NCBI GenBank assembly: GCA_029288365.1
Contig: JARIHI010000007.1
Coordinates: 38,464-102,463, forward strand
Length of the DNA stretch: 64,000 nt
Source: Candidatus Saccharimonadota bacterium
GTDB lineage: Bacteria; Patescibacteriota; Saccharimonadia; Saccharimonadales; UBA4665
Reading direction: 5' to 3'
Shown here: positions 1 through 64,000 of the stretch, in pieces
Numbering within the stretch: position 1 is the stretch's first letter
Layout: each line of letters starts with the position of its first letter
The notes under the pieces: model-generated
Database searches by the model: none
What the model was told of the DNA's origin: nothing
What the model saw: the letters and a program-made list of their open reading frames with translations, nothing else
Position numbers and translations under genes: made by a program

Positions 1-2
1 TC

Positions 3-476
3 CGCGTATCAGAGTTAGTCGGACTAGATAAAGACCACATTAACTTAAAACGACGCGAATTTACCGTACGTGGTAAAGGTCAAAAAGATCGACCAATTTT
101 TATAAGTGACGAAGCTGCTCAATGGCTAGAGCAATACCTCAGTAAACGCACCGATAATGTAAAGCCGCTGTTTGTACGATACAGTGGCAAAAAACAAGTC
201 GACTTAAGCGGTAACTATCATCGTTTAACAGCACGAAGCGTGCAACGGCTTGTGGCACGTTATGCGCTGCTCGCTGGCATTACAAAGCACGTTAGCCCAC
301 ATACTCTACGTCACTCTTTTGCTACTGATCTGCTTATGAACGGAGCCGATTTGCGTAGTGTGCAAGCTATGCTAGGCCACAGTAATATATCGACTACACA
401 AATTTATACTCATATAACAGATCCGCACCTAAAAAGCGTTCATGAACGCTTTCATGGTAAACAAGATGCTGAGTAA
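3..476 (+). CDS. Tyrosine recombinase, XerC/XerD family, C-terminal part (5' end lies outside the window)
   Basis: Frame 3 is open from base 3. The translation contains HTLRHSFATDLLMNGADLRSVQAMLGHSNISTTQIYTH, the catalytic R/H-x-x-R/Y signature of phage-integrase-type recombinases. Confidence 0.85.
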   Translation, partial: RVSELVGLDKDHINLKRREFTVRGKGQKDRPIFISDEAAQWLEQYLSKRTDNVKPLFVRYSGKKQVDLSGNYHRLTARSVQRLVARYALLAGITKHVSPHTLRHSFATDLLMNGADLRSVQAMLGHSNISTTQIYTHITDPHLKSVHERFHGKQDAE

Positions 477-482
477 AATTAA

Positions 483-1616
483 TTAGTCGCAACTAGATAA
501 ATCAGAACTGTAGCCCGGAGACATGATATAACGCTTGCAGATTGAATCTGAAGTCTGGAGAGCGTAGTCAGAGAAACTCTTATTGGTAGTACGAGAGCCG
601 CTGCCTACAAGCGGTACGCGTACTTGGATACGACGCAATACGTCTTGGGACTTACCTGTTGCGTCAATCACTGCTTGGGCTCGTGACAAAAAAGCTTCCC
701 CCGAGGCACCGTCTGCGTCAAGTGTTGTATCGCCTATTTTTACCGACACGGTACGAGAGTCTAAGTACACAGTCCGAATACGCAAGTACGCGCTTGAAAA
801 ATTCAAGCCATTTACAGTAAATTTACAGGCTTCTTCATCACATCCAGCGGCTTGTACTAGGCCTTGTGGTGCTCCGGCATTAGGAGTGTAAGCATTTTGG
901 CTGCCGTTGCCATATGTAATGGTGTCTCCTTCGCCGCCTGCCTTAGGATAAATAAAGGCTGTTAATGTATTTTTTCCAGCAACTATGGGATCGCTCAGAT
1001 TTTCAGAAGTGGTAGGAACAATATCCATGCGCAACACGCCAAACGGACACCTACTTGACCAGTTGGATGAAGTCGGGAAATTTGTCCACTGTATGCCCGG
1101 AGCAGTTCGTGGCTTGGGGCAAGTCGCAGGTTTTGTGCTATTTCCGTTACCTGCGGTGCGGTGCCAGGAAATAGTCATCGTATTGATAACCGTTGCAGCA
1201 CCATCTGCTGTCACGGCATTGAGAGGTATAGCAAGTGAGGTATCGGCTACATTTGAGTACAGCAGCTCGTCAGGGACAGGATTTACTGTTAGGCAGGTGT
1301 AGGCTATCTCATTTGCTGCATCCACTTTCCCGTCGTCTTTAGTATATTCACCGCTACAAGTATCTTGTTTTGGCACCGGTTCGGCGCGATTTATCTTTTT
1401 GGTAATTTCTCTCATGGCATCATTGATGCCCGTCTCTGCCGCATAAAATGCTTGGCTACTTAGCTGACGATCCAAAGCTTCTCGATTGTTACGCCGTGAT
1501 ACCTGTGAAAATCCTAAAACTACTAAGCTAATAACCATGATGAATACGATGGTTACCGTAATAGACACCATGCCATCCTGACGCTTACGATGTAGATGAG
1601 GCCGTTTTATAGTCAT
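483..1616 (-). CDS. PilX-like pilus-associated protein (N-terminal membrane anchor, no E+5)
   Basis: The N-terminus (RKRQDGMVSITVTIVFIMVISLVVLGFSQVSRRNNREA...AFYAAETGINDA) resembles the PilX_N domain. It is the last gene of the pseudopilin cluster. Confidence 0.55.
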   Translation of the reverse strand: MTIKRPHLHRKRQDGMVSITVTIVFIMVISLVVLGFSQVSRRNNREALDRQLSSQAFYAAETGINDAMREITKKINRAEPVPKQDTCSGEYTKDDGKVDAANEIAYTCLTVNPVPDELLYSNVADTSLAIPLNAVTADGAATVINTMTISWHRTAGNGNSTKPATCPKPRTAPGIQWTNFPTSSNWSSRCPFGVLRMDIVPTTSENLSDPIVAGKNTLTAFIYPKAGGEGDTITYGNGSQNAYTPNAGAPQGLVQAAGCDEEACKFTVNGLNFSSAYLRIRTVYLDSRTVSVKIGDTTLDADGASGEAFLSRAQAVIDATGKSQDVLRRIQVRVPLVGSGSRTTNKSFSDYALQTSDSICKRYIMSPGYSSDLSSCD

Positions 1617-1640
1617 ATTGCTTATGTTCTTCCTGCTTTA

Positions 1641-2357
1641 TTATAACCTACGTTGCACTGTTGTGGTAAGTTCACTAATCGCACAGTATTGATTACCCTT
1701 CTCACCCTTACATTGTAGGTCCGGGCTTTCAAGCTGAGAAGGAGTAAGTACTGTTGCATTGTTACAGTTACCAGCAGCTGTGGTACATAGTAAGTCGTCA
1801 TCACCGTATACAACCCGTACGCTTATTTCCCAAAGTCCTGTAAGCGGATCCTTCTCAGTGATGTTAAATTTCGATAGACGCATGTTAGTCCCAAGTAATT
1901 CTTGTCCTCCTGGCGTTGCAGCGCTTGATACGTCCTGGGCTTCACCGAAACAACCTGTACCGGTTGAGTCTCCGACGAGCGCGTATCGGGTTGTTGTGCC
2001 GCTCACTTCACCGGTCAATTGCTTACCTAAAACATAGCTATAGCGCGTATAGCCTACGCACCAGCCTTTTTTACCCCCAGCTGTTAACGGAGTTGGTACA
2101 TCTCCTCCGGCAAACTGCACCGTTTGAGAAACAGAGTCAATAATACTTCGAGCGGTATTCTGCGTATTGGTAGCCGTAACACTCCGCTGGAAGTTGGTTG
2201 TAAATCGCACCACCGCTCCGGCGGCTACTAACATAATGACGGAAAAAACTATTGTAGCGACCATTAACTCAACGATGGTAAAGCCACGTTGCCTGGTATT
2301 TGAGGTTGGTGATTTAATGCCGCCGAAATTGGTAGGCAGCAAATCTACCATAAGCAT
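1641..2357 (-). CDS. Prepilin-type minor pilin (pseudopilin)
   Basis: Class III signal: RQRG|FTIVELMVATIVFSVIMLVAAG with Glu at +5. Start set to the internal Met (MLMVDLL...), not the longest ORF (2420). Confidence 0.7.
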   Translation of the reverse strand: MLMVDLLPTNFGGIKSPTSNTRQRGFTIVELMVATIVFSVIMLVAAGAVVRFTTNFQRSVTATNTQNTARSIIDSVSQTVQFAGGDVPTPLTAGGKKGWCVGYTRYSYVLGKQLTGEVSGTTTRYALVGDSTGTGCFGEAQDVSSAATPGGQELLGTNMRLSKFNITEKDPLTGLWEISVRVVYGDDDLLCTTAAGNCNNATVLTPSQLESPDLQCKGEKGNQYCAISELTTTVQRRL

Positions 2358-2461
2358 AAGTACTACTGTAATGCATTCACCTTGTAAGAGCAAGTAACAA
2401 ACTAGACATACCGGGCCCATGCGTGGTATGATTTTTTATAGATAAGTATAAGCTTTTTCAT

Positions 2462-2950
2462 ATGGCAACTATTTCAAAAAAAACTCTGGTGATTGCAGGT
2501 AGCGTGGTGGTTTTTGGCGTTTGCACAGGCGTAATTGGTTACGCCGTCGGGCACAAGGATACTTTCCCTACTAAATCTTCTAACCTTTCGAGTTCTGATA
2601 CTAGCGCTTCGGCACTTGAACGTGCAACAAAACCACCGAAAGGCGCAGTAAGCCCTACGGCTATTTCTAAAAATATTAGTGACTATGTTGACAAAGAAGT
2701 AACTGTCTATGGTCTTGTAACCAGAGTTAACGCCGCTACCTACTTAATAGTAGGTCAAGAAGCAAAAAATCCGGGAGGACTTCCAGCTGACTTCAGTAAA
2801 GCCAACATTGATCCAGATAAATACGCAAATATACCACCGGCTGCCACCAGCACCACTCCGCCCACCTTAAAGCCCGCCGTTACTATAACCGGCACTATGA
2901 AACGTACCGATAAAAGCATTACACTAGTAGTAAGCTCGGTCAAAGAATAA
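2462..2950 (+). CDS. Hypothetical membrane-anchored protein, opposite strand inside the pseudopilin cluster
   Basis: 162-aa ORF with one N-terminal TM helix (LVIAGSVVVFGVCTGVIGYAV), a Ser/Thr-rich linker and a small C-terminal domain. No family recognised. Confidence 0.5.
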   Translation: MATISKKTLVIAGSVVVFGVCTGVIGYAVGHKDTFPTKSSNLSSSDTSASALERATKPPKGAVSPTAISKNISDYVDKEVTVYGLVTRVNAATYLIVGQEAKNPGGLPADFSKANIDPDKYANIPPAATSTTPPTLKPAVTITGTMKRTDKSITLVVSSVKE

Positions 2951-3006
2951 AATTAACTTTCTAAGCAGCTTATATAATTTGGAGCTGTACTGCTGTGAGT
3001 TTTTGG

Positions 3007-4290
3007 CTACGAAGGACAGACATTCGCTGTATATGCATCGCCGTAGTACCCGAGATAATCGCCGTAGTACCCGAGATAATCAGCATAATAGCCCAGATAA
3101 TCAGCATAATAACCGGTAGACACCCATGCTGTCACCCAGACCCATCGCTCAAAGAACATTGGGGAGCCGCCTAAGTCGGGACGAGCTCTGTACTCAACTG
3201 TTTGGCCATTTTCGGTTTGTCGAAATGTACTATTACCGACTCCTCCTATGCGCCTGTCTGGTCCTGGATGATCCCACCATGCCGCCCAGTAGCCATGGTC
3301 ATAGGCTGCTGTGTAGTGATGGTACGGCGCTGTGTAGTGATCATATGACGCGCTATAGTGATTATATGGTGCTGTATAGCGTGTTTCGGTGCCACAGATT
3401 GGCCTTATTGTAAGTTGAGGCGTAACCGGATAAATGGTAGTGGTAGCATTTAGAGTACCTGTTTGAGCGCTACCACTACATACCTGATAACCTGATGGCA
3501 CCCCTGTTATAGTTGCTGTATAGTTAGTGCCTGGCACTATTTTATTTACATCCTGAAACACTGCCTCAGAGCTTGTATTGGTCAAGAGTGTTTGGTTAAA
3601 GCCTCCTCCAGTTAACCGCACTGAGGTACCGCTTCGATTTTCGTAAGCAGTACTACTACAGCTGGGTGTCGTTTGGCTCGCTGTAGGCCTGATTTTAAGT
3701 ACCTGAGCCCGGACTTGAGGCGGTGCGGCCACACAATTAGGCGGAGTACCCACTTTACCCTCCCCACAACTGCCTCCCTCGCGGCGATCTTCTGCAGGAT
3801 CATCTCGTTTATAAATCTTATAAGTTACTTCTACTTTGCCTGGGTCTTTAGGCTTACCTGTAACAGGATCAATTGATGAAGTGAGTGTTTCCCAGGTTAC
3901 CGTCGCCTTGGCGAGAATATAGGAGCCGTCTGCTGCTTTCGTAAGTGTGATATTTTGGTTATACTGAGCAGCTCCTGCGCTGTCAGAGTACGTACATGCC
4001 GCATTGTTACTCGGTAGCTGCGTAACACTATTCTGCATACAAACATTACCTGAAGCCAAAGAATCCCAATCAACCGCTGCAAATGATTTTACGTATTCTA
4101 TTTGACTCTGAGCAAGCCGTAATGCGACTGCATTTTCCTTCGTTGTTTGCAGATTTTTGGTATTACGCCCAGCTAGTACTGAAGCACCCCCGATAACTAA
4201 GCCTAACACCGTAAGGCATAAAAGTACCTCAACGATTGTATCGCCGGTTTCAGACGTAAGTCGTTGTAGGTGTTTTTTGGTGCCCATCAT
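3007..4290 (-). CDS. Large pseudopilin with a tyrosine-rich repeat C-terminus
   Basis: Prepilin-like N-terminus SETG|DTIVEVLLCLTVLGLVIGG with Glu at +5. The 4-nt overlap with the upstream pseudopilin gene suggests coupling. The C-terminus carries YTAPY(N/H)HY..YDH x2 and GYY(A/G)DYL x4. Confidence 0.7.
   Translation of the reverse strand: MMGTKKHLQRLTSETGDTIVEVLLCLTVLGLVIGGASVLAGRNTKNLQTTKENAVALRLAQSQIEYVKSFAAVDWDSLASGNVCMQNSVTQLPSNNAACTYSDSAGAAQYNQNITLTKAADGSYILAKATVTWETLTSSIDPVTGKPKDPGKVEVTYKIYKRDDPAEDRREGGSCGEGKVGTPPNCVAAPPQVRAQVLKIRPTASQTTPSCSSTAYENRSGTSVRLTGGGFNQTLLTNTSSEAVFQDVNKIVPGTNYTATITGVPSGYQVCSGSAQTGTLNATTTIYPVTPQLTIRPICGTETRYTAPYNHYSASYDHYTAPYHHYTAAYDHGYWAAWWDHPGPDRRIGGVGNSTFRQTENGQTVEYRARPDLGGSPMFFERWVWVTAWVSTGYYADYLGYYADYLGYYGDYLGYYGDAYTANVCPS
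3040..3123. repeat. Tandem 21-bp coding repeat, about 4 copies
   Basis: gccgtagtacccgagataatc occurs at 3040-3060 and identically at 3061-3081. Two diverged copies follow (agcataatagcccagataatc, agcataataaccggtagacac). It encodes the GYYxDYL heptads on the minus strand. Confidence 0.8.
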
Positions 4291-5102
4291 GAATCACTAC
4301 AATCTATTGTGTTCTTTATTGCTAGTGTAACAGAATTCATGCGTTTTAAGCCACCTATAGTAACTAAAGCCGACTGATCAGTACCACCGCTCCGGAAGCA
4401 TACTTGTATGCCATTATCTGGGTTTCTATGGTTATATCCTGCCACTATATTGCTATTGATAACGCTAGCTCCTAAACCGCCCCCCTCTATAGGTACTATT
4501 TGCGTATCTTGCGAGCCATACACCAGGCCATCAACACCACCGCCAAAGTACGGTACAAAAGCTATAGAATTCACGGGATTGCCGTCAAGCCTCGCCCACT
4601 CTTTAGTTAAACCGTATTTTAAGCCCACAGTCTGGGTAGCATTTGTACGAACGATGGGCACGGCATCTTCAAATGATTGAGCCGTATAATCACTTCTTAT
4701 GGAAGAATACTTATTTCCGGCAAGTGAATAAACAAAATATTTCTCAGTATCAAACTGTACAACTTTACCAAGAGAAACACACTTACCATTAGTGCCTTGG
4801 CTTGTGCTAGGTGTAGGATTTGCTGCACACGTAAAACCGCTTGTATCTGGAGAGTACCCACTTTGAACTTCGTTGATTATCTGTTCTATTTCAGTTTGCA
4901 TAGCATTTGCAGCTTGGTTAAACTGGGTTTTACTTTGTCGCCCGGATACAATCCCTACTATTGACACGAACATAACGCCAGTAATGGCCAATACAATAAG
5001 TGTTTCCACCACAGTAAAACCACCCATAGCTTGCGGAATTACCCGTACGTTTTGAGAAGTTTTTTTCTTTCTTAACAGTAGATGATACGTGTCACCTATC
5101 AT
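4287..5102 (-). CDS. Prepilin-type minor pilin (pseudopilin)
   Basis: QAMGG|FTVVETLIVLAITGVMFV with Glu at +5. Start set to Met at 5102 (basic leader), which removes the overlap of the longest ORF with pilD. Confidence 0.7.
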   Translation of the reverse strand: MIGDTYHLLLRKKKTSQNVRVIPQAMGGFTVVETLIVLAITGVMFVSIVGIVSGRQSKTQFNQAANAMQTEIEQIINEVQSGYSPDTSGFTCAANPTPSTSQGTNGKCVSLGKVVQFDTEKYFVYSLAGNKYSSIRSDYTAQSFEDAVPIVRTNATQTVGLKYGLTKEWARLDGNPVNSIAFVPYFGGGVDGLVYGSQDTQIVPIEGGGLGASVINSNIVAGYNHRNPDNGIQVCFRSGGTDQSALVTIGGLKRMNSVTLAIKNTIDCSDS

Positions 5103-5143
5103 GTGCTTAAGTATACCATAAGCGTTACAAGCAGTTGTACAGG

Positions 5144-5980
5144 TTACACTGATATTACTAGATGGGTATACCAATCAAGGATATCAGTCCCAAAAAGTAC
5201 CACAATCACCGTAGCTGCAATCAGGAAAGGCCCGAAAGGAATATGGAGCTTGCGGTTCAGTTTTTTCTTGCCTGACAGCGAAAGTATGACAGCATATCCA
5301 GTAGCGAGAGAAGATGCCAGGAATAACAGTAAAAGAGCCTGCATAAATCCACCAGCGAGTAGGCCGAGCAATATTGCAAGTTTTACATCGCCGCCCCCAA
5401 TCCATTTACCGCCGGAAACTTGATAAATAGTATAAAATAAGCCGAATATTGTAATAGCGCCTATAGCCGAACCTACGAGGATATCTCCGCTATGTTGCTG
5501 TATGGCAATTAATCCTATTAGTATCGAACCCAGTACTGTCAAAGGCAAAATAACTTTATCTGGCAGTATGTACCAACGAATATCGTAGACTGATAGTGTC
5601 AAAAAGCCCGTTACCACTAGAGCCCAGATTGAAAATATACTACCTTCCAGAATAGATCCTGGTGCTCCGTGTGGCCACCATATGTAAGAAACTACCAAAA
5701 CCGTTGCTCCTACCAGTTCAACAAGCGGATACTGCCATGAGATTGGATTTTTACAATAACGACACCTGCCCCTTAAACTTATCCAGCTAAAGAGCGGTAC
5801 AAGATCTTTAGCTGCCAATTGGTGCCTACACTCTGGACATTGTGATCGTCCTTTACTTATAGATAATTCTCGCAGCTTCTTCTGACTTGTAGTCCCTGTT
5901 TGTTCGTGAAGCCTCCACACGCATGCATTTACGAAACTCCCTAAACAAAGGCCAAACACAATGAGAAATACAGTAACCAT
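5144..5980 (-). CDS. pilD: Prepilin peptidase / N-methyltransferase (peptidase A24)
   Basis: Has N-terminal Cys pairs (CPECRHQL...CRYCKNPISWQYPLVEL), is polytopic, and carries the GGGDVKL second catalytic-Asp motif. Confidence 0.9.
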   Translation of the reverse strand: MVTVFLIVFGLCLGSFVNACVWRLHEQTGTTSQKKLRELSISKGRSQCPECRHQLAAKDLVPLFSWISLRGRCRYCKNPISWQYPLVELVGATVLVVSYIWWPHGAPGSILEGSIFSIWALVVTGFLTLSVYDIRWYILPDKVILPLTVLGSILIGLIAIQQHSGDILVGSAIGAITIFGLFYTIYQVSGGKWIGGGDVKLAILLGLLAGGFMQALLLLFLASSLATGYAVILSLSGKKKLNRKLHIPFGPFLIAATVIVVLFGTDILDWYTHLVISV

Positions 5981-6001
5981 TAGCAGTAACTATAACACAA
6001 T

Positions 6002-6028
6002 AAAACAGGCTCTCTAAGAGCCTGTTTT
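6002..6028 (-). terminator. Rho-independent terminator after pilA
   Basis: aaaacaggctct-ctaa-gagcctgtttt is a perfect stem of about 11 bp. On the minus strand it is followed by TTTTATT, about 50 nt after the pilA stop. Confidence 0.6.
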
Positions 6029-6078
6029 ATATGGGGCAATACTAACAACCTGGAGAAAGATTGTTCTTCTTGTAACTA

Positions 6079-6564
6079 TTATCCTTCGATACAGTTTTTA
6101 GCAGGAGTGCCTGAAGTTTCGACGTTGTAAATGATAGCCATTGAACGTGTACTTGCACTACCTAGACCAGTACCAGCGTCGTTACATTTATAGCCAGTAA
6201 CTACGCGGATTTTTCCTGTATCGGCACCGGTTGTGCCCAAGTTATCAGTGGTGCCACTTGTAACCTCTGTACCAGCTTTCACTTTGCCCGTAGTTGACGT
6301 AAGACCAGTCTTGCTAACAGTTACTTGTCCATCGGCATCAGCACTTACGGTAGTTGGATTTTTGCCATTATTGGCACCCTGAAATTCACCTATAGCACCC
6401 GATACTGCTGAGGCATCATTTTTGATAGCTGTATTTCTTGAACCCCGTTGAAGTGCTGGTACAGCTAAAAGAACGACTAAAATAATAAGTCCGGCAATGG
6501 CAATCACAATCATCACCTCGATGATGGTGAAGCCGTCTTTACGTTTTTGAAGATTAGTTAGCAT
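6079..6564 (-). CDS. pilA: Major type IV pilin
   Basis: MLTNLQKRKDG|FTIIEVMIVIAIAGLIILVVLLAVPALQRG is a canonical short leader with F+1 and E+5. The gene is small (161 aa), has its own terminator, and has two C-terminal Cys. Confidence 0.8.
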   Translation of the reverse strand: MLTNLQKRKDGFTIIEVMIVIAIAGLIILVVLLAVPALQRGSRNTAIKNDASAVSGAIGEFQGANNGKNPTTVSADADGQVTVSKTGLTSTTGKVKAGTEVTSGTTDNLGTTGADTGKIRVVTGYKCNDAGTGLGSASTRSMAIIYNVETSGTPAKNCIEG

Positions 6565-6659
6565 TGCAAATGCCCCCTTTGCGCTTATGTTAAATCTCTA
6601 CATGATAGTATAGGAGCTACTTTCAAAAAAGCAATAGTGTTTTTCCACAGTGATCGATG

Positions 6660-7883
6660 CTACACCAGCGAATCACCCGATAGTGTATATACTGGCAATA
6701 ACACCGCGGCAACGATTATAAGCGCCAAAATACCCATAACTACCATTAGGACTGGCTCAATGATGGTAGAAATAGCCTTAATCTGATCATCTACCTCTTT
6801 TTCATAGTAATCGGCAGTCTTGGCCATCATTGACTCGGTTGAACCCGACTCCTCACCAATATGGAGCATGCTTGGTACAAGCTCTAGGAAGTTATCATTG
6901 CCTTCAAGCGTCGTAGATAGAGCTTTACCGCCCTTAACTTTTTCAATAGAATTCGCAAGCGAGGACTTTATGTGCACATTGTCAACGGCATCTCCGGTGA
7001 TTTCTAATACTCGGATAAGCGGTACGCCGCTCCCAACAAGCGTAGCGCCCGTACGAGCAAAACGAGCCATATACAATTTCATATATAGCGGTCCGATGAG
7101 CGGTGCTCTCATTTTAAATCGATCTACAGCTGCTTTGCCGGGACCAGTCCGAGCCCATCGGGTCATGAAAAAGCCTGTTACTCCGAGCACTATAGCTAGT
7201 GCCCACCAAAAATGTTTAATAACATCCGAAACGAACAGCAATAGGCGCGTGAATATAGGCAACTGAGCACCCTGTATACCGTCATACAACGCTTCTACCT
7301 GTGGCAGAACAGTAACCAACATATATATGACAACGCCCGTCATAACTACAAGTACGATAATTGGATAAATAAACGCGTTACGTACCTTACTAATAATATC
7401 TGCGTCTTTTTCTTGCTGAATTGCCAAACGCTCCAGTGATTTATCGAGTGTACCTGAAGTTTCTCCTGCCTCTACTAGGCTAATGTACACCGCATTGAAT
7501 ACTCTTGGGTGTTTCGCAAGTGCTTTTGACAAGGCAGAACCGGCCTCCACATCAGCGATAACTTGATCAATAACAATACGAAATTGCTTACTTTTTGTCT
7601 GTGCCGCCACATTCCGCAAAGCCTGTATAAGGGGCAAGCCAGCATTAATAAGAGTAGAAAGCTGCCTAGAGAAAAGTACTTTTTCCTTTATTTTGACACG
7701 CTTTCGTCGCAAAGACGAAGGCACCAATGAGCCACCCTCACTATCGCCGACGGAAATATCCAGTGGAACCAAACCTTCTTTTTTAATCAAGGCAGCTGCG
7801 GCAGATTCGCTGTCAGCCTGCACACTGGCTTTTACAGTTTTACCCGTTGAAGGTTCACGAGCCGTATAGTTATACAACAGCAT
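6660..7883 (-). CDS. pilC: Type IV pilus platform protein (GspF family)
   Basis: 407 aa with duplicated GspF-like halves and three TM segments. It sits between pilT and pilA. Confidence 0.9.
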   Translation of the reverse strand: MLLYNYTAREPSTGKTVKASVQADSESAAAALIKKEGLVPLDISVGDSEGGSLVPSSLRRKRVKIKEKVLFSRQLSTLINAGLPLIQALRNVAAQTKSKQFRIVIDQVIADVEAGSALSKALAKHPRVFNAVYISLVEAGETSGTLDKSLERLAIQQEKDADIISKVRNAFIYPIIVLVVMTGVVIYMLVTVLPQVEALYDGIQGAQLPIFTRLLLFVSDVIKHFWWALAIVLGVTGFFMTRWARTGPGKAAVDRFKMRAPLIGPLYMKLYMARFARTGATLVGSGVPLIRVLEITGDAVDNVHIKSSLANSIEKVKGGKALSTTLEGNDNFLELVPSMLHIGEESGSTESMMAKTADYYEKEVDDQIKAISTIIEPVLMVVMGILALIIVAAVLLPVYTLSGDSLV

Positions 7884-7907
7884 CAGGAGTGTTTCCTTAT
7901 ACTCATA

Positions 7908-8984
7908 TTAGCCTCTCATCAGTCTATCTAATTCTTCAATATCCACCGCAACATTACGAGCTTCTTCATAGGTAATAGTCCCATTATGTATTAATGTGGC
8001 CAATGTCTTATCCATAGACTGCATACCGGCTTCTGCGCCTGTTTGAATCACTGCTTCAAGTTGGTGTGTCTTGCCTTCACGAATAATATTGCGTACCGCT
8101 GAATTGGCAATCAAAATTTCCGCTGCTGCGATACGTCCGCCACCTATAGCTGGCACTAATCGCTGTGAACAAATAGCCATCAAAATATTGCTGAGCTGTG
8201 TACGAATTTGAGCTTGCTGGTGCGGCGGAAAGACATCTACCATACGATCAATACTTTGGGCTGCCGAGTTAGTGTGTAGCGTTGCAAACACTAAATGGCC
8301 TGTTTCTGCTATTGTAATAGCACTGGCAATCGTCTCAAGGTCACGCATCTCTCCTAGAAGCACCACGTCAGGGTCTTGGCGTAGGGCTGAACGAAGTGCC
8401 GCCGAAAACGAATAAGTATCATAATGCACTTCACGCTGCACGATAACTGATTTTTTCGATTTGTGCGTATACTCAATTGGGTCCTCAATAGTAATAATAT
8501 GCGTGGCTCTTTCGGTATTGATCTTGTTGATCAAGGCAGCTAGTGAGGTAGACTTACCAGAGCCGGTGGGACCAGTCACTAATACCAAGCCTCGAGGATA
8601 TTCGGCAAACGTATTCACTATCTGGGGCAGCTTTAATTGTTCAATAGTAAGAATATCCGTTGGAATAAGACGTAAAGCCGCCGCTAAGTTACCTCGTTCA
8701 TGAAATGCGTTAACACGGAATCGACCCAGATCACCAAAAGCAAAGCTAAAGTCGAATTCTTTGTCTTTCAATAATATCTGTTTTTGATCTTCGTCTAAAA
8801 TAGCAAATATTAAAGCTTCGATTGTTTCATCGTTTAAGGGGTCTGCCCCCGTAACAGGAACTAGAGCACCATCCACGCGAAGCATTGGCGGCAGTCCTAC
8901 TTGCAAATGCAAGTCAGACGCCTTCTTTTTGATAACTTCTTCGAGTAAAACTTCGATTCTTGGTTGTGTACTTGCCATTACCAC
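7908..8984 (-). CDS. pilT: Twitching-motility retraction ATPase
   Basis: Walker A GPTGSGKSTSLAALIN, Asp/His boxes, and the PilT-type AVRNIIREGKTHQL motif. 358 aa. Confidence 0.9.
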   Translation of the reverse strand: MVMASTQPRIEVLLEEVIKKKASDLHLQVGLPPMLRVDGALVPVTGADPLNDETIEALIFAILDEDQKQILLKDKEFDFSFAFGDLGRFRVNAFHERGNLAAALRLIPTDILTIEQLKLPQIVNTFAEYPRGLVLVTGPTGSGKSTSLAALINKINTERATHIITIEDPIEYTHKSKKSVIVQREVHYDTYSFSAALRSALRQDPDVVLLGEMRDLETIASAITIAETGHLVFATLHTNSAAQSIDRMVDVFPPHQQAQIRTQLSNILMAICSQRLVPAIGGGRIAAAEILIANSAVRNIIREGKTHQLEAVIQTGAEAGMQSMDKTLATLIHNGTITYEEARNVAVDIEELDRLMRG

Positions 8985-8998
8985 CCTCGCTATATAGG

Positions 8999-10816
8999 TT
9001 ATGCGTCCCCTGCTGCTACGCGATTTACTTCCTCAATGGTTGTCAACCCCGCTAGTGCCTTCAGATAGCCATCTTCTCGCATATCTACCATGCCTTGCGC
9101 CTTTGCGACTTTTTGGATATCCGCACTGGTTGAGCGTTGCAGAATTAATTTTTGAATTTCTTCGGTGACGGTAAATACTTCGTATATACCCATCCGACCC
9201 TTATAGCCACCAGGGGCTTTCGGGCCAGGTACACCCTTGGTTAAAGTATAAGCGTTTTGGGTAGCAAGAGGCAAGTTCTGATAGCCAAGATCTTTAGCAA
9301 GTTTTGCGCTCTCCTCTTTAGACTTAGGGAGTAGTCGACCTATCGTACCCTGAACGGCAGCAGTTTCTGCAACACTTGATTGGTATTGTGTACGGTCTTC
9401 ACCTATACGTCGCACCAGCCGCTGGCCAATTACCGTATGCACTGTGCTGGCTATCAAAAATGGCTCAATACCCATATCTAGAAGTCGCGGTAAAATACCT
9501 GCTGCCGAATTTGTATGTAGCGTGCTAAATACTAAATGCCCCGTTAAGGCAGCCTGTACGGCCAATTCCGCAGTTTCTTTGTCCCGGATCTCGCCGACCA
9601 TCACTACGTCTGGGTCTTGGCGCAAAATAGAGCGCAAACCACTCGCAAACGTAAGACCAACGTCCGCGTTCACTTGAATTTGGTTAACGCCGTTCATTTT
9701 GTATTCCACTGGGTCTTCTAGAGTAACTATGTTAATTTCGTCAGTTTTAATGGCGTTCAATAAAGCATACAAGGATGTCGACTTACCAGAACCCGTTGGA
9801 CCAGAAGTAAGGATCATGCCGTGAGATTGCTTCAAACCTTCTTTAATTAACCGCAAACTACGCCCCACATACCCCATGTTCTCCATTTGCAGACTGGTAC
9901 CACTTTTATCAAGTAAACGAATAACAACCTGCTCGCCCCAAACAACAGGGGAAATTGCAATACGCAGATCAATATCAGCTCCAGCCACATTAATGCTAAA
10001 TTCACCGTCTTGGGGGATACGATGCTCATCGATTTTTAGGTTGGCTAAGATTTTGATACGCGAGATAAGAGGCGGCTCGGTGCTTTTCGGTAACTTCATA
10101 ATTTCTCGGAGCACACCGTCCACGCGACACCGAATTTTTAGCTCTTCTTGTAAGGGTTCTATATGGATGTCGCTTGCTTTATTGCGAGCAGCAAACTCCA
10201 ATATAGTAGAAAGCGCTTTACTGATCGGCGAATCCTGAACTATTGTTTTTATTTCTTTGCCAGCCGGGCTTTGCTTGCCCTGGCCATCTTTTTGTACTTC
10301 TTTTTGTGATTGCTTTACTTGCTGCTCATCTTGGCCAATACTGCTTATTTCGCCAACGACACGCTTGGAGATATTAGCGTCGTACTGCTGTAAAACTTGC
10401 CGTATACCAGCCTCACTTGCCGCATATACTTTGAGCGGGCGACCAATTTTATTAGACAGAAAATCAACTGCCTGTACATTGTCAGCGTCAAGCATAGCCA
10501 CAACCAGTCTGCGCTGCATCTCACCCAAAGGAACTGCCATGTATCGTTCAGCAATTTCCTGAGGTAATAAATCTAATATTTTCGGATCAATTTGGGCATT
10601 TAGTAAGTTTACGTATGGTAGCTTTGTGACGTGTGCGATTGTCTTGGTAAGGTCTTCGTCAGACACATCACCCTCTGAAACGAGCAAGCCGAATAAAGGA
10701 GCGTGGTCTTTCGATGCTTTACCACGCAACTCATTCAAACGGGCGTTATTGATCAGTTTATTCTTAACTAATGTTTCCTCTACCTCTTTTTGGGTAGCGG
10801 CAGACAGCACACTCAT
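8999..10816 (-). CDS. pilB: Type IV pilus assembly ATPase (GspE family)
   Basis: 605 aa with an N-terminal GSPII_E-like domain, Walker A GPTGSGKSTSLYALLN, and LRQDPDVVMVGEIRD. Confidence 0.9.
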   Translation of the reverse strand: MSVLSAATQKEVEETLVKNKLINNARLNELRGKASKDHAPLFGLLVSEGDVSDEDLTKTIAHVTKLPYVNLLNAQIDPKILDLLPQEIAERYMAVPLGEMQRRLVVAMLDADNVQAVDFLSNKIGRPLKVYAASEAGIRQVLQQYDANISKRVVGEISSIGQDEQQVKQSQKEVQKDGQGKQSPAGKEIKTIVQDSPISKALSTILEFAARNKASDIHIEPLQEELKIRCRVDGVLREIMKLPKSTEPPLISRIKILANLKIDEHRIPQDGEFSINVAGADIDLRIAISPVVWGEQVVIRLLDKSGTSLQMENMGYVGRSLRLIKEGLKQSHGMILTSGPTGSGKSTSLYALLNAIKTDEINIVTLEDPVEYKMNGVNQIQVNADVGLTFASGLRSILRQDPDVVMVGEIRDKETAELAVQAALTGHLVFSTLHTNSAAGILPRLLDMGIEPFLIASTVHTVIGQRLVRRIGEDRTQYQSSVAETAAVQGTIGRLLPKSKEESAKLAKDLGYQNLPLATQNAYTLTKGVPGPKAPGGYKGRMGIYEVFTVTEEIQKLILQRSTSADIQKVAKAQGMVDMREDGYLKALAGLTTIEEVNRVAAGDA

Positions 10817-10834
10817 ATAATAAGTCCTTTGCCC

Positions 10835-11083
10835 TTATGGCTGCCCATTAAATGGATTTGGATTATTGCTATCACCTATTTGTACCGGCTGAGCGGGGTC
10901 TACGGACTGGCCATTAAAGTACTTCTCACTTGGCTTTGGAAAATCTGCGGTGACCGGATCAATAATTTCAACCTGTTGTGAACGATTTTTCGGAGAAGAA
11001 AAAAACATATTTGAAAGCACAAGCGAAATAACAGCGCTCACAAATGCTACCACTATCAAGACCAGGATATCTTTTTGTTTCAT
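10835..11083 (-). CDS. Small membrane-anchored protein in the PilP position
   Basis: 82 aa with one TM helix. Its ATG overlaps the stop of the PilO-like gene (TAATG), implying translational coupling. No family recognised. Confidence 0.45.
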   Translation of the reverse strand: MKQKDILVLIVVAFVSAVISLVLSNMFFSSPKNRSQQVEIIDPVTADFPKPSEKYFNGQSVDPAQPVQIGDSNNPNPFNGQP

Positions 11084-11766
11084 TACTTTACCACCTTCTT
11101 TCTGAGCTCAAGCTTCTTCTCGGGCTGATAGAACGTCTGAGCTGTTATAGTCGCGGTTACAGTACCATCGTTACTATTGACAGTCATTTTTTGTACTTGG
11201 ATCGGGCGTATAGACTTCTCAAATACTTCACTTAATCCTTGTATTTGTTGATAAGCGCCTCTTACGCTCAATTGGAAATCCATAGCTATCGGTGTAGGAG
11301 CTGCAGATTGTTGCTCTGCCTGAGCAACTTCGTCATCGGTACCGACTATACTTTCTATTTGCAAACCTTGGGTTGTTGCTAGTTTTTCCAGGCTAGACGC
11401 AAGAGCTGGGAAGTCGTACTTACTTGGTAGCGCGTCAAGGATGATTTTAGCGTTATCGCCATCCCTATCGCCACTGCCCGCCGGATTACCTCCAATAATA
11501 TTTTGCGAAGTACTGACAAATGCTTCGTAAGACTTTACTAAGTCATCACGAGCAGCAAGGTTTTTGTTGAGCTGTTCTAAAGTATTTTTCTTAGTGCTAA
11601 TAACTCTATTTTGATACATAGCTTTGCTCAACAAAGCGTGTGACGAGACCAACGAGAACACTACAAGGAACGCAGCAACTGCAGCCGCGATCACCGTGGT
11701 CGTATTTGCTTTGTCAATCAACGCTCGCTTTGTCATGCCGGCTGTGTTGGGTATTTTCATCGCCAT
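11083..11766 (-). CDS. pilO: PilO-like pilus assembly protein
   Basis: A single TM helix, then a coiled coil, then a small C-terminal domain. It lies immediately after pilN. Confidence 0.55.
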   Translation of the reverse strand: MAMKIPNTAGMTKRALIDKANTTTVIAAAVAAFLVVFSLVSSHALLSKAMYQNRVISTKKNTLEQLNKNLAARDDLVKSYEAFVSTSQNIIGGNPAGSGDRDGDNAKIILDALPSKYDFPALASSLEKLATTQGLQIESIVGTDDEVAQAEQQSAAPTPIAMDFQLSVRGAYQQIQGLSEVFEKSIRPIQVQKMTVNSNDGTVTATITAQTFYQPEKKLELRKKVVK

Positions 11767-11767
11767 A

Positions 11768-12448
11768 TTACTGTCCTCCCCCTACGCTCTGCTCAAACAG
11801 CGCGCTAGGTCGTTCGGTAGCAGACCGACTACTGACAATCTGTGGGACTTGTAGCTGAACTTTTTCTTCTTGGCTGAAAATAATCGGGTCAAAATTAAGA
11901 GTAATCGTATAGGTGTTTTTATTCTCAGAGCGTGCAAAGCTTGATAACACAACACTGCTAAACGCCGCCTTCTTTTCATCGCCTGAATTTTCTGTAGTGT
12001 ATTTAGTGAACTTCAATGAATCGGTGTATGTATTAATAGCTGTTATACTTTCGGCTGAACCTGAAATTGAAATGGTACCCGCTTCGTAATCAATATCTAG
12101 TTGAGTTATCGTAGCCTGAGTCGGTGTTACTTGTTGTAAGTACCCGAAAATTCGAGAAGCAACGATTTTATTTCCATGCAGTTGCTCAAGTGCATTTAAC
12201 TGGTTTTGTACGCTCAAAATTTTGTTTATATCTTCAGTTTTTGTAAGGTTTTCACTTTGTTTTTTAATATCTTTAGTTAGATCATTCATATTTTTCTTCT
12301 GGGCCAAGTTTACAAATGTAAATAGCAATATAAAGATTGCCACTGCTGCAATGCTAGCAATAGTAGAGATAGAAACAATTAAACGTTTCTGCCGCTGGGC
12401 TTTTATATAGGCAATTTTTACATCCGGTAGTAAGTTAAACTGAATCAT
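11768..12448 (-). CDS. pilN: PilN-like pilus assembly protein
   Basis: N-terminal MIQFNLLPDVK (the INLLP motif that docks to PilM), followed by a TM helix and a coiled coil. ATGA overlap with pilM. Confidence 0.7.
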   Translation of the reverse strand: MIQFNLLPDVKIAYIKAQRQKRLIVSISTIASIAAVAIFILLFTFVNLAQKKNMNDLTKDIKKQSENLTKTEDINKILSVQNQLNALEQLHGNKIVASRIFGYLQQVTPTQATITQLDIDYEAGTISISGSAESITAINTYTDSLKFTKYTTENSGDEKKAAFSSVVLSSFARSENKNTYTITLNFDPIIFSQEEKVQLQVPQIVSSRSATERPSALFEQSVGGGQ

Positions 12449-13485
12449 CCGTTACGCTCCGCTAAACCTGCTGCGACGCCAAAATGATTTGATACAGACA
12501 ATAGTTCGTTTTGACGATCTGGTGAAAAAGAAATATTACGCCATGCGTTGCCAATTTCTACCTCTATACCAAACTTGTTAGCTACATATACGGGAAATTC
12601 TGGCATAGATGAAGCACCGCCAGTTACAATGACCCGGGCAACGTTTGTGCCGTATCGAGTTTGGAAAAATTGAATGGATTTTTCTATATCACTTGCTAGC
12701 AGATCAATTGTACCGCTTATAGCCTCGTAGACCCGCCCTTCCAATTTGTCTTTACTCATACCAAACTTGAACACGAATTGCTCAGCCTGCTTGTCATCAA
12801 CATTCAGATTCTGGGCAGCCGCCCTAATGATAGCTTCGGTACCAGTTGGCATAGACCGTGTCAGCCTTGGCGCATTGTTCATGCTAATTACTAGGTCTGT
12901 GTTCTTGTTGCCAATATCGAGAATCATCTGTGGGACTGTGGCATCTGCAACTGTTAACGCACGCGTCAGCGCTAAATTGTCCGGCTCAAACGCAATTACG
13001 TTTAATCCTATGGATTCCAGTAGATCAAGGCGCTTCTCAATATATTCGTTATCAACACTCGACAGCAAGATTTCAATCTTGGTTCTGTCTTTGGGTGAGT
13101 CACCTATAACCGCCCACTCGATTTTTGATTGATCTATAGGTGTTGGGATGAACGAATCTGCCTGGTATTTCAAGGCTTTTGCAAGTTCGTTGGCCGGCAA
13201 GCGGTCAAAGTCAATTACCGTAGTAAATACTCGAGTAGAGGGTACCCCTACCGCTACGTCGCGCGTCGTGATTTGCGCCTGGGTCAACAGATCGCCAATA
13301 ACCTTTAGCATTTTCTGTTGATCTGCTTTTGAATCACTGACAACAACTTTGCTATCCACAGGAACATAGGCATATTTAGTAAGTGTCTTGGTAGAGCCGC
13401 TGCCCGTTAGCTGTACAAGCCGTATTGCCGTAGTGCCTATGTCCAGACCAAAGAAGTTAGAGGATAGCCCACTTAATATACTCAT
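12445..13485 (-). CDS. pilM: Actin-like ATPase-fold pilus assembly protein
   Basis: FGLDIGTTAIRLVQL phosphate-1 motif, GGASSMP near the C-terminus, 346 aa. Confidence 0.85.
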   Translation of the reverse strand: MSILSGLSSNFFGLDIGTTAIRLVQLTGSGSTKTLTKYAYVPVDSKVVVSDSKADQQKMLKVIGDLLTQAQITTRDVAVGVPSTRVFTTVIDFDRLPANELAKALKYQADSFIPTPIDQSKIEWAVIGDSPKDRTKIEILLSSVDNEYIEKRLDLLESIGLNVIAFEPDNLALTRALTVADATVPQMILDIGNKNTDLVISMNNAPRLTRSMPTGTEAIIRAAAQNLNVDDKQAEQFVFKFGMSKDKLEGRVYEAISGTIDLLASDIEKSIQFFQTRYGTNVARVIVTGGASSMPEFPVYVANKFGIEVEIGNAWRNISFSPDRQNELLSVSNHFGVAAGLAERNG

Positions 13486-13533
13486 AGTTAGCCCAATTAT
13501 AGCATAAGCGTATCTTGACCATGCAAATTTATT

Positions 13534-16344
13534 TTAGAGATCAGACGGTAAAGTAGTGATGAAGTCGTATAAGGTGACTGGTGGGTCGCCTGGACCGCCG
13601 GTTGACTCGCGCTGCCACACAAGAGGATTAAAGCGAAATACTTCGCCTGCGCCACTATAACCAGCCCCACCGGCTGCAGCACTGTTGCTTGGTGCGAAAC
13701 CACCGCTATCCTGATATAAGCTGCCCCAGCTACGCAACAAGTGAATTTTCTTAGCTACAACAGAACCAGTAAAGACTAGCTGGCTCCTACAGGCATTGTA
13801 ATTGCTACCAGTAGCCGTAACCGATAACGGGGCGCCCAGGCCAGAAGCACACGTATATAGGTTGCCTCCTGCACCATCAATTGATTGTGCCACATAAGTG
13901 CCGTATAGCTGTGTTACGCCAGGCCCAATATAGATATTACGCGCCACTACGGTAATACTCGGAATATTTTCTATAGTATTGTTCGGTGCAGTACTTGGGA
14001 TAATATTTTTACTAATATATACATCGCCCTTCACATACAGACGGATACGGCTCCCCTGAGCTACGGTTGGCGTTTCACCAGTGATAGAAGTCATATCATT
14101 TAGGTTGCCGTTAATTACAAAGTTTTGAACAGTGCGCAGATTAGCCTCATTGACGCCTGGCCAGCCACCTGTGTCTAATTCATCACCACTTGGCATCCCG
14201 CCAAAGTAATCAGACATACAGTTGCCAGCTTTTACATTACCACCGAAATTGCCGCCTGCGTCTACACCATCACCTACACTGGTAGCTACGCCATCCGAGT
14301 CGTTGCTGTTAGCAAAGCTCAGATTAGTTGGCCCTGTGGCAAAACCTGGACTGTTTGGCACCGTTTGTCCACTCGCAAAGCCTTTTATCACGTTCTGAGC
14401 GAATACTGCCAAGCTTGCTCCAGCACCGTTAAATGAGCCACCTTCACCGTTCTTATTCCAGGCAATAATAGAAGCGTTAGTCACTGAACAACCCGCCATA
14501 ACATCGCCACCATAAACTTTAAAATATGGCCGCGCAATCACCCGGAAGCAAGACTGACTTGTTGGCTGCCCAGTAAAGAAGTACGGGTTAGTAGTACCAG
14601 CGCTAAATACATTCAAACAATATTGCGTTCCTACGTCTCCGGGTTGAGCCACACGTTGCCAATTAACCGTTTGCGTATCTCCATCACCTCCTACAGCCGT
14701 ACCACAAGAGCCACTTTCTATAGGGCTACCATTCGCTGTTATATTGTAACTACAATTTACCGTATAGCCAGGCCAACCGCCTCCACCTACAAAATTCTGA
14801 GTGTTAACTGTAGATGTTAGTGTGCCCGTTTCAGTTGGCTCAATATATGGCTTAGTGGAGTTAGTTCTTACACTCGAGGTGCCGCCGACTACTACGGTAC
14901 ATGCGTTGGCCGAGTCCGCAGCTACGTGGTTAAATTCTGCTTGCCAACCTACGCTATACCTTTGGCAAAAAATTGCACCACGAGGAGTATAGTTACTGGT
15001 ATACAGCGTAGGATAATCATTATCGGTTACCAGGAATGTGCCAGGCGGAATAACTGCCGGTATGTTCCGTCCGCACCTATCTCCGCTAGCTCCTTCGTTA
15101 GAATTATCAGGATTATAGTTATATACAGCACACCGTGTGAAGCCACTTGCAGTTTTGGTTCCCCACTGATTGCCCGTGTTTGTGATACTATGAGCAAAAT
15201 TAACAGCCCCCCCCTGCTCTACATACGGTGCACTTACTGAAGATGATAACGATAACGACCATGTAGGATCGTCAGGATCGTCAGGACAGTTTGGGTCACC
15301 TGTACCAGGTATACAACTGCTAGGTGATACTATTACACATACGTTATTGCCCGGATTTTGCTGGTTTGGATTGTCGCTGTTAGTACGGTTTGCATATCCC
15401 CTAAAGCAATATTTTGCACCAAAAGGAGCATTATTCGGTATAGTCTTTTGTTCTATTGGGTCGGGCTTTCTGATTGAGTCGTTTACCCCTAAACCAGATT
15501 GATTGACGTGAGAGCCATTAGTATGAGCACCGTTGTAATCTGTATTACGCCAGCGCTCAAAGCTTGGGCTAGGTGCATCTCCAGTATTCGTGATCAGATA
15601 GCTAAATTTGACAGTTTGGCCGCGCTTACGATATATATCTTTCTGAGTCCACTTCCCATTACTATTTTGCACTTGGGACTTAACTTCCAAATTCCATTTG
15701 GTAGGAGCAGGCGGCTCGTTGTAGGCTACCTGAACGATAAGTGTAAAGCCATTATCAGATCGTATATATTTTTTTGTCCAGTCTCCCCCAGAACGCGCAC
15801 CATTTGGTACTCCCTGGCCAGTTATCTCAAAATCTTGCCCATTACCTGCGCCATGAATGCTTTCATCACAATCAAGCGTCCATGGACCAGCTGCGCCATT
15901 ACGCTGAGACGATTTGTTGTACCCAAGTACTGCTGCGCTGTCACGGCCACAGACATTATTTTGTAAGTTAAATGCCCCGCTCATATATCTCGCACCTGTA
16001 TTTGGGTTAAATATATTGCCGCCGGAGCCAGACTGGCCATTGTAATTGCGCACTACTGCTTGAATATTACCTTTAGCTGGTTGCCCGTTAAATTTTAGTT
16101 CTACAATAGCACCAGCATAATCATGAGTATTGCCAGTATGTAAGCCCGCGCCGTCCGCACATTCGCTTAAGCCAAGCCTACGACCTTCTCGAGGCGGAGT
16201 ACTGCTTGAATTCCAAGCAGTACCTGCAGGCAGAGGCCAAGCGCCAGCCTGTTCACCATGCGCAATACCTATAATTGAAAAACCTGTAATAATAGTTATA
16301 AATAGTAATATTTTTTTACTAAATGACAGTGAGCCTATCCTCAT
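13534..16344 (-). CDS. Large secreted protein (936 aa), adhesin-like, function unknown
   Basis: Signal-peptide-like N-terminus (KKILLFITIITGFSIIGIAHG). Several segments resemble CARDB/DUF11 beta-sandwiches (..FSYLITNTGDAPS.., ..FAHSITNTGNQ..). It is Cys-rich and lies directly upstream of pilM. Confidence 0.7.
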   Translation of the reverse strand: MRIGSLSFSKKILLFITIITGFSIIGIAHGEQAGAWPLPAGTAWNSSSTPPREGRRLGLSECADGAGLHTGNTHDYAGAIVELKFNGQPAKGNIQAVVRNYNGQSGSGGNIFNPNTGARYMSGAFNLQNNVCGRDSAAVLGYNKSSQRNGAAGPWTLDCDESIHGAGNGQDFEITGQGVPNGARSGGDWTKKYIRSDNGFTLIVQVAYNEPPAPTKWNLEVKSQVQNSNGKWTQKDIYRKRGQTVKFSYLITNTGDAPSPSFERWRNTDYNGAHTNGSHVNQSGLGVNDSIRKPDPIEQKTIPNNAPFGAKYCFRGYANRTNSDNPNQQNPGNNVCVIVSPSSCIPGTGDPNCPDDPDDPTWSLSLSSSVSAPYVEQGGAVNFAHSITNTGNQWGTKTASGFTRCAVYNYNPDNSNEGASGDRCGRNIPAVIPPGTFLVTDNDYPTLYTSNYTPRGAIFCQRYSVGWQAEFNHVAADSANACTVVVGGTSSVRTNSTKPYIEPTETGTLTSTVNTQNFVGGGGWPGYTVNCSYNITANGSPIESGSCGTAVGGDGDTQTVNWQRVAQPGDVGTQYCLNVFSAGTTNPYFFTGQPTSQSCFRVIARPYFKVYGGDVMAGCSVTNASIIAWNKNGEGGSFNGAGASLAVFAQNVIKGFASGQTVPNSPGFATGPTNLSFANSNDSDGVATSVGDGVDAGGNFGGNVKAGNCMSDYFGGMPSGDELDTGGWPGVNEANLRTVQNFVINGNLNDMTSITGETPTVAQGSRIRLYVKGDVYISKNIIPSTAPNNTIENIPSITVVARNIYIGPGVTQLYGTYVAQSIDGAGGNLYTCASGLGAPLSVTATGSNYNACRSQLVFTGSVVAKKIHLLRSWGSLYQDSGGFAPSNSAAAGGAGYSGAGEVFRFNPLVWQRESTGGPGDPPVTLYDFITTLPSDL

Positions 16345-17339
16345 TTGTCGTATCCTTTGTACTGTGCCTTTATGGCACTAAACGCCTTGTTAAATGCGCT
16401 GGTTTTTGCCGCAGTACCTTTATTATTCAAAACTGTGAAATAGTAATATGTTTCTCGACTTTCCATCTTGGTGGGATTTTTATAGTCCGTTACCTTATAT
16501 GTTTTGCCAACTCGAACTGCACTGATACCTATCGGGGCAGATCCTGTTACATAATCCTCTATATCACTCGGCAACGCAGAATACTCATTTACGTCAGGGC
16601 TTAGCTTTGTGCTCATGGTGTTGTTATTCGGCTTGTACTGATAATTAAGCTTTGGATCAGCCTGGAGCTTTGTAAGCAACTCTGCTGGTTTGGCTGATTT
16701 ACTCTTTAGCTGTTTATGATATGTATCTGCCTGCTCCTGGGCGTACTTACGTTCCTCAGCAATCATGTTTCTATTGCCTGCATTGGCAGGTTGCCAATCC
16801 TGTCCGGTCTCAATAAGGTTTCCAAAGTAAAATACAAAAATATATCCCTTTACATCGTCAAGTGGAGCTGTCTTAGGTAGTTTATTTTCCAATGCTTCGT
16901 CATAAGCTATTAACTCCGCCCACTTGCTGGCTTTTTCTTTATCACCGGCTTTTTTGAAATGCTCGTTTTTAGCCGCCTCAATCTCTGCGCTGGTTGGCTC
17001 AAAATCTACTTTTTTGGCTGCAGCCTGACGCTTCAGATACTCATATGCCTGCGACGCTGCAGCGTCTTTTGATGTACCGGTACTTACCGGATAAGCTATC
17101 AATTCGTCCACGTCTGTTTTTGAGTAATTCTTATTATCTATGATGAATACAGTTTGATCATTTTGATAGTCGCGTATTGCAAGCCATGCGGTGCATACAA
17201 GAAGTACTACTACAGAAATAACGAGAACAACTTTAAGAGCCTTACGCAAACTACCTCCAAAAATAACATCAGACAAAGCTACTTTTTTATTTGAAGTAAC
17301 AGCTGTAGTTTCTGCAGGTTTTTTATCGTTGTCGCTCAT
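16341..17339 (-). CDS. Membrane-anchored extracytoplasmic protein, function unknown
   Basis: 332 aa with one TM helix (VVLVISVVVLLVCTAWLAI). ATGA overlap with the 936-aa gene. It is the first gene of the minus-strand run. Confidence 0.65.
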   Translation of the reverse strand: MSDNDKKPAETTAVTSNKKVALSDVIFGGSLRKALKVVLVISVVVLLVCTAWLAIRDYQNDQTVFIIDNKNYSKTDVDELIAYPVSTGTSKDAAASQAYEYLKRQAAAKKVDFEPTSAEIEAAKNEHFKKAGDKEKASKWAELIAYDEALENKLPKTAPLDDVKGYIFVFYFGNLIETGQDWQPANAGNRNMIAEERKYAQEQADTYHKQLKSKSAKPAELLTKLQADPKLNYQYKPNNNTMSTKLSPDVNEYSALPSDIEDYVTGSAPIGISAVRVGKTYKVTDYKNPTKMESRETYYYFTVLNNKGTAAKTSAFNKAFSAIKAQYKGYDK

Positions 17340-17529
17340 ACAATGTATGTTCCTTATGCTTAACTATAGCATATAAAACGCCGCTACAAGACTGGTGTAT
17401 TTACTTATCCACAACCCTTATGTCTATTGTGATATCAATCACTCAAATAACTAATCATAAGCAATTTTTTTCTTGCTTCATATATGGTATAAGGAAAGTG
17501 GACAGCATAAGTAATAAAGAGGTAGTGTC

Positions 17530-18849
17530 ATGGAAGATCAGCCAAATCCACCCGCCTTGCCAAACGAGATCGAACGAACCGCCATATCGCTGCTTCGTGC
17601 CGCCCAAGAGTCAATAGCTCAAATTGGCACAAAAGCGCTGACCTTGTTTCAGCGTGCTGAAACCGATGACACTCCTGACACAGACTTCCCTGCTGGAGTA
17701 TCTGAATCTCCTAACATATTAGCCATAGAAACTGATCAAGCTGTTCATCTTGATCAGCCCGAGACTGCTTTTAGCAGAATACGTGATGCCGCTGTTGAGC
17801 TTAGAGCTAGAGCACGTACACACAAAAGACACCTCTTAGGTGTAGCAGCTGCTGCAAGCGCTGCGTTTGCAGCACCTTTCGTTTTACCAGAAGTTTTTAA
17901 AAAACCACCTGCTGCAAGCGCTGCGGAAGTAAATCAAGAAACTGGTGGCTATCCTTGGGCAACTGTAAGCCCGGATGAATATGATAGCTATGGTCTACCC
18001 GCAAGGGAATGCTACTCTTACGCGGTCTGGCGAGCGGCGCAAAATGGCACCTCTCCGGAACGAGCTATAGGTGTAGTCTCAGAAGAGGCAGCCTTAGATC
18101 AATATGAAGTAGTCGACAAAATCCCGGCAGTTGGAGCAGTTTTTGCCTCACCCGGTCATGTCATGTACGTTGAGGAAATAAATATTGGTGGTGACCCTGA
18201 TAGGATAAGGGTCTCTGACTATAATGGCAAAGGTGGGCCTTACAGCTACGCTGTGCAGATATTATCTGTATCAAGCCTAATAGATCATGGCTCTTTCGTA
18301 CACCTTGAACTACCTCCTGTAGCCAACGGAGCTTTTGCAGGAGCATCACCAGATAAAGGTAAGAAAAATACTATTGGCTCTAGAGGCATACTTGAATCAT
18401 CCACCTACATTGTATCGCCTAATGGACAGTTCAATCTGCTGCTTGATTATCAAGGCAATGTAGGTATGTACGATAAAGAAGAGGGATTTAGCAAACTATG
18501 GCAGAGTAATACGGCGGGCAGCAATGCGGACGGTCTCAATATTGAGTTAAGCGCTAGAAAAGGAAGAAACAACAGGCTTGTACTCTGGCGCTATGAATCC
18601 GAAGATAGTGCCGCTCATGTCACCGTCAAATCTTGGAGCATAGGCAAAGCAAACAGAGTCGTTATAAACGATGATGGAACAATTTCAGGTTTTAAAGGCA
18701 AGAAAGAACTTTGGAAGGCGCATAGCCTTCCTGCTGCTCCGCGCGCTGCTAAAGCTGCGGCTCGTCGCCAAGCTCGTATTGTCGCAGCCCGAAAAGCAAG
18801 AAAAAGCCAAGCACACGCCAATAAAGCCGCTCGGCAAAGGCGTAAATAA
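17530..18849 (+). CDS. CHAP-domain peptidoglycan amidase/endopeptidase with a bulb-lectin-like domain and a basic tail
   Basis: CHAP Cys (ARECYSYAVWRAAQNG) and His (SPGHVMYVEEI...VSDYNG). A lectin-like stretch follows (NGQFNLLLDYQGNVGMYDK...KLWQSNT). The tail is Arg/Lys/Ala-rich. SD AAGAGG lies 8 nt upstream of the ATG. Confidence 0.8.
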   Translation: MEDQPNPPALPNEIERTAISLLRAAQESIAQIGTKALTLFQRAETDDTPDTDFPAGVSESPNILAIETDQAVHLDQPETAFSRIRDAAVELRARARTHKRHLLGVAAAASAAFAAPFVLPEVFKKPPAASAAEVNQETGGYPWATVSPDEYDSYGLPARECYSYAVWRAAQNGTSPERAIGVVSEEAALDQYEVVDKIPAVGAVFASPGHVMYVEEINIGGDPDRIRVSDYNGKGGPYSYAVQILSVSSLIDHGSFVHLELPPVANGAFAGASPDKGKKNTIGSRGILESSTYIVSPNGQFNLLLDYQGNVGMYDKEEGFSKLWQSNTAGSNADGLNIELSARKGRNNRLVLWRYESEDSAAHVTVKSWSIGKANRVVINDDGTISGFKGKKELWKAHSLPAAPRAAKAAARRQARIVAARKARKSQAHANKAARQRRK

Positions 18850-18850
18850 A

Positions 18851-19231
18851 CTACCTTTTCAGATGATAGGTTATTGTGTGGTGGGTGTAACCATGTCTTT
18901 GAGGGCGCAGCTTCTGTTGGATTTTTAGGCGAATACCCATTAAGCTAAATCGTATTTCTGTTAATAGGCTTTTAAACGTGCCTTTGTATCGAGCTTCTTC
19001 TACCGTTTCATAGGTTATGCTGGCATGGGCTAAAGTATGTTCAAGTGAATACATTTTTTGTTCAATATTCTGTAACGTTTTCAGATCAACATTGGAATGT
19101 CCTGTACCTGTTTTTTGTACAAATTCCGCTCTAAGATCGGTCAGCTCGGTTTTGAGCTTACGATATTCTTTTTCTGTCAGTTCATGCCGTTCTGTAGCAG
19201 CACTAAATGGCTGTAAAGCGCCCATATCCAC
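18851..19231 (-). CDS. Hypothetical coiled-coil protein
   Basis: 126-aa ORF preceded by a strong SD (AAGGAGGTGGAT-ATG). The N-terminal LTEKEYRKLKTELTDLRAE faintly resembles the GreA N-terminal coiled coil. No Gre C-terminal domain is present. Confidence 0.6.
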   Translation of the reverse strand: MDMGALQPFSAATERHELTEKEYRKLKTELTDLRAEFVQKTGTGHSNVDLKTLQNIEQKMYSLEHTLAHASITYETVEEARYKGTFKSLLTEIRFSLMGIRLKIQQKLRPQRHGYTHHTITYHLKR

Positions 19232-19362
19232 CTCCTTTTCTTAGTACCAGGACTTTGTTCAACGCTTTTACCAAATTCCACCTAAGCGAAGCACTACGAC
19301 CCTACTTCTTTAGTATGCGCTTTTATATCTCGGTTTCTGTAAATTATTTGACACTTTTTTGT

Positions 19363-19391
19363 TTGACAAATTTTACTTTTTTTATTATAAT
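19363..19391 (+). promoter_or_regulatory. Consensus sigma-70 promoter (TTGACA-17 nt-TATAAT)
   Basis: TTGACA at 19363-19368, a 17-nt spacer, and TATAAT at 19386-19391. A second TTGACA lies at 19348-19353. The element is about 78 nt upstream of the ATG at 19469. Confidence 0.5.
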
Positions 19392-19468
19392 ATTACCGTT
19401 TCGTGAGGACATATTCTCCGAACACTGTTAGAGTGGAAACTACTGTCGATGATCCGGGAGGGTCAACT

Positions 19469-19921
19469 ATGTGGAAGTCAGACATGCAGGCCGCCGGCGA
19501 GCTGATGCTCGACCTGCTGGGCCACTACTGGTATCTCTACGTGGCGTTCGTGGTGGTCTCGGTGATGTTCGCCTACGCGATGCTGCGCATCTCGTACCGA
19601 TACTCGGGGCCCCGCAACAACTTCATGACCGTTCCGCTGGTGCTGCAAGCGCTCGGTGCAGTCTGCTTCAGCATCGTCATGTCGAACGAGTTCACCAACT
19701 GGTGGCTCGAGCGCTCCTACACGTGCAGCTACGGGCTGCCGATGAGAAGCTGTTCCTACAGCTACTACGCTCCCGAGGTGTGGGAGGTGGCCGCCGCTGG
19801 CGTGAGCTTCCTGTTCCTCTTCCTCATCTGCGCGTTCTTCACGGTGCACCTCAGCAACCCAGTGGCACATCAGCTGAGTCGACGCTTCTCGGTCACCCAG
19901 ACGGAGCGCATCAGCGCCTAG
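19469..19921 (+). CDS. Small three-TM membrane protein of foreign (high-GC) origin
   Basis: SD GGGAGG at 19456-19461, with the ATG 7 nt downstream. 134 of 150 sense codons end in G or C (hand count), which identifies this frame as coding. It has three hydrophobic helices and a Cys-containing loop (TCSYGLPMRSCSYSYY). Confidence 0.7.
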   Translation: MWKSDMQAAGELMLDLLGHYWYLYVAFVVVSVMFAYAMLRISYRYSGPRNNFMTVPLVLQALGAVCFSIVMSNEFTNWWLERSYTCSYGLPMRSCSYSYYAPEVWEVAAAGVSFLFLFLICAFFTVHLSNPVAHQLSRRFSVTQTERISA

Positions 19922-19941
19922 CGCATCACGCACAAGAAGAC

Positions 19942-19996
19942 GGGGGATTGAAGTGTTATCCGAAGAAGCTTCATAGCTTCGCACTTCTCTACCCCC
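19942..19996 (+). terminator. Compound stem-loop downstream of the GC-rich gene (possible terminator, no T-tract)
   Basis: GGGGG (19942-46) pairs with CCCCC (19992-96). GAAGTG (19950-55) pairs with CACTTC (19982-87). The inner stem is GAAGC (19965-69) with GCTTC (19976-80). Confidence 0.3.
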
Positions 19997-20135
19997 TGCC
20001 CTATGTAGTTTCCATTCTTATCCGTTCCATAACTTCCTTGTTATGCTGACGAGCTCTTAGCAGAACGAAAACGGATTACTTATATTTTTTATTTAATTGG
20101 GAATTAATTTGGGTTGTATATAGTTGTGTGCGTAC

Positions 20136-22949
20136 ATGAAACGAAAACTAAAATTACTCACCACAACACCATCAAGGATTATAGCGCTATTAATCGTAAC
20201 GATCTTCTACGCTATTCTTATTTCTGTGGCACCTGGCTCAGCAGAGTCGCCAGTTACTTGGTTGGATAGCTCTAAAAATCCTTCATTGTATAAAAATAAT
20301 TCTATAGACAAAACTAGCTATGATAGCTTACTAGAAAAACGTCGCGGTTTTGTTCATCAAGAATGCATAAAGAAAAAAGTCGCCGTAAGCAGGATGCCCT
20401 TACATTACTATAGGGGCTGTTGGTACGTTACAGATATAGGCTTGTTAGAAAAAGACGGTAAATATCTGCTACAGCCTGGCACAGAAATTGCGGGGCGCAT
20501 CAAAGGAAATAGTCGTGACACGTCGTCTCTGCACCCAAGCCCTAATCCAAAGGTATTTCTAGAATTAATAGACGATGAAGCCACAGGGTATGGTTTTTTT
20601 GTAACGCTCCGCAACTACGACACTACTATTTTTGACCAACAAACGTCTGCCATTACAGGCTCGGTGACACTAACATATCAAAAACCCGGCACAAGACTTC
20701 AGCGTAGTAACAGCTCAATCCATATTGATGAGGCCGATGTGTGGTATTCAGGCAATGCACAATGGATGGTTGTTTGGAATGATAAGGGCACAGTTACTCG
20801 TATTAGTTTATCTACCTTTAAAGCACTACAAGTTACGGTGCGCGAAAAACCAAAATATGGACGACTAACCGGGGCGGCAGATATTACAAATGACGGCCGC
20901 TACATTGCTATTGCTGTCACGAATCCGTCATATGACGAGTTATACCTTGAAGACCTAGCAACATGCGAGGAGGCAGAGGAGTTCGTTATCAAAAATCCAA
21001 TAAATTGCTCGGAGCGGACGCTTAAGCCATACTTAGAAAGTAAGATTAACCCATACGAACTAGTTTCATTGCCGCGGTTTTATGGCAATGATGCGATAAG
21101 TGTATATCACACTAACACCGACGCTACTTACACTCAATACACACTGCAAGCACCAAATACGACCGCACAACTATCTGACTACATTGCTCTTGGTGATTCT
21201 TTTGCCTCAGGTGAAGGTGCGTTTGATTACGAAGACGGCACTGACGTAGACAGTGACGATGGTAATAAGTGTCACCTCTCAAAACTATCTTATCCTTACC
21301 TTATAAACCAGCAGCTGGCGCTGAGTTCTTTCCGTTCAGTAGCTTGTTCGGGAGCGAAGATTGAGAATGTTGTTGGTGGTGAAAATCGAAATAATCAATT
21401 TGAAAGACCTGAATTTATGGCTGGAGAGCTTCATCCTGGCGACCATAGACAGATTTGGCACGTAGATAATTTCTCTCCGAACATAATTACTATCTCCATG
21501 TCTGGCAATGACATCGGCTTTGGCGATAAAGTACGCTACTGCGTCATGGAGCCGGATAGCTGCTTCAATACCTACGAAGATCGTCTGGAAATTATGCAGG
21601 AAATAAACGGCAAGTTCGACAAACTGACCGATATGTATCGCCAACTTAAAGAAGCCTCTACGCCCAATGCAAAAATCTACATTATCGGCTATCCACAAAT
21701 TATTAACCCCGATCTTTTTGCTAAATGCGGCGTGAACGTACACCTTAGTATGGAAGAGCGCGAGTTTGCTTTTGACCTAACCGCATACTTTAACAAAGTC
21801 ATAAAAAGTGCCGCAGACAACGTAGGAGTATCTTATATAGGTATCGAGGGCTCGCTCACTGGCAGCAGGCTATGCGAAACGTCTTCGGCCGCTGTAGCTG
21901 TTAATGGCGTTACGGTCGGTAATGATTCCGGATTTATAGGTATACGATTCTTGGGCCAAGAGAGTTTTCATCCTAATGCAAGCGGCCATGTGTTAATTAA
22001 AAATGCTATTTTAGAGCACACAGATAGCTTTACTAAAGTTACGCCCACTCCCACCCCTACCGCTGTACCGCCTTCCGAAGAAAACCAGATGTTACTAAAA
22101 CTGGTAAAACATAGTGGCAGACCAATCAACAAACTTAATTACGACAATGACCCAAAAAATAATGTCCTGTACCGCGGCAAAGTATGGCAAGCCACTATAG
22201 ACGCGGTGAAATATCAGCTATCACCTTTCTCCTCGTATAAAGTTATCTTAAATTCCGCCCCCACTGACTTAGGCTCCTATGCTACAGATCTAAATGGTAA
22301 TTTAAAGCTTAATATACCTATTCCTGCAGATACCGTAACCGGTATGCATACTTTGCATATTTACGGCCAAAACGAACAAGGCGAACATATAGATATTTAC
22401 CGCTATGTGTATGTAGCAGCTAGCAAAGAAGATGCTGACGGAAATGGAGTCCTGGATGACACGGAACCATGTGCTGGGGTACAAGCTTTAGGCGTTGATA
22501 GCGACGCAGATGGTATAGATGACGCATGTGATGGCGTCATTGGTGAAACACAAACTAACCAACCCAAGGAAGACATACAAAATCCTGAAACCTCTACTTC
22601 TTACCCTCCTTCAGAAGAAGCCCCTCATCAACCACAGGTCACTGGTGGAGTACAAAACTTTTACAAAAACCAACCGTCACAAATTCTGGCATACACATTA
22701 GTCAGCACAGTTTTAAATCAGGGCCAATCGCATGGCATCCCCTTACCTGACTCAACCACACAAAAAACACTAGGTACCGTCATTGAGATACAAAATAAAG
22801 TACCTATAGCACCTATGCAATACAAAAGAAAAGCCATATCGAGTAATCATAAATACTCCGTGGTTTCTCTTGTATCTATCCTGGTTGCATGTACAATGAT
22901 TATGATTTTGAGTTATATGATATATGCTAAAAAGAAGGCTACCGTATGA
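20136..22949 (+). CDS. Cell-surface SGNH/GDSL hydrolase with Ca-binding-type Asp repeats and a C-terminal TM anchor
   Basis: Signal/TM at the N-terminus. SGNH blocks: YIALGDSFASGEGA (block I), SGAKI, SMSGNDIGF (block III), HPNASGH (block V). DADGNGVLDDTEPC...DSDADGIDDACD resembles thrombospondin type-3 repeats. The C-terminal TM is VVSLVSILVACTMIMILSYMIY followed by KKK. Confidence 0.8.
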   Translation: MKRKLKLLTTTPSRIIALLIVTIFYAILISVAPGSAESPVTWLDSSKNPSLYKNNSIDKTSYDSLLEKRRGFVHQECIKKKVAVSRMPLHYYRGCWYVTDIGLLEKDGKYLLQPGTEIAGRIKGNSRDTSSLHPSPNPKVFLELIDDEATGYGFFVTLRNYDTTIFDQQTSAITGSVTLTYQKPGTRLQRSNSSIHIDEADVWYSGNAQWMVVWNDKGTVTRISLSTFKALQVTVREKPKYGRLTGAADITNDGRYIAIAVTNPSYDELYLEDLATCEEAEEFVIKNPINCSERTLKPYLESKINPYELVSLPRFYGNDAISVYHTNTDATYTQYTLQAPNTTAQLSDYIALGDSFASGEGAFDYEDGTDVDSDDGNKCHLSKLSYPYLINQQLALSSFRSVACSGAKIENVVGGENRNNQFERPEFMAGELHPGDHRQIWHVDNFSPNIITISMSGNDIGFGDKVRYCVMEPDSCFNTYEDRLEIMQEINGKFDKLTDMYRQLKEASTPNAKIYIIGYPQIINPDLFAKCGVNVHLSMEEREFAFDLTAYFNKVIKSAADNVGVSYIGIEGSLTGSRLCETSSAAVAVNGVTVGNDSGFIGIRFLGQESFHPNASGHVLIKNAILEHTDSFTKVTPTPTPTAVPPSEENQMLLKLVKHSGRPINKLNYDNDPKNNVLYRGKVWQATIDAVKYQLSPFSSYKVILNSAPTDLGSYATDLNGNLKLNIPIPADTVTGMHTLHIYGQNEQGEHIDIYRYVYVAASKEDADGNGVLDDTEPCAGVQALGVDSDADGIDDACDGVIGETQTNQPKEDIQNPETSTSYPPSEEAPHQPQVTGGVQNFYKNQPSQILAYTLVSTVLNQGQSHGIPLPDSTTQKTLGTVIEIQNKVPIAPMQYKRKAISSNHKYSVVSLVSILVACTMIMILSYMIYAKKKATV

Positions 22950-23539
22950 AAAAAAACAAAAAATCTCTCCTACATCAAAAACGTACTTGGCTTTTAGGAA
23001 GTACGTTGCTTATTGTTGTAGTAACAGTCGGGTTTGCTATTGTCACACACGTACAAGGTACTCGTGAAAACACTCGACGCATAGAGCAGCTGCGACAAAC
23101 TGACAAAGATGTTCAAAAATTTGGAGATTTACTAGAGCAGTCTTTTCCAGGTTTAGTAACACGAAAAAAATACTGCAAACACAATAATGATAAATTTGGC
23201 TATGGTCCATTGTTTTGCACTATCAATCTAACTGTCAAGGCAAAATTTCCATCAGAAAAATCCCTTGTGTCAAATATTAAAAACTTGAATCAAATAATCG
23301 AAAACCAGCGCCTATTTAGTACTAGAGATCTATTTAGTACTAGAGATCAAAACGCTAAGGTCACGACTTTAAGCTCAGCAATAATGACTAATAAGAAAAC
23401 TCGTATGGCTTGTGTTTCGAGCAACGATACCGTGCACTTCAAAGGTTTAAGACCTGAAAAATATGGAGAATTTGAGTTCTACCTAGGCTGCTCAACAGGC
23501 CCACTCAAAAGGCCAATCTATAAACTTACAGACATTTAA
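22946..23539 (+). CDS. Hypothetical membrane-anchored protein
   Basis: 197-aa ORF with an ATGA overlap with the SGNH hydrolase gene. It has one N-terminal TM helix. Confidence 0.6.
   Translation: MKKNKKSLLHQKRTWLLGSTLLIVVVTVGFAIVTHVQGTRENTRRIEQLRQTDKDVQKFGDLLEQSFPGLVTRKKYCKHNNDKFGYGPLFCTINLTVKAKFPSEKSLVSNIKNLNQIIENQRLFSTRDLFSTRDQNAKVTTLSSAIMTNKKTRMACVSSNDTVHFKGLRPEKYGEFEFYLGCSTGPLKRPIYKLTDI
23312..23347. repeat. Perfect 18-bp tandem duplication
   Basis: ctatttagtactagagat occurs twice. It is in frame and gives LFSTRD-LFSTRD. Confidence 0.9.
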
Positions 23540-23565
23540 ATGCTGTCTGTTGCCATCAAAGTGTG

Positions 23566-24348
23566 CTACCCTCTTGATCGAAAATCTGCCTCCTGCACCT
23601 CTTTTGGAAGTAAGTCGAGCTGGTTACCAGCGACAACTTGTTGCCATGTGTCTGAGCCTTCATTGCCGGGTAACATGGCTCCGCCATCTACAATACGGTC
23701 ATATACAGCTCCAGTTGCCCCCATAATTGTGTGTTCGATGGGGAAGCCCAAATAATCCAGCTCAAGTGCGCTGACAGCCGCAATATAGCCCACTGTTTTG
23801 CCTGAATCTGAGTTGAGTGCTTCGTGGTGTCTTACTCTGTCACTAATAGTGCTTGGCTCAAGATACGGCCCTTGCACTGGATGCGCACTATATACATGGC
23901 TGCCTACGTGAATCTCCGAAGCCAAGCCCACTGCAAGCGCGCCTTCTGCCAATGCTTCAGCACTAGCCATAAATTGGCGGAGTCGATCTGCCTTCCTGAC
24001 ATGTATCAACGCTTCTATGACTAAAATATCTACCGCTTCAAAGCCTTTTTCTTGTAGCTCAGTGGCGATATTTTTACCAATATGGGCTTGTGCTATCCTC
24101 CCTGTATTCCGCCCAAAGTTTGTAACTACAGCAATCCGGCCACGCATGCGTGCCATTGTTTCTTCATGTAGCCGCCGTTTTTCGGCTTCTTTTCTTTCCT
24201 GCTCGGCAATGCGCCCTGCCGTCTCTCGCTGTGCGGCTGCAATCCTTTCTGCATCCTCTCTCCGGGCACGTGCTTGTCTCGCCTGCCTCTCTTCATAAAG
24301 ACCGCGTCCGATCTCTATACCTGTGCGTACAATCTTTCTCACTCCCAT
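23566..24348 (-). CDS. Hypothetical protein with an Arg/Glu/Ala-rich N-terminal coiled coil
   Basis: 260-aa ORF. The N-terminus is ERQARQARARREDAERIAAAQRETAGRIAEQERKEAEKRRL. The C-terminal domain of about 170 aa is unrecognised. Confidence 0.6.
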   Translation of the reverse strand: MGVRKIVRTGIEIGRGLYEERQARQARARREDAERIAAAQRETAGRIAEQERKEAEKRRLHEETMARMRGRIAVVTNFGRNTGRIAQAHIGKNIATELQEKGFEAVDILVIEALIHVRKADRLRQFMASAEALAEGALAVGLASEIHVGSHVYSAHPVQGPYLEPSTISDRVRHHEALNSDSGKTVGYIAAVSALELDYLGFPIEHTIMGATGAVYDRIVDGGAMLPGNEGSDTWQQVVAGNQLDLLPKEVQEADFRSRG

Positions 24349-24499
24349 ACTTCCATTTAATACCTGTCAGATGTAGTCGTCAACCATGCTTAAACTTCAT
24401 GCTTGGTAGTAATCACGAAACCGTGTGATTTAGGTCACGGATAGCATTTAAGTGGTGGAGTTAAAGAATAGTTGGGAAAAGGTGTATATAATACTGGTT

Positions 24500-25273
24500 A
24501 TGAGTACAGCTACATACACCTTTTCACCAACCTACAAGTTCCGCGATACTGATATGATCTTTGGTTCGCAGAACGATAGCAACAATGAATACATTTTACG
24601 AGTACGGGATTTGCCCGACAATGATAAACCGCGCGAAAAATTACTAAACGGCAATGCCAAGCAAATGACCGTAGCGGAATTGGTTGCTGTACTATGGGGT
24701 GTAGGCACCAAAAAGGAAGATGTACTAGCTATGGCGCAACGCGCCACACGTGAATACGGTGAAAAAGCTCTAGCAGCAACTGATAATCCTACAAAACTCG
24801 CTGAAGCTGCGGATATTCCTATAACAAAAGCTTGTCAGATTGTAGCCGGATTTGAGCTGGGCCGACGATTTTACTCCAGTAAAAATGGTCAGCCAGTATT
24901 TATCCGTAATGCCGCCCAAGCTTATGAACACTTAAAAGGTATGGCTAGTAGCAAAAAAGAACAATTACGCGGACTCTACCTAAACAGTCGTTACCAAGTA
25001 GTACACGACGAGGTAATTTCTATCGGTACTCTTACCTCTAACATTGTACATCCGCGTGAAGTCTTTCAGCCAGCCATTGAGCATGGTGCCATTGCAGTGA
25101 TTATTGCGCATAACCACCCGTCGGATAACTCCACACCGACAGATGATGATCTAGCCATTACCAGCCAACTGGTTACTGCCGGTAAAATTTTAGGCATTGA
25201 CCTGCTTGACCACCTAATTATTACTAACGATGATTTTGTCAGTATTATTAATGGGGACAATACCGATGTATAG
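24500..25273 (+). CDS. radC: RadC-like JAB/MPN domain protein (UPF0758)
   Basis: HNHPSDNSTPTDDDLAITSQLVTAGKILGIDLLDHLII (JAMM motif H-x-H-x7-S-x2-D) plus an N-terminal helix-hairpin-helix-like part. ATG at 24500 preferred over the upstream GTG. Confidence 0.85.
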   Translation: MSTATYTFSPTYKFRDTDMIFGSQNDSNNEYILRVRDLPDNDKPREKLLNGNAKQMTVAELVAVLWGVGTKKEDVLAMAQRATREYGEKALAATDNPTKLAEAADIPITKACQIVAGFELGRRFYSSKNGQPVFIRNAAQAYEHLKGMASSKKEQLRGLYLNSRYQVVHDEVISIGTLTSNIVHPREVFQPAIEHGAIAVIIAHNHPSDNSTPTDDDLAITSQLVTAGKILGIDLLDHLIITNDDFVSIINGDNTDV

Positions 25274-25535
25274 AACCTACCAGCTCCAAGCGCACGATAC
25301 TACTTTGACCCATAGCGTTTTCAAGCAGTGGTTTGTACGAGATTTTGACGATAATGATTATGATGAATTGCGAGCTCAAGTAGCCTCAGGTGACTATTTC
25401 ATCACCTTAGCCACCAAGCTAGATGACCTTAGTCAAGAGCTGGCGGACATTCATCCGGATGGTCATATAGCTCTAGAAAAAACTATAGCCGACCTTGAAA
25501 AACTCCAGAAAAACTACTACATACGTCAAAAGTAG
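25266..25535 (+). CDS. Small acidic hypothetical protein overlapping the radC stop
   Basis: ATG at 25266 overlaps the radC stop by 8 nt (ATGTATAG). 89 aa, acidic. Confidence 0.5.
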   Translation: MYRTYQLQAHDTTLTHSVFKQWFVRDFDDNDYDELRAQVASGDYFITLATKLDDLSQELADIHPDGHIALEKTIADLEKLQKNYYIRQK

Positions 25536-25537
25536 TA

Positions 25538-26074
25538 TCAGTTTGTAGACTGTATAATTTTTTGGAGCGTTTTAATATTTCTATTAGTATTAAAGGTTTT
25601 GTATTTGGCTTTGGTAAGCACTTTAGCAAACGAACTTTTCAGTGTTGAGCCTTTGTCTATCTGCCAATATACTACACCCTTGCCTGGTTGCACTTTTTCA
25701 CCGAGAGCCAATGTATACGCTTCGCGTACAAGGTCCTGTTCCAAACCACTTTCTATAAAGATTACGTAATCATGTTGATTATTATCTGCTGCATCGAATG
25801 GGTAGTCTGTTACGATCTCTCGTAAAGTAGTCAGGTTGTAAATCTGCGCTTTGGCTGGATAGCTGAACGTATTCGTAAGTGCTTGTTCTATGTGCTGCTT
25901 TAGTTGGTCAATATCGGTTTTTGGAGCGGTAAATGTAACGTTGCCAGACTGCAAAAAAGTAACAACCTGCTCAAAACCCATTTTCTCGAAACAAACTTTC
26001 AGATCAGCCATTTTTATAATTCGGCCACCTACATTAATGCCTCGAAGAAACGCTACATAATGAATCACCCTCAT
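25538..26074 (-). CDS. DUF1697 family protein
   Basis: The N-terminal YVAFLRGINVGGRIIKMADLK matches the characteristic LLRGINVGG motif of DUF1697. 178 aa. Confidence 0.65.
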   Translation of the reverse strand: MRVIHYVAFLRGINVGGRIIKMADLKVCFEKMGFEQVVTFLQSGNVTFTAPKTDIDQLKQHIEQALTNTFSYPAKAQIYNLTTLREIVTDYPFDAADNNQHDYVIFIESGLEQDLVREAYTLALGEKVQPGKGVVYWQIDKGSTLKSSFAKVLTKAKYKTFNTNRNIKTLQKIIQSTN

Positions 26075-26093
26075 ACTATAGCATGAGGGTGAT
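26064..26093 (-). terminator. Perfect 11-bp hairpin between the glycosidase gene and the DUF1697 gene
   Basis: atcaccctcat (26064-74), an 8-nt loop, and atgagggtgat (26083-93). The 3' arm on the minus strand contains the DUF1697 start codon. Confidence 0.3.
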
Positions 26094-26112
26094 ATGCAGT
26101 TGAGGAAGCAGG

Positions 26113-28176
26113 CTACTTACAAGTAAGCGCTGTGGTATCCCATTCTTTATTCTTTGCAGCACATCCTAACGCATCCCAACCTATTTTTTTACTACCTGCC
26201 ACAATCTTGTTGTACGGGTGATTAGTTCCTTTGCAGTTGGTGGGGTGACGAGTAACACCGTACCACATATAATTTTTACAATCTGAAGTGGTGTAGTCAC
26301 GATATTGGAAATACATGACCGCATCTACACGTCCGCTATCACGAGCCCAGTTTATGAAATTGTAAAGATTATTAGCTTGCTCTGCTTCTGTCCATTGAAG
26401 ACTATCTCCGGTTGCCGCTTCATCAGTTGCGGTTGGCCAACCCACTTCAGTTACATAGACCTGTTTGGTGTCACCGCTAGCTTTTGTAAAGTCATAGGCC
26501 TTGTTAACGAGGTCACGGTTCCCCAAAGCAGAAGAAGATTTACTAGATTTTCCGCCATATGGATGCACAATGATGCCGTCTACTTTATCGTGGTTAGAAA
26601 CTACCTTGTTATCTATTTTTGCTGTCCACCAACCCTTACCAAACTGTACTGGATCACCATTATTATAAGAGCCGTCAACGGTTGCTAAAATTTTTGGTGC
26701 GCTACTGCCATACTTGGCGTGAAACGCATCATAAGTGGCGTTGACTACTGCTGCATAAGCTCCGGTGTTGGGGTCTTTAAAGGCGTTACTACCCCAGAAC
26801 CATGTTCCTGCTGGCTCGTTGAGCACTTCAACCATCGGACACCAATTAGTGTCACATCCCGCGTTTTGATAGTTTTGAACTTGCTTATCAGCCCATGCCC
26901 TAGCCAATCGAGCGGTTGCGTCAAAGGCAGTCTCTACTACCACAGTTTTCCCATCTACAGTTTGGGTTTTAGCTTTTGGACTACCAATGAGGCCATATAC
27001 TCCCCCTGTTGTATAGCTACCTGCAATGCTGTAATCTACCTTGACGCCGGCATTCTTCCAAATACTAATTGACGTTGGTGATCGTCCGTCTTCTATACGC
27101 ACATAGTTAACTATTTTTGCCGTGTCGGTAGCAACACTCTGACCCCAGGCATTGGCAGTTTGCAGGCCAACGATCATACCGGTGTTTGGAGTACCTCCTC
27201 CGGCGCCCCCTCCATCATCTGGAGGCGGCGTAGCTGCAGTAACCGTTACGTTAACGGTGGCGCTGATTGTAGCACCGCCCTGGCCCGTACACTTTATAGA
27301 GTAAGACGTATTGCTATTTAAGGCAGACGTTGATTTTGATCCGCTCTTTCCTACAGATGTGCCAGTACTTACGTATGGAGACGTGCCAGCCCACCCATTA
27401 TTAGCTGTACAATCAGTAGTATTAGTACTACTCCAATTGAGTGCTACAGGACTACCCGTCGCAACATTGATAGAACTGCCTGAAACAGCGTTGCCATCAG
27501 CATTTGTGCCAGTGCCACTGAAGCTAAGACTTGGTGCCAAGGTATTGCCATTAAAGGTTAGCTTATCAACAAATAGGCTACTTCTACATGAGCTTGTTTT
27601 AATAAGGTTATCACCCTGCACAAATATCGTATAGGTACCTGCGGGAAGAGAGTAATCGAACTTGCTATCGCCCCAGGAAAGGTTCGTTATATATCTTTGC
27701 TTAACGATTTTTTGTTCCGTAGTACTACCGCTTTTTACTGCAATGATAGTGATATATGGCTGGCGAGTGCTACATTTTGAAAGAGCTTTGACTCTGGCTG
27801 TTACACTTGTCACCGGACTATTTAATACTACCTGCCCTCGTATTTTGGTTGCCCCATTATGTGATTGCTTCCAGCCAAGTTCACCGGCATTGTACGTACC
27901 AGAACCAGATGCGGCACTATCTTTATAAAGCGTAAAGGTTTGCAGCCCTGAAGTATATACTTTTGACGCAGAAACCACTTTGCTTGATGAATTTGGCAGC
28001 TGCATCGTCTCTGCGTCAAGCGTAGCAACTACCGATTCTGCTGCGAAACTTCTTATTAAAAGCGCTACACCAAGAACCGCCACACAGATAAGAGTGATAA
28101 TAATCTGTTTACGTGTTAAATTAAAGCGCCGTGTTAATCCTGAGCCACCCACTACTTCAGGTTGTTGTGCATCCAT
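26113..28176 (-). CDS. Secreted clan GH-A glycoside hydrolase (GH5-like) with N-terminal beta-sandwich/CBM-like domains
   Basis: TM/signal at the N-terminus, an Ig-like segment and a PPPDDGGGAGGG linker. The catalytic-type motifs are VEVLNEPAG (acid/base NEP) and VYVTEVGWPT (nucleophile TE.GW). Confidence 0.6.
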   Translation of the reverse strand: MDAQQPEVVGGSGLTRRFNLTRKQIIITLICVAVLGVALLIRSFAAESVVATLDAETMQLPNSSSKVVSASKVYTSGLQTFTLYKDSAASGSGTYNAGELGWKQSHNGATKIRGQVVLNSPVTSVTARVKALSKCSTRQPYITIIAVKSGSTTEQKIVKQRYITNLSWGDSKFDYSLPAGTYTIFVQGDNLIKTSSCRSSLFVDKLTFNGNTLAPSLSFSGTGTNADGNAVSGSSINVATGSPVALNWSSTNTTDCTANNGWAGTSPYVSTGTSVGKSGSKSTSALNSNTSYSIKCTGQGGATISATVNVTVTAATPPPDDGGGAGGGTPNTGMIVGLQTANAWGQSVATDTAKIVNYVRIEDGRSPTSISIWKNAGVKVDYSIAGSYTTGGVYGLIGSPKAKTQTVDGKTVVVETAFDATARLARAWADKQVQNYQNAGCDTNWCPMVEVLNEPAGTWFWGSNAFKDPNTGAYAAVVNATYDAFHAKYGSSAPKILATVDGSYNNGDPVQFGKGWWTAKIDNKVVSNHDKVDGIIVHPYGGKSSKSSSALGNRDLVNKAYDFTKASGDTKQVYVTEVGWPTATDEAATGDSLQWTEAEQANNLYNFINWARDSGRVDAVMYFQYRDYTTSDCKNYMWYGVTRHPTNCKGTNHPYNKIVAGSKKIGWDALGCAAKNKEWDTTALTCK

Positions 28177-28267
28177 TCTATACCCCTTATGCTATTCCTT
28201 ATAGATAATAAACCACGTCCACTCTATCCGTGTCAATAAGCATAACAACGTTTATGAGCAAATGTAC

Positions 28268-30010
28268 TTAAATTTCTTCGGAAGTTTGGCGTTGCCATAA
28301 GGCATGGTATTTGCCTTTTTTGGCTAACAAATCTTTGTGTCCACCCTCTTCGACTACTTTCCCGTCGTCCATAACTATAATGCGATCTAAGCCTGCGACA
28401 GTACTGAGACGATGCGCAATTATTATAGCCGTGTGGTTGCCAATTATTTCTGGTAAAGCCTTTTGTATTATGTGCTCGCTTTCACTGTCCAAAGCACTTG
28501 TTGCTTCATCGAATAAAATGATAGGGGCTTTCTTCAGCACCGCACGAGCAATCACTACGCGCTGTTTCTGCCCGCCACTGAGCTTAACGCCCCGCTCTCC
28601 CACGATAGTATCGTAGCCATCGGGTAAATCTTTAATAAATTCATGGGCATGGGCAGCTTTAGCAGCTCGAATGACAGCCTTATCATCAGCCTCAAGGTTG
28701 TGGTATGCAATATTTTCTTTAATAGATCGGTGAAAAAGCAACGGCTCCTGCGGTACATACGCAACTCTTGCATGTAAATCGTCCTGTTTTATATCCTTTG
28801 TATTAATGCCATCGATAAGAATTTCGCCCGATTGGATATCATCAAAGCGCATAAGTAAGCTGGCAAGTGTGCTCTTGCCAGCACCGCTGAGTCCCACTAT
28901 GCCAACTTTCTCGCCACCTGCTATGGTAATATTTAGATCTTTAAATACAGGCTTTGCATGTTTGCTATCAGTATATCGAAATACCAAATCTCTAATTTCT
29001 ATTTTTGCCGAAGTTATATTAAAATCTTTTGGATTTGATGGATCGCGTATTGTTTCGTATTCATTACTAAGCACATCTAAAGTCGGATACAGTCGCGTCA
29101 CCAGATCGTCATGTTGATTAATAAGTTCCGGTAAGTCATCAACGTTTCTAATGATTTGAAACATATACGTTATAGTTAGGACTAACAGCCCGACTGTTTG
29201 CGATGTTTCTCTATCTATACCCAGCACCACCCAAAAAGCAGTAGCCACCAGCAGCGTGGTTATAATTGTGCGAGGAATATTGAGATAAATTACAGTTGAT
29301 CTGCGTTTCCAAAAAGTTAGCAGTTCTTCATTAATAAGTGCTTTGATCCTTGTAAAGGCTAGTTTTTGATTTCCAGCAGAACGGTACGCAACAATATTGG
29401 TAATATCATCAGCAATTTCACCAGACAGTCTCCGATATAACTCATGAGATTTTTCACGATATTTGTTCGCTTTAGACGACGACCAGGCTATGTAGTAAAG
29501 TTGCGAAACAAGGAGTAAAAAAGCGACTAAACCTACTCTCCAATCAATAACGCCCAACACTATAATAGGTATGGTCAAAGAAATCCCTGTGCGCACTACG
29601 TCACCACGAAATAGGCGCACCAGCTGCATCATGCTATCTACGTTTTGCCTGTATGCAGCCGTTAAATAGCCTGTTTTGTTATTTCTGTAAAATGCCATGT
29701 CTTTGTTTGAAAGTTTTTCATAAAGCCCTAGCCCAACCCTGCCATATTCTTTATTCTCTGCTTTATGAGCAAACAGTTCACCTATTGCAGCTAGCACGCT
29801 GAAACATACTGTAAGCCCAGCCCACCATATTACATTTTCACGAGCTCGCTCAAAATTACCTGCCGATACAGCGGCAGTCATATTTGCCAGCAAAATAACT
29901 GTAATAACTCGCCCCACTATTGCACGCGACGTTTCAGTGAGCAGCCCAAACCATATTCCCGGCCTTTTGCCATAGGTTATTAGCAAATATTTGTATACTT
30001 TTTTATTCAT
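28268..30010 (-). CDS. ABC exporter, fused permease-ATPase (MsbA/MdlB type)
   Basis: Six-TM N-terminal half, Walker A GLSGAGKST, signature LSGGQKQRVVIARA, Walker B ILFDEATS. Confidence 0.85.
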   Translation of the reverse strand: MNKKVYKYLLITYGKRPGIWFGLLTETSRAIVGRVITVILLANMTAAVSAGNFERARENVIWWAGLTVCFSVLAAIGELFAHKAENKEYGRVGLGLYEKLSNKDMAFYRNNKTGYLTAAYRQNVDSMMQLVRLFRGDVVRTGISLTIPIIVLGVIDWRVGLVAFLLLVSQLYYIAWSSSKANKYREKSHELYRRLSGEIADDITNIVAYRSAGNQKLAFTRIKALINEELLTFWKRRSTVIYLNIPRTIITTLLVATAFWVVLGIDRETSQTVGLLVLTITYMFQIIRNVDDLPELINQHDDLVTRLYPTLDVLSNEYETIRDPSNPKDFNITSAKIEIRDLVFRYTDSKHAKPVFKDLNITIAGGEKVGIVGLSGAGKSTLASLLMRFDDIQSGEILIDGINTKDIKQDDLHARVAYVPQEPLLFHRSIKENIAYHNLEADDKAVIRAAKAAHAHEFIKDLPDGYDTIVGERGVKLSGGQKQRVVIARAVLKKAPIILFDEATSALDSESEHIIQKALPEIIGNHTAIIIAHRLSTVAGLDRIIVMDDGKVVEEGGHKDLLAKKGKYHALWQRQTSEEI

Positions 30011-30048
30011 TTCCTATATCTTATCACCTCTGTTACTATAAGTAACGT

Positions 30049-31128
30049 ATGAGTTTATCTATAGGAATCGTGGGGCTGCCGAACGTTGGGAAGTCAACAC
30101 TATTTAACACGCTGACAAACAGCAATATTTTGGCAGCAAATTATCCGTTTGCCACGATTGAGCCGAATACCGGGATTGTACCGATCCCCGATGACCGGCT
30201 GCAAAAGCTAGCTGATTTATATAACAGCAAGAAAATTGTACCGGCTACAGTCACATTTGTAGACATTGCCGGGCTTGTTGCTGGTGCCAGCAAAGGTGAA
30301 GGTTTGGGTAACCAGTTTTTGGCAAATATCCGTTCCACAAATGCTATCGCGCACATTGTACGGGCATTTGATGACCCGAATGTAACCCATGTAGCCGAAA
30401 ACCATGACCCGAAAAAAGATATAGATATCATTAATACAGAGCTAGTGCTTGCTGATCTGCAAACCGTAGAAAAACGTCTGCCTCGTCTAGAAAAAGAGAG
30501 TCGAGCCAACCCAAAACTAAAACCTTTGACCGAAAAAGTTGCTCGTATGAAACAGCTGCTCGACAACGGTACGCCGCTTCACGCTGTCATGGATCCAACA
30601 GAGTATGAAGGAGTTGAGGATCTTCAGTTACTAACTATGAAGCCAGTGATCTATGTATTTAACGTCGACGAAGCTGGTCTAAGCGATCAGGAAAAACAAG
30701 GCGATTTACGTTCATTGGTAGCTCCTGCTGAAGCAATTTTTGTGTCCGCAAAGCTTGAACACGAGCTACAAAGTTTAGACAAAAGTGACCGTATAGAACT
30801 ACTTAAAATTTATGGCGTTCATGACTCTGGACTGATCCAACTGATCCATGCCGCCTACAGTACATTGGGCTTACAAAGCTATCTAACCGCCGGCGAAAAA
30901 GAAGTTCGAGCCTGGACCATACCAAAAGGCTCCACTGCTCCGCAAGCTGCTGGTGTTATTCATGGAGATTTTGAACGCGGTTTTATTGCGGCCCAAGTTG
31001 TGAACTACACAGACTTACTTACAAGTGGCTCGGAACAAGCAGCAAAAGCCGCAGGGAAAATTCGCACCGAAGGCAAAGACTACGTCATGCAACCAGACGA
31101 TGTCGTTGAGTTTAGATTCAATGTATAA
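30049..31128 (+). CDS. ychF: Ribosome-binding ATPase YchF
   Basis: IGIVGLPNVGKSTLFNTLT (G1), the DIAGLV motif, and a C-terminal TGS-like domain. 359 aa. Confidence 0.9.
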   Translation: MSLSIGIVGLPNVGKSTLFNTLTNSNILAANYPFATIEPNTGIVPIPDDRLQKLADLYNSKKIVPATVTFVDIAGLVAGASKGEGLGNQFLANIRSTNAIAHIVRAFDDPNVTHVAENHDPKKDIDIINTELVLADLQTVEKRLPRLEKESRANPKLKPLTEKVARMKQLLDNGTPLHAVMDPTEYEGVEDLQLLTMKPVIYVFNVDEAGLSDQEKQGDLRSLVAPAEAIFVSAKLEHELQSLDKSDRIELLKIYGVHDSGLIQLIHAAYSTLGLQSYLTAGEKEVRAWTIPKGSTAPQAAGVIHGDFERGFIAAQVVNYTDLLTSGSEQAAKAAGKIRTEGKDYVMQPDDVVEFRFNV

Positions 31129-31144
31129 GATTTGCGGTTAGTAG

Positions 31145-31795
31145 TTAGTAGAACCGTGGAAACTTACTTCGCCTACTTATAAATGATCCTCTGGGGTAGT
31201 GGTAAGGATTGACCCGCGGAGGAGCAGCGAGTAAATCAGGAACTTGCTCTGATTGAGCCGCAGGAGTTGGGCTACTGCCTTCTAGGGCAACTTGCGCTAA
31301 GCCTGTAGGCGCATAGGTTTGGGCTGACTGTGCAGGCAGCGGTATGTTAGAAGTATATTCCGGTACTTGCGCGAATTGCTGTTGCATCATCGCATGTTGA
31401 TGTTGATTACGGATGAAGACTACCCTGTGCTGTAAGTACTCGATAAGTTTGCGCAAACGTTGGTGGTTCCAGCTCGTAAATATTAGTGATTTATTGGTTG
31501 AGAATATTCGCACCGTTGCGTTCAATAAACGGTGGTTGAAATCTATTTCTGAGATCATATCAAAGCGGAGATCTTCAATGGTTAGGTACATAGGTTTTCG
31601 GTCAACCAACAGCAGTCTATGATCGGTCACACATAAAAGCGCAATGCCGCCCTCATAATAACCGTTGGTACACTGGGCAATTGTTTCGCCTGGCAATAGT
31701 ATCTTCGTAAGTTCTTTGATTTCTGGACGTCCAAAAAACCGAAAGTTACAGCCGATGGCTTTTAATTGTTCTTCGATGGTATGTAAATGAACCAT
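31145..31795 (-). CDS. Bacterial PH-domain-like protein
   Basis: Start moved to MVHLHT, which is preceded by AAAGGGGAGAAAGTC. The core GYYEGGIALLCVTDHRLLLVDRKPMYL...VRIFSTNKSLIFTSW resembles the YokE/bPH fold. The tail is Pro/Gln-rich. Confidence 0.5.
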   Translation of the reverse strand: MVHLHTIEEQLKAIGCNFRFFGRPEIKELTKILLPGETIAQCTNGYYEGGIALLCVTDHRLLLVDRKPMYLTIEDLRFDMISEIDFNHRLLNATVRIFSTNKSLIFTSWNHQRLRKLIEYLQHRVVFIRNQHQHAMMQQQFAQVPEYTSNIPLPAQSAQTYAPTGLAQVALEGSSPTPAAQSEQVPDLLAAPPRVNPYHYPRGSFISRRSKFPRFY

Positions 31796-31972
31796 GACTT
31801 TCTCCCCTTTCCTCCGCAGCCCGTCACTCTCCCGGGCTGTCCCTTTCATAATACCTGTACCTCAACATTAGGAGAGTTATTTTTCTTACAAATTTTTTGA
31901 GATTTACGTCACAAACTTCTTTCACGGCAACCGTGCTTGCCGTACAAGTCTCATGTATGTCATAATAAACAT

Positions 31973-32623
31973 ATGTCCATCAACCCAGCACACCAAAAGG
32001 TGCTGGCCGACTTCTTTCGCCAAGGAACACGGCTCACCTACAAGAAGGGGGAGTTCATCATTCGCCCAGGTGAGACGCCGCCGGGCGTTTTTTTTATAGA
32101 AAAGGGACTTATTAAGTCTTACGATATCACCAAATACGGAGAAGAAAATTTATTAGTTATTCGACATGATGGGGAATTATTGGGCATGACATGGGCCCTA
32201 ACCCACCGGCCCAAAGAAGTTATGTACGCCGCCTTAGCACCAACTACGGTATGGTTATTGCCGCGCGAGAAATTTGATACGCTTTTAGAGGCAAACCCAA
32301 AAGTGGCCTTACCACTCTTGCATCTAGTGACAGATATGTATCGCGTCCATTCCGAGCGAATTTTAAATCTTGAATATCGCACGGTCCGTGAACGACTAAT
32401 TTCGTTTTTGCTAAGTATGGCAGATCGATTCGGCACAAAAATTCCTGAAGGGGTGCTAATAGACGCACCTTTGCGACATCAAGATATTGCCAGCTCAATT
32501 AGTGCTACGAGGGAAACGACAGGCCGAGAAATTACCGCCTTAGAAAAGAAAGGTTTACTGAGCAATTCCTCTTCCCGTATTACCTTGCACGATCCAAAAT
32601 CGTTGCGTCAATTTTTGGTATGA
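31973..32623 (+). CDS. Crp/Fnr family transcriptional regulator
   Basis: A cNMP-binding-like beta-roll (GEFIIRPGETPPGVFFIEKGLIK) and a C-terminal HTH (RHQDIASSISATRETTGREITALEKKGLL). Confidence 0.8.
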   Translation: MSINPAHQKVLADFFRQGTRLTYKKGEFIIRPGETPPGVFFIEKGLIKSYDITKYGEENLLVIRHDGELLGMTWALTHRPKEVMYAALAPTTVWLLPREKFDTLLEANPKVALPLLHLVTDMYRVHSERILNLEYRTVRERLISFLLSMADRFGTKIPEGVLIDAPLRHQDIASSISATRETTGREITALEKKGLLSNSSSRITLHDPKSLRQFLV

Positions 32624-32625
32624 CC

Positions 32626-33285
32626 TTAGTGCTTCCACGAAGCTACCATGTGTTCTACGGTAGTTGTAACTTTTTCGTGTGTCGGTACATCAGGCGCGTC
32701 ATAATAATGGTCAATCGTAAAAAATTCTTCAACTACATTAAGGCAGTAGATTTCATCGGCGAGTACGTGCATTCTATCGACTGCCCTTATATTGGCTAAC
32801 GGTGTCGCAACGATAATTTGCTGGCACCGCACTGGTTTCAAAAACTCAAATGCCAAGTCCACACCAAACCCATCTTGCAGCCCATCACTCACTAAAATAA
32901 TATATCTGTCTTTTAAGAGTTCGCGACGAATAACGTCACCCTCACCGCTCACCCGGTGCATTTCATTAATACGACGGAGTTTCTCTTGTTCAATAAATCC
33001 ATGATATTCCATAGTCATTTCGTCGATATACGGTTTGGGGTAAGCATTGTTATAAGTAAACGTCCCGTCTATCGTTATAGCTCCAATGGCCTGGTCTTCG
33101 TGCGGCAAGTCTACTGTAGCCGTAGCAAGTAACATAAGTACACATCTAAGCTGTTGGGCAATTTGCATGCCTACTATTACGCCGCCATCATTCAGCGCAA
33201 CAACGGCACATGGGTGGTCTTTGTGTTTTTTTGCTAGTTGCCCAGCAAGAAGCTTGCCCGCCGCTTCACGACTCTTGAAATACAT
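32626..33285 (-). CDS. Phosphoribosyltransferase-like protein
   Basis: FKSREAAGKLLAGQL...AVVALNDGGVIVG and a PRPP-loop-like RYIILVSDGLQDG. The Met at 33285 was chosen because it avoids overlap with tlyA. Confidence 0.55.
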   Translation of the reverse strand: MYFKSREAAGKLLAGQLAKKHKDHPCAVVALNDGGVIVGMQIAQQLRCVLMLLATATVDLPHEDQAIGAITIDGTFTYNNAYPKPYIDEMTMEYHGFIEQEKLRRINEMHRVSGEGDVIRRELLKDRYIILVSDGLQDGFGVDLAFEFLKPVRCQQIIVATPLANIRAVDRMHVLADEIYCLNVVEEFFTIDHYYDAPDVPTHEKVTTTVEHMVASWKH

Positions 33286-33325
33286 ACTTTTAGTGTAGCA
33301 TTTCTGCTTACGCTTAGAATAAACT

Positions 33326-34069
33326 TTATACTTTTTTATCAAGTTGCTGCTTTTTGGTCCGCAAATGATAAAATCGTTCCAAATTGCCCTTCTCACCTGC
33401 TACCGCAGAATCAGCCTTGTCTACAACAATAAATTGCTTATCAGCCCATTGCTCAAAACTTTTTAAAATATCCCGACGTATTCGATCATTTTTAATAACG
33501 CCCTTGTGTTTTAAGTTATCTGCCACGGCCTCAAATTGCGGCTTGACCATAGCAAGAATATCAGCCTTTGACTTAATAAGCGTCGTTACGTGAGGCAAAA
33601 TTTGCCGCAGCGAAATAAATGATACGTCAATAACTACAATATCAATCTGCTCGTCTGTTCTATAATTTCGAATATCGGTTTGTTCGTGAAGTTCAACGCG
33701 CGGATTTTGGCGAAGCGTAGGATGAAGCTGATGAGTGCCTACATCGACAGCGATACTTTTAGCTGCACCGTGCTGTAAGGCATAATCCGTAAAACCACCA
33801 GTACTACTGCCTACGTCTAATACCGTTTTATCTTTAAAATCTACATGAAACTGCTCAGCTATACTGGCTAGTTTAAGCCCGGCACGACTAACGTATTGCT
33901 CTGACGCTGTGAGTTCAATGTGAGCATTTGTAACCACCAAAAATCCAGGTTTAGTAATAACCTTACCGCCAACCTGAACTTTGCCGAGCTTAATATACGT
34001 TTCTGCCTGACTTCGCGTACTCGTAAGCCTTGCTTGAACTACAGCTTGGTCAAGACGGATTTTTTGCAT
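33326..34069 (-). CDS. tlyA: TlyA-family rRNA 2'-O-methyltransferase (S4 + FtsJ domains)
   Basis: RLDQAVVQARLTSTRSQAETYIKLGKVQVGGKVITKPG (S4 domain) and VLDVGSSTGGFTDYALQHGA (SAM motif I). Confidence 0.85.
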   Translation of the reverse strand: MQKIRLDQAVVQARLTSTRSQAETYIKLGKVQVGGKVITKPGFLVVTNAHIELTASEQYVSRAGLKLASIAEQFHVDFKDKTVLDVGSSTGGFTDYALQHGAAKSIAVDVGTHQLHPTLRQNPRVELHEQTDIRNYRTDEQIDIVVIDVSFISLRQILPHVTTLIKSKADILAMVKPQFEAVADNLKHKGVIKNDRIRRDILKSFEQWADKQFIVVDKADSAVAGEKGNLERFYHLRTKKQQLDKKV

Positions 34070-34074
34070 AGATT

Positions 34075-34194
34075 TTAGTCACTCAATAACTCAATACCTG
34101 CGCCGAGTAATAGTAGCGCGCCAAGAGCCACCGTTACGTTCCATGCAAACTCGCCAAATGAATGCGATTTTTCTTTGCTAGTAGAGCTTGCCAT
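34075..34194 (-). CDS. Small 39-aa single-TM ORF (not in the ORF track)
   Basis: MASSTSKEKSHSFGEFAWNVTVALGALLLLGAGIELLSD. An AAGGAG SD lies 7 nt upstream of the ATG, at the end of the efp coding sequence. Confidence 0.4.
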   Translation of the reverse strand: MASSTSKEKSHSFGEFAWNVTVALGALLLLGAGIELLSD

Positions 34195-34198
34195 ATGC

Positions 34199-34765
34199 TT
34201 ACTCCTTTACACGTTCACGGTATGCACCAGTGGTAGTATCTACGGAAATAACGTCGCCTTGTTTGATAAATGCAGGTACTTTTACGGTGATACCTGTTTC
34301 TAGTGTAGCATCTTTAAGCACGCTACTAGTGGTGTCACCCTTTACTACATTTTCAGTATATGTCACCATAAGGGGAACATTCTTGGGTAGCTCAACGTTA
34401 ATAGGACGACCATCAAAAAACTGTAGTTGTAATCTATCGCCTTCTTTAAGATATCCTGCTCCTTCACCAACCAAGTCTTTTGCAACCTCAAACTGCTCAA
34501 AAGTCTCTTCGTTCATGAAGAAAAATGTACTGTCGTCATTATAAAGATACTGTACACTCTGGTTCGTAACGTCGGCACTATCAAGCTGCTCGTTGCCCTT
34601 AAACGTTTTTTCTAGCACCTTGCCATCGATTAAACTCTTGATGCGCACATTTACAATCGAACCGCCGCGGCCCATAACTTTCTGACTATACTCAACGACA
34701 CGATACGGCACTCCTTCAAGCTGAAAGAGCGTTCCCTTTTTTAAATCCGTAATGTTTAATGCCAT
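34199..34765 (-). CDS. efp: Translation elongation factor P
   Basis: 188 aa. The N-terminus NITDLKKGTLFQLEGVPYRVVEYSQKVMGRGGSIV contains the KPG-loop equivalent. Confidence 0.9.
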   Translation of the reverse strand: MALNITDLKKGTLFQLEGVPYRVVEYSQKVMGRGGSIVNVRIKSLIDGKVLEKTFKGNEQLDSADVTNQSVQYLYNDDSTFFFMNEETFEQFEVAKDLVGEGAGYLKEGDRLQLQFFDGRPINVELPKNVPLMVTYTENVVKGDTTSSVLKDATLETGITVKVPAFIKQGDVISVDTTTGAYRERVKE

Positions 34766-34778
34766 AGCTACTCTACAA

Positions 34779-34982
34779 CTAATTATTTGCTACGAATGGC
34801 AGTAGCGCAATGTGGCGAGCACGCTTGATGGCGCGTGCCAAATGTCGTTGCTGGCTTTCAGTCAGCCCAGTTTTTTTACGGGTTTCAATTTGCCCGTAAA
34901 TATTTACAAACCGTTGCAGCGTTTTAACATCTTTGTAGTCAAAATAAGCAACGTCTGTTCTATGTTTAAAAATCTTTGCCAT
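34779..34982 (-). CDS. rpsR: 30S ribosomal protein S18
   Basis: FDYKDVKTLQRFVNIYGQIETRKKTGLTESQQRHLARAIKRARHIALLPF. Confidence 0.9.
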   Translation of the reverse strand: MAKIFKHRTDVAYFDYKDVKTLQRFVNIYGQIETRKKTGLTESQQRHLARAIKRARHIALLPFVANN

Positions 34983-35015
34983 AAATTTAAATTTCCTTTC
35001 TACTGATTAAAGAAC

Positions 35016-35124
35016 TTTTTCTAGATGTGAAGTGCAAGGCAGAGCCGAGTACTGGAATGAGCTGTATATAGGATACAGCGAGTGAAGCACGGAGGTTCTA
35101 ACGCAGCAATTCGCTCTAGAAAAA
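35016..35124 (-). repeat. 10-bp perfect inverted repeat enclosing about 89 nt in the ssb-rpsR spacer
   Basis: tttttctaga (35016-25) and tctagaaaaa (35115-24). An internal hairpin is ctgtat-atagg-atacag. There are direct repeats gtgaagtgcaagg and gtgaagcacggagg. Confidence 0.5.
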
Positions 35125-35134
35125 CGTTCGCCCG

Positions 35135-35593
35135 TTAGAATGGGATGTCGTCGAGATTAATAGGCTCATCAGTGATATCTTCAATCACCACATCGTCTTT
35201 TTTCTTCGACGAGTTAGCGTTTGCCGTATCACCTGCAGTATTACTACTGTTGTCATCGCCACCGCGGCCATCGAGGAAGGTCACATCGCTCGCAAGTACC
35301 TCAACTTTACTGCGCTTTTGCCCATCCTGTTCCCAGCTACGACTCTGCAACCGGCCTTGCACCAGACAGCGACGGCCTTTACTGAGGTACTGTGCAACAC
35401 GCTCGCCGAGGGGTCCCCACGCCACGATATCAATGTAATCAGTTGCTTCTTTCCATTCGCCGCTCTGGTCTTTGTACGCGCGGTTCAGTGCTAGGCTGAA
35501 GCTACACACACTTTGGCCGCTTGGCGTGTTCCGAAGCTCTGGATCACGCGTTAGATTCCCCATTAAGATGACTTGGTTGACACTTCGTGCCAT
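35135..35593 (-). CDS. ssb: Single-stranded DNA-binding protein
   Basis: The OB fold begins VNQVILMGNLTRDPELR and the acidic tip ends DDIPF. SD is AAGGAGGG. Confidence 0.9.
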   Translation of the reverse strand: MARSVNQVILMGNLTRDPELRNTPSGQSVCSFSLALNRAYKDQSGEWKEATDYIDIVAWGPLGERVAQYLSKGRRCLVQGRLQSRSWEQDGQKRSKVEVLASDVTFLDGRGGDDNSSNTAGDTANANSSKKKDDVVIEDITDEPINLDDIPF

Positions 35594-35667
35594 ATATCCC
35601 TCCTTAGCCGGGTTTTCTAGGTTGTGGTACTACCCTGGCTGCCTAATTTACTAATGTGCTTAGTATA

Positions 35668-36051
35668 TTACTTTTCTTCGTCTTTGTCTTCTGCTTCTTC
35701 GTCATCGTTGTCAGAACTGCGGCGGGCTGCTTGCTTGGCTTTTTGAGCTTCAGCCTTTGCAATTGCCTTGAGGTCTGGACGCGTTACCAAGAAGCGGATC
35801 ACTTCGTCGGTGATATTGAGCGTGCTTTCGATTTTACGCACGTTCTCACCTGGAATCTCTACTGTGTAGAATACATACACTGCAGATTCATTCTTGTTAA
35901 TTGGGTACGCTAATTTACGCTTGCCCCAATTGTCTACATTAGTGATTTTACCACCGTTGTCGGTAAAGATTTTCTCTATCCGTTTGGTAGCTTTTTCCAG
36001 ATCAATTTCTAGGTCTGGATCATACAAAATAGCGATTTCGTATTGGTTCAC
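35668..36051 (-). CDS. rpsF: 30S ribosomal protein S6
   Basis: GTG start at 36051, preceded by AAAGGAGGATTC. It begins V-NQYEIAILYDP and has an acidic C-terminal tail. The longer ORF to 36141 was rejected as an upstream extension. Confidence 0.85.
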   Translation of the reverse strand: MNQYEIAILYDPDLEIDLEKATKRIEKIFTDNGGKITNVDNWGKRKLAYPINKNESAVYVFYTVEIPGENVRKIESTLNITDEVIRFLVTRPDLKAIAKAEAQKAKQAARRSSDNDDEEAEDKDEEK

Positions 36052-36141
36052 GAATCCTCCTTTGGTTAAAGCCCGTACACCATGCGTTACGAGCTGAGTT
36101 AATAACTCTGTTATTTTACTAGAGTTACCTCTGTTAGTCAA

Positions 36142-36867
36142 CTATGCGGCTACTGCGCCAACAAGCTGGAGGGCTTTTGGCACCACTATCTTGCCCAGTC
36201 CCTTAGTCAAATCTTCTTGGGTAGCGTCAGGTTCAATAAGTCGAAATTCGGGCGGTATTTCATATAGCAGCTCCAGATTGCGTTCAATATTTCTAAAGTT
36301 ATCACGTATCGTATCTTCTAGTACCGCTCTGCCAATGAGGTCTTCGCCCTCGAATTCTTCTGGCAAAACGCTCGGGTTTGCTCGAATAAATGCGTCACGA
36401 CGTCTAGCCCGTTTTTCCCATACCACCGCTTGGCGTACGCTCTTAAAAAGATTCTTAGCCACCGCCCAGCTTTCTACTCGGTAACGCATAACTTCCGGGT
36501 CAGGTACCGGTGGGGGTATAGTGACTTTATGCAGCCAATTTTCAAAAACGCGCGGTACAAGCGCTTTATTAATCGGCAATTCACGGAAAGCGTTTGCATA
36601 CGGTCCGGCAAAACCACTTTGATACCACCACCCTTGCCAATATAAGTGATGGACACTAAGGTGCATCGGCCATGTATACCCGGGGTCAATAGTATCTTTT
36701 ACGACTTGGATGAGTTCAGGTATTGCCACTAATCCTCTGTCATCAAGTGGCGTGTCGATTTTTGTTTTTTCAGGATCCGCAATAAGCCATACTTCTTGAG
36801 GTGGTAAGCCTGATTCTCCCGGTTGATCTCCTCTGTAACGAGCAAGATCAATGACTGCGGCTGTCAT
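36142..36867 (-). CDS. Hypothetical protein (241 aa)
   Basis: Long ORF with Trp/His-rich motifs (TWPMHLSVHHLYWQGWWYQSGF). No family recognised. Confidence 0.6.
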   Translation of the reverse strand: MTAAVIDLARYRGDQPGESGLPPQEVWLIADPEKTKIDTPLDDRGLVAIPELIQVVKDTIDPGYTWPMHLSVHHLYWQGWWYQSGFAGPYANAFRELPINKALVPRVFENWLHKVTIPPPVPDPEVMRYRVESWAVAKNLFKSVRQAVVWEKRARRRDAFIRANPSVLPEEFEGEDLIGRAVLEDTIRDNFRNIERNLELLYEIPPEFRLIEPDATQEDLTKGLGKIVVPKALQLVGAVAA

Positions 36868-37013
36868 GACTTGTTACCTACAAAACTAAAAACCGGCCTC
36901 TTGCAGGCCGGCGTAAGCATTAGCTTATGTGTTACAAAAATGACTGTACCAGGCGGAAGGATGGCGCAAACGCTGGCAGCAAGTCTCTCAAATACTACAG
37001 AACGTTCGCGCAT
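36864..37013 (-). CDS. Candidate 49-aa leader ORF coupled (ATGA) to the 241-aa gene
   Basis: GGGAGG-ATTG-ATG at 37013. The translation is MRERSVVFERLAASVCAILPPGTVIFVTHKLMLTPACKRPVFSFVGNKS. The stop TGA overlaps the downstream ATG. The ORF spans the terminator-like hairpin. Confidence 0.3.
   Translation of the reverse strand: MRERSVVFERLAASVCAILPPGTVIFVTHKLMLTPACKRPVFSFVGNKS
36881..36911 (-). terminator. Rho-independent terminator-like hairpin downstream of ftsK
   Basis: ccggcct-cttgc-aggccgg (36893-36911). On the minus strand it is followed by TTTTTAGTTTT. Confidence 0.55.
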
Positions 37014-37088
37014 CAATCCTCCCTATGTTTGGCGGTCTTTGTTTTAATTCTATAGTAGAACGATTGCGCTTATGCTGCAAGTCTAAAT

Positions 37089-39278
37089 TTACTGTGTTAG
37101 ATACTCGTCTCTGGGTGACTGTTCGGGTGTCGAACTACTTCCAAAGACATCATCCATGCTGCTCACAAGTACTTCTCTGGGCCGGCTGCCATCTGCTTGC
37201 CCAATAATACCCTGTTCTTCCATGGTTTCAATAAGACGCGCAGCGCGGCCATAGCCGATGCGCAATTTGCGTTGCAATAGACTAGTGCTGGCTTTGCGCG
37301 ACTCTACAACTACATGCACTGCGTCGCGGAACATATCATCATCAGCGTCAGAGCCGCCCATATCTGCAATGATCCCGCCCTTGCCGTTTAATTGCACTGG
37401 CTGGCTGACTACTTCATCGTCATATTGTGGTGCACGCTGTTCACGGATAAAGTTAGTTACTTTGCCTGTTTCACCATCTTCAATTAAAGCTGCCTGCACA
37501 CGCTTTGGTTTTGGCATTTCACTTGTCAAAAGCAACATATCACCGCGACCCAAGAGTTTTTCTGCACCGATTTGATCAATAATAGTACGTGAATCAACTT
37601 GACTTGATACGGTAAAAGCAATGCGTGCAGGCACGTTTGCCTTGATAAGTCCGGTAATAACGTCAACTGACGGACGCTGCGTTGCTAACACCAAGTGGAT
37701 GCCAGCCGCACGGGCCTTCTGGGCCAAACGTACAATCAAAGCCTCTACGTCACGAGCTGCCATCATCATAAGGTCAGCCAGCTCATCAATCACAATCACG
37801 ATGTATGGCATACCTTCTTCTTTTTTGAAATTATTGTATTCGCCAATATTGCGCTTGCCGACTTCAGCCATAGTACGCAAGCGCCGCTCCATTTCGGCTA
37901 CTGCCCACTTGAGTGCGCTGATGCATTTCTCCGGTTCATTAATTACCGGTGTTAGCAAATGTGGAATATCCTGGTACGGTGCCATTTCAACTTGTTTTGG
38001 ATCAACCAAAATCAATTTTAGGTCTGCTGGTGAATTACGGTACAAAAGGCTCGTCAAGAACGTATTAATCATAACTGACTTGCCAGAGCCAGTCTGCCCA
38101 GCTACCAAAAGGTGTGGCATTTTAGATAGATCCGCAACAATCGGCTTGCCGGCAATATCTTTACCAATCACAAATCCAAGCGGACTCTTGATCGTACCGA
38201 ACTCGTTGGACTGCAGCAGCGAGCTAACACGTACGGTAGCCGGCTTAACATTTGGTACCTCAATACCAACTGCTCGCTTCCCGGGAATCGGCGCTTCCAT
38301 ACGGATAGAGTGTGCTGCTAAATCGAGTGCTAGATTATTTTCAAGTGCCGTGATTTTTGTAAGCCTGACTCCAGTTGGCGGCTTCAGCGTATATTGCGTT
38401 ACACGTGGGCCGACATTTGCACCTTCCATCTCGACATCAATATTAAAGTTTTCAAATGTATCGTGAATAATCTGAGCGTTACCATTTACATCACCGGCGT
38501 CAGCTTTGTCTTGTTTTTGGTTCAATAAACTAATTGGAGGCAGCTGCCAGTCTGGGTCACTAGCAGTGGTAAGTGCTTCGTGATCTTCTTTAGCCGACAG
38601 CTTAGTGGCAGTATTTTTAAGAGAGCTTAAACGCTGCTGAGACTTCTCATCGTGATGCTCCACCGGTACTCCCTCGTTAAGTTTGAAGCCCGTTTCAGCG
38701 GCTTTGGCCTTTAGCTGGTTAATATCGGTGTCTTCCTCGCCCTTTTTAAATAAATCAGCAACTTTAAGGAGTACTTTTGGCGAAACACCAAAAGCATAGA
38801 AGATCGCTAATACACTGGCTATGAAGAAGATGATCGCTGCTGGAAACTTATCTAGTGCTTGCAATATAGCCGAACCCACAATGGTACCTGTCCAGCCACC
38901 GTGACCACCGTCCCAACTGCCATCCGCCTGAGCTTTGGCGAATGCCGTAAAGAAAAAACTAGCGCTAAAAATCAAAACAGCAATCATAACAAAAAGCTTA
39001 GGAAGTGGGATGCGCCGATCTTCACTTGTAAACTTGTATACGCCCCAATATACAAGAGCGATGGGCGTCATATAAGCTGCCCAACCCAGAGCCGCATAAA
39101 CACCCTTAAACATACCTACCGGCAGGTCACCTCCGGTGCCGAAGCCACCCAAAAGCAAAAAGAGTGCCACAATACATAACAAGATTGCCCCACTATATGC
39201 CCAAAAAGCTGAGCGTTCGGCGGGTGCTACGGCTTCAACTTTCTTCTTTGCGCGTGTTTGTTTTTTCTTTTTTGCCAT
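37089..39278 (-). CDS. ftsK: DNA translocase FtsK/SpoIIIE
   Basis: N-terminal TM helices, Walker A GQTGSGKSV, VIVIDELADLMM, and a C-terminal gamma winged helix (TSLLQRKLRIGYGRAARLIETMEEQGIIG). Confidence 0.9.
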   Translation of the reverse strand: MAKKKKQTRAKKKVEAVAPAERSAFWAYSGAILLCIVALFLLLGGFGTGGDLPVGMFKGVYAALGWAAYMTPIALVYWGVYKFTSEDRRIPLPKLFVMIAVLIFSASFFFTAFAKAQADGSWDGGHGGWTGTIVGSAILQALDKFPAAIIFFIASVLAIFYAFGVSPKVLLKVADLFKKGEEDTDINQLKAKAAETGFKLNEGVPVEHHDEKSQQRLSSLKNTATKLSAKEDHEALTTASDPDWQLPPISLLNQKQDKADAGDVNGNAQIIHDTFENFNIDVEMEGANVGPRVTQYTLKPPTGVRLTKITALENNLALDLAAHSIRMEAPIPGKRAVGIEVPNVKPATVRVSSLLQSNEFGTIKSPLGFVIGKDIAGKPIVADLSKMPHLLVAGQTGSGKSVMINTFLTSLLYRNSPADLKLILVDPKQVEMAPYQDIPHLLTPVINEPEKCISALKWAVAEMERRLRTMAEVGKRNIGEYNNFKKEEGMPYIVIVIDELADLMMMAARDVEALIVRLAQKARAAGIHLVLATQRPSVDVITGLIKANVPARIAFTVSSQVDSRTIIDQIGAEKLLGRGDMLLLTSEMPKPKRVQAALIEDGETGKVTNFIREQRAPQYDDEVVSQPVQLNGKGGIIADMGGSDADDDMFRDAVHVVVESRKASTSLLQRKLRIGYGRAARLIETMEEQGIIGQADGSRPREVLVSSMDDVFGSSSTPEQSPRDEYLTQ

Positions 39279-39299
39279 TACCGTATTATTTTAGCAAAT

Positions 39300-39593
39300 T
39301 TATGCCGCTAAATCACTAGGTGGACTTGGTGGTTCTCCAGTATGTCTTCCTCGCCTACGCATTACCTCGTGTTCGAGGGCCGCTTCGGCATACCCTAACA
39401 CTTCTAGGCGGTGCTCGCCATCTCGAGCTGCAGCGTCAACATGCGGCTCAATGACTTCTAAAGCACGTTCTGCTTGTTGCGCACGTTCTGCGTCTGTTTG
39501 TCCAGTAAAAAGTCTTGGATCATCATGCAGAGGACTACGGTAGTCTCTATCTTCATCCGCATGTGATGCTGATTCTAAAATCGTTGCACTCAT
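39300..39593 (-). CDS. Hypothetical acidic protein (97 aa)
   Basis: ORF immediately downstream of... upstream of ftsK on the minus strand. No family recognised. Confidence 0.5.
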   Translation of the reverse strand: MSATILESASHADEDRDYRSPLHDDPRLFTGQTDAERAQQAERALEVIEPHVDAAARDGEHRLEVLGYAEAALEHEVMRRRGRHTGEPPSPPSDLAA

Positions 39594-39701
39594 AGTAAGT
39601 GCCTTTGTTTAACAATTAGTAATTATAGCAAATATTACAATGTTTGTCAATATTGCTTATGCTTGCAACAGGGGTGAGTTTTACGTACAGTTGAGCAACA
39701 G

Positions 39702-40325
39702 ATGCACACAGTAACTAGTGAGACAGACAGAGCCAGAGGTGAAACACTTATAAACCGTGCCCACGCCCTCACAGAGTTCCGACGCAGAAGCGCACAGCCT
39801 ATCGGAAGTATAGCCGCTGGTGACGGTAATGTGGTAGCTGCTGTAGCAACAGGAGCTGTAATGGCAACGGACGGCTTTGACGGCAAATACGCCCGCGAAG
39901 GGGCTGAATTATTAGATATACCAACCTCCCCCGAAGGCGCCATAGCAGATCCTGAAGCCGATAAAGCTCTAATTGATGGAATTATGCGTGGCTTGCTCGC
40001 TCGGTTTATTCGTCAAAGAGATTACTTTTCTGCAGCTATTATGGGCGTAAACTTGGCGGCATCTCACTGGCGTGACGGCAATATGGCAGAACATAGAGCT
40101 CTCGTAGAGGAGCACGGCATTGCCCCCAGAATGCTAAAAGCAATCCCCACCAATAAAGTTAAAGCTGCCGGGCAAATGGCTGCTAGTCTGGCTGCAATAA
40201 GCAGCGACAATAAGCAAATGCGACGCAGTGCACTTTGGGTATTTTCAGCTGCAACTTTTACTGGCATAATCGGTGAGCGCCAATACCGGAGACGCGTAAG
40301 GAAACTTATTAAAAATAATACATAG
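39702..40325 (+). CDS. CDP-alcohol phosphatidyltransferase-like protein
   Basis: DGFDGKYAR-x8-..-GAIADPEADK fits D-G-x2-A-R...G-x3-D-x3-D. Fewer obvious TM helices than usual. Confidence 0.5.
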   Translation: MHTVTSETDRARGETLINRAHALTEFRRRSAQPIGSIAAGDGNVVAAVATGAVMATDGFDGKYAREGAELLDIPTSPEGAIADPEADKALIDGIMRGLLARFIRQRDYFSAAIMGVNLAASHWRDGNMAEHRALVEEHGIAPRMLKAIPTNKVKAAGQMAASLAAISSDNKQMRRSALWVFSAATFTGIIGERQYRRRVRKLIKNNT

Positions 40326-40380
40326 ATCCAAATTACTCCGACCCCGCACAGTGGAGAAGTTAGGCATTTCTCAACTTGTA

Positions 40381-42453
40381 TTAATCTGTTCGGGCATCTT
40401 GGGTAAGGAGCTTGGCGCGAAGTTCTTGGAAGCGTTTTTGTTGTTCGGCTGCAATTTCTTCGCTGGTCTTGGTGCGATTACCGTTCGTTGCTGTCTTAAC
40501 TTCGCCTTTCCCGCCGATTACATTTACAACCGGAATAACTATCGGACTACGTTGGGTATGTTCAAACAGATAATGTGTAACATGATCTTTGAGTTCGGCT
40601 TTGAACCGATCTAGATCAACCCGCTTGAAGCGCTGCCCTACTGCTCGGCGCAACTCTTGGCGCAAACCATTCATGATCTCTTCACTACCACGCATATAGA
40701 TAAACCCGCGACTGATAATATCAGGACTAGTTAGCAAGTTGCCTGTCTTTTTGTCTACCGTTAGAATTACCGCTACTAAGCCTTCTTCGGCCAGTAATAC
40801 CCGGTCTTTGACAACAATGTTATTAACGATCATACCAGTTTGGTCAACCAAAATCGTACCATGTGGAACTTCACCGATAATTTCCATTTTGTCCTGAGTC
40901 AGCGCAATAACATCCCCGTTCTCAGCATTTAGTGTATTAGCTCGTGGTATGCCTTGATTAATAGCAATGTCATTATGGCGTTTTTTAGAACGGAACGAAC
41001 CATAAATCGGAATAAAGAACTTCGGTTTTAATATATCAATAATTTCAGCGTATTCGTCGATGCTTGCATGACCTGACACATGGAGCGGCCCAATACCATC
41101 AAGTTCATGGTTACGATGCTCAAACACGTGAACGTTTTTGCGGATTAAACCATCCACCATGTCGCCGATAAGCGAATCATTGCCGCTCTCTGGAATCGGC
41201 GTGCTACTGAGCACTACGGTATCTTGTTCTTTAAGTTTAATATGGCGGTGTTCACCGCTGGCCATACGCTGCAATGCCGAACTTGGTTCGCCCTGTGAAC
41301 CAGTACACACCACTACGATGTTGTCATCCTTCATACTCGGTACGCTAGCAATTGGCACGAAGGTACCTTTTGGTACTTTCATAAATCCATGACGAATAGC
41401 CATTTCCAGCGTACTGATCATACTGCGACCATCCATAGCAACTTTCTTGTTGTGATGTACGGCAGCATTAACAAGCATTTGGACACGGTTCATATTAGTC
41501 GAGAACAAGCCGATGAAAATACGGCCTGGCGCACGGTCCATGATATCAACAAAACTTTGTTCGATAGTCGACTCTGACGGAGTACGTCCCGGACGTTCGG
41601 TGGTGGTGCTTTCAGATAACAATGCCAGCACGCCCTCATTGCCGAGTTCTTTAAGGCGATCCGTATCGCTGCGCTCATGGTCAAGCGGGTTGGGGTCTAA
41701 GCGAAAATCGCCAGTGTTTATGATACGTCCAACCGGCGTATCAAGTACCACCATAGTGCTGCCAGGGATGGAGTGCGTAATACGTACAAGTTCTACGAAA
41801 AACGCACCAATTTTTAAGCGCTCGTGAGTATTTTCGTTCATGGTCACGGTGCGCAATTCAAAACCTTCAGGCATGGGTAAGCCAAAGTTTTCAAAAATTT
41901 CTTCAACGCGCCCAATGGTAAATTTGGAACCATAAATCGGCGCAGGAAATTCTGGCACAATATGCGGTAAAGCGCCGATGTGATCAAGGTGACCATGAGT
42001 TATGATGTAGCCACGAAGCTTGTGCTTAATGCTTTGCAAGTACGACATGTCTGCGATACCGTAATTAATACCTGGCAAGTCAACACCGAGATCATTCCCT
42101 GCATCAATGATAACGGCGTCATCCATATACTCAACAAGCATGGTGTTCTTAGAGCCACCACCGTCCATACCACCAAGACCAATGATCTTAAGGCGTGGAC
42201 TCTCGTCTATAAAATTGGCACGTTTCTGGTGTTGCGCTACTAGCTCTGGGTTTGCTGCTTGATACTGATTAGCAATACGCTGGGCATCCATTTGGGTACG
42301 CTTTTGGGCGCGTACAGCGGCACCGCGTGAAATCTTATTACCGTTGCCATTACCATTAGTCCCGTTTTGTGGCTTGTCTTGGTTTCGCTGATTTTTATTG
42401 CTGTTATTAGTTCGTTTCGGTTTATCGTTTCTTTTCTGATTCGTTTGGTTCAT
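40381..42453 (-). CDS. rnj: Ribonuclease J with an Asn/Lys/Gln-rich N-terminal extension
   Basis: Metallo-beta-lactamase HGHLDHIG, a beta-CASP core, 690 aa. About the first 75 aa are low complexity. Confidence 0.9.
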   Translation of the reverse strand: MNQTNQKRNDKPKRTNNSNKNQRNQDKPQNGTNGNGNGNKISRGAAVRAQKRTQMDAQRIANQYQAANPELVAQHQKRANFIDESPRLKIIGLGGMDGGGSKNTMLVEYMDDAVIIDAGNDLGVDLPGINYGIADMSYLQSIKHKLRGYIITHGHLDHIGALPHIVPEFPAPIYGSKFTIGRVEEIFENFGLPMPEGFELRTVTMNENTHERLKIGAFFVELVRITHSIPGSTMVVLDTPVGRIINTGDFRLDPNPLDHERSDTDRLKELGNEGVLALLSESTTTERPGRTPSESTIEQSFVDIMDRAPGRIFIGLFSTNMNRVQMLVNAAVHHNKKVAMDGRSMISTLEMAIRHGFMKVPKGTFVPIASVPSMKDDNIVVVCTGSQGEPSSALQRMASGEHRHIKLKEQDTVVLSSTPIPESGNDSLIGDMVDGLIRKNVHVFEHRNHELDGIGPLHVSGHASIDEYAEIIDILKPKFFIPIYGSFRSKKRHNDIAINQGIPRANTLNAENGDVIALTQDKMEIIGEVPHGTILVDQTGMIVNNIVVKDRVLLAEEGLVAVILTVDKKTGNLLTSPDIISRGFIYMRGSEEIMNGLRQELRRAVGQRFKRVDLDRFKAELKDHVTHYLFEHTQRSPIVIPVVNVIGGKGEVKTATNGNRTKTSEEIAAEQQKRFQELRAKLLTQDARTD

Positions 42454-42484
42454 AGTCGTTTTCCTTTCTGATTCAGGTTTAATA

Positions 42485-43081
42485 TTAGTTGGTTTCTTTC
42501 TTAATTTTCTTGATAATTATTGGGATAGCACTAAAGTCTTCAATAAGCGTTTCGCGCATACTACCGTTATATAGCGCTGCTGCTGGATGGAACAAAGGTA
42601 AGATGACAAGCTTATGATCCCCAAACGCCACTCGCTTCGGTTCGCCATGGATTGCTGAAATGCGTTGGTTGGGCAAAAAGTATTCCATGCTATGCCGTCC
42701 AAGCGTTACTACGACTTTTGGTTGAATTATCTGTAGTTGTTTTACCAAATAAGGCCAAAAAGCTTTCTTTTCTTCGGGTAACGGGTCGCGGTTGTTCGGC
42801 GGACGGTATTTTACGATATTCGTTATATAAATATCCTTTCGCTCTAAGCCAATACCGGCAAGCATTTCGTCCAAAAACTTACCGGCGGCACCGACAAATG
42901 GCAGCCCTTGTAAGTCTTCATTCTTGCCAGGCGCTTCACCGATAAATACAATGTCGGCATTAGCATTGCCGTCACCCATCACAAGGTTCGTGGCCGTCTT
43001 AGCCAAATCTGGGCAGATATTCTTGTCTAAAATATCTGCCTTAATCTGATCAAGAAGTTGTTGTGTATCTTCTGTGCTCAT
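42485..43081 (-). CDS. Uracil-DNA glycosylase, family 4
   Basis: GEAPGKNEDLQGLPFVGAAGKFLDEML and HPAAALYN motifs. Confidence 0.85.
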   Translation of the reverse strand: MSTEDTQQLLDQIKADILDKNICPDLAKTATNLVMGDGNANADIVFIGEAPGKNEDLQGLPFVGAAGKFLDEMLAGIGLERKDIYITNIVKYRPPNNRDPLPEEKKAFWPYLVKQLQIIQPKVVVTLGRHSMEYFLPNQRISAIHGEPKRVAFGDHKLVILPLFHPAAALYNGSMRETLIEDFSAIPIIIKKIKKETN

Positions 43082-43086
43082 TCTCG

Positions 43087-45249
43087 TTATTTATTTAATT
43101 CGCGGGCGGCGGCTTTCATGGAAAGCTGTAATCTGCCGCGGTCATCAATAGCGACTAACTTTACGGTGACTTTATCACCTTCCTTTACTACATCGCTTGG
43201 CTTATTGACACGTTCTTCACTCATTTCGCTGACATGTACCAGACCGTCTTTGCCAGGCAGGATTTGTACAAACGCACCAAAGTCCATAACGCTTACTACC
43301 GGTACGTCGTGGTAAATTTTACCTACCTCTGGTTCTTCAACGATAGTGGCGATCCACTGCTTGGCCGCAGCAATACTTGCGCCATCCGGGCTGGCAATCA
43401 TCACTGTACCATCCTCTTTAATATCAATTTCAGCGCCGGTTTCGGCGGTAATCTTTTGGATTACTTCACCACCCTTACCAATGACTTCACGGATTTTATC
43501 CGGATTAATGGTAATGGTCTCGACACGCGGTGCATACGGGCTTAGTTCACCCTTTGGTTCAGCGATAGTTGTAATCATATGGTTAAGGATAATCTCACGA
43601 CCTTCTTTACCTTGTATGAGCGCCTCTTTAAGCGTAGCTACAGGCAAACCATGTACCTTCATGTCCATTTGCAGTGCTGTAATGCCGTTTTTGGTACCGG
43701 CAACCTTAAAGTCCATATCACCAGCAAAATCTTCGGCGTCAGCAATGTCGCTCATAATATAGGTCTTATCGCCATCAAGCATCAGACCCATGGCAATACC
43801 GCTCACCGGAGCCTTCAAAGGTACACCGGCATCCATCAGGCTCAAGCAGCTGGAACACGTCGCCGCCATAGACGTCGAACCGTTTTGGCTCATAATTTCG
43901 GTTACGGTACGGATGGTATACGGAAATTCTGCTTCGCTTGGGATTACTGGCAATAACGCACGCTCCGCTAAAGCGCTGTGACCGATTTCGCGGCGACCCG
44001 GGCTACCGAGACGGCGTACTTCACCGACTGTGTAGCCTGGCGCGTTGTAGTGGTGCATAAAGCGCTTCTCTACATCATTGCGCTCCATAGTATCAAGCAT
44101 TTGTGCATAGCTCAGTGGTGCGAGCGTGGTAATATTCAAAGCCTGAGTCATACCACGAGTAAAGATGCTGGAGCCATGCGCACGTGGCAATAAGCTAATT
44201 TCACTTGAAAGCGGACGAACTTCAGTGAGCTTACGGCCATCTGGGCGAATACCCTCTTCAACGATGCCTTTACGGACGTCTTTGTGAAGTGCCATGGTAA
44301 ATGCTTCATCATATTCTGGTTTCAGATCTTCATAAGTATCCCCGTGCTCTAATTCAAAAGCTTCATGGAATGCCTTGCGCAAATCTGCAACGAGTTCATT
44401 GCGCTCTGGATATGGCGCACGAAGCGCTTCACCGAGTTTACCTTCAACCCATTTATCTACTTTTGTCTGAATTTCTTCATTGGGCTTGACCAGTTCATAT
44501 TCAATTGACTCAACACCAACTTTTTTAACTAGTTCCTGTTGCAACGCAATGGCTGGCTGCATCGCGTCATGAGCAAACTCTAAAGCTTCGGCGATTTGGT
44601 CTTCAGACACTTCACGCGCACCGGCCTCTACCATCATAATGGCATCTTTGGTACCAGCAACTACAAGGTCTAATTCGCCTTCTTCGAGTGTTTTATGACT
44701 TGGAAATGCTACGAATTTACCATTATCGATACCAATACGAAGCCCAGCAACCGGACCATCAAACGGCGTGCCAGTGAGACTTAGTGCTGCGCTGACAGCA
44801 ATCATAGCCACCATATCAGGCCGGAACGTCGGATCCATGCTGAGCACAGTTGCTACACCTTGGATTTCTTGGCGGTAACCTTTCGGAAACAACGGACGGA
44901 TTGGGCGGTCAATCAAACGGCCAATCAGGATTGCTTCATCAGACGGGCGGCCTTCGCGCTTAATAAAACGGCTGCCGCTAATTTTGCCTGATGCATAAAA
45001 TTTTTCTTCATAGTCAATGCTTAAGGGGAAATAGTCCATGCCCTGAACACTTTGTGGTTTCACCATAGCCGTACCAAGTACGACAGTCTCACCGTAGCGT
45101 ACAATCACGCTACCGCTGGTGCGGAAGCCAACGCGGCCAACTTCAAGGCTGAGCGTTTTACCGCATAGCTCTGTTTCTACTTTTATAATGTCTTTACCGA
45201 AAGGATTTATTGTTGCCATTCGTCCTGTCTTTCTCGAGATGTCATTCAT
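43087..45249 (-). CDS. pnp: Polyribonucleotide nucleotidyltransferase (PNPase)
   Basis: Two RNase PH domains plus KH (IREVIGKGGEVIQKI) and S1 (GKIYHDVPVVSVMDFGAFVQIL). The true start may be the internal Met at 45219 (MATINPF). Confidence 0.9.
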   Translation of the reverse strand: MNDISRKTGRMATINPFGKDIIKVETELCGKTLSLEVGRVGFRTSGSVIVRYGETVVLGTAMVKPQSVQGMDYFPLSIDYEEKFYASGKISGSRFIKREGRPSDEAILIGRLIDRPIRPLFPKGYRQEIQGVATVLSMDPTFRPDMVAMIAVSAALSLTGTPFDGPVAGLRIGIDNGKFVAFPSHKTLEEGELDLVVAGTKDAIMMVEAGAREVSEDQIAEALEFAHDAMQPAIALQQELVKKVGVESIEYELVKPNEEIQTKVDKWVEGKLGEALRAPYPERNELVADLRKAFHEAFELEHGDTYEDLKPEYDEAFTMALHKDVRKGIVEEGIRPDGRKLTEVRPLSSEISLLPRAHGSSIFTRGMTQALNITTLAPLSYAQMLDTMERNDVEKRFMHHYNAPGYTVGEVRRLGSPGRREIGHSALAERALLPVIPSEAEFPYTIRTVTEIMSQNGSTSMAATCSSCLSLMDAGVPLKAPVSGIAMGLMLDGDKTYIMSDIADAEDFAGDMDFKVAGTKNGITALQMDMKVHGLPVATLKEALIQGKEGREIILNHMITTIAEPKGELSPYAPRVETITINPDKIREVIGKGGEVIQKITAETGAEIDIKEDGTVMIASPDGASIAAAKQWIATIVEEPEVGKIYHDVPVVSVMDFGAFVQILPGKDGLVHVSEMSEERVNKPSDVVKEGDKVTVKLVAIDDRGRLQLSMKAAARELNK

Positions 45250-45392
45250 GCGCTTGAGTCCAAATATAACGGCTACTCGTGCTTACTAGTTTTAGCGCGG
45301 TATATCTGTGGTCCAACGCGCGAATAGTTATCTCGTTTTAATGTGCACAAGCTGGGCACCTCGATTATTCGAGATGCTTAAGTTTATGCACG

Positions 45393-45656
45393 CTAACGGA
45401 TACCAAGTTTTTTCTTAAGATCAAGATACGCTTGACCATCTTTGTGTGCGATATATTTCAAAAAGCGTTTGCGCTTGCCCACCTGTTGTAATAGGCCTCG
45501 GCGGGCAGCAAAGTCTTTTTTATTCACCTTTAGGTGCTCGGTTAATTCTTTGATACGCTCAGTCGCTACGGCAACTTGCGTTGCAGCAGAACCAGTATCG
45601 TTCTTATGAAGCTGAGTATTCTTGATAGCAGCTTGCTTTTTCTCGCTAGAGATCAT
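45393..45656 (-). CDS. rpsO: 30S ribosomal protein S15
   Basis: TGSAATQVAVATERIKELTEHLKVNKKDFAARRGLL. 87 aa, upstream of pnp as in most bacteria. Confidence 0.9.
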   Translation of the reverse strand: MISSEKKQAAIKNTQLHKNDTGSAATQVAVATERIKELTEHLKVNKKDFAARRGLLQQVGKRKRFLKYIAHKDGQAYLDLKKKLGIR

Positions 45657-45717
45657 CCACTTCCTTTACGTTAAATTAGAGATTTCTGATGGCGTTACCC
45701 ACTATTCTAGCATACCT

Positions 45718-46941
45718 TTATCTGTTATGCAATCTCTGACTCTGCGTGAGTACCTGTAACCCCCGAAGTATTGCTGCCTCTTTGAGAGAAACTTTGTAAC
45801 GTTGAGAAATTTTTAAGACGCTTTGAGCGGCTTTACTGAGGTATTTATACAGTTCTTTGTTCACCTTTTCCTCTGGCCACTGTTTGCCACTGCGATTTTG
45901 TGTCCATTCTAAGTAGCTGACAATAACACCGCCGGCATTCGCCAATATATCCGGTACCACTGTTATGTCGGCTTTTTCAAGGATTTCTCCTGCTGTATCG
46001 CTCACCGGCCCATTCGCAAGCTCTAAGACGTATTTTGCTTTAATTGTATGGGCGTTTTCTTCGGTAATAACGTTGCCAAGCGCCGCTAGCACCAACACAT
46101 CTACATCTTGCCCTAACAGTTCAGAGTTAGTAATTTTCTGAGCTTCCCCAGCGTAATTTGCAAATCTGCCGCGTTTTGCTTTTAAGTCAGCCAGTTCTTG
46201 TGCTGGTAAGCCGTTTTTGCTTACTAAAGCTGTAGCTGAATCACTTGCAGCTACCATCTGCCAGTTTGGATGATCTTTTAATGCTACAGTAGCGAAAAAT
46301 GATCCGACATTACCAAACCCCTGAACCGCATATGTTAGCGGTTTCTCAAGCTTTCCTTGGGCTTTTAGAAGCTCTGCGAGCACTATTACACCTCCGCGGC
46401 CAGTCGCCGCATCACGCCCCTTGCTTCCACCCTTTTCGATGCTTTTACCGGTAAAACTGGCTTTGGTGGTATCACCGGTCAGGCGTTCATATTCATCAAC
46501 CATCCAATCAATAATCGCTGGATTAGTGTTAACATCTGGCGCCGGTACATCCTTGTCCGGACCAATGTGGCTTTCGAGATGACGTACATATTTGCGGCTG
46601 ACTTCTTCAAGCTGCTCGGGATTAAGCTGTCGTGGATCTACTGCCACACCGCCCTTGCCACCGCCAAGTGGCAGCCCAACCGCTGCGGTCTTAAAACTCA
46701 TAAGCGTGGCAAGTGCCCGTACTTCATCCAAGTCTACTTCTGGATGAAAACGGATACCACCCTTGTACGGCCCCCGCTTGTTGTTGTGCTGCACGCGATA
46801 AGCTTTAAATGTTTGGCCGTCAGCAAGAGTTATTTTAAACTCATGCTCAGCATTTGCCCGAACAATCGCCTCAATAGCTTCATCATCAAGCCCCAGTTTT
46901 TTGCCTGCTTGGCGTATAAGTTTTTGCGTAGTTTGCAGCAC
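45718..46941 (-). CDS. gdh: Glu/Leu/Phe/Val-family amino-acid dehydrogenase (glutamate dehydrogenase-like)
   Basis: YKGGIRFHPEVDLDEVRALATLMSFKTAAVGLPLGGGKGG (catalytic Lys region) and a Rossmann GFGNVG. Confidence 0.85.
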   Translation of the reverse strand: MLQTTQKLIRQAGKKLGLDDEAIEAIVRANAEHEFKITLADGQTFKAYRVQHNNKRGPYKGGIRFHPEVDLDEVRALATLMSFKTAAVGLPLGGGKGGVAVDPRQLNPEQLEEVSRKYVRHLESHIGPDKDVPAPDVNTNPAIIDWMVDEYERLTGDTTKASFTGKSIEKGGSKGRDAATGRGGVIVLAELLKAQGKLEKPLTYAVQGFGNVGSFFATVALKDHPNWQMVAASDSATALVSKNGLPAQELADLKAKRGRFANYAGEAQKITNSELLGQDVDVLVLAALGNVITEENAHTIKAKYVLELANGPVSDTAGEILEKADITVVPDILANAGGVIVSYLEWTQNRSGKQWPEEKVNKELYKYLSKAAQSVLKISQRYKVSLKEAAILRGLQVLTQSQRLHNR

Positions 46942-47007
46942 GAATACCCCGCTTTCTCCGTCTATTGTACGCCTGAGAAAGCCTAGGCATCAAAGTATTT
47001 ATAACAA

Positions 47008-47697
47008 TTATGCTTGCAGGGATTTCGCTATATCCTCGGCTGTTTTTTCTCTTATATCTATGGCTATTTCGATAGAAAAATCACCGACTTTGGTGCGGCG
47101 AAGGTCAGACATATATGCACCAGTGCTGAGTTTTTTAGCAGTATCTTCTACGAGCGAACGGATATAGGTACCGCTTGATACCTCAGCTGTGAATTTGACA
47201 TATGGGTGGCTATAATCTGCTAATTCGATCTGTGAAATATATATGGGACGGGCTTCTAGCTGCACCTCTTTGCCAGCGCGCGCTAATTTATATGCCCGCT
47301 GACCGTTAATTTTCATTGCCGAAAACGCCGGTGGCACTTGCATAGATTTGCCCAAAAAACTTTCCAGAGCGTGTTCTATTTCCGAACTTTTAAACTTTTT
47401 GGTCGGTATTTCCGTTTTTTCGCCTTCTTCGTCTCCTGTTGTGCTGGCTTCGCCCAATTTCATTGTTACTTCATACGTTTTGTTGACTTTGGCTAGTTCT
47501 GTAGCTTTTTTTGTATATTCCTTGCTCACAAGTAACACTAGTAACCCTGTGGCCATCGGATCTAGGGTGCCGGTATGTCCCACTTTGATGTTTTTTGGTT
47601 TTTTCCCAAGCTCTGTAGCTACAATTTTGCGAACATAATTAACTACGTCAAAGCTTGTCCACCCTTTTGGTTTGTCAACACACAGTATGCCTTGCAT
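47008..47697 (-). CDS. truB: tRNA pseudouridine-55 synthase
   Basis: GHTGTLDPMATGLLVLL contains the catalytic Asp motif. 229 aa. Confidence 0.9.
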   Translation of the reverse strand: MQGILCVDKPKGWTSFDVVNYVRKIVATELGKKPKNIKVGHTGTLDPMATGLLVLLVSKEYTKKATELAKVNKTYEVTMKLGEASTTGDEEGEKTEIPTKKFKSSEIEHALESFLGKSMQVPPAFSAMKINGQRAYKLARAGKEVQLEARPIYISQIELADYSHPYVKFTAEVSSGTYIRSLVEDTAKKLSTGAYMSDLRRTKVGDFSIEIAIDIREKTAEDIAKSLQA

Positions 47698-47699
47698 GG

Positions 47700-49409
47700 T
47701 TATTGAGGAGGAAATGGAGGAATAATCGGTGGCGGCGCTGAAGGAGCGGCATTAGATTGGTCAGTTTGTTGATCGTCCTGAGTAGGTGGTGGCACGGGAG
47801 TGCCAGGCAACGGCATAGTCATGGGCTGATCAGCAGTAGGTGATAAAGGAGGGTTGGGAGGCTGAGGAGGTACAAGTTGGTTATTCACGATAGGCTGCTG
47901 CGGTGCTTGTGGTACCGAAGGTGCATGTAACGGCTCCCCAAGAGGTTTAGCGTTCAAGGCAGTTATCGGATCAAGTGGTGTTTGCGTATCGGCCATCGCC
48001 GCCTCAACTGCATCCCGGGCAGCATCAACTGAACCTGCAGAGGCAGGCTCATCAATACCTTCAGGTCGTTGTAAGTCTTCTAAATTAAGTTCTTCTGGAT
48101 TATTTTTAGGTGTGTCTGGTGCTGGCTGATCTGAAGGAGTGATTACGGAAGGCCGTGGAGATTCATTGTCATTGGCATGGAGATGAGGACTATTGACTTC
48201 TTGTTCAATGTCAGTGAGCGTATCGTGTGAATGATCACGTTGAGACGCAGCAGGAGACGGTACATCGTGATGCAGTATCGGTTCGGTTGCATCAACGGGC
48301 GGTAGCGTTAAAGGATCTACGAATGGCTCTTGTGCGCCTGCCAAGTTAGGATCTGTATCGCTGCTAAACGGTGGCGGGCTGACCGCAGTTCGCGGATTTT
48401 TATAGTGCGGGGTCTGCTCTTCGAGGATGCCTGTTTGTTTTGCTGACGAAATTTTGGGCTCTTCGGATTCTCCAAGCTTTTTGGCCTTTTCAGGCTGCGA
48501 ATCTTTTTCAGGAGAAAGTTGTTCTGCTTGTCTTTCTTCGCCAGATGGTTGCGGCTCGTCATGCTCATCATCGGCATCGTGGTTAATTTCCAGAGTGCCG
48601 TCATCATTGACGCGAGCGCTTGCTTCAGGCGCTTCGCTTGTATCACCGGAGGTATCTTTTACCTGGGGTGATTCTTGTAGTTTATTGGCGACCAGCTGCT
48701 GGTTAGCGCCGGCAGCTATAAGGCTAGCACTGATACTCATGGTATCCGCACTTGTTTTTTCATTGCTAAACCGGCCCGTTTCAGCAACTATACCCGTCAG
48801 AAGCGCGGTAGCAATTTGCTGATCAAACACATCCTTTGACAACGCAAGTCCAAGCACCGCTGCCATCTCAGAAAGGCTGCTTGCAGCCGTGTCAATCCAG
48901 TGAATACTACCAAGTTCTCCGCCTTGCTCTTGGTTGTTAACGGTAACGACCGTGGCATCATGCAAAATCCGACCATGTGCTGTCACCGCCTGATCAAGTT
49001 CTTTTTGATCCTGCACGCCAATGGCAAGCACAACATCAACATTAAAGTCTCCTTGGCTAAATTCAAGGTCATTGTCTGAAATACTGGTACGATACGGTGT
49101 AATAAAAATACGTACTAGTTTGTCTTCTACCTTGTAGCGCAGTTTATCGGCTTTAGACTTATCAAGGCTAATAATGAAATCACGCAAACTGTCGGTATTT
49201 TTTTCAATCGTTTCCTCGGGCTGCAAAAACTCAATCGTTGAAGGCACATTACCACTGAATACAGCTGTGGCGTGCTTACCAAGCTTATTGAGGGCCAGGC
49301 TTAGTCCAATACACGCAGCCAACTGATCAACGGATGGATCGTTACTCACGGTGACGAGGACATTGTTCGCCTGCTTCAATCGGTCTATGACTTGTTTTTG
49401 AGTATCCAT
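47700..49409 (-). CDS. DHH-family-like protein with degenerate motifs and a long Pro-rich disordered tail
   Basis: The N-terminal roughly 240 aa align by eye with the NrnA/DHH layout, but motif I reads SNDPSVDQLAA instead of H..PD.D..GS. The C-terminal roughly 300 aa are Pro/Gln/Asp/Glu-rich. Confidence 0.55.
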   Translation of the reverse strand: MDTQKQVIDRLKQANNVLVTVSNDPSVDQLAACIGLSLALNKLGKHATAVFSGNVPSTIEFLQPEETIEKNTDSLRDFIISLDKSKADKLRYKVEDKLVRIFITPYRTSISDNDLEFSQGDFNVDVVLAIGVQDQKELDQAVTAHGRILHDATVVTVNNQEQGGELGSIHWIDTAASSLSEMAAVLGLALSKDVFDQQIATALLTGIVAETGRFSNEKTSADTMSISASLIAAGANQQLVANKLQESPQVKDTSGDTSEAPEASARVNDDGTLEINHDADDEHDEPQPSGEERQAEQLSPEKDSQPEKAKKLGESEEPKISSAKQTGILEEQTPHYKNPRTAVSPPPFSSDTDPNLAGAQEPFVDPLTLPPVDATEPILHHDVPSPAASQRDHSHDTLTDIEQEVNSPHLHANDNESPRPSVITPSDQPAPDTPKNNPEELNLEDLQRPEGIDEPASAGSVDAARDAVEAAMADTQTPLDPITALNAKPLGEPLHAPSVPQAPQQPIVNNQLVPPQPPNPPLSPTADQPMTMPLPGTPVPPPTQDDQQTDQSNAAPSAPPPIIPPFPPQ

Positions 49410-49481
49410 GTTTTTATTTTATACCTTTATCGCCAGCCTACCATAAACCATAAGCATTTGCAAAGTGTTTTCCACTTATAC

Positions 49482-49510
49482 TTTACAAACAAGGGTCAGT
49501 CTAGTATAGT
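49482..49510 (+). promoter_or_regulatory. Candidate sigma-70 promoter of rpsT
   Basis: TTTACA (49482-87), a 17-nt spacer, and TATAGT (49505-10), about 40 nt upstream of the rpsT ATG. Confidence 0.4.
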
Positions 49511-49550
49511 CTCCTTTGATAAAACCATAAACTAAAAGGAAATTAATTTA

Positions 49551-49901
49551 ATGCCTATTATCAAATCAGCAAAAAAGCGCGTGCGCGTGGCTAAAAAAGC
49601 CTCCGTACGTAATAGTAAAACCAAGCGCTCACTAAAGACCGCTGTAAAGGCTTTCCATGCTAGCTTAACCGGTGGCAAAAAGACCAGCGAAAAGCTTAGC
49701 AAAGCTCAAAGTGAGGTCGATAAAGCTGCTAAGAAAAAGGTAATCCATAAAAATAAAGCAGCCCGCAAAAAGAGCCAACTTGCTAAAGCTGCAAAAGCTG
49801 CCGGCGTTAAGCCAGCCGCTAAAAAAGCTGCAGCCAAGAAGCCTACAGCTAAAAAAGCTCCCGCTAAAAAACCAGCCACAAAGAAAACTACGAAAAAATA
49901 A
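49551..49901 (+). CDS. rpsT: 30S ribosomal protein S20 with a Lys/Ala-rich C-terminal extension
   Basis: MPIIKSAKKRVRVAKKASVRNSKTKRSLKTAVKAF. The tail is AKAAKAAGVKPAAKKAAAKKPTAKKAPAKKPATKKTTKK. Confidence 0.85.
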   Translation: MPIIKSAKKRVRVAKKASVRNSKTKRSLKTAVKAFHASLTGGKKTSEKLSKAQSEVDKAAKKKVIHKNKAARKKSQLAKAAKAAGVKPAAKKAAAKKPTAKKAPAKKPATKKTTKK

Positions 49902-50002
49902 AGTTCCTCACTAAGAGAGCCTACCGACTCTACGCAGGGTCAGTTTTTTCAATTCACCTTAAGATTAAGGATGGCATTTTTTAAGGTAGCGATAGCAGCA
50001 AC

Positions 50003-50914
50003 TTAGGAGATTCTTAAAATATAACTTTGTAAAGCTTCGTCAAGGTCAATTGATTCGCGCTTGCTGCGGGCATCGATTTTTATAAGATCATACACAAGTT
50101 CTTTTAGGCGTTGAAGTGTCAAGTGGCTGGCAATTGCTTTGGCTTTGCTAGCACTGTAGGGGCTTATTTTGGCTTCGTGAACAATGTCGTGTTTTGTCCC
50201 AGCTGTTTTGGCTAAAGACACTTGACGAAGCTGCCAGCCTATCATGGCTAGAATTTCTTGGGGTTCTACTTTCATGTTGCGCTGTTCTTTATATAGTAGT
50301 AAAGCTTTTTTGGTGTTGCCATCAAATGCTGCATCGAGCAAGTCAAAGATTTTGCTCTGCGGCGTTGGTTCAGTCAAGCTATCAATGGTATCGCGAATAA
50401 TTTTTTTATCCACTAATATAAGTTTCTTGATTTCATTGCTTAGATGCTGCTGGTTTGTACCCAGTCTTTCAACTAAATAATTGGCGTCACTTATGGACAA
50501 CTCGGCATCCTGCTCTTTCGCAAAATCCACGGCCCAATTCGCTAAACTCGGTCCGTCGAGCTCGGCAAAATCTTTGAATTCGGTGTGCTTTTTGAGCCAC
50601 TTATAATAGCTTGTACGTTTATCGAGTTTTGGTTCTACCAGCACAATATCGGTGACTTCCGAAATATCAGCAAGCAGCGCTTCGGCCTGTTCTATAAACT
50701 GTTTATTCGCACTGGGGCTATACAGAATAACAAGCTTCTTGCTAGCTAAAAAAGGGAGGCTTTGCACAGCTTCAGCAATTCGCTCGTAGGTACTTTCTTC
50801 ACAATCCAGTCGCTCCAGGGCCATATCGCCATGCATAACAACAAATGAAGTAATGAGCTTATCTAATTCAGTGTGCACCAAGAAACTATTTGATCCAGCC
50901 AGCACAGTAACCAT
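50003..50914 (-). CDS. holA: DNA polymerase III delta subunit
   Basis: 303 aa. The N-terminal fold is clamp-loader-like without a Walker A. Size and layout are typical of HolA. Assignment made by eye. Confidence 0.65.
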   Translation of the reverse strand: MVTVLAGSNSFLVHTELDKLITSFVVMHGDMALERLDCEESTYERIAEAVQSLPFLASKKLVILYSPSANKQFIEQAEALLADISEVTDIVLVEPKLDKRTSYYKWLKKHTEFKDFAELDGPSLANWAVDFAKEQDAELSISDANYLVERLGTNQQHLSNEIKKLILVDKKIIRDTIDSLTEPTPQSKIFDLLDAAFDGNTKKALLLYKEQRNMKVEPQEILAMIGWQLRQVSLAKTAGTKHDIVHEAKISPYSASKAKAIASHLTLQRLKELVYDLIKIDARSKRESIDLDEALQSYILRIS

Positions 50915-50938
50915 GTTCTTAGTATACGTGACTTGCGA

Positions 50939-53900
50939 TTAGCTACATATATCTGTCGTCGTAGTGAACGGCTGCAAGACGTTATTATAAAACCAAGCGC
51001 CATGACGCAAACGCTTATCCGGAGGAGCGGTGAGCGGCTTGGTGTCAATAGTAAGACTACTCACTTTTGCGTTGTTGGTGTTAAGCGCATCGCGAAACGT
51101 GCCAATTTGATTATCGTCAAGGGTTACAAGTATTTGCATGTAGTGGCCCGCTCCTGACTCAGAACAGCTATAGCCATCGGCTATATTTTTCGTAGACCCA
51201 AACACGCCATCATCTCCCGCCAGGCGGTAAGATATGCTTCTGGTGCCACCAGGAAGTGTGCCTGTATAAGCAATATTGGTAACGTTACTTGGAATACTAA
51301 AATCAATGACCTTCGAATATCGAGAGGTTCTTGGCATAGAGTTAATAGGAGCGTATTGGGTAGTATTGTAATAACTGCCATCATACCCACCCATGACGTA
51401 CATATAGCCGTTGTAGATTGTGAAGCCATGTGCCTCGCGGGCCGTCGTAAAACCTGTGGTGGACTGCCACTGCCCTAATGTACCGTTGGTATTAATGGGA
51501 GCATACTCGGTACTATTAAGCTCAGCGCTGCCATCATACCCTCCTGAAACATAGAGATATCCATTGTAAACAGCCGCAGCATGGGTATACCGGGCGCTCC
51601 TTAGAAAAGTTGTATTAGTCCAGCTCCCGATGGTGCCGTTGCTATTGATGGGAGCGTATTGGACTGTAGCTACATATGTAGACGCGAAACCTCCGATGAC
51701 GTACATGTAACCGTTGTAGGCGACGGCGGCATGATAATAAGTGCCTGTTGAATAAGCAGTAGTAGAAGTCCAACTACCAATCGTGCCATCACTGTTTATA
51801 GGGGCATAATAAATGGAGCTGAGCCTCCCGCCTGCACTATACCCACCCATGACGTACATGTAACCGTTGTAGGCGACGGCGGCATGACTTGCCCGGGCTG
51901 TGGTAAAACTAGTTGTAGCAGTCCAGCTCCCGATGGTGCCGTTGCTATTGATGGGAGCGTATTGGACATCATCGTAATAGCCGCCATCGTACCCACCCAT
52001 GACGTACATGTAGCCGTTGTAGGCAACGGCAACGAGACCGTAGCGTGGTGTTGAGAAGCTTGTGGTTGCCGCCCACGTACCTAAACTTCCGTTGCTATTG
52101 ATGGGAGCGTATTGGACATCATTACACTCATCGTCTGAGCCAGAAGTACGACACGCTGTGCTTGCAGAGCCTTTTAGCCCGCCCAGTATGTACATGTAGC
52201 CGTTGTAGGCTACTCTACCGGAGTAAGATCGGGCAGTTGTAAAAGCATTGCTAGCTGTCCAAGAACCAACGCTACCAAGGCCTCCATTATTAATTTGAGT
52301 ATACTCTGTGGTGGCCAAATAACCTCCACCGAAACCGCCAAGCGTATAAATATATCCGCCGTATACTACCGAGCTATGGGCCGAACGCGCTGTCACTAGT
52401 GTGGACGTTGTGCTCCATGTGCCAGTACTCCCGTCAGAATTTATAGGAGCGTATTGGAAATCATTTGTCTGGCTACCCGTATTGCCGCCCATGATATACA
52501 TGTAGCCGTTTTGGGCAGCTGCGGTTAGTGAGTCGCGGGCCGTAGAAAAATATGTAGTGGTTGTCCACGTGCCCACTGCACCTGTGCTTGGATCCAGGGC
52601 AGCGTATTGGACATCATTACATATTGCAGCAGAGCCAGAATCCCTACAAGCAGTGCTACTAGTACCTTTTGTGCCTCCGATTACATAAATATACCCACCA
52701 TATACCACTGAAGCATGATCTAGACGAGCCGTTGTGAAAGCTGTCGTAGCAGTCCAAGTACCTATAACACCAGTAGAGGTATTGATTGAAGCGTAACTAA
52801 CCGTATTAGCTGCACTACCCGTATTACCTCCGAGCACATACACGTAGCCGTTATATACAACTGCCGAATGTTCTCGTCGCGCAGTGCCAAGCGCCGTGTT
52901 AGCGCCCCATGTGCCTAAAGCGCCTGTACTAGCATTGATGGTCGCAGACTGAACACTTGTAAGATTGCTGCTGCCGTCATTACCACCAAGGATGTACATA
53001 TAGCCGTTGTAGGCAACGGCGGCAATGCCATAGCGCGGTGTAGTAAAGTATGTCCCTGTTGTCCACGAGCCAATCGTGCCATTAGCATTGATCGGAGCGT
53101 ACTGCGTATCATTACAATAAAGTGCTGACCCTGAATTGCGACATGCTGTATTACTGGAGCCTTTGCGTCCAGCCATAGTATATAGATAGCCGTTGTAGGC
53201 AACGGCTGCTCCACGCTCCCGCCCCGTGGTAAAAGATGTAGTGGAGGCTCCTGCTGTGGTATATCCTGGCGGATTGATTGCTGCATAACGAATTTGGTTT
53301 GTTTCGCCACTACCGGTCTGTCCACCGAAATAGTAAAAATAGCCGTTGTAGGCAACGCTCGCGCCAAAATACCGGGCGGTCGGTAGCGCAGTAGTAGTTG
53401 TCCACGTGCCGAGCGAGCCGTTGGCATTAATGGGCGCGTATTGGACATCACTTAAAAGAGCATCGGGGGTTGGCCAGCCATATCCCCCGCCAACATAGAT
53501 ATAGCCGTTATACACAGAAGCGCTTAAGCCGGATCTTTCATTTGTGAAACCCGAGGTACTTATCCACGAACCAATTGTGCCGTTGGCATTAATGGGCGCG
53601 TATTGGACGTTATTACTCCAATCTCCACCAATAACATATATGTAGCCGTTGTAGGCGACTGAAGCAAGCCCTGAGTCTACCTGAGTTAGTACCGTAGTAT
53701 TTTGCCACGTGCCGAGCGAGCCGTTGGCATTAATGGGCGCGTATTGGACGTTATCAAGGTATGTATCGCCGGTAGTTTGCCCACCCAGTATATACATATA
53801 GCCGTTATAAGTTACCGTTCCTTGCCAGGCACGGATTGTACTAAATGTAGAGGTAGACGTCCAAGAACCGCCCAAGCTGCCGTCACTAGTGTTTATCGGT

Positions 53901-55318
53901 GTATAATAGACGCTATTAAGGTACGTGGAGCCGCTAGAATAATACCCTCCAACGACATACATATAACCGTTGTATACAACCGCCGAATGTCCTCTCATAG
54001 TACTTGGTAAGTTTGTAGCCGCTGTCCAGGTTCCGAGTGCTCCAGTACTAGTATTTATGGAGGCATAGTACACCGTGTTAAGATCTGAGCTACCGCTATA
54101 CCCACCCATGACGTACATGTAACCGTTGTAGGCAACTGAAGCGAGGAACATCCGGTTTGTGCTTGTCGGTAAGGTACCGTTACTATAACTGCCAAGGCTT
54201 CCTCCTGTTACAGTACCTCTATTCAGGTCACCGCTGCTCACAGATAAATTATTGTCCTCCATATTACCTGTTTGGAAATCACTGCTACTGTCTACGGTAA
54301 CCGTCGGATCGATACTGAGTGGGTATTCTGCTTTATCCAAACCTTTCGTGACAACTCGTAGCGTATCGCCGTTTAATTGGAAGTGACTATCTACCGGAGC
54401 TACTGACTTCTGGTTTATACCACCTGTGCCAAGTACTATCGGAGCAGGAATTTTAAACGTCAGATACGTTTTTTTAGAATTATTACGCGCGGCCTCTACG
54501 CGCGCCTGATCATCACTAGAGCCATAGCTGATGTTCCCAAACAATGCCGGGTCGGCAGAGTATATACCGATCTCACCGGTTTGGGGTATGAGCCGCGCTT
54601 CCAAACTCTTTGGCAAGTCCAGCTTATAGTCCATTACAAAACTATTTCCCGGACTTTCATAAAGCACTACATTTTCTTTTAATCCACTCGCATCTGTGGT
54701 GTAAGCTAGCTGCCCTTTTGTCCCGTTAAGCGGATATATCAAGTGCCCATCTTTTTGTTCGCCAGGCATAGTATTGAATTGAGGCACTAACTTAAAGCTC
54801 AGCTGCATTTGATTGTCATAATATGTCACGCCTTTGGACAAATCTTTAGCAATATCGACACTATAGAGTTGGTTATCGTCCTCCCCGCCACCGCCTACTT
54901 GTGATTTGAGTTTTTCTAAGGGATTACCATCAGTAATCGGTGTCTTTTTACCGTCTTTGTTGAATTGATATAGCTGATTCTGATCATCGTAGGTTAGCTT
55001 TTTTACCAAATCTTTATCCGCAGTGCCTAATAATTGCTGAGCTTGAGCGTTTAGTTCATAGCGTTTGCCTTGCAAGTAAGGCTGCAAGACTGGAATAGCC
55101 ACTCCCGCTACGATTAGTATGGATAGTACCGCTGCTGTAATGCGATAGTGATGATGTACAAAACGGTGTACTGGCCTAACAAGGGGACGCAGGAATTTTA
55201 CCCGATATATTACACGAAAAAACTTGGTAAAACTCAGCTTTATACTACGGTCAAAACGTTGTAAGGTTTTTCTCGCCCGTCGCAATCCCCTGCTTAGCAC
55301 CCTCTTTATTTTCGTCAT
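50939..55318 (-). CDS. Giant membrane-anchored Kelch-repeat protein (18 blades)
   Basis: Start set at MTKIKRV (55318) to avoid overlap with mutM. TM helix ITAAVLSILIVAGVAIPVL. There are 18 copies of the (V/A)xYNGY(M/I/L)Y(V/I)xGG blade motif, each followed by QYAPIN..G..G.W. Confidence 0.8.
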   Translation of the reverse strand: MTKIKRVLSRGLRRARKTLQRFDRSIKLSFTKFFRVIYRVKFLRPLVRPVHRFVHHHYRITAAVLSILIVAGVAIPVLQPYLQGKRYELNAQAQQLLGTADKDLVKKLTYDDQNQLYQFNKDGKKTPITDGNPLEKLKSQVGGGGEDDNQLYSVDIAKDLSKGVTYYDNQMQLSFKLVPQFNTMPGEQKDGHLIYPLNGTKGQLAYTTDASGLKENVVLYESPGNSFVMDYKLDLPKSLEARLIPQTGEIGIYSADPALFGNISYGSSDDQARVEAARNNSKKTYLTFKIPAPIVLGTGGINQKSVAPVDSHFQLNGDTLRVVTKGLDKAEYPLSIDPTVTVDSSSDFQTGNMEDNNLSVSSGDLNRGTVTGGSLGSYSNGTLPTSTNRMFLASVAYNGYMYVMGGYSGSSDLNTVYYASINTSTGALGTWTAATNLPSTMRGHSAVVYNGYMYVVGGYYSSGSTYLNSVYYTPINTSDGSLGGSWTSTSTFSTIRAWQGTVTYNGYMYILGGQTTGDTYLDNVQYAPINANGSLGTWQNTTVLTQVDSGLASVAYNGYIYVIGGDWSNNVQYAPINANGTIGSWISTSGFTNERSGLSASVYNGYIYVGGGYGWPTPDALLSDVQYAPINANGSLGTWTTTTALPTARYFGASVAYNGYFYYFGGQTGSGETNQIRYAAINPPGYTTAGASTTSFTTGRERGAAVAYNGYLYTMAGRKGSSNTACRNSGSALYCNDTQYAPINANGTIGSWTTGTYFTTPRYGIAAVAYNGYMYILGGNDGSSNLTSVQSATINASTGALGTWGANTALGTARREHSAVVYNGYVYVLGGNTGSAANTVSYASINTSTGVIGTWTATTAFTTARLDHASVVYGGYIYVIGGTKGTSSTACRDSGSAAICNDVQYAALDPSTGAVGTWTTTTYFSTARDSLTAAAQNGYMYIMGGNTGSQTNDFQYAPINSDGSTGTWSTTSTLVTARSAHSSVVYGGYIYTLGGFGGGYLATTEYTQINNGGLGSVGSWTASNAFTTARSYSGRVAYNGYMYILGGLKGSASTACRTSGSDDECNDVQYAPINSNGSLGTWAATTSFSTPRYGLVAVAYNGYMYVMGGYDGGYYDDVQYAPINSNGTIGSWTATTSFTTARASHAAVAYNGYMYVMGGYSAGGRLSSIYYAPINSDGTIGSWTSTTAYSTGTYYHAAVAYNGYMYVIGGFASTYVATVQYAPINSNGTIGSWTNTTFLRSARYTHAAAVYNGYLYVSGGYDGSAELNSTEYAPINTNGTLGQWQSTTGFTTAREAHGFTIYNGYMYVMGGYDGSYYNTTQYAPINSMPRTSRYSKVIDFSIPSNVTNIAYTGTLPGGTRSISYRLAGDDGVFGSTKNIADGYSCSESGAGHYMQILVTLDDNQIGTFRDALNTNNAKVSSLTIDTKPLTAPPDKRLRHGAWFYNNVLQPFTTTTDICS

Positions 55319-55368
55319 AGCATTCCGTTTATGGTTCTCTTGAGAAGTATTATAACACTTTTCAGGAA

Positions 55369-56241
55369 CTAATTTGGAGCAGGTTGGCAATACGGACAAA
55401 TATGTGTCCCACGCCCGGCCACCCGTGTCTTTTCTATAACTGTGCCACAACGCGAGCACGGCTTGCCTTCACGACGAAATACTTGAGCAAAGCTAATGTA
55501 GCTGCCCTTTTTACCCTCAGCATTAACGTAATTACGATCAGTGGAGCCGCCTTTTTCGATAGATAGTTTTAACACCGAGATAAGTTCATCGTACAGCGCA
55601 GCAATTTGTGTTTTTGACAGATTTTTCACAAGTGTAGCCGGGTGAGTCTTAGCTCCCCACAACCCCTCATCTGCATAAATATTACCGATACCTGCTAATA
55701 CCGATTGATCAAGTAGCGCAGCCTTAATGTTGCTGTTTTTGCGCCGCTGTAAACGCTCATACAGTAAGTCTGGAGTAAAAGAAGAGTCAAGTGGCTCTGG
55801 CCCAACCTTTTTAAAAAAATCAATATTCGGCACTTCCGTGGTCGGAAATACCCGTACCCAACCAAACTTTCGCTGGTCATTAAAAAATAGCTTGCTGCCA
55901 TCCTCAAAGCTGATAGTCACATGGGTAGTCTTATCTGGTAATTTTCCAACCAAGCTATTGTTCGGATGCCCCGCCCCAAAATTTTGTTCACCTCGAAAGA
56001 CTAGCTGACCAGTCATTTTCAAATGAATAACTAACGAGTATTTGCTAGAGAGTTCAATCAGCAAAACTTTGGCTCGTCGAGCCACTAACACCACTTTTGC
56101 GCCAACAACAAACTGAGCAACATCTTCTGGTGTATTCGGAAAGCTTTTCGGGTTATCAAATTCCACTTGTTTAATTACCCTTCCGGGCAACAGCTTACTT
56201 AACCCAATCCGCACTGTCTCAACTTCAGGCAATTCTGGCAT
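55369..56241 (-). CDS. mutM: Formamidopyrimidine-DNA glycosylase
   Basis: The N-terminus is MPELPEVETV and the C-terminal zinc finger is CSRCGTVIEKTRVAGRGTHICPYCQ. Confidence 0.9.
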   Translation of the reverse strand: MPELPEVETVRIGLSKLLPGRVIKQVEFDNPKSFPNTPEDVAQFVVGAKVVLVARRAKVLLIELSSKYSLVIHLKMTGQLVFRGEQNFGAGHPNNSLVGKLPDKTTHVTISFEDGSKLFFNDQRKFGWVRVFPTTEVPNIDFFKKVGPEPLDSSFTPDLLYERLQRRKNSNIKAALLDQSVLAGIGNIYADEGLWGAKTHPATLVKNLSKTQIAALYDELISVLKLSIEKGGSTDRNYVNAEGKKGSYISFAQVFRREGKPCSRCGTVIEKTRVAGRGTHICPYCQPAPN

Positions 56242-56274
56242 AACTCTTTTTATTGTAGGCTATAATTTAGAATA

Positions 56275-56511
56275 ATGGATGACTTAGGAAGTATACTCGC
56301 CCGTAAAGATTTCGACGAACCAGGGGAAGTTAGTAGTATCAAGCGTTACGTACAAGAGCATTTTAATGTGAGTGTTGGGGTAAAAGTCCAGCCAAATAGT
56401 ATTGTTATTATCGCCCGTAGCGCACCGCTTGCCAGCCGCCTGCGCATGCATACTGTGGCGCTACAGCGTGCATGTCAAACAGACAAACGTTTGATTTTTA
56501 GGATAGGCTAG
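56275..56511 (+). CDS. Small protein, possibly DUF721/DciA-like
   Basis: 78 aa. The pattern VIIARSAPLASRLRMHTVALQRAC resembles the DUF721 core. The call is weak and made by eye. Confidence 0.35.
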   Translation: MDDLGSILARKDFDEPGEVSSIKRYVQEHFNVSVGVKVQPNSIVIIARSAPLASRLRMHTVALQRACQTDKRLIFRIG

Positions 56512-57071
56512 AGGTCCAGATTAGTAGTAAGTTCACTATAACCAGGTATTTGTGCTTGGAACAGCTGGATAATATCTTCTGTCTGGCCACGAAAGGTGCC
56601 CTCTCTATCACCGCAAGAAGTTGCCCAAAATTGCTGCTTAACTTTAGTGCCGTCTATTATTTGAAATATATACCTGTTTCCAAACGGACAGTGGCCTCGA
56701 TAGTCTGCACGTTCTTCGCTTGTGTCACCATTTGTATAGCCCAGTAGATCAATCGCCCTTAAAAAATTACCATACGAAGAAGAATTACTATCAAACTGCT
56801 CTTCGTGAGTGACTTCGCCCTGATACCCTCTAACAAGCTGGATTTCATTATCATCTTTCCCAACTTCAATATAAACTTGGTGATGGTCTTGATTGGCAGT
56901 AATCGGACCCTGGGCAACCATACGCATAATAACGTTGGTGTGCGCATAGTCTGCTAAATTCACTTTACTCTCAGGAGAATTATTATTCCCACCAAAAATA
57001 ATTTTCAACAATAAAATGATGAATAAAATAATCAGCCCGATGGCTATCAAAAAACTAACTATGTAACGCAT
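56508..57071 (-). CDS. Hypothetical membrane-anchored protein
   Basis: 187 aa with an N-terminal TM helix (YIVSFLIAIGLIILFIILLLKIIF). Confidence 0.55.
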   Translation of the reverse strand: MRYIVSFLIAIGLIILFIILLLKIIFGGNNNSPESKVNLADYAHTNVIMRMVAQGPITANQDHHQVYIEVGKDDNEIQLVRGYQGEVTHEEQFDSNSSSYGNFLRAIDLLGYTNGDTSEERADYRGHCPFGNRYIFQIIDGTKVKQQFWATSCGDREGTFRGQTEDIIQLFQAQIPGYSELTTNLDL

Positions 57072-57126
57072 AAAGTTTCTATTTACTCTAGTATGATACC
57101 ATATGTTGTATAAAATTGCAAAATAC

Positions 57127-57729
57127 TTACTGGTCTGCTAACAGCTTTGAGAGCTCGCTACGAAACTGATCAAATTCTGTGTATAAAATTGCCTGCATGC
57201 CTGCATGTATTGCGCCTGCACAGTGCCGAGGTTGGTCATCAACCATTACGCACTGCTTTGGTGTTACGCCTAATCGCTCAGCGATCAACTCATATGGCCG
57301 TAGGGCTGGCTTCACAGCCTCAGCTTCATAAGACAGCACGCTAGCATCAAGCAACGCAGCCTGTCCAGGCGTAAAGAGTAAGTCAAGTACATTATAGCTG
57401 GCATTACTAAGCAACCCAATCTTGTACTGTGGCTTTAATTCAGACTGTATATACGCAAACAATATTTCGTTAGGAACCTGACGCTCGACGGCTTTTCTTA
57501 CAATAGACTCATCCACGCCAACTACCTTTGCTGTTTCGTGAATCATGTCTGCAAAACTTCGTTTACCGCTATCGACTTCCCTGCCGAGGAGCTGCACTGC
57601 TAAAGCTATTTCTGGTTTGCCTTGTATGTATTTGCGCTTAAACGGCGTCCATCCATCTTCTGCCAACACACCAAAACAATCAAAAACTATAGCTTTAATC
57701 ACTTCTATATTGTACGTAAGTTGCCACAT
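57127..57729 (-). CDS. HAD-superfamily hydrolase
   Basis: Motif I is VFDCFGVL, motif II is LLSNAS, and motif IV is VMVDDQ. Confidence 0.7.
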   Translation of the reverse strand: MWQLTYNIEVIKAIVFDCFGVLAEDGWTPFKRKYIQGKPEIALAVQLLGREVDSGKRSFADMIHETAKVVGVDESIVRKAVERQVPNEILFAYIQSELKPQYKIGLLSNASYNVLDLLFTPGQAALLDASVLSYEAEAVKPALRPYELIAERLGVTPKQCVMVDDQPRHCAGAIHAGMQAILYTEFDQFRSELSKLLADQ

Positions 57730-57777
57730 ACATAAAACTGCTTATATTTAAGGGTGGACGCGGTATAATACATCCTG

Positions 57778-58227
57778 ATGACATTACGCTATCAAACTGC
57801 TACCGCCACTTTTATACAGCTTGCCGTTATGACTTTGCTTGTAATAATTGGTGGCATTAAAGATGTGGCCTCACATTGCGAAAACAGCAGCGAGTGCGTC
57901 ACCAACTCGTTCCTCTGGATAATTATCGCTTTTATGTTGGCTGGTTGGTACGCTGTGCTGTTTGGCATTGGTTATTATGCCCAGGAAAAACGTAACTATA
58001 AATTTGCCCGTCTGCTTATTGCCGGAGAACTATTCACGGCGTTTATTGCCTTGATGCTTTTTAAGAATCCCTCAAGTTTTTACAGTGGAATGGCAGCTCT
58101 TGTTAGTTTACTTTTTGCAGTATGGATCATAATTCTTGCTTATCGAATCTACAAAGCCCGTGGCAGTCGCATCACAACGGCAACGAAATCCTCAAAACGT
58201 CCTCGCCGCCGTTTATCAGACCGTTAA
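57778..58227 (+). CDS. Hypothetical four-TM membrane protein
   Basis: 149 aa with four hydrophobic helices and a basic C-terminal tail. Confidence 0.55.
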   Translation: MTLRYQTATATFIQLAVMTLLVIIGGIKDVASHCENSSECVTNSFLWIIIAFMLAGWYAVLFGIGYYAQEKRNYKFARLLIAGELFTAFIALMLFKNPSSFYSGMAALVSLLFAVWIIILAYRIYKARGSRITTATKSSKRPRRRLSDR

Positions 58228-58715
58228 CGGCCTAAGGCTTTGTCAATAATATCTAAACCACTTGATTTAATGGCGGTGGTATTTTGTAGCGCTTCAGCTA
58301 CTTCTTCGATAGTGCCACATACAACATCGCAGGTCGCAAATACAAATGGGTCTTGGTAATTATCAATTATTTTTCCGAACATTTCCCTTGTAGCTCCGTT
58401 AAACTTCCCGCCTTTAGGCGCAAAACCAATGACAGGTTTACGAAGATAGCGAGCTATCATAATTTCTTGTGAACCGCCGACACTTATATCATCAGATAAA
58501 TAAACTACTAAAACTTCTGCTTTAGCAATAAGTTGACAGTCTTTTTCGAAAATCGCCATTGGCGAAACTGTGCCAACCTCATATTTAAGAGGGTCTATAC
58601 TTTGTAAGGTTACCCCCTCCAGATTTTTCTGTAGCTTGGCACAAAAATCGTCACGCCAGTGATGCGTTTTAAAGACAGACTCTTTTGATACTTTTCCGGC
58701 AATGTATATCTTCAT
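58224..58715 (-). CDS. Nucleoside 2-deoxyribosyltransferase-like protein
   Basis: MKIYIAGKV... and AEVLVVYLSDDISVGGSQEIMIARYLRKPVIGF fit the NDT/Rcl fold pattern. Confidence 0.5.
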   Translation of the reverse strand: MKIYIAGKVSKESVFKTHHWRDDFCAKLQKNLEGVTLQSIDPLKYEVGTVSPMAIFEKDCQLIAKAEVLVVYLSDDISVGGSQEIMIARYLRKPVIGFAPKGGKFNGATREMFGKIIDNYQDPFVFATCDVVCGTIEEVAEALQNTTAIKSSGLDIIDKALGR

Positions 58716-58774
58716 GTACCAACCCAATGTTTAGTTATGGACGTATTTTAACATTGAAAATCTGGGCTGTATAT

Positions 58775-59083
58775 TTAGTGATCAGAAAGTCTGTGGCCAG
58801 GAATACTATTTACCAACATCCACGGTGCTAGACGATCATAAGGACCTATTGTATCCCGAGGAAATTCTTCAGGCAGATACGTATAGTCTGCGATAAATAA
58901 TTTACCAACAGCCGAACCACCTATGCAGCGATAGGTAAGTTGCTTCACTTCACTTAAGTACACGACTGTTTCGTACGAAACAGTCACGCTTGATGAGCAC
59001 GTTCCCAAATCTTTTTTCTCATACTCTCCTCCTTTTCTATTTATAGTTTTGAATCCTGCGAATGAAAGAAACACGGATAGCAC
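58775..59083 (-). CDS. Hypothetical ORF; the start is uncertain and a frameshift at an A6 tract is possible
   Basis: The longest ORF starts at a GTG (59083) with no SD. A strong SD plus ATG at 59022 is out of frame by one base across the A6 run (59012-59017). Confidence 0.3.
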   Translation of the reverse strand: MLSVFLSFAGFKTINRKGGEYEKKDLGTCSSSVTVSYETVVYLSEVKQLTYRCIGGSAVGKLFIADYTYLPEEFPRDTIGPYDRLAPWMLVNSIPGHRLSDH

Positions 59084-59154
59084 ACAAAGAAAAAGTATAC
59101 CCGCCCCTTTGCGGCTACTCTGTAAGGTTTTTGATAAGGCTATTGTGAAGTTAG

Positions 59155-59550
59155 TTACTTGACTTCGGGGAAACGTTCAGGCTGTGAGGCGTAATATGCT
59201 GCCCATTTATTATCTGCTGGCAAGCTGACTGTCTCTATAAAATCACCGTTCTTGAAGCCACCGTTTTTATTCCGCTTTTCTCGCTGAATTTTAGCAAATA
59301 CTTCGGGCGTAATTTTCATGTTGCGGCACAGCTGGTCAATGATTTCTTTCAAATCTGCCAGCTCTTCAACTGATAATTCAGCGTTTTGTAGCTCAGTTGC
59401 TTCCTCTATAAGTTTTGTGACGAGGGCTTTGTTAAAGTCTGTCCCTGCCAGCTTGGTGGCTTCTACTTCACCCCCTTGATCTACTGTGAACTGGATAACT
59501 TTATCCCTCACTAATTTATGAAGCCGAAATGTCCGCATAGCACCATCCAT
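59155..59550 (-). CDS. MazG-like NTP pyrophosphohydrolase (house-cleaning type)
   Basis: HKLVRDKVIQF... and KLIEEATELQNAELSVEELADLKEIIDQL fit the all-alpha MazG/PRA-PH pattern. The stop and start overlap with polA. Confidence 0.55.
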   Translation of the reverse strand: MDGAMRTFRLHKLVRDKVIQFTVDQGGEVEATKLAGTDFNKALVTKLIEEATELQNAELSVEELADLKEIIDQLCRNMKITPEVFAKIQREKRNKNGGFKNGDFIETVSLPADNKWAAYYASQPERFPEVK

Positions 59551-62240
59551 TAAAGTTCACCCCAGTTTTTTCCGGTAGTTGTATCAACGTCTAGCTTCAC
59601 AGGAAGTTTTGGATAAATATTTTCCATAGTACTTTTAAGCAACTCTGCTACTCCCTTGGCATCTGCAGCATCTACTTCAACCAAAATTGAGTCGTGTATT
59701 TGCAGTAGCATATCTGCTGTTGGGTAAGCCTTTTGCAACTTTTTATCGATTTCTATCATGGCCAATTTCATGAGATCGGCTTCGGTGCCCTGGATCGGCA
59801 TATTTATAGCTGCCCTTTCAGCTGCTTGCCGCACCATAAAGTTACTCGAATGAATATCCGGCATTGGCCGACGGCGCCCAAAAATAGTTTCTACATAACC
59901 TTCTTTGCGCGCGAATTCTTTGATACGGTCAATGTAATCAAACAAAGGCTTTCTAAGCTCTTTATACCGTTCAATAAAGTGTATAGCTTGTTCGTACGTC
60001 ATGCCAGCCGCCACCGCTAAGCCGTGTGGACTCATGCCATATAAAATACCGAAGTTGATCACTTTGGCTGCACGGCGCATATTTTTTGTTACATCTTCTA
60101 ACTCGCGGCCATATACTTGGGCAGCCGTGGCTGTATGAATATCCGCGCCATTGTTAAACATTTCAACTAATTCTTTGTCGCCTGCCATAACCGCCGCCAA
60201 ACGCAGTTCAAACTGGCTATAGTCAGCACTAACGAATGTTTTGCCTTTATCAGCCACAAAGGCCGTGCGAATATGTCGTCCTAGCTCAGTCCTGGTTGGA
60301 ATGTTCTGTAAGTTGGGGTCATTCGAACTCAAGCGGCCAGTTTGGGCAATTGTCAAGCGAAACGTTGTGTGTACTCGCGAATTTTCATCGACTTGCTTAG
60401 GCAAAGTATCGACGTAGGTATTTTTGAGCTTTGTCACTTCGCGATATTGCGTAATAAGATCGATAATTGGATGTTTATCGCGCAGTTTATCTAGTTCACT
60501 TGCTGCTGTAGAATAGCCGGTTTTGCCTTTTTTGATACCTTGTTTTGGCAAATCAAGCTTCGTGAATAATATGTCTGCCAGTTGCCCCGGGCTAGCTATA
60601 TTAAATTCTTGATCGGCGTAGCCATAAATTTGTTGCTCAAGGTCAGAAATAGCATCATTAATCTCTACTGAAAACTTTGCTAAATACTTCGTGTCAAGCC
60701 GAATACCTTCGTACTCCATGCGTGCTAGTACCGGAATAACCGGCCACTCGATAGTTTGCAGGAGCTCTGGCAATTTTGAAATAGACGCCAATTCATTCGT
60801 TTGCTGGTCGTATAAATCACGCAATATCGCTATGATTTCCGGGGCGCGTTGTATATATTCTTCGTCCGTTAGCTCTTCAAAAGGCGAGCCGTCGTAACCT
60901 AGGTTACTACTGGCAAGCTCTGTTAATGTTTGTTCACGGTTGAGCGGGTTTAATACAAATGCGCCAATTAATACATCATGACCTACCGCTGGCAAAGTTT
61001 CTACGCCTAGGTCAATTAGCACCTTCAAAGTAGTCTTTATGTCGTAGCCCGCTAAAGAATGAGCGTTTTGTATCAGAGCAACTACAGCCGACTGTGTAAC
61101 TTTAGTTAGGTCTATGGTATACACCTGTTTAGCTTCCGTGCTCAGCACTAAATACTTTGGGCTGCGACCATGTTTGCCCGCCGAACGTGAGTGTACAAAC
61201 ACCGGCTTTGATTTTCCTAGTTGCAGTTCTTTCAAAGCTTTTTCGGTAGCAATAATCGCATTTTTACCAGTCCGTAAGCTACACGCCCCATGATCATTGG
61301 CTCCGTGCTCCTCGGCAATTTGCATGACTTCTGGCAGTTGTCGCACCAGGCTTCGAAACTCCAGTTTTTGCAGGATGTCACGAATTTTTTCAGGGTTTAC
61401 TTTGCTACCATCAACCTCTTTAAGATTTAGTTTGATGGGCGCGTCAGTCCATATAGCTGCTAGTTTTTTGCTCAAGTACGCTGAATCTCTACCGGCTTCT
61501 AGTTTCTTGCGTGTACTTTCTTTGACTAAGACTAAATTATCGTACACGCCATCCAATGTTTTATATTCTTGCAATAGCTGGGTGGCTGTCTTTTCGCCAA
61601 TACCCGGCACACCTGGAATATTATCCGATGAATCACCTTTTAGTGACTTCAGGTCCAGAAATTGATGCACGTCTATGCCATATTTCGCCTGAAAACTATC
61701 CGGTGAGTACAATTCTATATTACTCAGGCCTTTTTTGAGTGCAAAGACTTTCGTATGACCATTTACTACCTGAAGCAAGTCCATATCAGAAGTCACAAGT
61801 AGCGTATCAATACCCTGTTTGTCAGCCTCTATAGCAAGTGTGCCCATGATATCATCAGCTTCGTAGTCATCGAGCTCATACAGTGGCCACCCAAAAGCTT
61901 CTAGCAGTTCATGAAGTACAGGCACTTGTTCGTAAAAATCCGCTGGTGCCGGCTTACGCCCCGCTTTATATGCTGGGTATAGCTCCAGGCGCTTCCGGAT
62001 ATTAGTTTTTGGTTTGTCCCATGCCACCGCTACATAATCCGGCTGTAATTTACGGATAACTTCAAGAGCCATGGTCGCAAAGCCAAATACACCGCCAGTG
62101 GGTGTACCATCTTTTGTACTCAAATTTGGCATCGCGTAGTAGCCCCGATAAAATACTGACTTTCCGTCAATGACTACGAGCTTCTTCCGCTTCATTTGCT
62201 CCGCCTCTGCCATATGTTTTAGTATACGCCAAAGTTTCAC
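59550..62240 (-). CDS. polA: DNA polymerase I
   Basis: 5' nuclease domain (LVVIDGKSVFYRGYYA), a 3'-5' exonuclease-like middle, and polymerase motifs DYSQFELRLAA and QIHDSILVE. The true start is probably an internal Met (62213 or 62195). Confidence 0.9.
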   Translation of the reverse strand: MKLWRILKHMAEAEQMKRKKLVVIDGKSVFYRGYYAMPNLSTKDGTPTGGVFGFATMALEVIRKLQPDYVAVAWDKPKTNIRKRLELYPAYKAGRKPAPADFYEQVPVLHELLEAFGWPLYELDDYEADDIMGTLAIEADKQGIDTLLVTSDMDLLQVVNGHTKVFALKKGLSNIELYSPDSFQAKYGIDVHQFLDLKSLKGDSSDNIPGVPGIGEKTATQLLQEYKTLDGVYDNLVLVKESTRKKLEAGRDSAYLSKKLAAIWTDAPIKLNLKEVDGSKVNPEKIRDILQKLEFRSLVRQLPEVMQIAEEHGANDHGACSLRTGKNAIIATEKALKELQLGKSKPVFVHSRSAGKHGRSPKYLVLSTEAKQVYTIDLTKVTQSAVVALIQNAHSLAGYDIKTTLKVLIDLGVETLPAVGHDVLIGAFVLNPLNREQTLTELASSNLGYDGSPFEELTDEEYIQRAPEIIAILRDLYDQQTNELASISKLPELLQTIEWPVIPVLARMEYEGIRLDTKYLAKFSVEINDAISDLEQQIYGYADQEFNIASPGQLADILFTKLDLPKQGIKKGKTGYSTAASELDKLRDKHPIIDLITQYREVTKLKNTYVDTLPKQVDENSRVHTTFRLTIAQTGRLSSNDPNLQNIPTRTELGRHIRTAFVADKGKTFVSADYSQFELRLAAVMAGDKELVEMFNNGADIHTATAAQVYGRELEDVTKNMRRAAKVINFGILYGMSPHGLAVAAGMTYEQAIHFIERYKELRKPLFDYIDRIKEFARKEGYVETIFGRRRPMPDIHSSNFMVRQAAERAAINMPIQGTEADLMKLAMIEIDKKLQKAYPTADMLLQIHDSILVEVDAADAKGVAELLKSTMENIYPKLPVKLDVDTTTGKNWGEL

Positions 62241-62278
62241 AGAAGCTTATTGGTTATGATTAAGTATATATTTAAGTC

Positions 62279-62301
62279 GTAGGTAGATTTGCCCTACCTA
62301 C
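62279..62301 (-). terminator. Hairpin immediately after the sigma/WhiB gene stop
   Basis: gtaggtag-atttgcc-ctacctac is an 8-bp perfect stem. The T-tract is weak. Confidence 0.35.
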
Positions 62302-63657
62302 TTAAGCTGCTTCAAGTTCGCGAAGTACCTTAGGACTTCCATCCGCGTGGTAACTTGTTGCATTACGAGCCATCCCTGCCCACATACCGGTTTTTGGTCG
62401 CTCTTCTATCACTACTGCTTCACATGCTTCAAGCAATGGGCATGCTGCACATATTTCTTTTATACGAACTTCTCTTGATTTCAAAACTTTCATAGGATTA
62501 TCTGCACATGGAACCCCTTGCCAGGGATTTTCCATGCCCATAACATCGTTTAAAATACTCTGAACTGCTGGATGTTTTAGGCCTGCCTTTACGCGAGTAA
62601 CCCGGCGTGCATCCGTTGCACTTAAAGGCTGCCCGTCACTCGCCATCCTAAAAGCCCAAATCTCAGCTGGCGCAAAAGCCCTGGTTAATGCATCGTATAC
62701 AGGCCCTAACTCTTCTTTCCTCTCTGTATCATCAACGAATATTTCCTCAAATGCTTTTTCTGCTCGAGGGTCGGCTACAACATGATGAAGTGCCATTCTC
62801 TCTGAGCTTCTCATCTTTGCATCAAGCGATTTTGTGTTACGGGTAATATAGGCTGCATCGTAATCTTCTCGCTGCCCAGGGGTTAGATTCAAGTCTTCTG
62901 CCACCCTTTCTTCTGACTCCCCTTTGTCTCTTTTTGTTTCGTAACTCCTAAACTTTCCTTTAACGTAAAAATTAATTGGTACCCCGATTTCACGGGCAGC
63001 TTGCTGCGCATAACGCTGCATCGATTGTCGAATCCACCAAACCGCATAGTTGGAGAACTTGAGTCCTCTTTCTGGGTCAAACTTCTTGACTGCCCGTTCT
63101 ACACCCTTCACACCAACATTGATAAAATCCATAACCCCTATTCTAGGGTACGTATCGTGATAGGCCCGCGCATATTTGATTGTAAGTAACTGATTACAAT
63201 CCCGCATAACCTCAAAAGCCCTTTGAGCTCCTGCGACAAGCTGTTGGTCAACTAAGCGTGTCTCATCTCTTTCATACTCATCAAGCTCAAGTCTTGCTAC
63301 TGCTGCTGTGCCTTTATGGATTAAGCGTCCAAGAATTATCTCTTCTTCAGGTAAGAGTAAGCCTTTCTGAGCAGCTTCTCTAATAAATGTTCTCACCCCT
63401 TCTGTGTCTGCCCCGTCAACCCATCTGGGCATTTTATTATAGGTTGGCTTATACACGGGCCGTATCCGAGTTAAGACAATTTCTTCCTCACTACTCAGCA
63501 AATAAAAAGAACGGGTACTGGCATGAGTCGGTTCGGCCTCCTCTAAAGCTTCTTCAATAGCCTCACCTTCAATACGTAACTCTTCAGGAAAGTCCGCCAA
63601 CGACTCTATTTCTTCAACTTCTGGCCTCGTATCAAGGCATGCTACCAACTCAGACAT
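62302..63657 (-). CDS. Sigma-70 family factor (regions 1.1/1.2/2 and an eroded region 4) fused to a C-terminal WhiB-like 4-Cys domain
   Basis: DFINVGVKGVERAVKKFDPERGLKFSNYAVWWIRQSM is sigma region 2. The N-terminus is acidic. The C-terminus is WQGVPC-x18-CAAC-PLLEA-C...GMWAGM (about 62305-62523). Start set at MSELVAC (63657). Confidence 0.8.
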   Translation of the reverse strand: MSELVACLDTRPEVEEIESLADFPEELRIEGEAIEEALEEAEPTHASTRSFYLLSSEEEIVLTRIRPVYKPTYNKMPRWVDGADTEGVRTFIREAAQKGLLLPEEEIILGRLIHKGTAAVARLELDEYERDETRLVDQQLVAGAQRAFEVMRDCNQLLTIKYARAYHDTYPRIGVMDFINVGVKGVERAVKKFDPERGLKFSNYAVWWIRQSMQRYAQQAAREIGVPINFYVKGKFRSYETKRDKGESEERVAEDLNLTPGQREDYDAAYITRNTKSLDAKMRSSERMALHHVVADPRAEKAFEEIFVDDTERKEELGPVYDALTRAFAPAEIWAFRMASDGQPLSATDARRVTRVKAGLKHPAVQSILNDVMGMENPWQGVPCADNPMKVLKSREVRIKEICAACPLLEACEAVVIEERPKTGMWAGMARNATSYHADGSPKVLRELEAA

Positions 63658-63734
63658 AATTATAGTTATATTATAACATCTTAACATATTAATTACAATA
63701 TATACCTCTGTTGATGCTATACTTGTAAATAACC

Positions 63735-64000
63735 ATGAGCGATACTCGACTCCCCAAGCGTATGAAGCAGGCTGAAATATTTTGGCAATCGCTGGATATA
63801 GCGGTAGTTTTGGCAGTAGTTTGTCTGATACTCGCACTATTCATCAACAATTTTATCAGTAGTATATTGCTCTGTACTTTGGCGCTTGTCAGCATAGTCG
63901 CTTACTTGATTATTGAACACAAACTTGAGTATGGACTGGTAAAGTCCCGTCGCATCACGCAAGAAGCTAGCCCAGCTATGGAAGAATCTCGGGCTAACTT
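63735..64000 (+). CDS. Partial membrane-protein ORF running off the window
   Basis: ATG at 63735, and the frame stays open to base 64000. It has two hydrophobic segments (IAVVLAVVCLILALFI, ILLCTLALVSIVAYLII). It is divergent from the sigma gene and has no clear SD. Confidence 0.4.
   Translation, partial: MSDTRLPKRMKQAEIFWQSLDIAVVLAVVCLILALFINNFISSILLCTLALVSIVAYLIIEHKLEYGLVKSRRITQEASPAMEESRAN

Follow-up and report, generated by a model that had tools for sequence, protein, structure and literature searches.

A GC-rich gene cassette with a conserved 5′–3′ clamp helix and a candidate hammerhead ribozyme, probably from Saccharibacteria

Results

A predicted compact transcription unit between cell-wall-active genes

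The window analyzed here, a 64-kb stretch of DNA, carries a short plus-strand transcription unit in a setting that the first-pass annotation had described as cell-wall-active, a description borne out by a CHAP domain encoded in 17530–18849 and a GDSL/SGNH domain in 20136–22949. The unit opens with a sigma-70 promoter at 19363–19391 (+), in which TTGACA and TATAAT, separated by 17 nt, match the consensus at 12 of 12 positions. From this promoter transcription would start near 19398, and equivalent promoters with 17-nt spacers can be read from the sequences of the other cassettes described below. The leader is predicted to form a hairpin at 19400–19422 (+; UUCGUGAGGA...UCUCCGAA), which appears in both the minimum-energy and the centroid folds of the transcript and may have a role; its GTTTC.TG motif is kept in L003 and L012, two loci of the same cargo family.

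The coding region follows. All three overlapping open reading frames listed in the first-pass annotation are present, and codon periodicity together with homologue conservation single out the frame at 19469–19921 (+, 150 aa), the one already favored there. The Shine-Dalgarno sequence GGGAGG likewise lies where it had been placed, at 19456–19461 (+), 7 nt upstream of the ATG at 19469. Downstream of the reading frame, the predicted fold contains a GC-rich 3′UTR hairpin at 19941–19996 (+), built of GGGGG...CCCCC around GAAGUG...CACUUC and without a following U-tract. Every other cassette has an analogue of this hairpin, and that of L012 is homologous to it.

No terminator-like site was found in 18800–20400. 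The next gene, which read-through from the cassette would enter, encodes a large SGNH/GDSL hydrolase (20136–22949, +; Pfam PF13472, E 4.7e-12) that lies outside the cassette, on the same strand and 59 nt away. This gene has a promoter-like site of its own at 20097–20124 (+; TTGGGA, 16 nt, TATAGT), identical base for base in L012. No integrase, transposase or phage gene was found among the neighbors checked, and the window contains no tRNA or rRNA.

The cargo is an orphan membrane protein

The 150-aa product is predicted to have three helices; its loop contains two cysteines, and its C-terminal tail is basic. An all-helical AlphaFold model (pLDDT 68.7) is compatible with the three transmembrane helices and exposed loop proposed earlier from the sequence. 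Its homologues number only two, P0001 (33% identity, E 2e-12) and P0003 (~24% identity), and both are located in cassettes of the same kind. Beyond the cassettes, no homologue was returned by an exhaustive phmmer search of 1.84 billion representative proteins or by single-sequence word-index and profile searches of 5.8 billion proteins, and neither the protein nor the cassette DNA matched anything in phage, plasmid and viral collections including IMG/VR; actinobacterial sequences were among those searched.

The protein belongs to no Pfam or PHROG family. P0001 scores 17.2 bits against PF23778, for which the cut-off is 32, and a Foldseek comparison of the AlphaFold model with viral structures gives a best E-value of 2.6; no holin family or fold was matched in Pfam, PHROG or Foldseek. 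The small size, three helices, charged C-terminal tail and wall-hydrolase neighbors are only suggestive of a holin. A small membrane protein of predicted N-out/C-in topology beside two wall hydrolases would fit a holin-like or an immunity role.

The GC excess is confined to the clamp interior and to third codon positions

The abrupt change of composition noted in the first reading is real: a recount gives GC of 13/60 in 19321–19380 versus 38/60 in 19469–19528. At 0.589 GC against a window mean of 0.447 (z 4.5), the block 19434–20014 is an outlier and the GC maximum among the 560-nt blocks of the window. Within the reading frame, G or C occupies the third position of 134 of the 150 sense codons, as first counted, and GC1/GC2/GC3 are 0.52/0.42/0.89. 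GC3 in the 51 other long open reading frames averages 0.392±0.043 and reaches at most 0.536, which places the cassette at z 11.7. The resident GC1 and GC2 (0.537 and 0.400) match those of the cassette, the deviation being restricted to synonymous sites, where C3 of 0.50 and G3 of 0.39 give a codon choice like that of high-GC genomes. Third codon positions and the interior of the clamp helix described below, non-coding sequence included, account for all of the excess, which begins and ends at the clamp arms.

These features had been explained as a recent, un-ameliorated acquisition from a high-GC donor, an actinobacterial host or its phage, with the flanking inverted repeat as a possible footprint of insertion. 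The extreme GC3, the sharp composition change at both repeats, the high-GC-like codon choice and the occurrence of the same cargo family in a different context in L003 are what such an import would leave. Codon-position GC follows genomic GC as a general relation, however, and GC1 and GC2 are higher in high-GC genomes; those of the cassette resemble the resident values (0.54/0.40) and lie below what a high-GC genome would be expected to show. The donor searches, moreover, yielded no homologue beyond P0001 and P0003, for which reason a source in Actinobacteria or phages was rejected as a working model. An orthologue at the same locus beside a neighbor gene only 51% identical, the co-inheritance of AT-rich promoter, UTRs and ribozyme with the reading frame, and unrelated cargos elsewhere that are likewise enriched inside their clamps (all below) argue further against it, and we consider recent import very improbable.

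Two other sources of the high GC3 were tried and rejected. Synonymous-codon shuffles of the reading frame fold as well as the native sequence (z -0.5, -1.2 and 0.0), which led us to reject selection on RNA structure within the frame as the cause; a stability rationale thus does not account for a GC3 of 0.89. A3 and T3 are depleted equally, which argues likewise against strand-asymmetric editing or mutation.

The inverted repeat forms a long-range helix that recurs across loci

The inverted repeat reported to bracket the block is exact, TGGAAACTAC at 19434–19443 being the reverse complement of GTAGTTTCCA at 20005–20014. A perfect complement of at least 10 bp between 5′UTR and 3′UTR arose by chance in 12 of 5000 shuffles. 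The repeat grows to 14 bp with one G-U pair, joining a 5′ arm at 19430–19443 (+; AGAGTGGAAACTAC) to a 3′ arm at 20005–20018 (+; GTAGTTTCCATTCT) that ends one base 5′ of ribozyme stem III; the predicted duplex energy is -21 kcal/mol. This clamp is present in the minimum-energy and centroid folds of both the window and the L003 transcripts.

Pairing of the two UTRs had been offered as the second possibility for the repeat, and this is the one that the comparison supports: the helix recurs in 9/9 loci with different sequences. Perfect complements of 9–12 bp join the 5′UTR to the last 27 nt ahead of stem III in 7 of the 8 loci scored; L008 has 7 bp perfect, or 13 bp with two G-U pairs. The combined p across loci is ~7e-15, arm sequences differ between cargo families, duplex energies range from -12 to -21 kcal/mol, and the 3′ arm ends 7–11 nt ahead of the ribozyme cleavage site at all loci. 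At L004 the clamp encloses the hairpin only, with the reading frame outside, and at L005 and L006 its 5′ arm overlaps the Shine-Dalgarno sequence, so the clamp may not have one and the same role throughout.

A candidate type III hammerhead ribozyme adjoins the clamp

One base after the extended repeat, positions 20020–20076 (+) form a full-length match to the type III hammerhead model RF00008. The match is made up of stem III (20020–20026 with 20070–20076), stem I (20028–20033 with 20040–20045), stem II (20053–20056 with 20063–20066) and the core elements CUGACGA (20046–20052) and GAA (20067–20069), with cleavage predicted after C20027. The core, including the pair A20070-U20026, is invariant in 9/9 copies, and the cleavage-site residue, C here, is A or C in 9/9 copies and hence never G. 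Stems I and II are closed by loops and stem III is open. The first-pass annotation does not mention this element.

Detection came by way of L003, in which a CUGAUGA...GAAA motif was noticed, and then by Rfam scans of short stretches. The window copy scores 24.7 bits against RF00008 (E 0.0021 over 181 nt), and full-length matches elsewhere score 33.3 (L003), 34.2 (L010) and 27.4 bits (L009); no copy, at 24.7–34.2 bits, reaches the gathering threshold of 48.5 bits. Neither a gathering-level Rfam scan of the whole window nor a filtered scan of 1.8 kb returned a match, and scans for further known RNA families were negative for the 5′UTR, the 3′UTR and the whole window. Our own covariance model, R1, gives the window copy 76 bits and finds one ribozyme per locus, with no second or tandem copy.

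The three-helix shape is backed by covariation. Across the nine aligned copies, paired cells make up 96.7% of the total, and 10 of the 17 base pairs include compensatory changes of both partners in some copies; the covariation score reaches 0.578 versus 0.20 in shuffles, 0 of 500 of which attain the observed value, and registers slid along the alignment are at most 47% paired. Two mismatches mark the window copy, U-U at the top of stem I and C-A within stem II (20054 opposite 20065), and in isolation its minimum-energy fold is non-catalytic (-12.7 versus about -8.6 kcal/mol for the canonical fold). Five other copies were folded, and all five adopt the canonical shape. The window copy is the weakest, and it may be slow or decaying. 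Judged from sequence and covariation, 20020–20076 has the hallmarks of a self-cleaving hammerhead and is a candidate ribozyme.

The unit recurs with unrelated cargos and is kept at one locus

A pattern scan recovered eight further genuine copies of this hammerhead subtype, at eight other loci, three of which are labeled Saccharibacteria MAGs. Three of the four genome matches were such MAGs and the fourth was a chance match; the match in L007 (Thiotrichaceae) lacks the GAAA core and was discarded as fortuitous. No match to the subtype was found in IMG/VR. The sample thus comprises nine copies from eight independent loci, collected with a strict pattern in which stem I was fixed. The loci have a common layout of consensus promoter, 5′UTR, small orphan reading frame, GC-rich hairpin, 3′ arm and hammerhead, and unrelated cargos precede a nearly identical ribozyme. 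The unrelated cargos show the same GC enrichment within the clamp, and the arm-to-arm span is similar, 536–632 nt, in 7 of 8 loci.

The related genome that contains L012 has, in order, a homologue of the 126-aa gene, the cassette, the hammerhead and the SGNH hydrolase. Any expectation that relatives lack the cassette at this locus therefore fails in this one syntenic relative, which carries it between the same two neighbors. The hydrolases are 51% and the cassette proteins ~24% identical, and GC3 of the L012 orthologue is 0.65 versus 0.89 in the window, that is, enriched and less extreme. The first-pass annotation had held that equally GC-rich orthologues at this locus throughout the clade, with no actinobacterial homologues, would speak against import; that pattern is seen in part, in L012 as the one syntenic relative. 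The window, L012 and L003, the last of which has the same cargo family in another genomic context, can be aligned over the AT-rich promoter, the two UTRs and the ribozyme, and the unit has therefore been inherited whole. The GC richness extends over the entire clamp-enclosed segment and has persisted at synonymous and non-coding sites despite long divergence; it is for that reason no residue of a recent transfer.

Sharp composition boundaries might also be produced by an assembly that joined host and epibiont DNA, a concern raised at the outset. A separately assembled contig from SRR22279398 is identical to the window over 14239–20015 and so takes in the left junction together with the entire cassette at 100% identity; it ends at 20015, the boundary of arm and ribozyme, the one feature besides the composition that could be read as a sign of chimerism. 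Both junctions of the orthologous cassette are spanned, with the same flanking genes, in two other samples (ENA and JGI), and the architecture recurs in nine loci. A chimera is essentially excluded.

In another possible scheme, promoter and ribozyme would stay in place as a landing pad, at which repeat-bounded GC-rich DNA segments from a GC-rich pool are exchanged or captured, by recombination between the conserved flanks or by a structure-specific recombinase of the kind that acts on attC sites. Unrelated cargos before a near-identical ribozyme, GC enrichment confined between the arms with non-coding sequence included, similar arm spans, and the break of the SRR22279398 contig (Logan) exactly at 20015 would all suit such swapping, as would further GC3-rich orphan reading frames in L003, L009 and L010. 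Against it, no recombinase or transposase domain was found in the neighbors checked, there is no conserved terminal sequence, and no direct repeats can be read at the junctions, so that the hallmarks of a mobile element or integron cassette are missing there. The source pool did not appear in the homologue searches; one of the GC-rich orphan genes, L009 3923–4567, returned only itself. Finally, UTRs, arms and reading frame diverge together within the family of the window, which looks like descent, and we regard cargo exchange as unlikely.

Discussion

Taken together, these results lead us to read the block, with some confidence, as a self-contained expression unit passed on by vertical descent and probably characteristic of Saccharibacteria, to which the window itself is assigned indirectly, with mRNA processing by clamp and hammerhead. 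The proposed mechanism runs as follows. Transcription from the consensus promoter would yield, in order, the leader and 150-aa reading frame, the U-tract-less hairpin, the 3′ arm and the hammerhead, and the 14-bp clamp would close the whole cargo into a single domain. Stem III is short and AU-rich; the clamp would probably stack on it and shield ribozyme folding from the cargo. Because the cassette has no intrinsic terminator, RNA polymerase would continue towards the SGNH gene, and the ribozyme would then cut after C20027. The freed cassette mRNA would finish just past the hairpin and clamp in a 2′,3′-cyclic phosphate, with the 5′ end held beside this 3′ end, an arrangement that should protect the mRNA from exonucleases. 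Cleavage would also detach the cassette mRNA from the downstream gene, which is read in sense here and in antisense at other loci. We infer that the hammerhead likely defines the 3′ end of the mRNA and insulates the transcript.

Much of this mechanism would be shared by a different reading, in which the ribozyme mainly serves the SGNH gene: cutting of the co-transcript would give an SGNH mRNA with a constant 5′-hydroxyl end that carries the ribozyme, and the two products could then differ in stability and dosage. The missing terminator, the shared strand and 59-nt spacing, the conservation of this arrangement in L012, the co-directional genes 3′ of the ribozyme in L005, L009 and L010, and a precedent in prophage operons (PMC3088659) all point in this direction. 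Set against these, a conserved promoter-like site 3′ of the ribozyme belongs to the SGNH gene itself, the next gene is convergent in L003 and L004, leaving no downstream cistron, and the clamp and hairpin are located on the upstream product. Such operon processing, which overlaps with our preferred reading, is a serious possibility that we nevertheless think somewhat doubtful.

A type III hammerhead, a GC-rich unit of ~650 nt and a helix directly beside stem III, as in a circle, also recall viroid-like or Obelisk-like circular RNAs and retrozyme-like elements, and the locus could be imagined as a DNA copy of one, the clamp being the remnant of a rod-shaped circle opened once. Each locus, however, has a single ribozyme, with no tandem units, no second cut to release a circle and no other ribozyme in either UTR. 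The cassette also has its own sigma-70 promoter, a conserved chromosomal position, and a reading frame with strong codon periodicity that encodes a conserved membrane protein. We judge this origin extremely improbable.

A more far-reaching version of the favored model, which we consider a long shot, would have a subset of Saccharibacteria carry chromosomal RNA modules, each consisting of promoter, clamp-closed cargo and hammerhead, whose enclosed segment is actively held GC-rich against AT pressure by selection on the RNA itself. If so, the benefit might be extreme resistance to nucleases, or the RNA might act in, or pass into, high-GC actinobacterial hosts with similar codon usage, and ribozyme and clamp would delimit and shield an exported or long-lived molecule.

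Several implications follow for the cassette as we read it. The island counsels caution in equating a sharp GC boundary with recent gene transfer. Its retention at the same locus through deep divergence, at synonymous and non-coding positions only, points to gene-specific selection or a biased process, which would be unusual in bacteria. The cargo, fast-evolving (~24% identity versus 51% for its neighbor) and encoded between two cell-wall hydrolases, is a candidate for a factor by which an epibiont interacts with its host or gains immunity. And the setting is simple and repeated, with one promoter, a small gene, a clamp and a ribozyme in what appears to be a host chromosome, and no phage genes were found in the vicinity, so that the role of the ribozyme is directly testable.

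Bacterial and prophage genomes are known to contain hammerheads beside small non-conserved open reading frames without assigned function, where the suggested role is to divide long transcripts into mRNAs of gene length (PMC3088659, PMC6155905); their biological role in bacteria is still an open question (PMC6155905). The present ribozyme resembles those described by Perreault et al. (2011, PMC3088659) in its canonical core, intergenic position and adjoining small non-conserved reading frame. It differs from them in being single and placed only 3′ of a gene with its own consensus promoter, in its chromosomal housekeeping context without integrase or phage genes nearby, and in the covarying long-range helix between 5′UTR and stem III that encloses a compositionally distinct segment. 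The literature searched contained no link between hammerheads and Saccharibacteria or other CPR bacteria.

With the Hammerhead_3 family RF00008 of viroids, satellites and retrozymes, the cassette ribozyme shares an open stem III, the CUGANGA and GAAA elements, a cleavage site at which U precedes a residue other than G, and alignment over model positions 1–54 of 54. Its sub-threshold scores, the lack of any rolling-circle or tandem context, and an AU-rich, nearly invariant stem I and loop (UAUAAC-UUCNUN-GUUAUA) set it apart. A likeness to integron attC cassettes lies in the small, often orphan reading frames, diverse cargos, host-unlike composition and a 3′ element conserved in structure rather than sequence; the differences are the lack of an integrase and of an array, a promoter belonging to every unit, a ribozyme as the conserved 3′ element, and paired arms ~570 nt apart in place of a local hairpin.

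Martick and colleagues reportedly described, in 2008, a discontinuous hammerhead in the 3′UTRs of rodent CLEC2 genes, split by a long insert. Both that system and the cassette combine a hammerhead in the 3′UTR of a protein-coding mRNA with pairing over hundreds of nucleotides; the cassette ribozyme is continuous, and its long-range helix is a separate element next to stem III. Finally, synthetic insulators of the RiboJ type place a type III hammerhead beside a hairpin, in an engineered 5′UTR, to give transcript ends that are independent of context. The role we propose for the cassette hammerhead is the same, with the difference that this one is natural, stands at the 3′ end and is accompanied by a 5′–3′ clamp.

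Composition of the GC-rich block and its reading frame

The segment at 19434-20014 has a GC content of 58.9% against a window mean of 44.7% (z 4.5) and is the top 560-nt GC block of the 64 kb. Together with a third-position GC (GC3) of 0.89 in its reading frame, this confirms the abrupt high-GC block in AT-richer DNA described in the first-pass annotation, and the details recorded there were reproduced: GC counts of 13/60 at 19321-19380 and 38/60 at 19469-19528, a G or C at the third position of 134 of the 150 codons in the plus-strand ORF at 19469-19921, a GGGAGG Shine-Dalgarno sequence 7 nt 5′ of ATG 19469, and 10-mers at 19434-19443 and 20005-20014 that are exact reverse complements. Complementarity of at least 10 bp between the two UTRs arose in 12 of 5000 shuffles.

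The cassette ORF (GC1/GC2/GC3 0.52/0.42/0.89) matches the resident-genome means at first (0.537) and second (0.400) positions and deviates at third positions only, where A and T are equally rare (0.05 each). GC3 of the 51 other long ORFs of the window averages 0.392±0.043 and does not exceed 0.536, which places the cassette ORF at z 11.7. The second-ranking ORF (35135-35593, minus strand; GC3 0.536) lies far under the cassette and clearly over the remaining ORFs.

A hammerhead ribozyme ends the cassette

The layout of the window recurs in L003, the contig that encodes P0001, a relative of the 150-aa protein. A TTGACA-17-TATAAT promoter in AT-rich sequence precedes a GC-rich ORF whose GC3 is also 0.89, an inverted repeat (GGAATGGAAG with CTTCCATTCC) has a sequence unlike that of the window, and 3′ of this repeat comes a hammerhead core, CUGAUGA...GAAA. 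Rfam Hammerhead_3 matches full-length at window 20020-20076 (24.7 bits, E 0.0021 in a 181-nt search) and at L003 1454-1511 (33.3 bits, E 8.9e-5), both below the gathering score of 48.5. A wider initial Rfam scan of the region did not pick up the window copy; over the whole 64-kb window no Rfam family reached its gathering score, and ARAGORN found no tRNA or tmRNA gene.

A search pattern drawn from stem I and the core, ATAACTTNNTNGTTATNCTGANGAG, matched four species-representative genomes, three of them labelled Candidatus Saccharibacteria, as well as four metagenome contigs, and had no match among viral contigs. The fourth genome match (Thiotrichaceae) lacks the GAAA core and was rejected as a chance hit. 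Nine ribozymes were aligned to the canonical three-stem structure with 96.7% of cells paired, changes on both sides at 10 of 17 pairs, and an invariant core and non-G cleavage nucleotide. The covariation score of 0.578, against 0.20 in shuffles, was matched by none of 500, and shifted registers lowered pairing to 29-47%. A covariance model built from this alignment finds exactly one copy per locus, including one in the window. The window copy is the weakest of the nine: stem II is interrupted by a C-A mismatch (20054 with 20065) and the top of stem I by a U-U mismatch. It is predicted to take a non-catalytic alternative as its minimum-energy fold; five other copies fold canonically.

A covarying helix joins the 5′ and 3′ UTRs

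For the 27 nt that precede stem III, the best pairing partner is located in the 5′UTR in eight loci. This long-range helix, which we call the clamp, has a perfect complement of 9-12 bp in seven of the eight loci; L008 has a perfect 7 bp, rising to 13 bp when two G-U pairs are counted. In the window it spans 14 bp (19430-19443 with 20005-20018) and contains the inverted repeat. Duplex energies are -12 to -21 kcal/mol, and shuffle tests per locus give a combined p of ~7e-15. Clamp sequences vary between cargo families, helix extensions vary inside the window's family, and the 3′ arm always ends 7-11 nt from the cleavage site, abutting stem III. Minimum-energy and centroid folds of the window and L003 alike have the whole cargo closed by the clamp.

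The first-pass annotation read the repeat either as a footprint of insertion or as a pairing of the UTRs. Because complementarity survives sequence change and its position is fixed beside a ribozyme stem, the comparison favours an RNA structure over a recombination footprint, and the pairing alternative is supported by the helix in eight loci.

Individual loci vary this arrangement. The 5′ arm lies over the Shine-Dalgarno sequence in L005 (3008-3018) and L006 (4516-4524), where the clamp could also prevent further translation initiation after synthesis of the 3′ arm; in L009 it begins approximately at the transcription start. In L004, a Saccharibacteria MAG, arms GAGTGAAGAG with CTCTTCACTC (4312-4373) enclose a GC hairpin only, directly after the stop codon that ends a 212-aa ORF with unremarkable composition, and this is a short-range version of the clamp.

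One layout, unrelated cargos and shared GC enrichment

The loci have a common order of parts: a promoter and 5′UTR precede one small ORF, which is followed by a GC-rich hairpin lacking a U-tract, then by a short arm and the ribozyme. Consensus-like promoter hexamers with a 17-nt spacer occur in six loci and are less clear in L004. Cargos are unrelated orphans between families, comprising a three-helix family (window, L003, L011/L012), a different membrane protein (L009, L010) and ORFs of 78 aa (L006), 84 aa (L008) and 119 aa (L005). Neighbouring genes are ordinary (YmdB, ABC-2 transporter, YtxH and, by sequence, ORFs resembling peptidyl-tRNA hydrolase, ribosomal proteins and ribonucleotide reductase), and no integrase or phage gene was seen among them.

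The segment inside the clamp has a GC content of 0.53-0.63 in seven of eight loci, versus 0.33-0.48 in the 150 nt on each side. Non-coding sequence within the clamp is equally GC-rich (0.52-0.71), and cargo GC3 is 0.51-0.89. ORF structure shows no excess over synonymous-codon shuffles (z -0.5, -1.2 and 0.0). Whole-transcript stability is modestly in excess in the window and L003 (z -3.0 and -3.95; 20 shuffles), an excess that stems from the UTR elements.

Additional GC3-rich orphan ORFs without ribozymes are present in L003, L009 and L010. Those at L009 2490-3239 and 3923-4567 and at L010 7518-8294 and 8939-9589 (GC3 0.76-0.83) occupy matching positions in these two large, related contigs, which also carry a ribozyme cassette each, and adjoin ORFs similar to peptidyl-tRNA hydrolase and to a Der-like GTPase. 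Both L009 ORFs are flanked by AT-rich, promoter-like sequence and by a terminator-like hairpin with a T run behind it; a search with the 214-aa ORF at 3923-4567 returned no homologue except itself. L003 also carries a 102-aa orphan ORF (345-653, minus strand; GC3 0.70) whose transcription diverges from that of the cassette. L003 1-195 codes for a sequence homologous to the C-terminal end of the 197-aa protein encoded at window 22946-23539, and the cassette copy there is thus placed differently relative to the SGNH gene cluster.

Probable inheritance rather than recent import

The 150-aa protein was searched exhaustively with phmmer against 1.84 billion representative proteins, which yielded one relative, the L003 cassette protein P0001 (33% identity, E 2e-12), and a word-index protein search gave no match. 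A profile search of 5.8 billion proteins found P0001 and P0003 as the only relatives, and phage, plasmid and IMG/VR searches for cassette homologues returned nothing. P0003 is the cassette protein of a related organism, found in L012 (from ENA) and in one JGI contig (L011/L013). Both are syntenic with the window: a homologue of the window's 126-aa gene lies on the minus strand and is followed by the cassette with its ribozyme, by a promoter-like site and by the gene for an SGNH hydrolase that shares 51% identity with the window's over 491 aa. P0003 is ~24% identical to the window protein (pairwise E 0.04), is collinear with it and has kept the two cysteines, and the family profile recovers it; its gene has GC3 0.65 in surroundings of 46% GC.

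The first-pass annotation had proposed recent import from an actinobacterial host or its phage, to be abandoned if GC-rich orthologues occupied the same locus and no actinobacterial homologues existed. A GC-rich orthologue does occupy that locus and the searches found homologues only in cassettes, leaving import from such a donor unsupported, although there is a single syntenic relative and its GC3 is below that of the window. The window, L012 and L003 can be aligned in promoter, leader, 3′ hairpin, arms and ribozyme, and this sequence comparison indicates that the cassette descended as a whole. A chimeric assembly is excluded: a separately assembled contig is identical over 14239-20015, and other samples span both junctions.

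The Logan contig L001 (run SRR22279398) stops at 20015, near the arm/ribozyme boundary and three bases short of the arm end, and the next contig found, L002, begins at ~22785 inside the SGNH gene. An assembly-graph branch at 20015 would fit several cassettes or strain variants with a common ribozyme sequence in that run.

The encoded protein

No Pfam family matches the 150-aa protein, and structural and family comparisons gave no significant match. Its AlphaFold model, built with three sequences as input (pLDDT 68.7), contains an N-terminal helix, three long helices, a basic C-terminal helix and a loop with two conserved cysteines. The charge distribution reads as an N-out, C-in topology. A setting among cell-wall-active genes, as earlier claimed, holds for the neighbours, which carry CHAP (17530-18849) and GDSL/SGNH (20136-22949) domains. 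The position of the protein between two wall hydrolases, its fast divergence and this predicted topology would suit a role as a holin-like, immunity or host-interaction factor.

Proposed mechanism and comparison with known hammerheads

The cassette promoter matches the consensus at 12 of 12 positions and no terminator-like site was found in 18800-20400, so transcripts must continue into the ribozyme and past it. Cleavage after C20027 would free a cassette mRNA with its 3′ end just beyond the clamp and hairpin, and would detach the downstream part, which is the SGNH gene in the window and L012; in L003 and L004 the genes that follow are convergent.

A promoter-like TTGGGA-16-TATAGT site lies 5′ of the SGNH gene in the window (20097-20124) and in L012 (~1003-1030); the site and its surroundings are near base-for-base alike in both genomes, whose SGNH proteins are just 51% identical. 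At 22946-22949 the SGNH stop codon overlaps the start codon of the 197-aa gene (ATGA), which suggests that the two genes are translationally coupled in one operon.

In the literature searched, no paper links hammerheads to Saccharibacteria or to other members of the candidate phyla radiation (CPR), and we found no description of such a 5′-3′ clamp. The proposed cleavage of the cassette mRNA would fit the role put forward for bacterial hammerheads beside small non-conserved ORFs (PMC3088659, PMC6155905). The cassette belongs to a kind already known, bacterial genomic hammerheads adjoining small ORFs; apparently new are the covarying 5′-3′ clamp abutting stem III and the long-maintained GC enrichment of exactly the segment that the clamp encloses.
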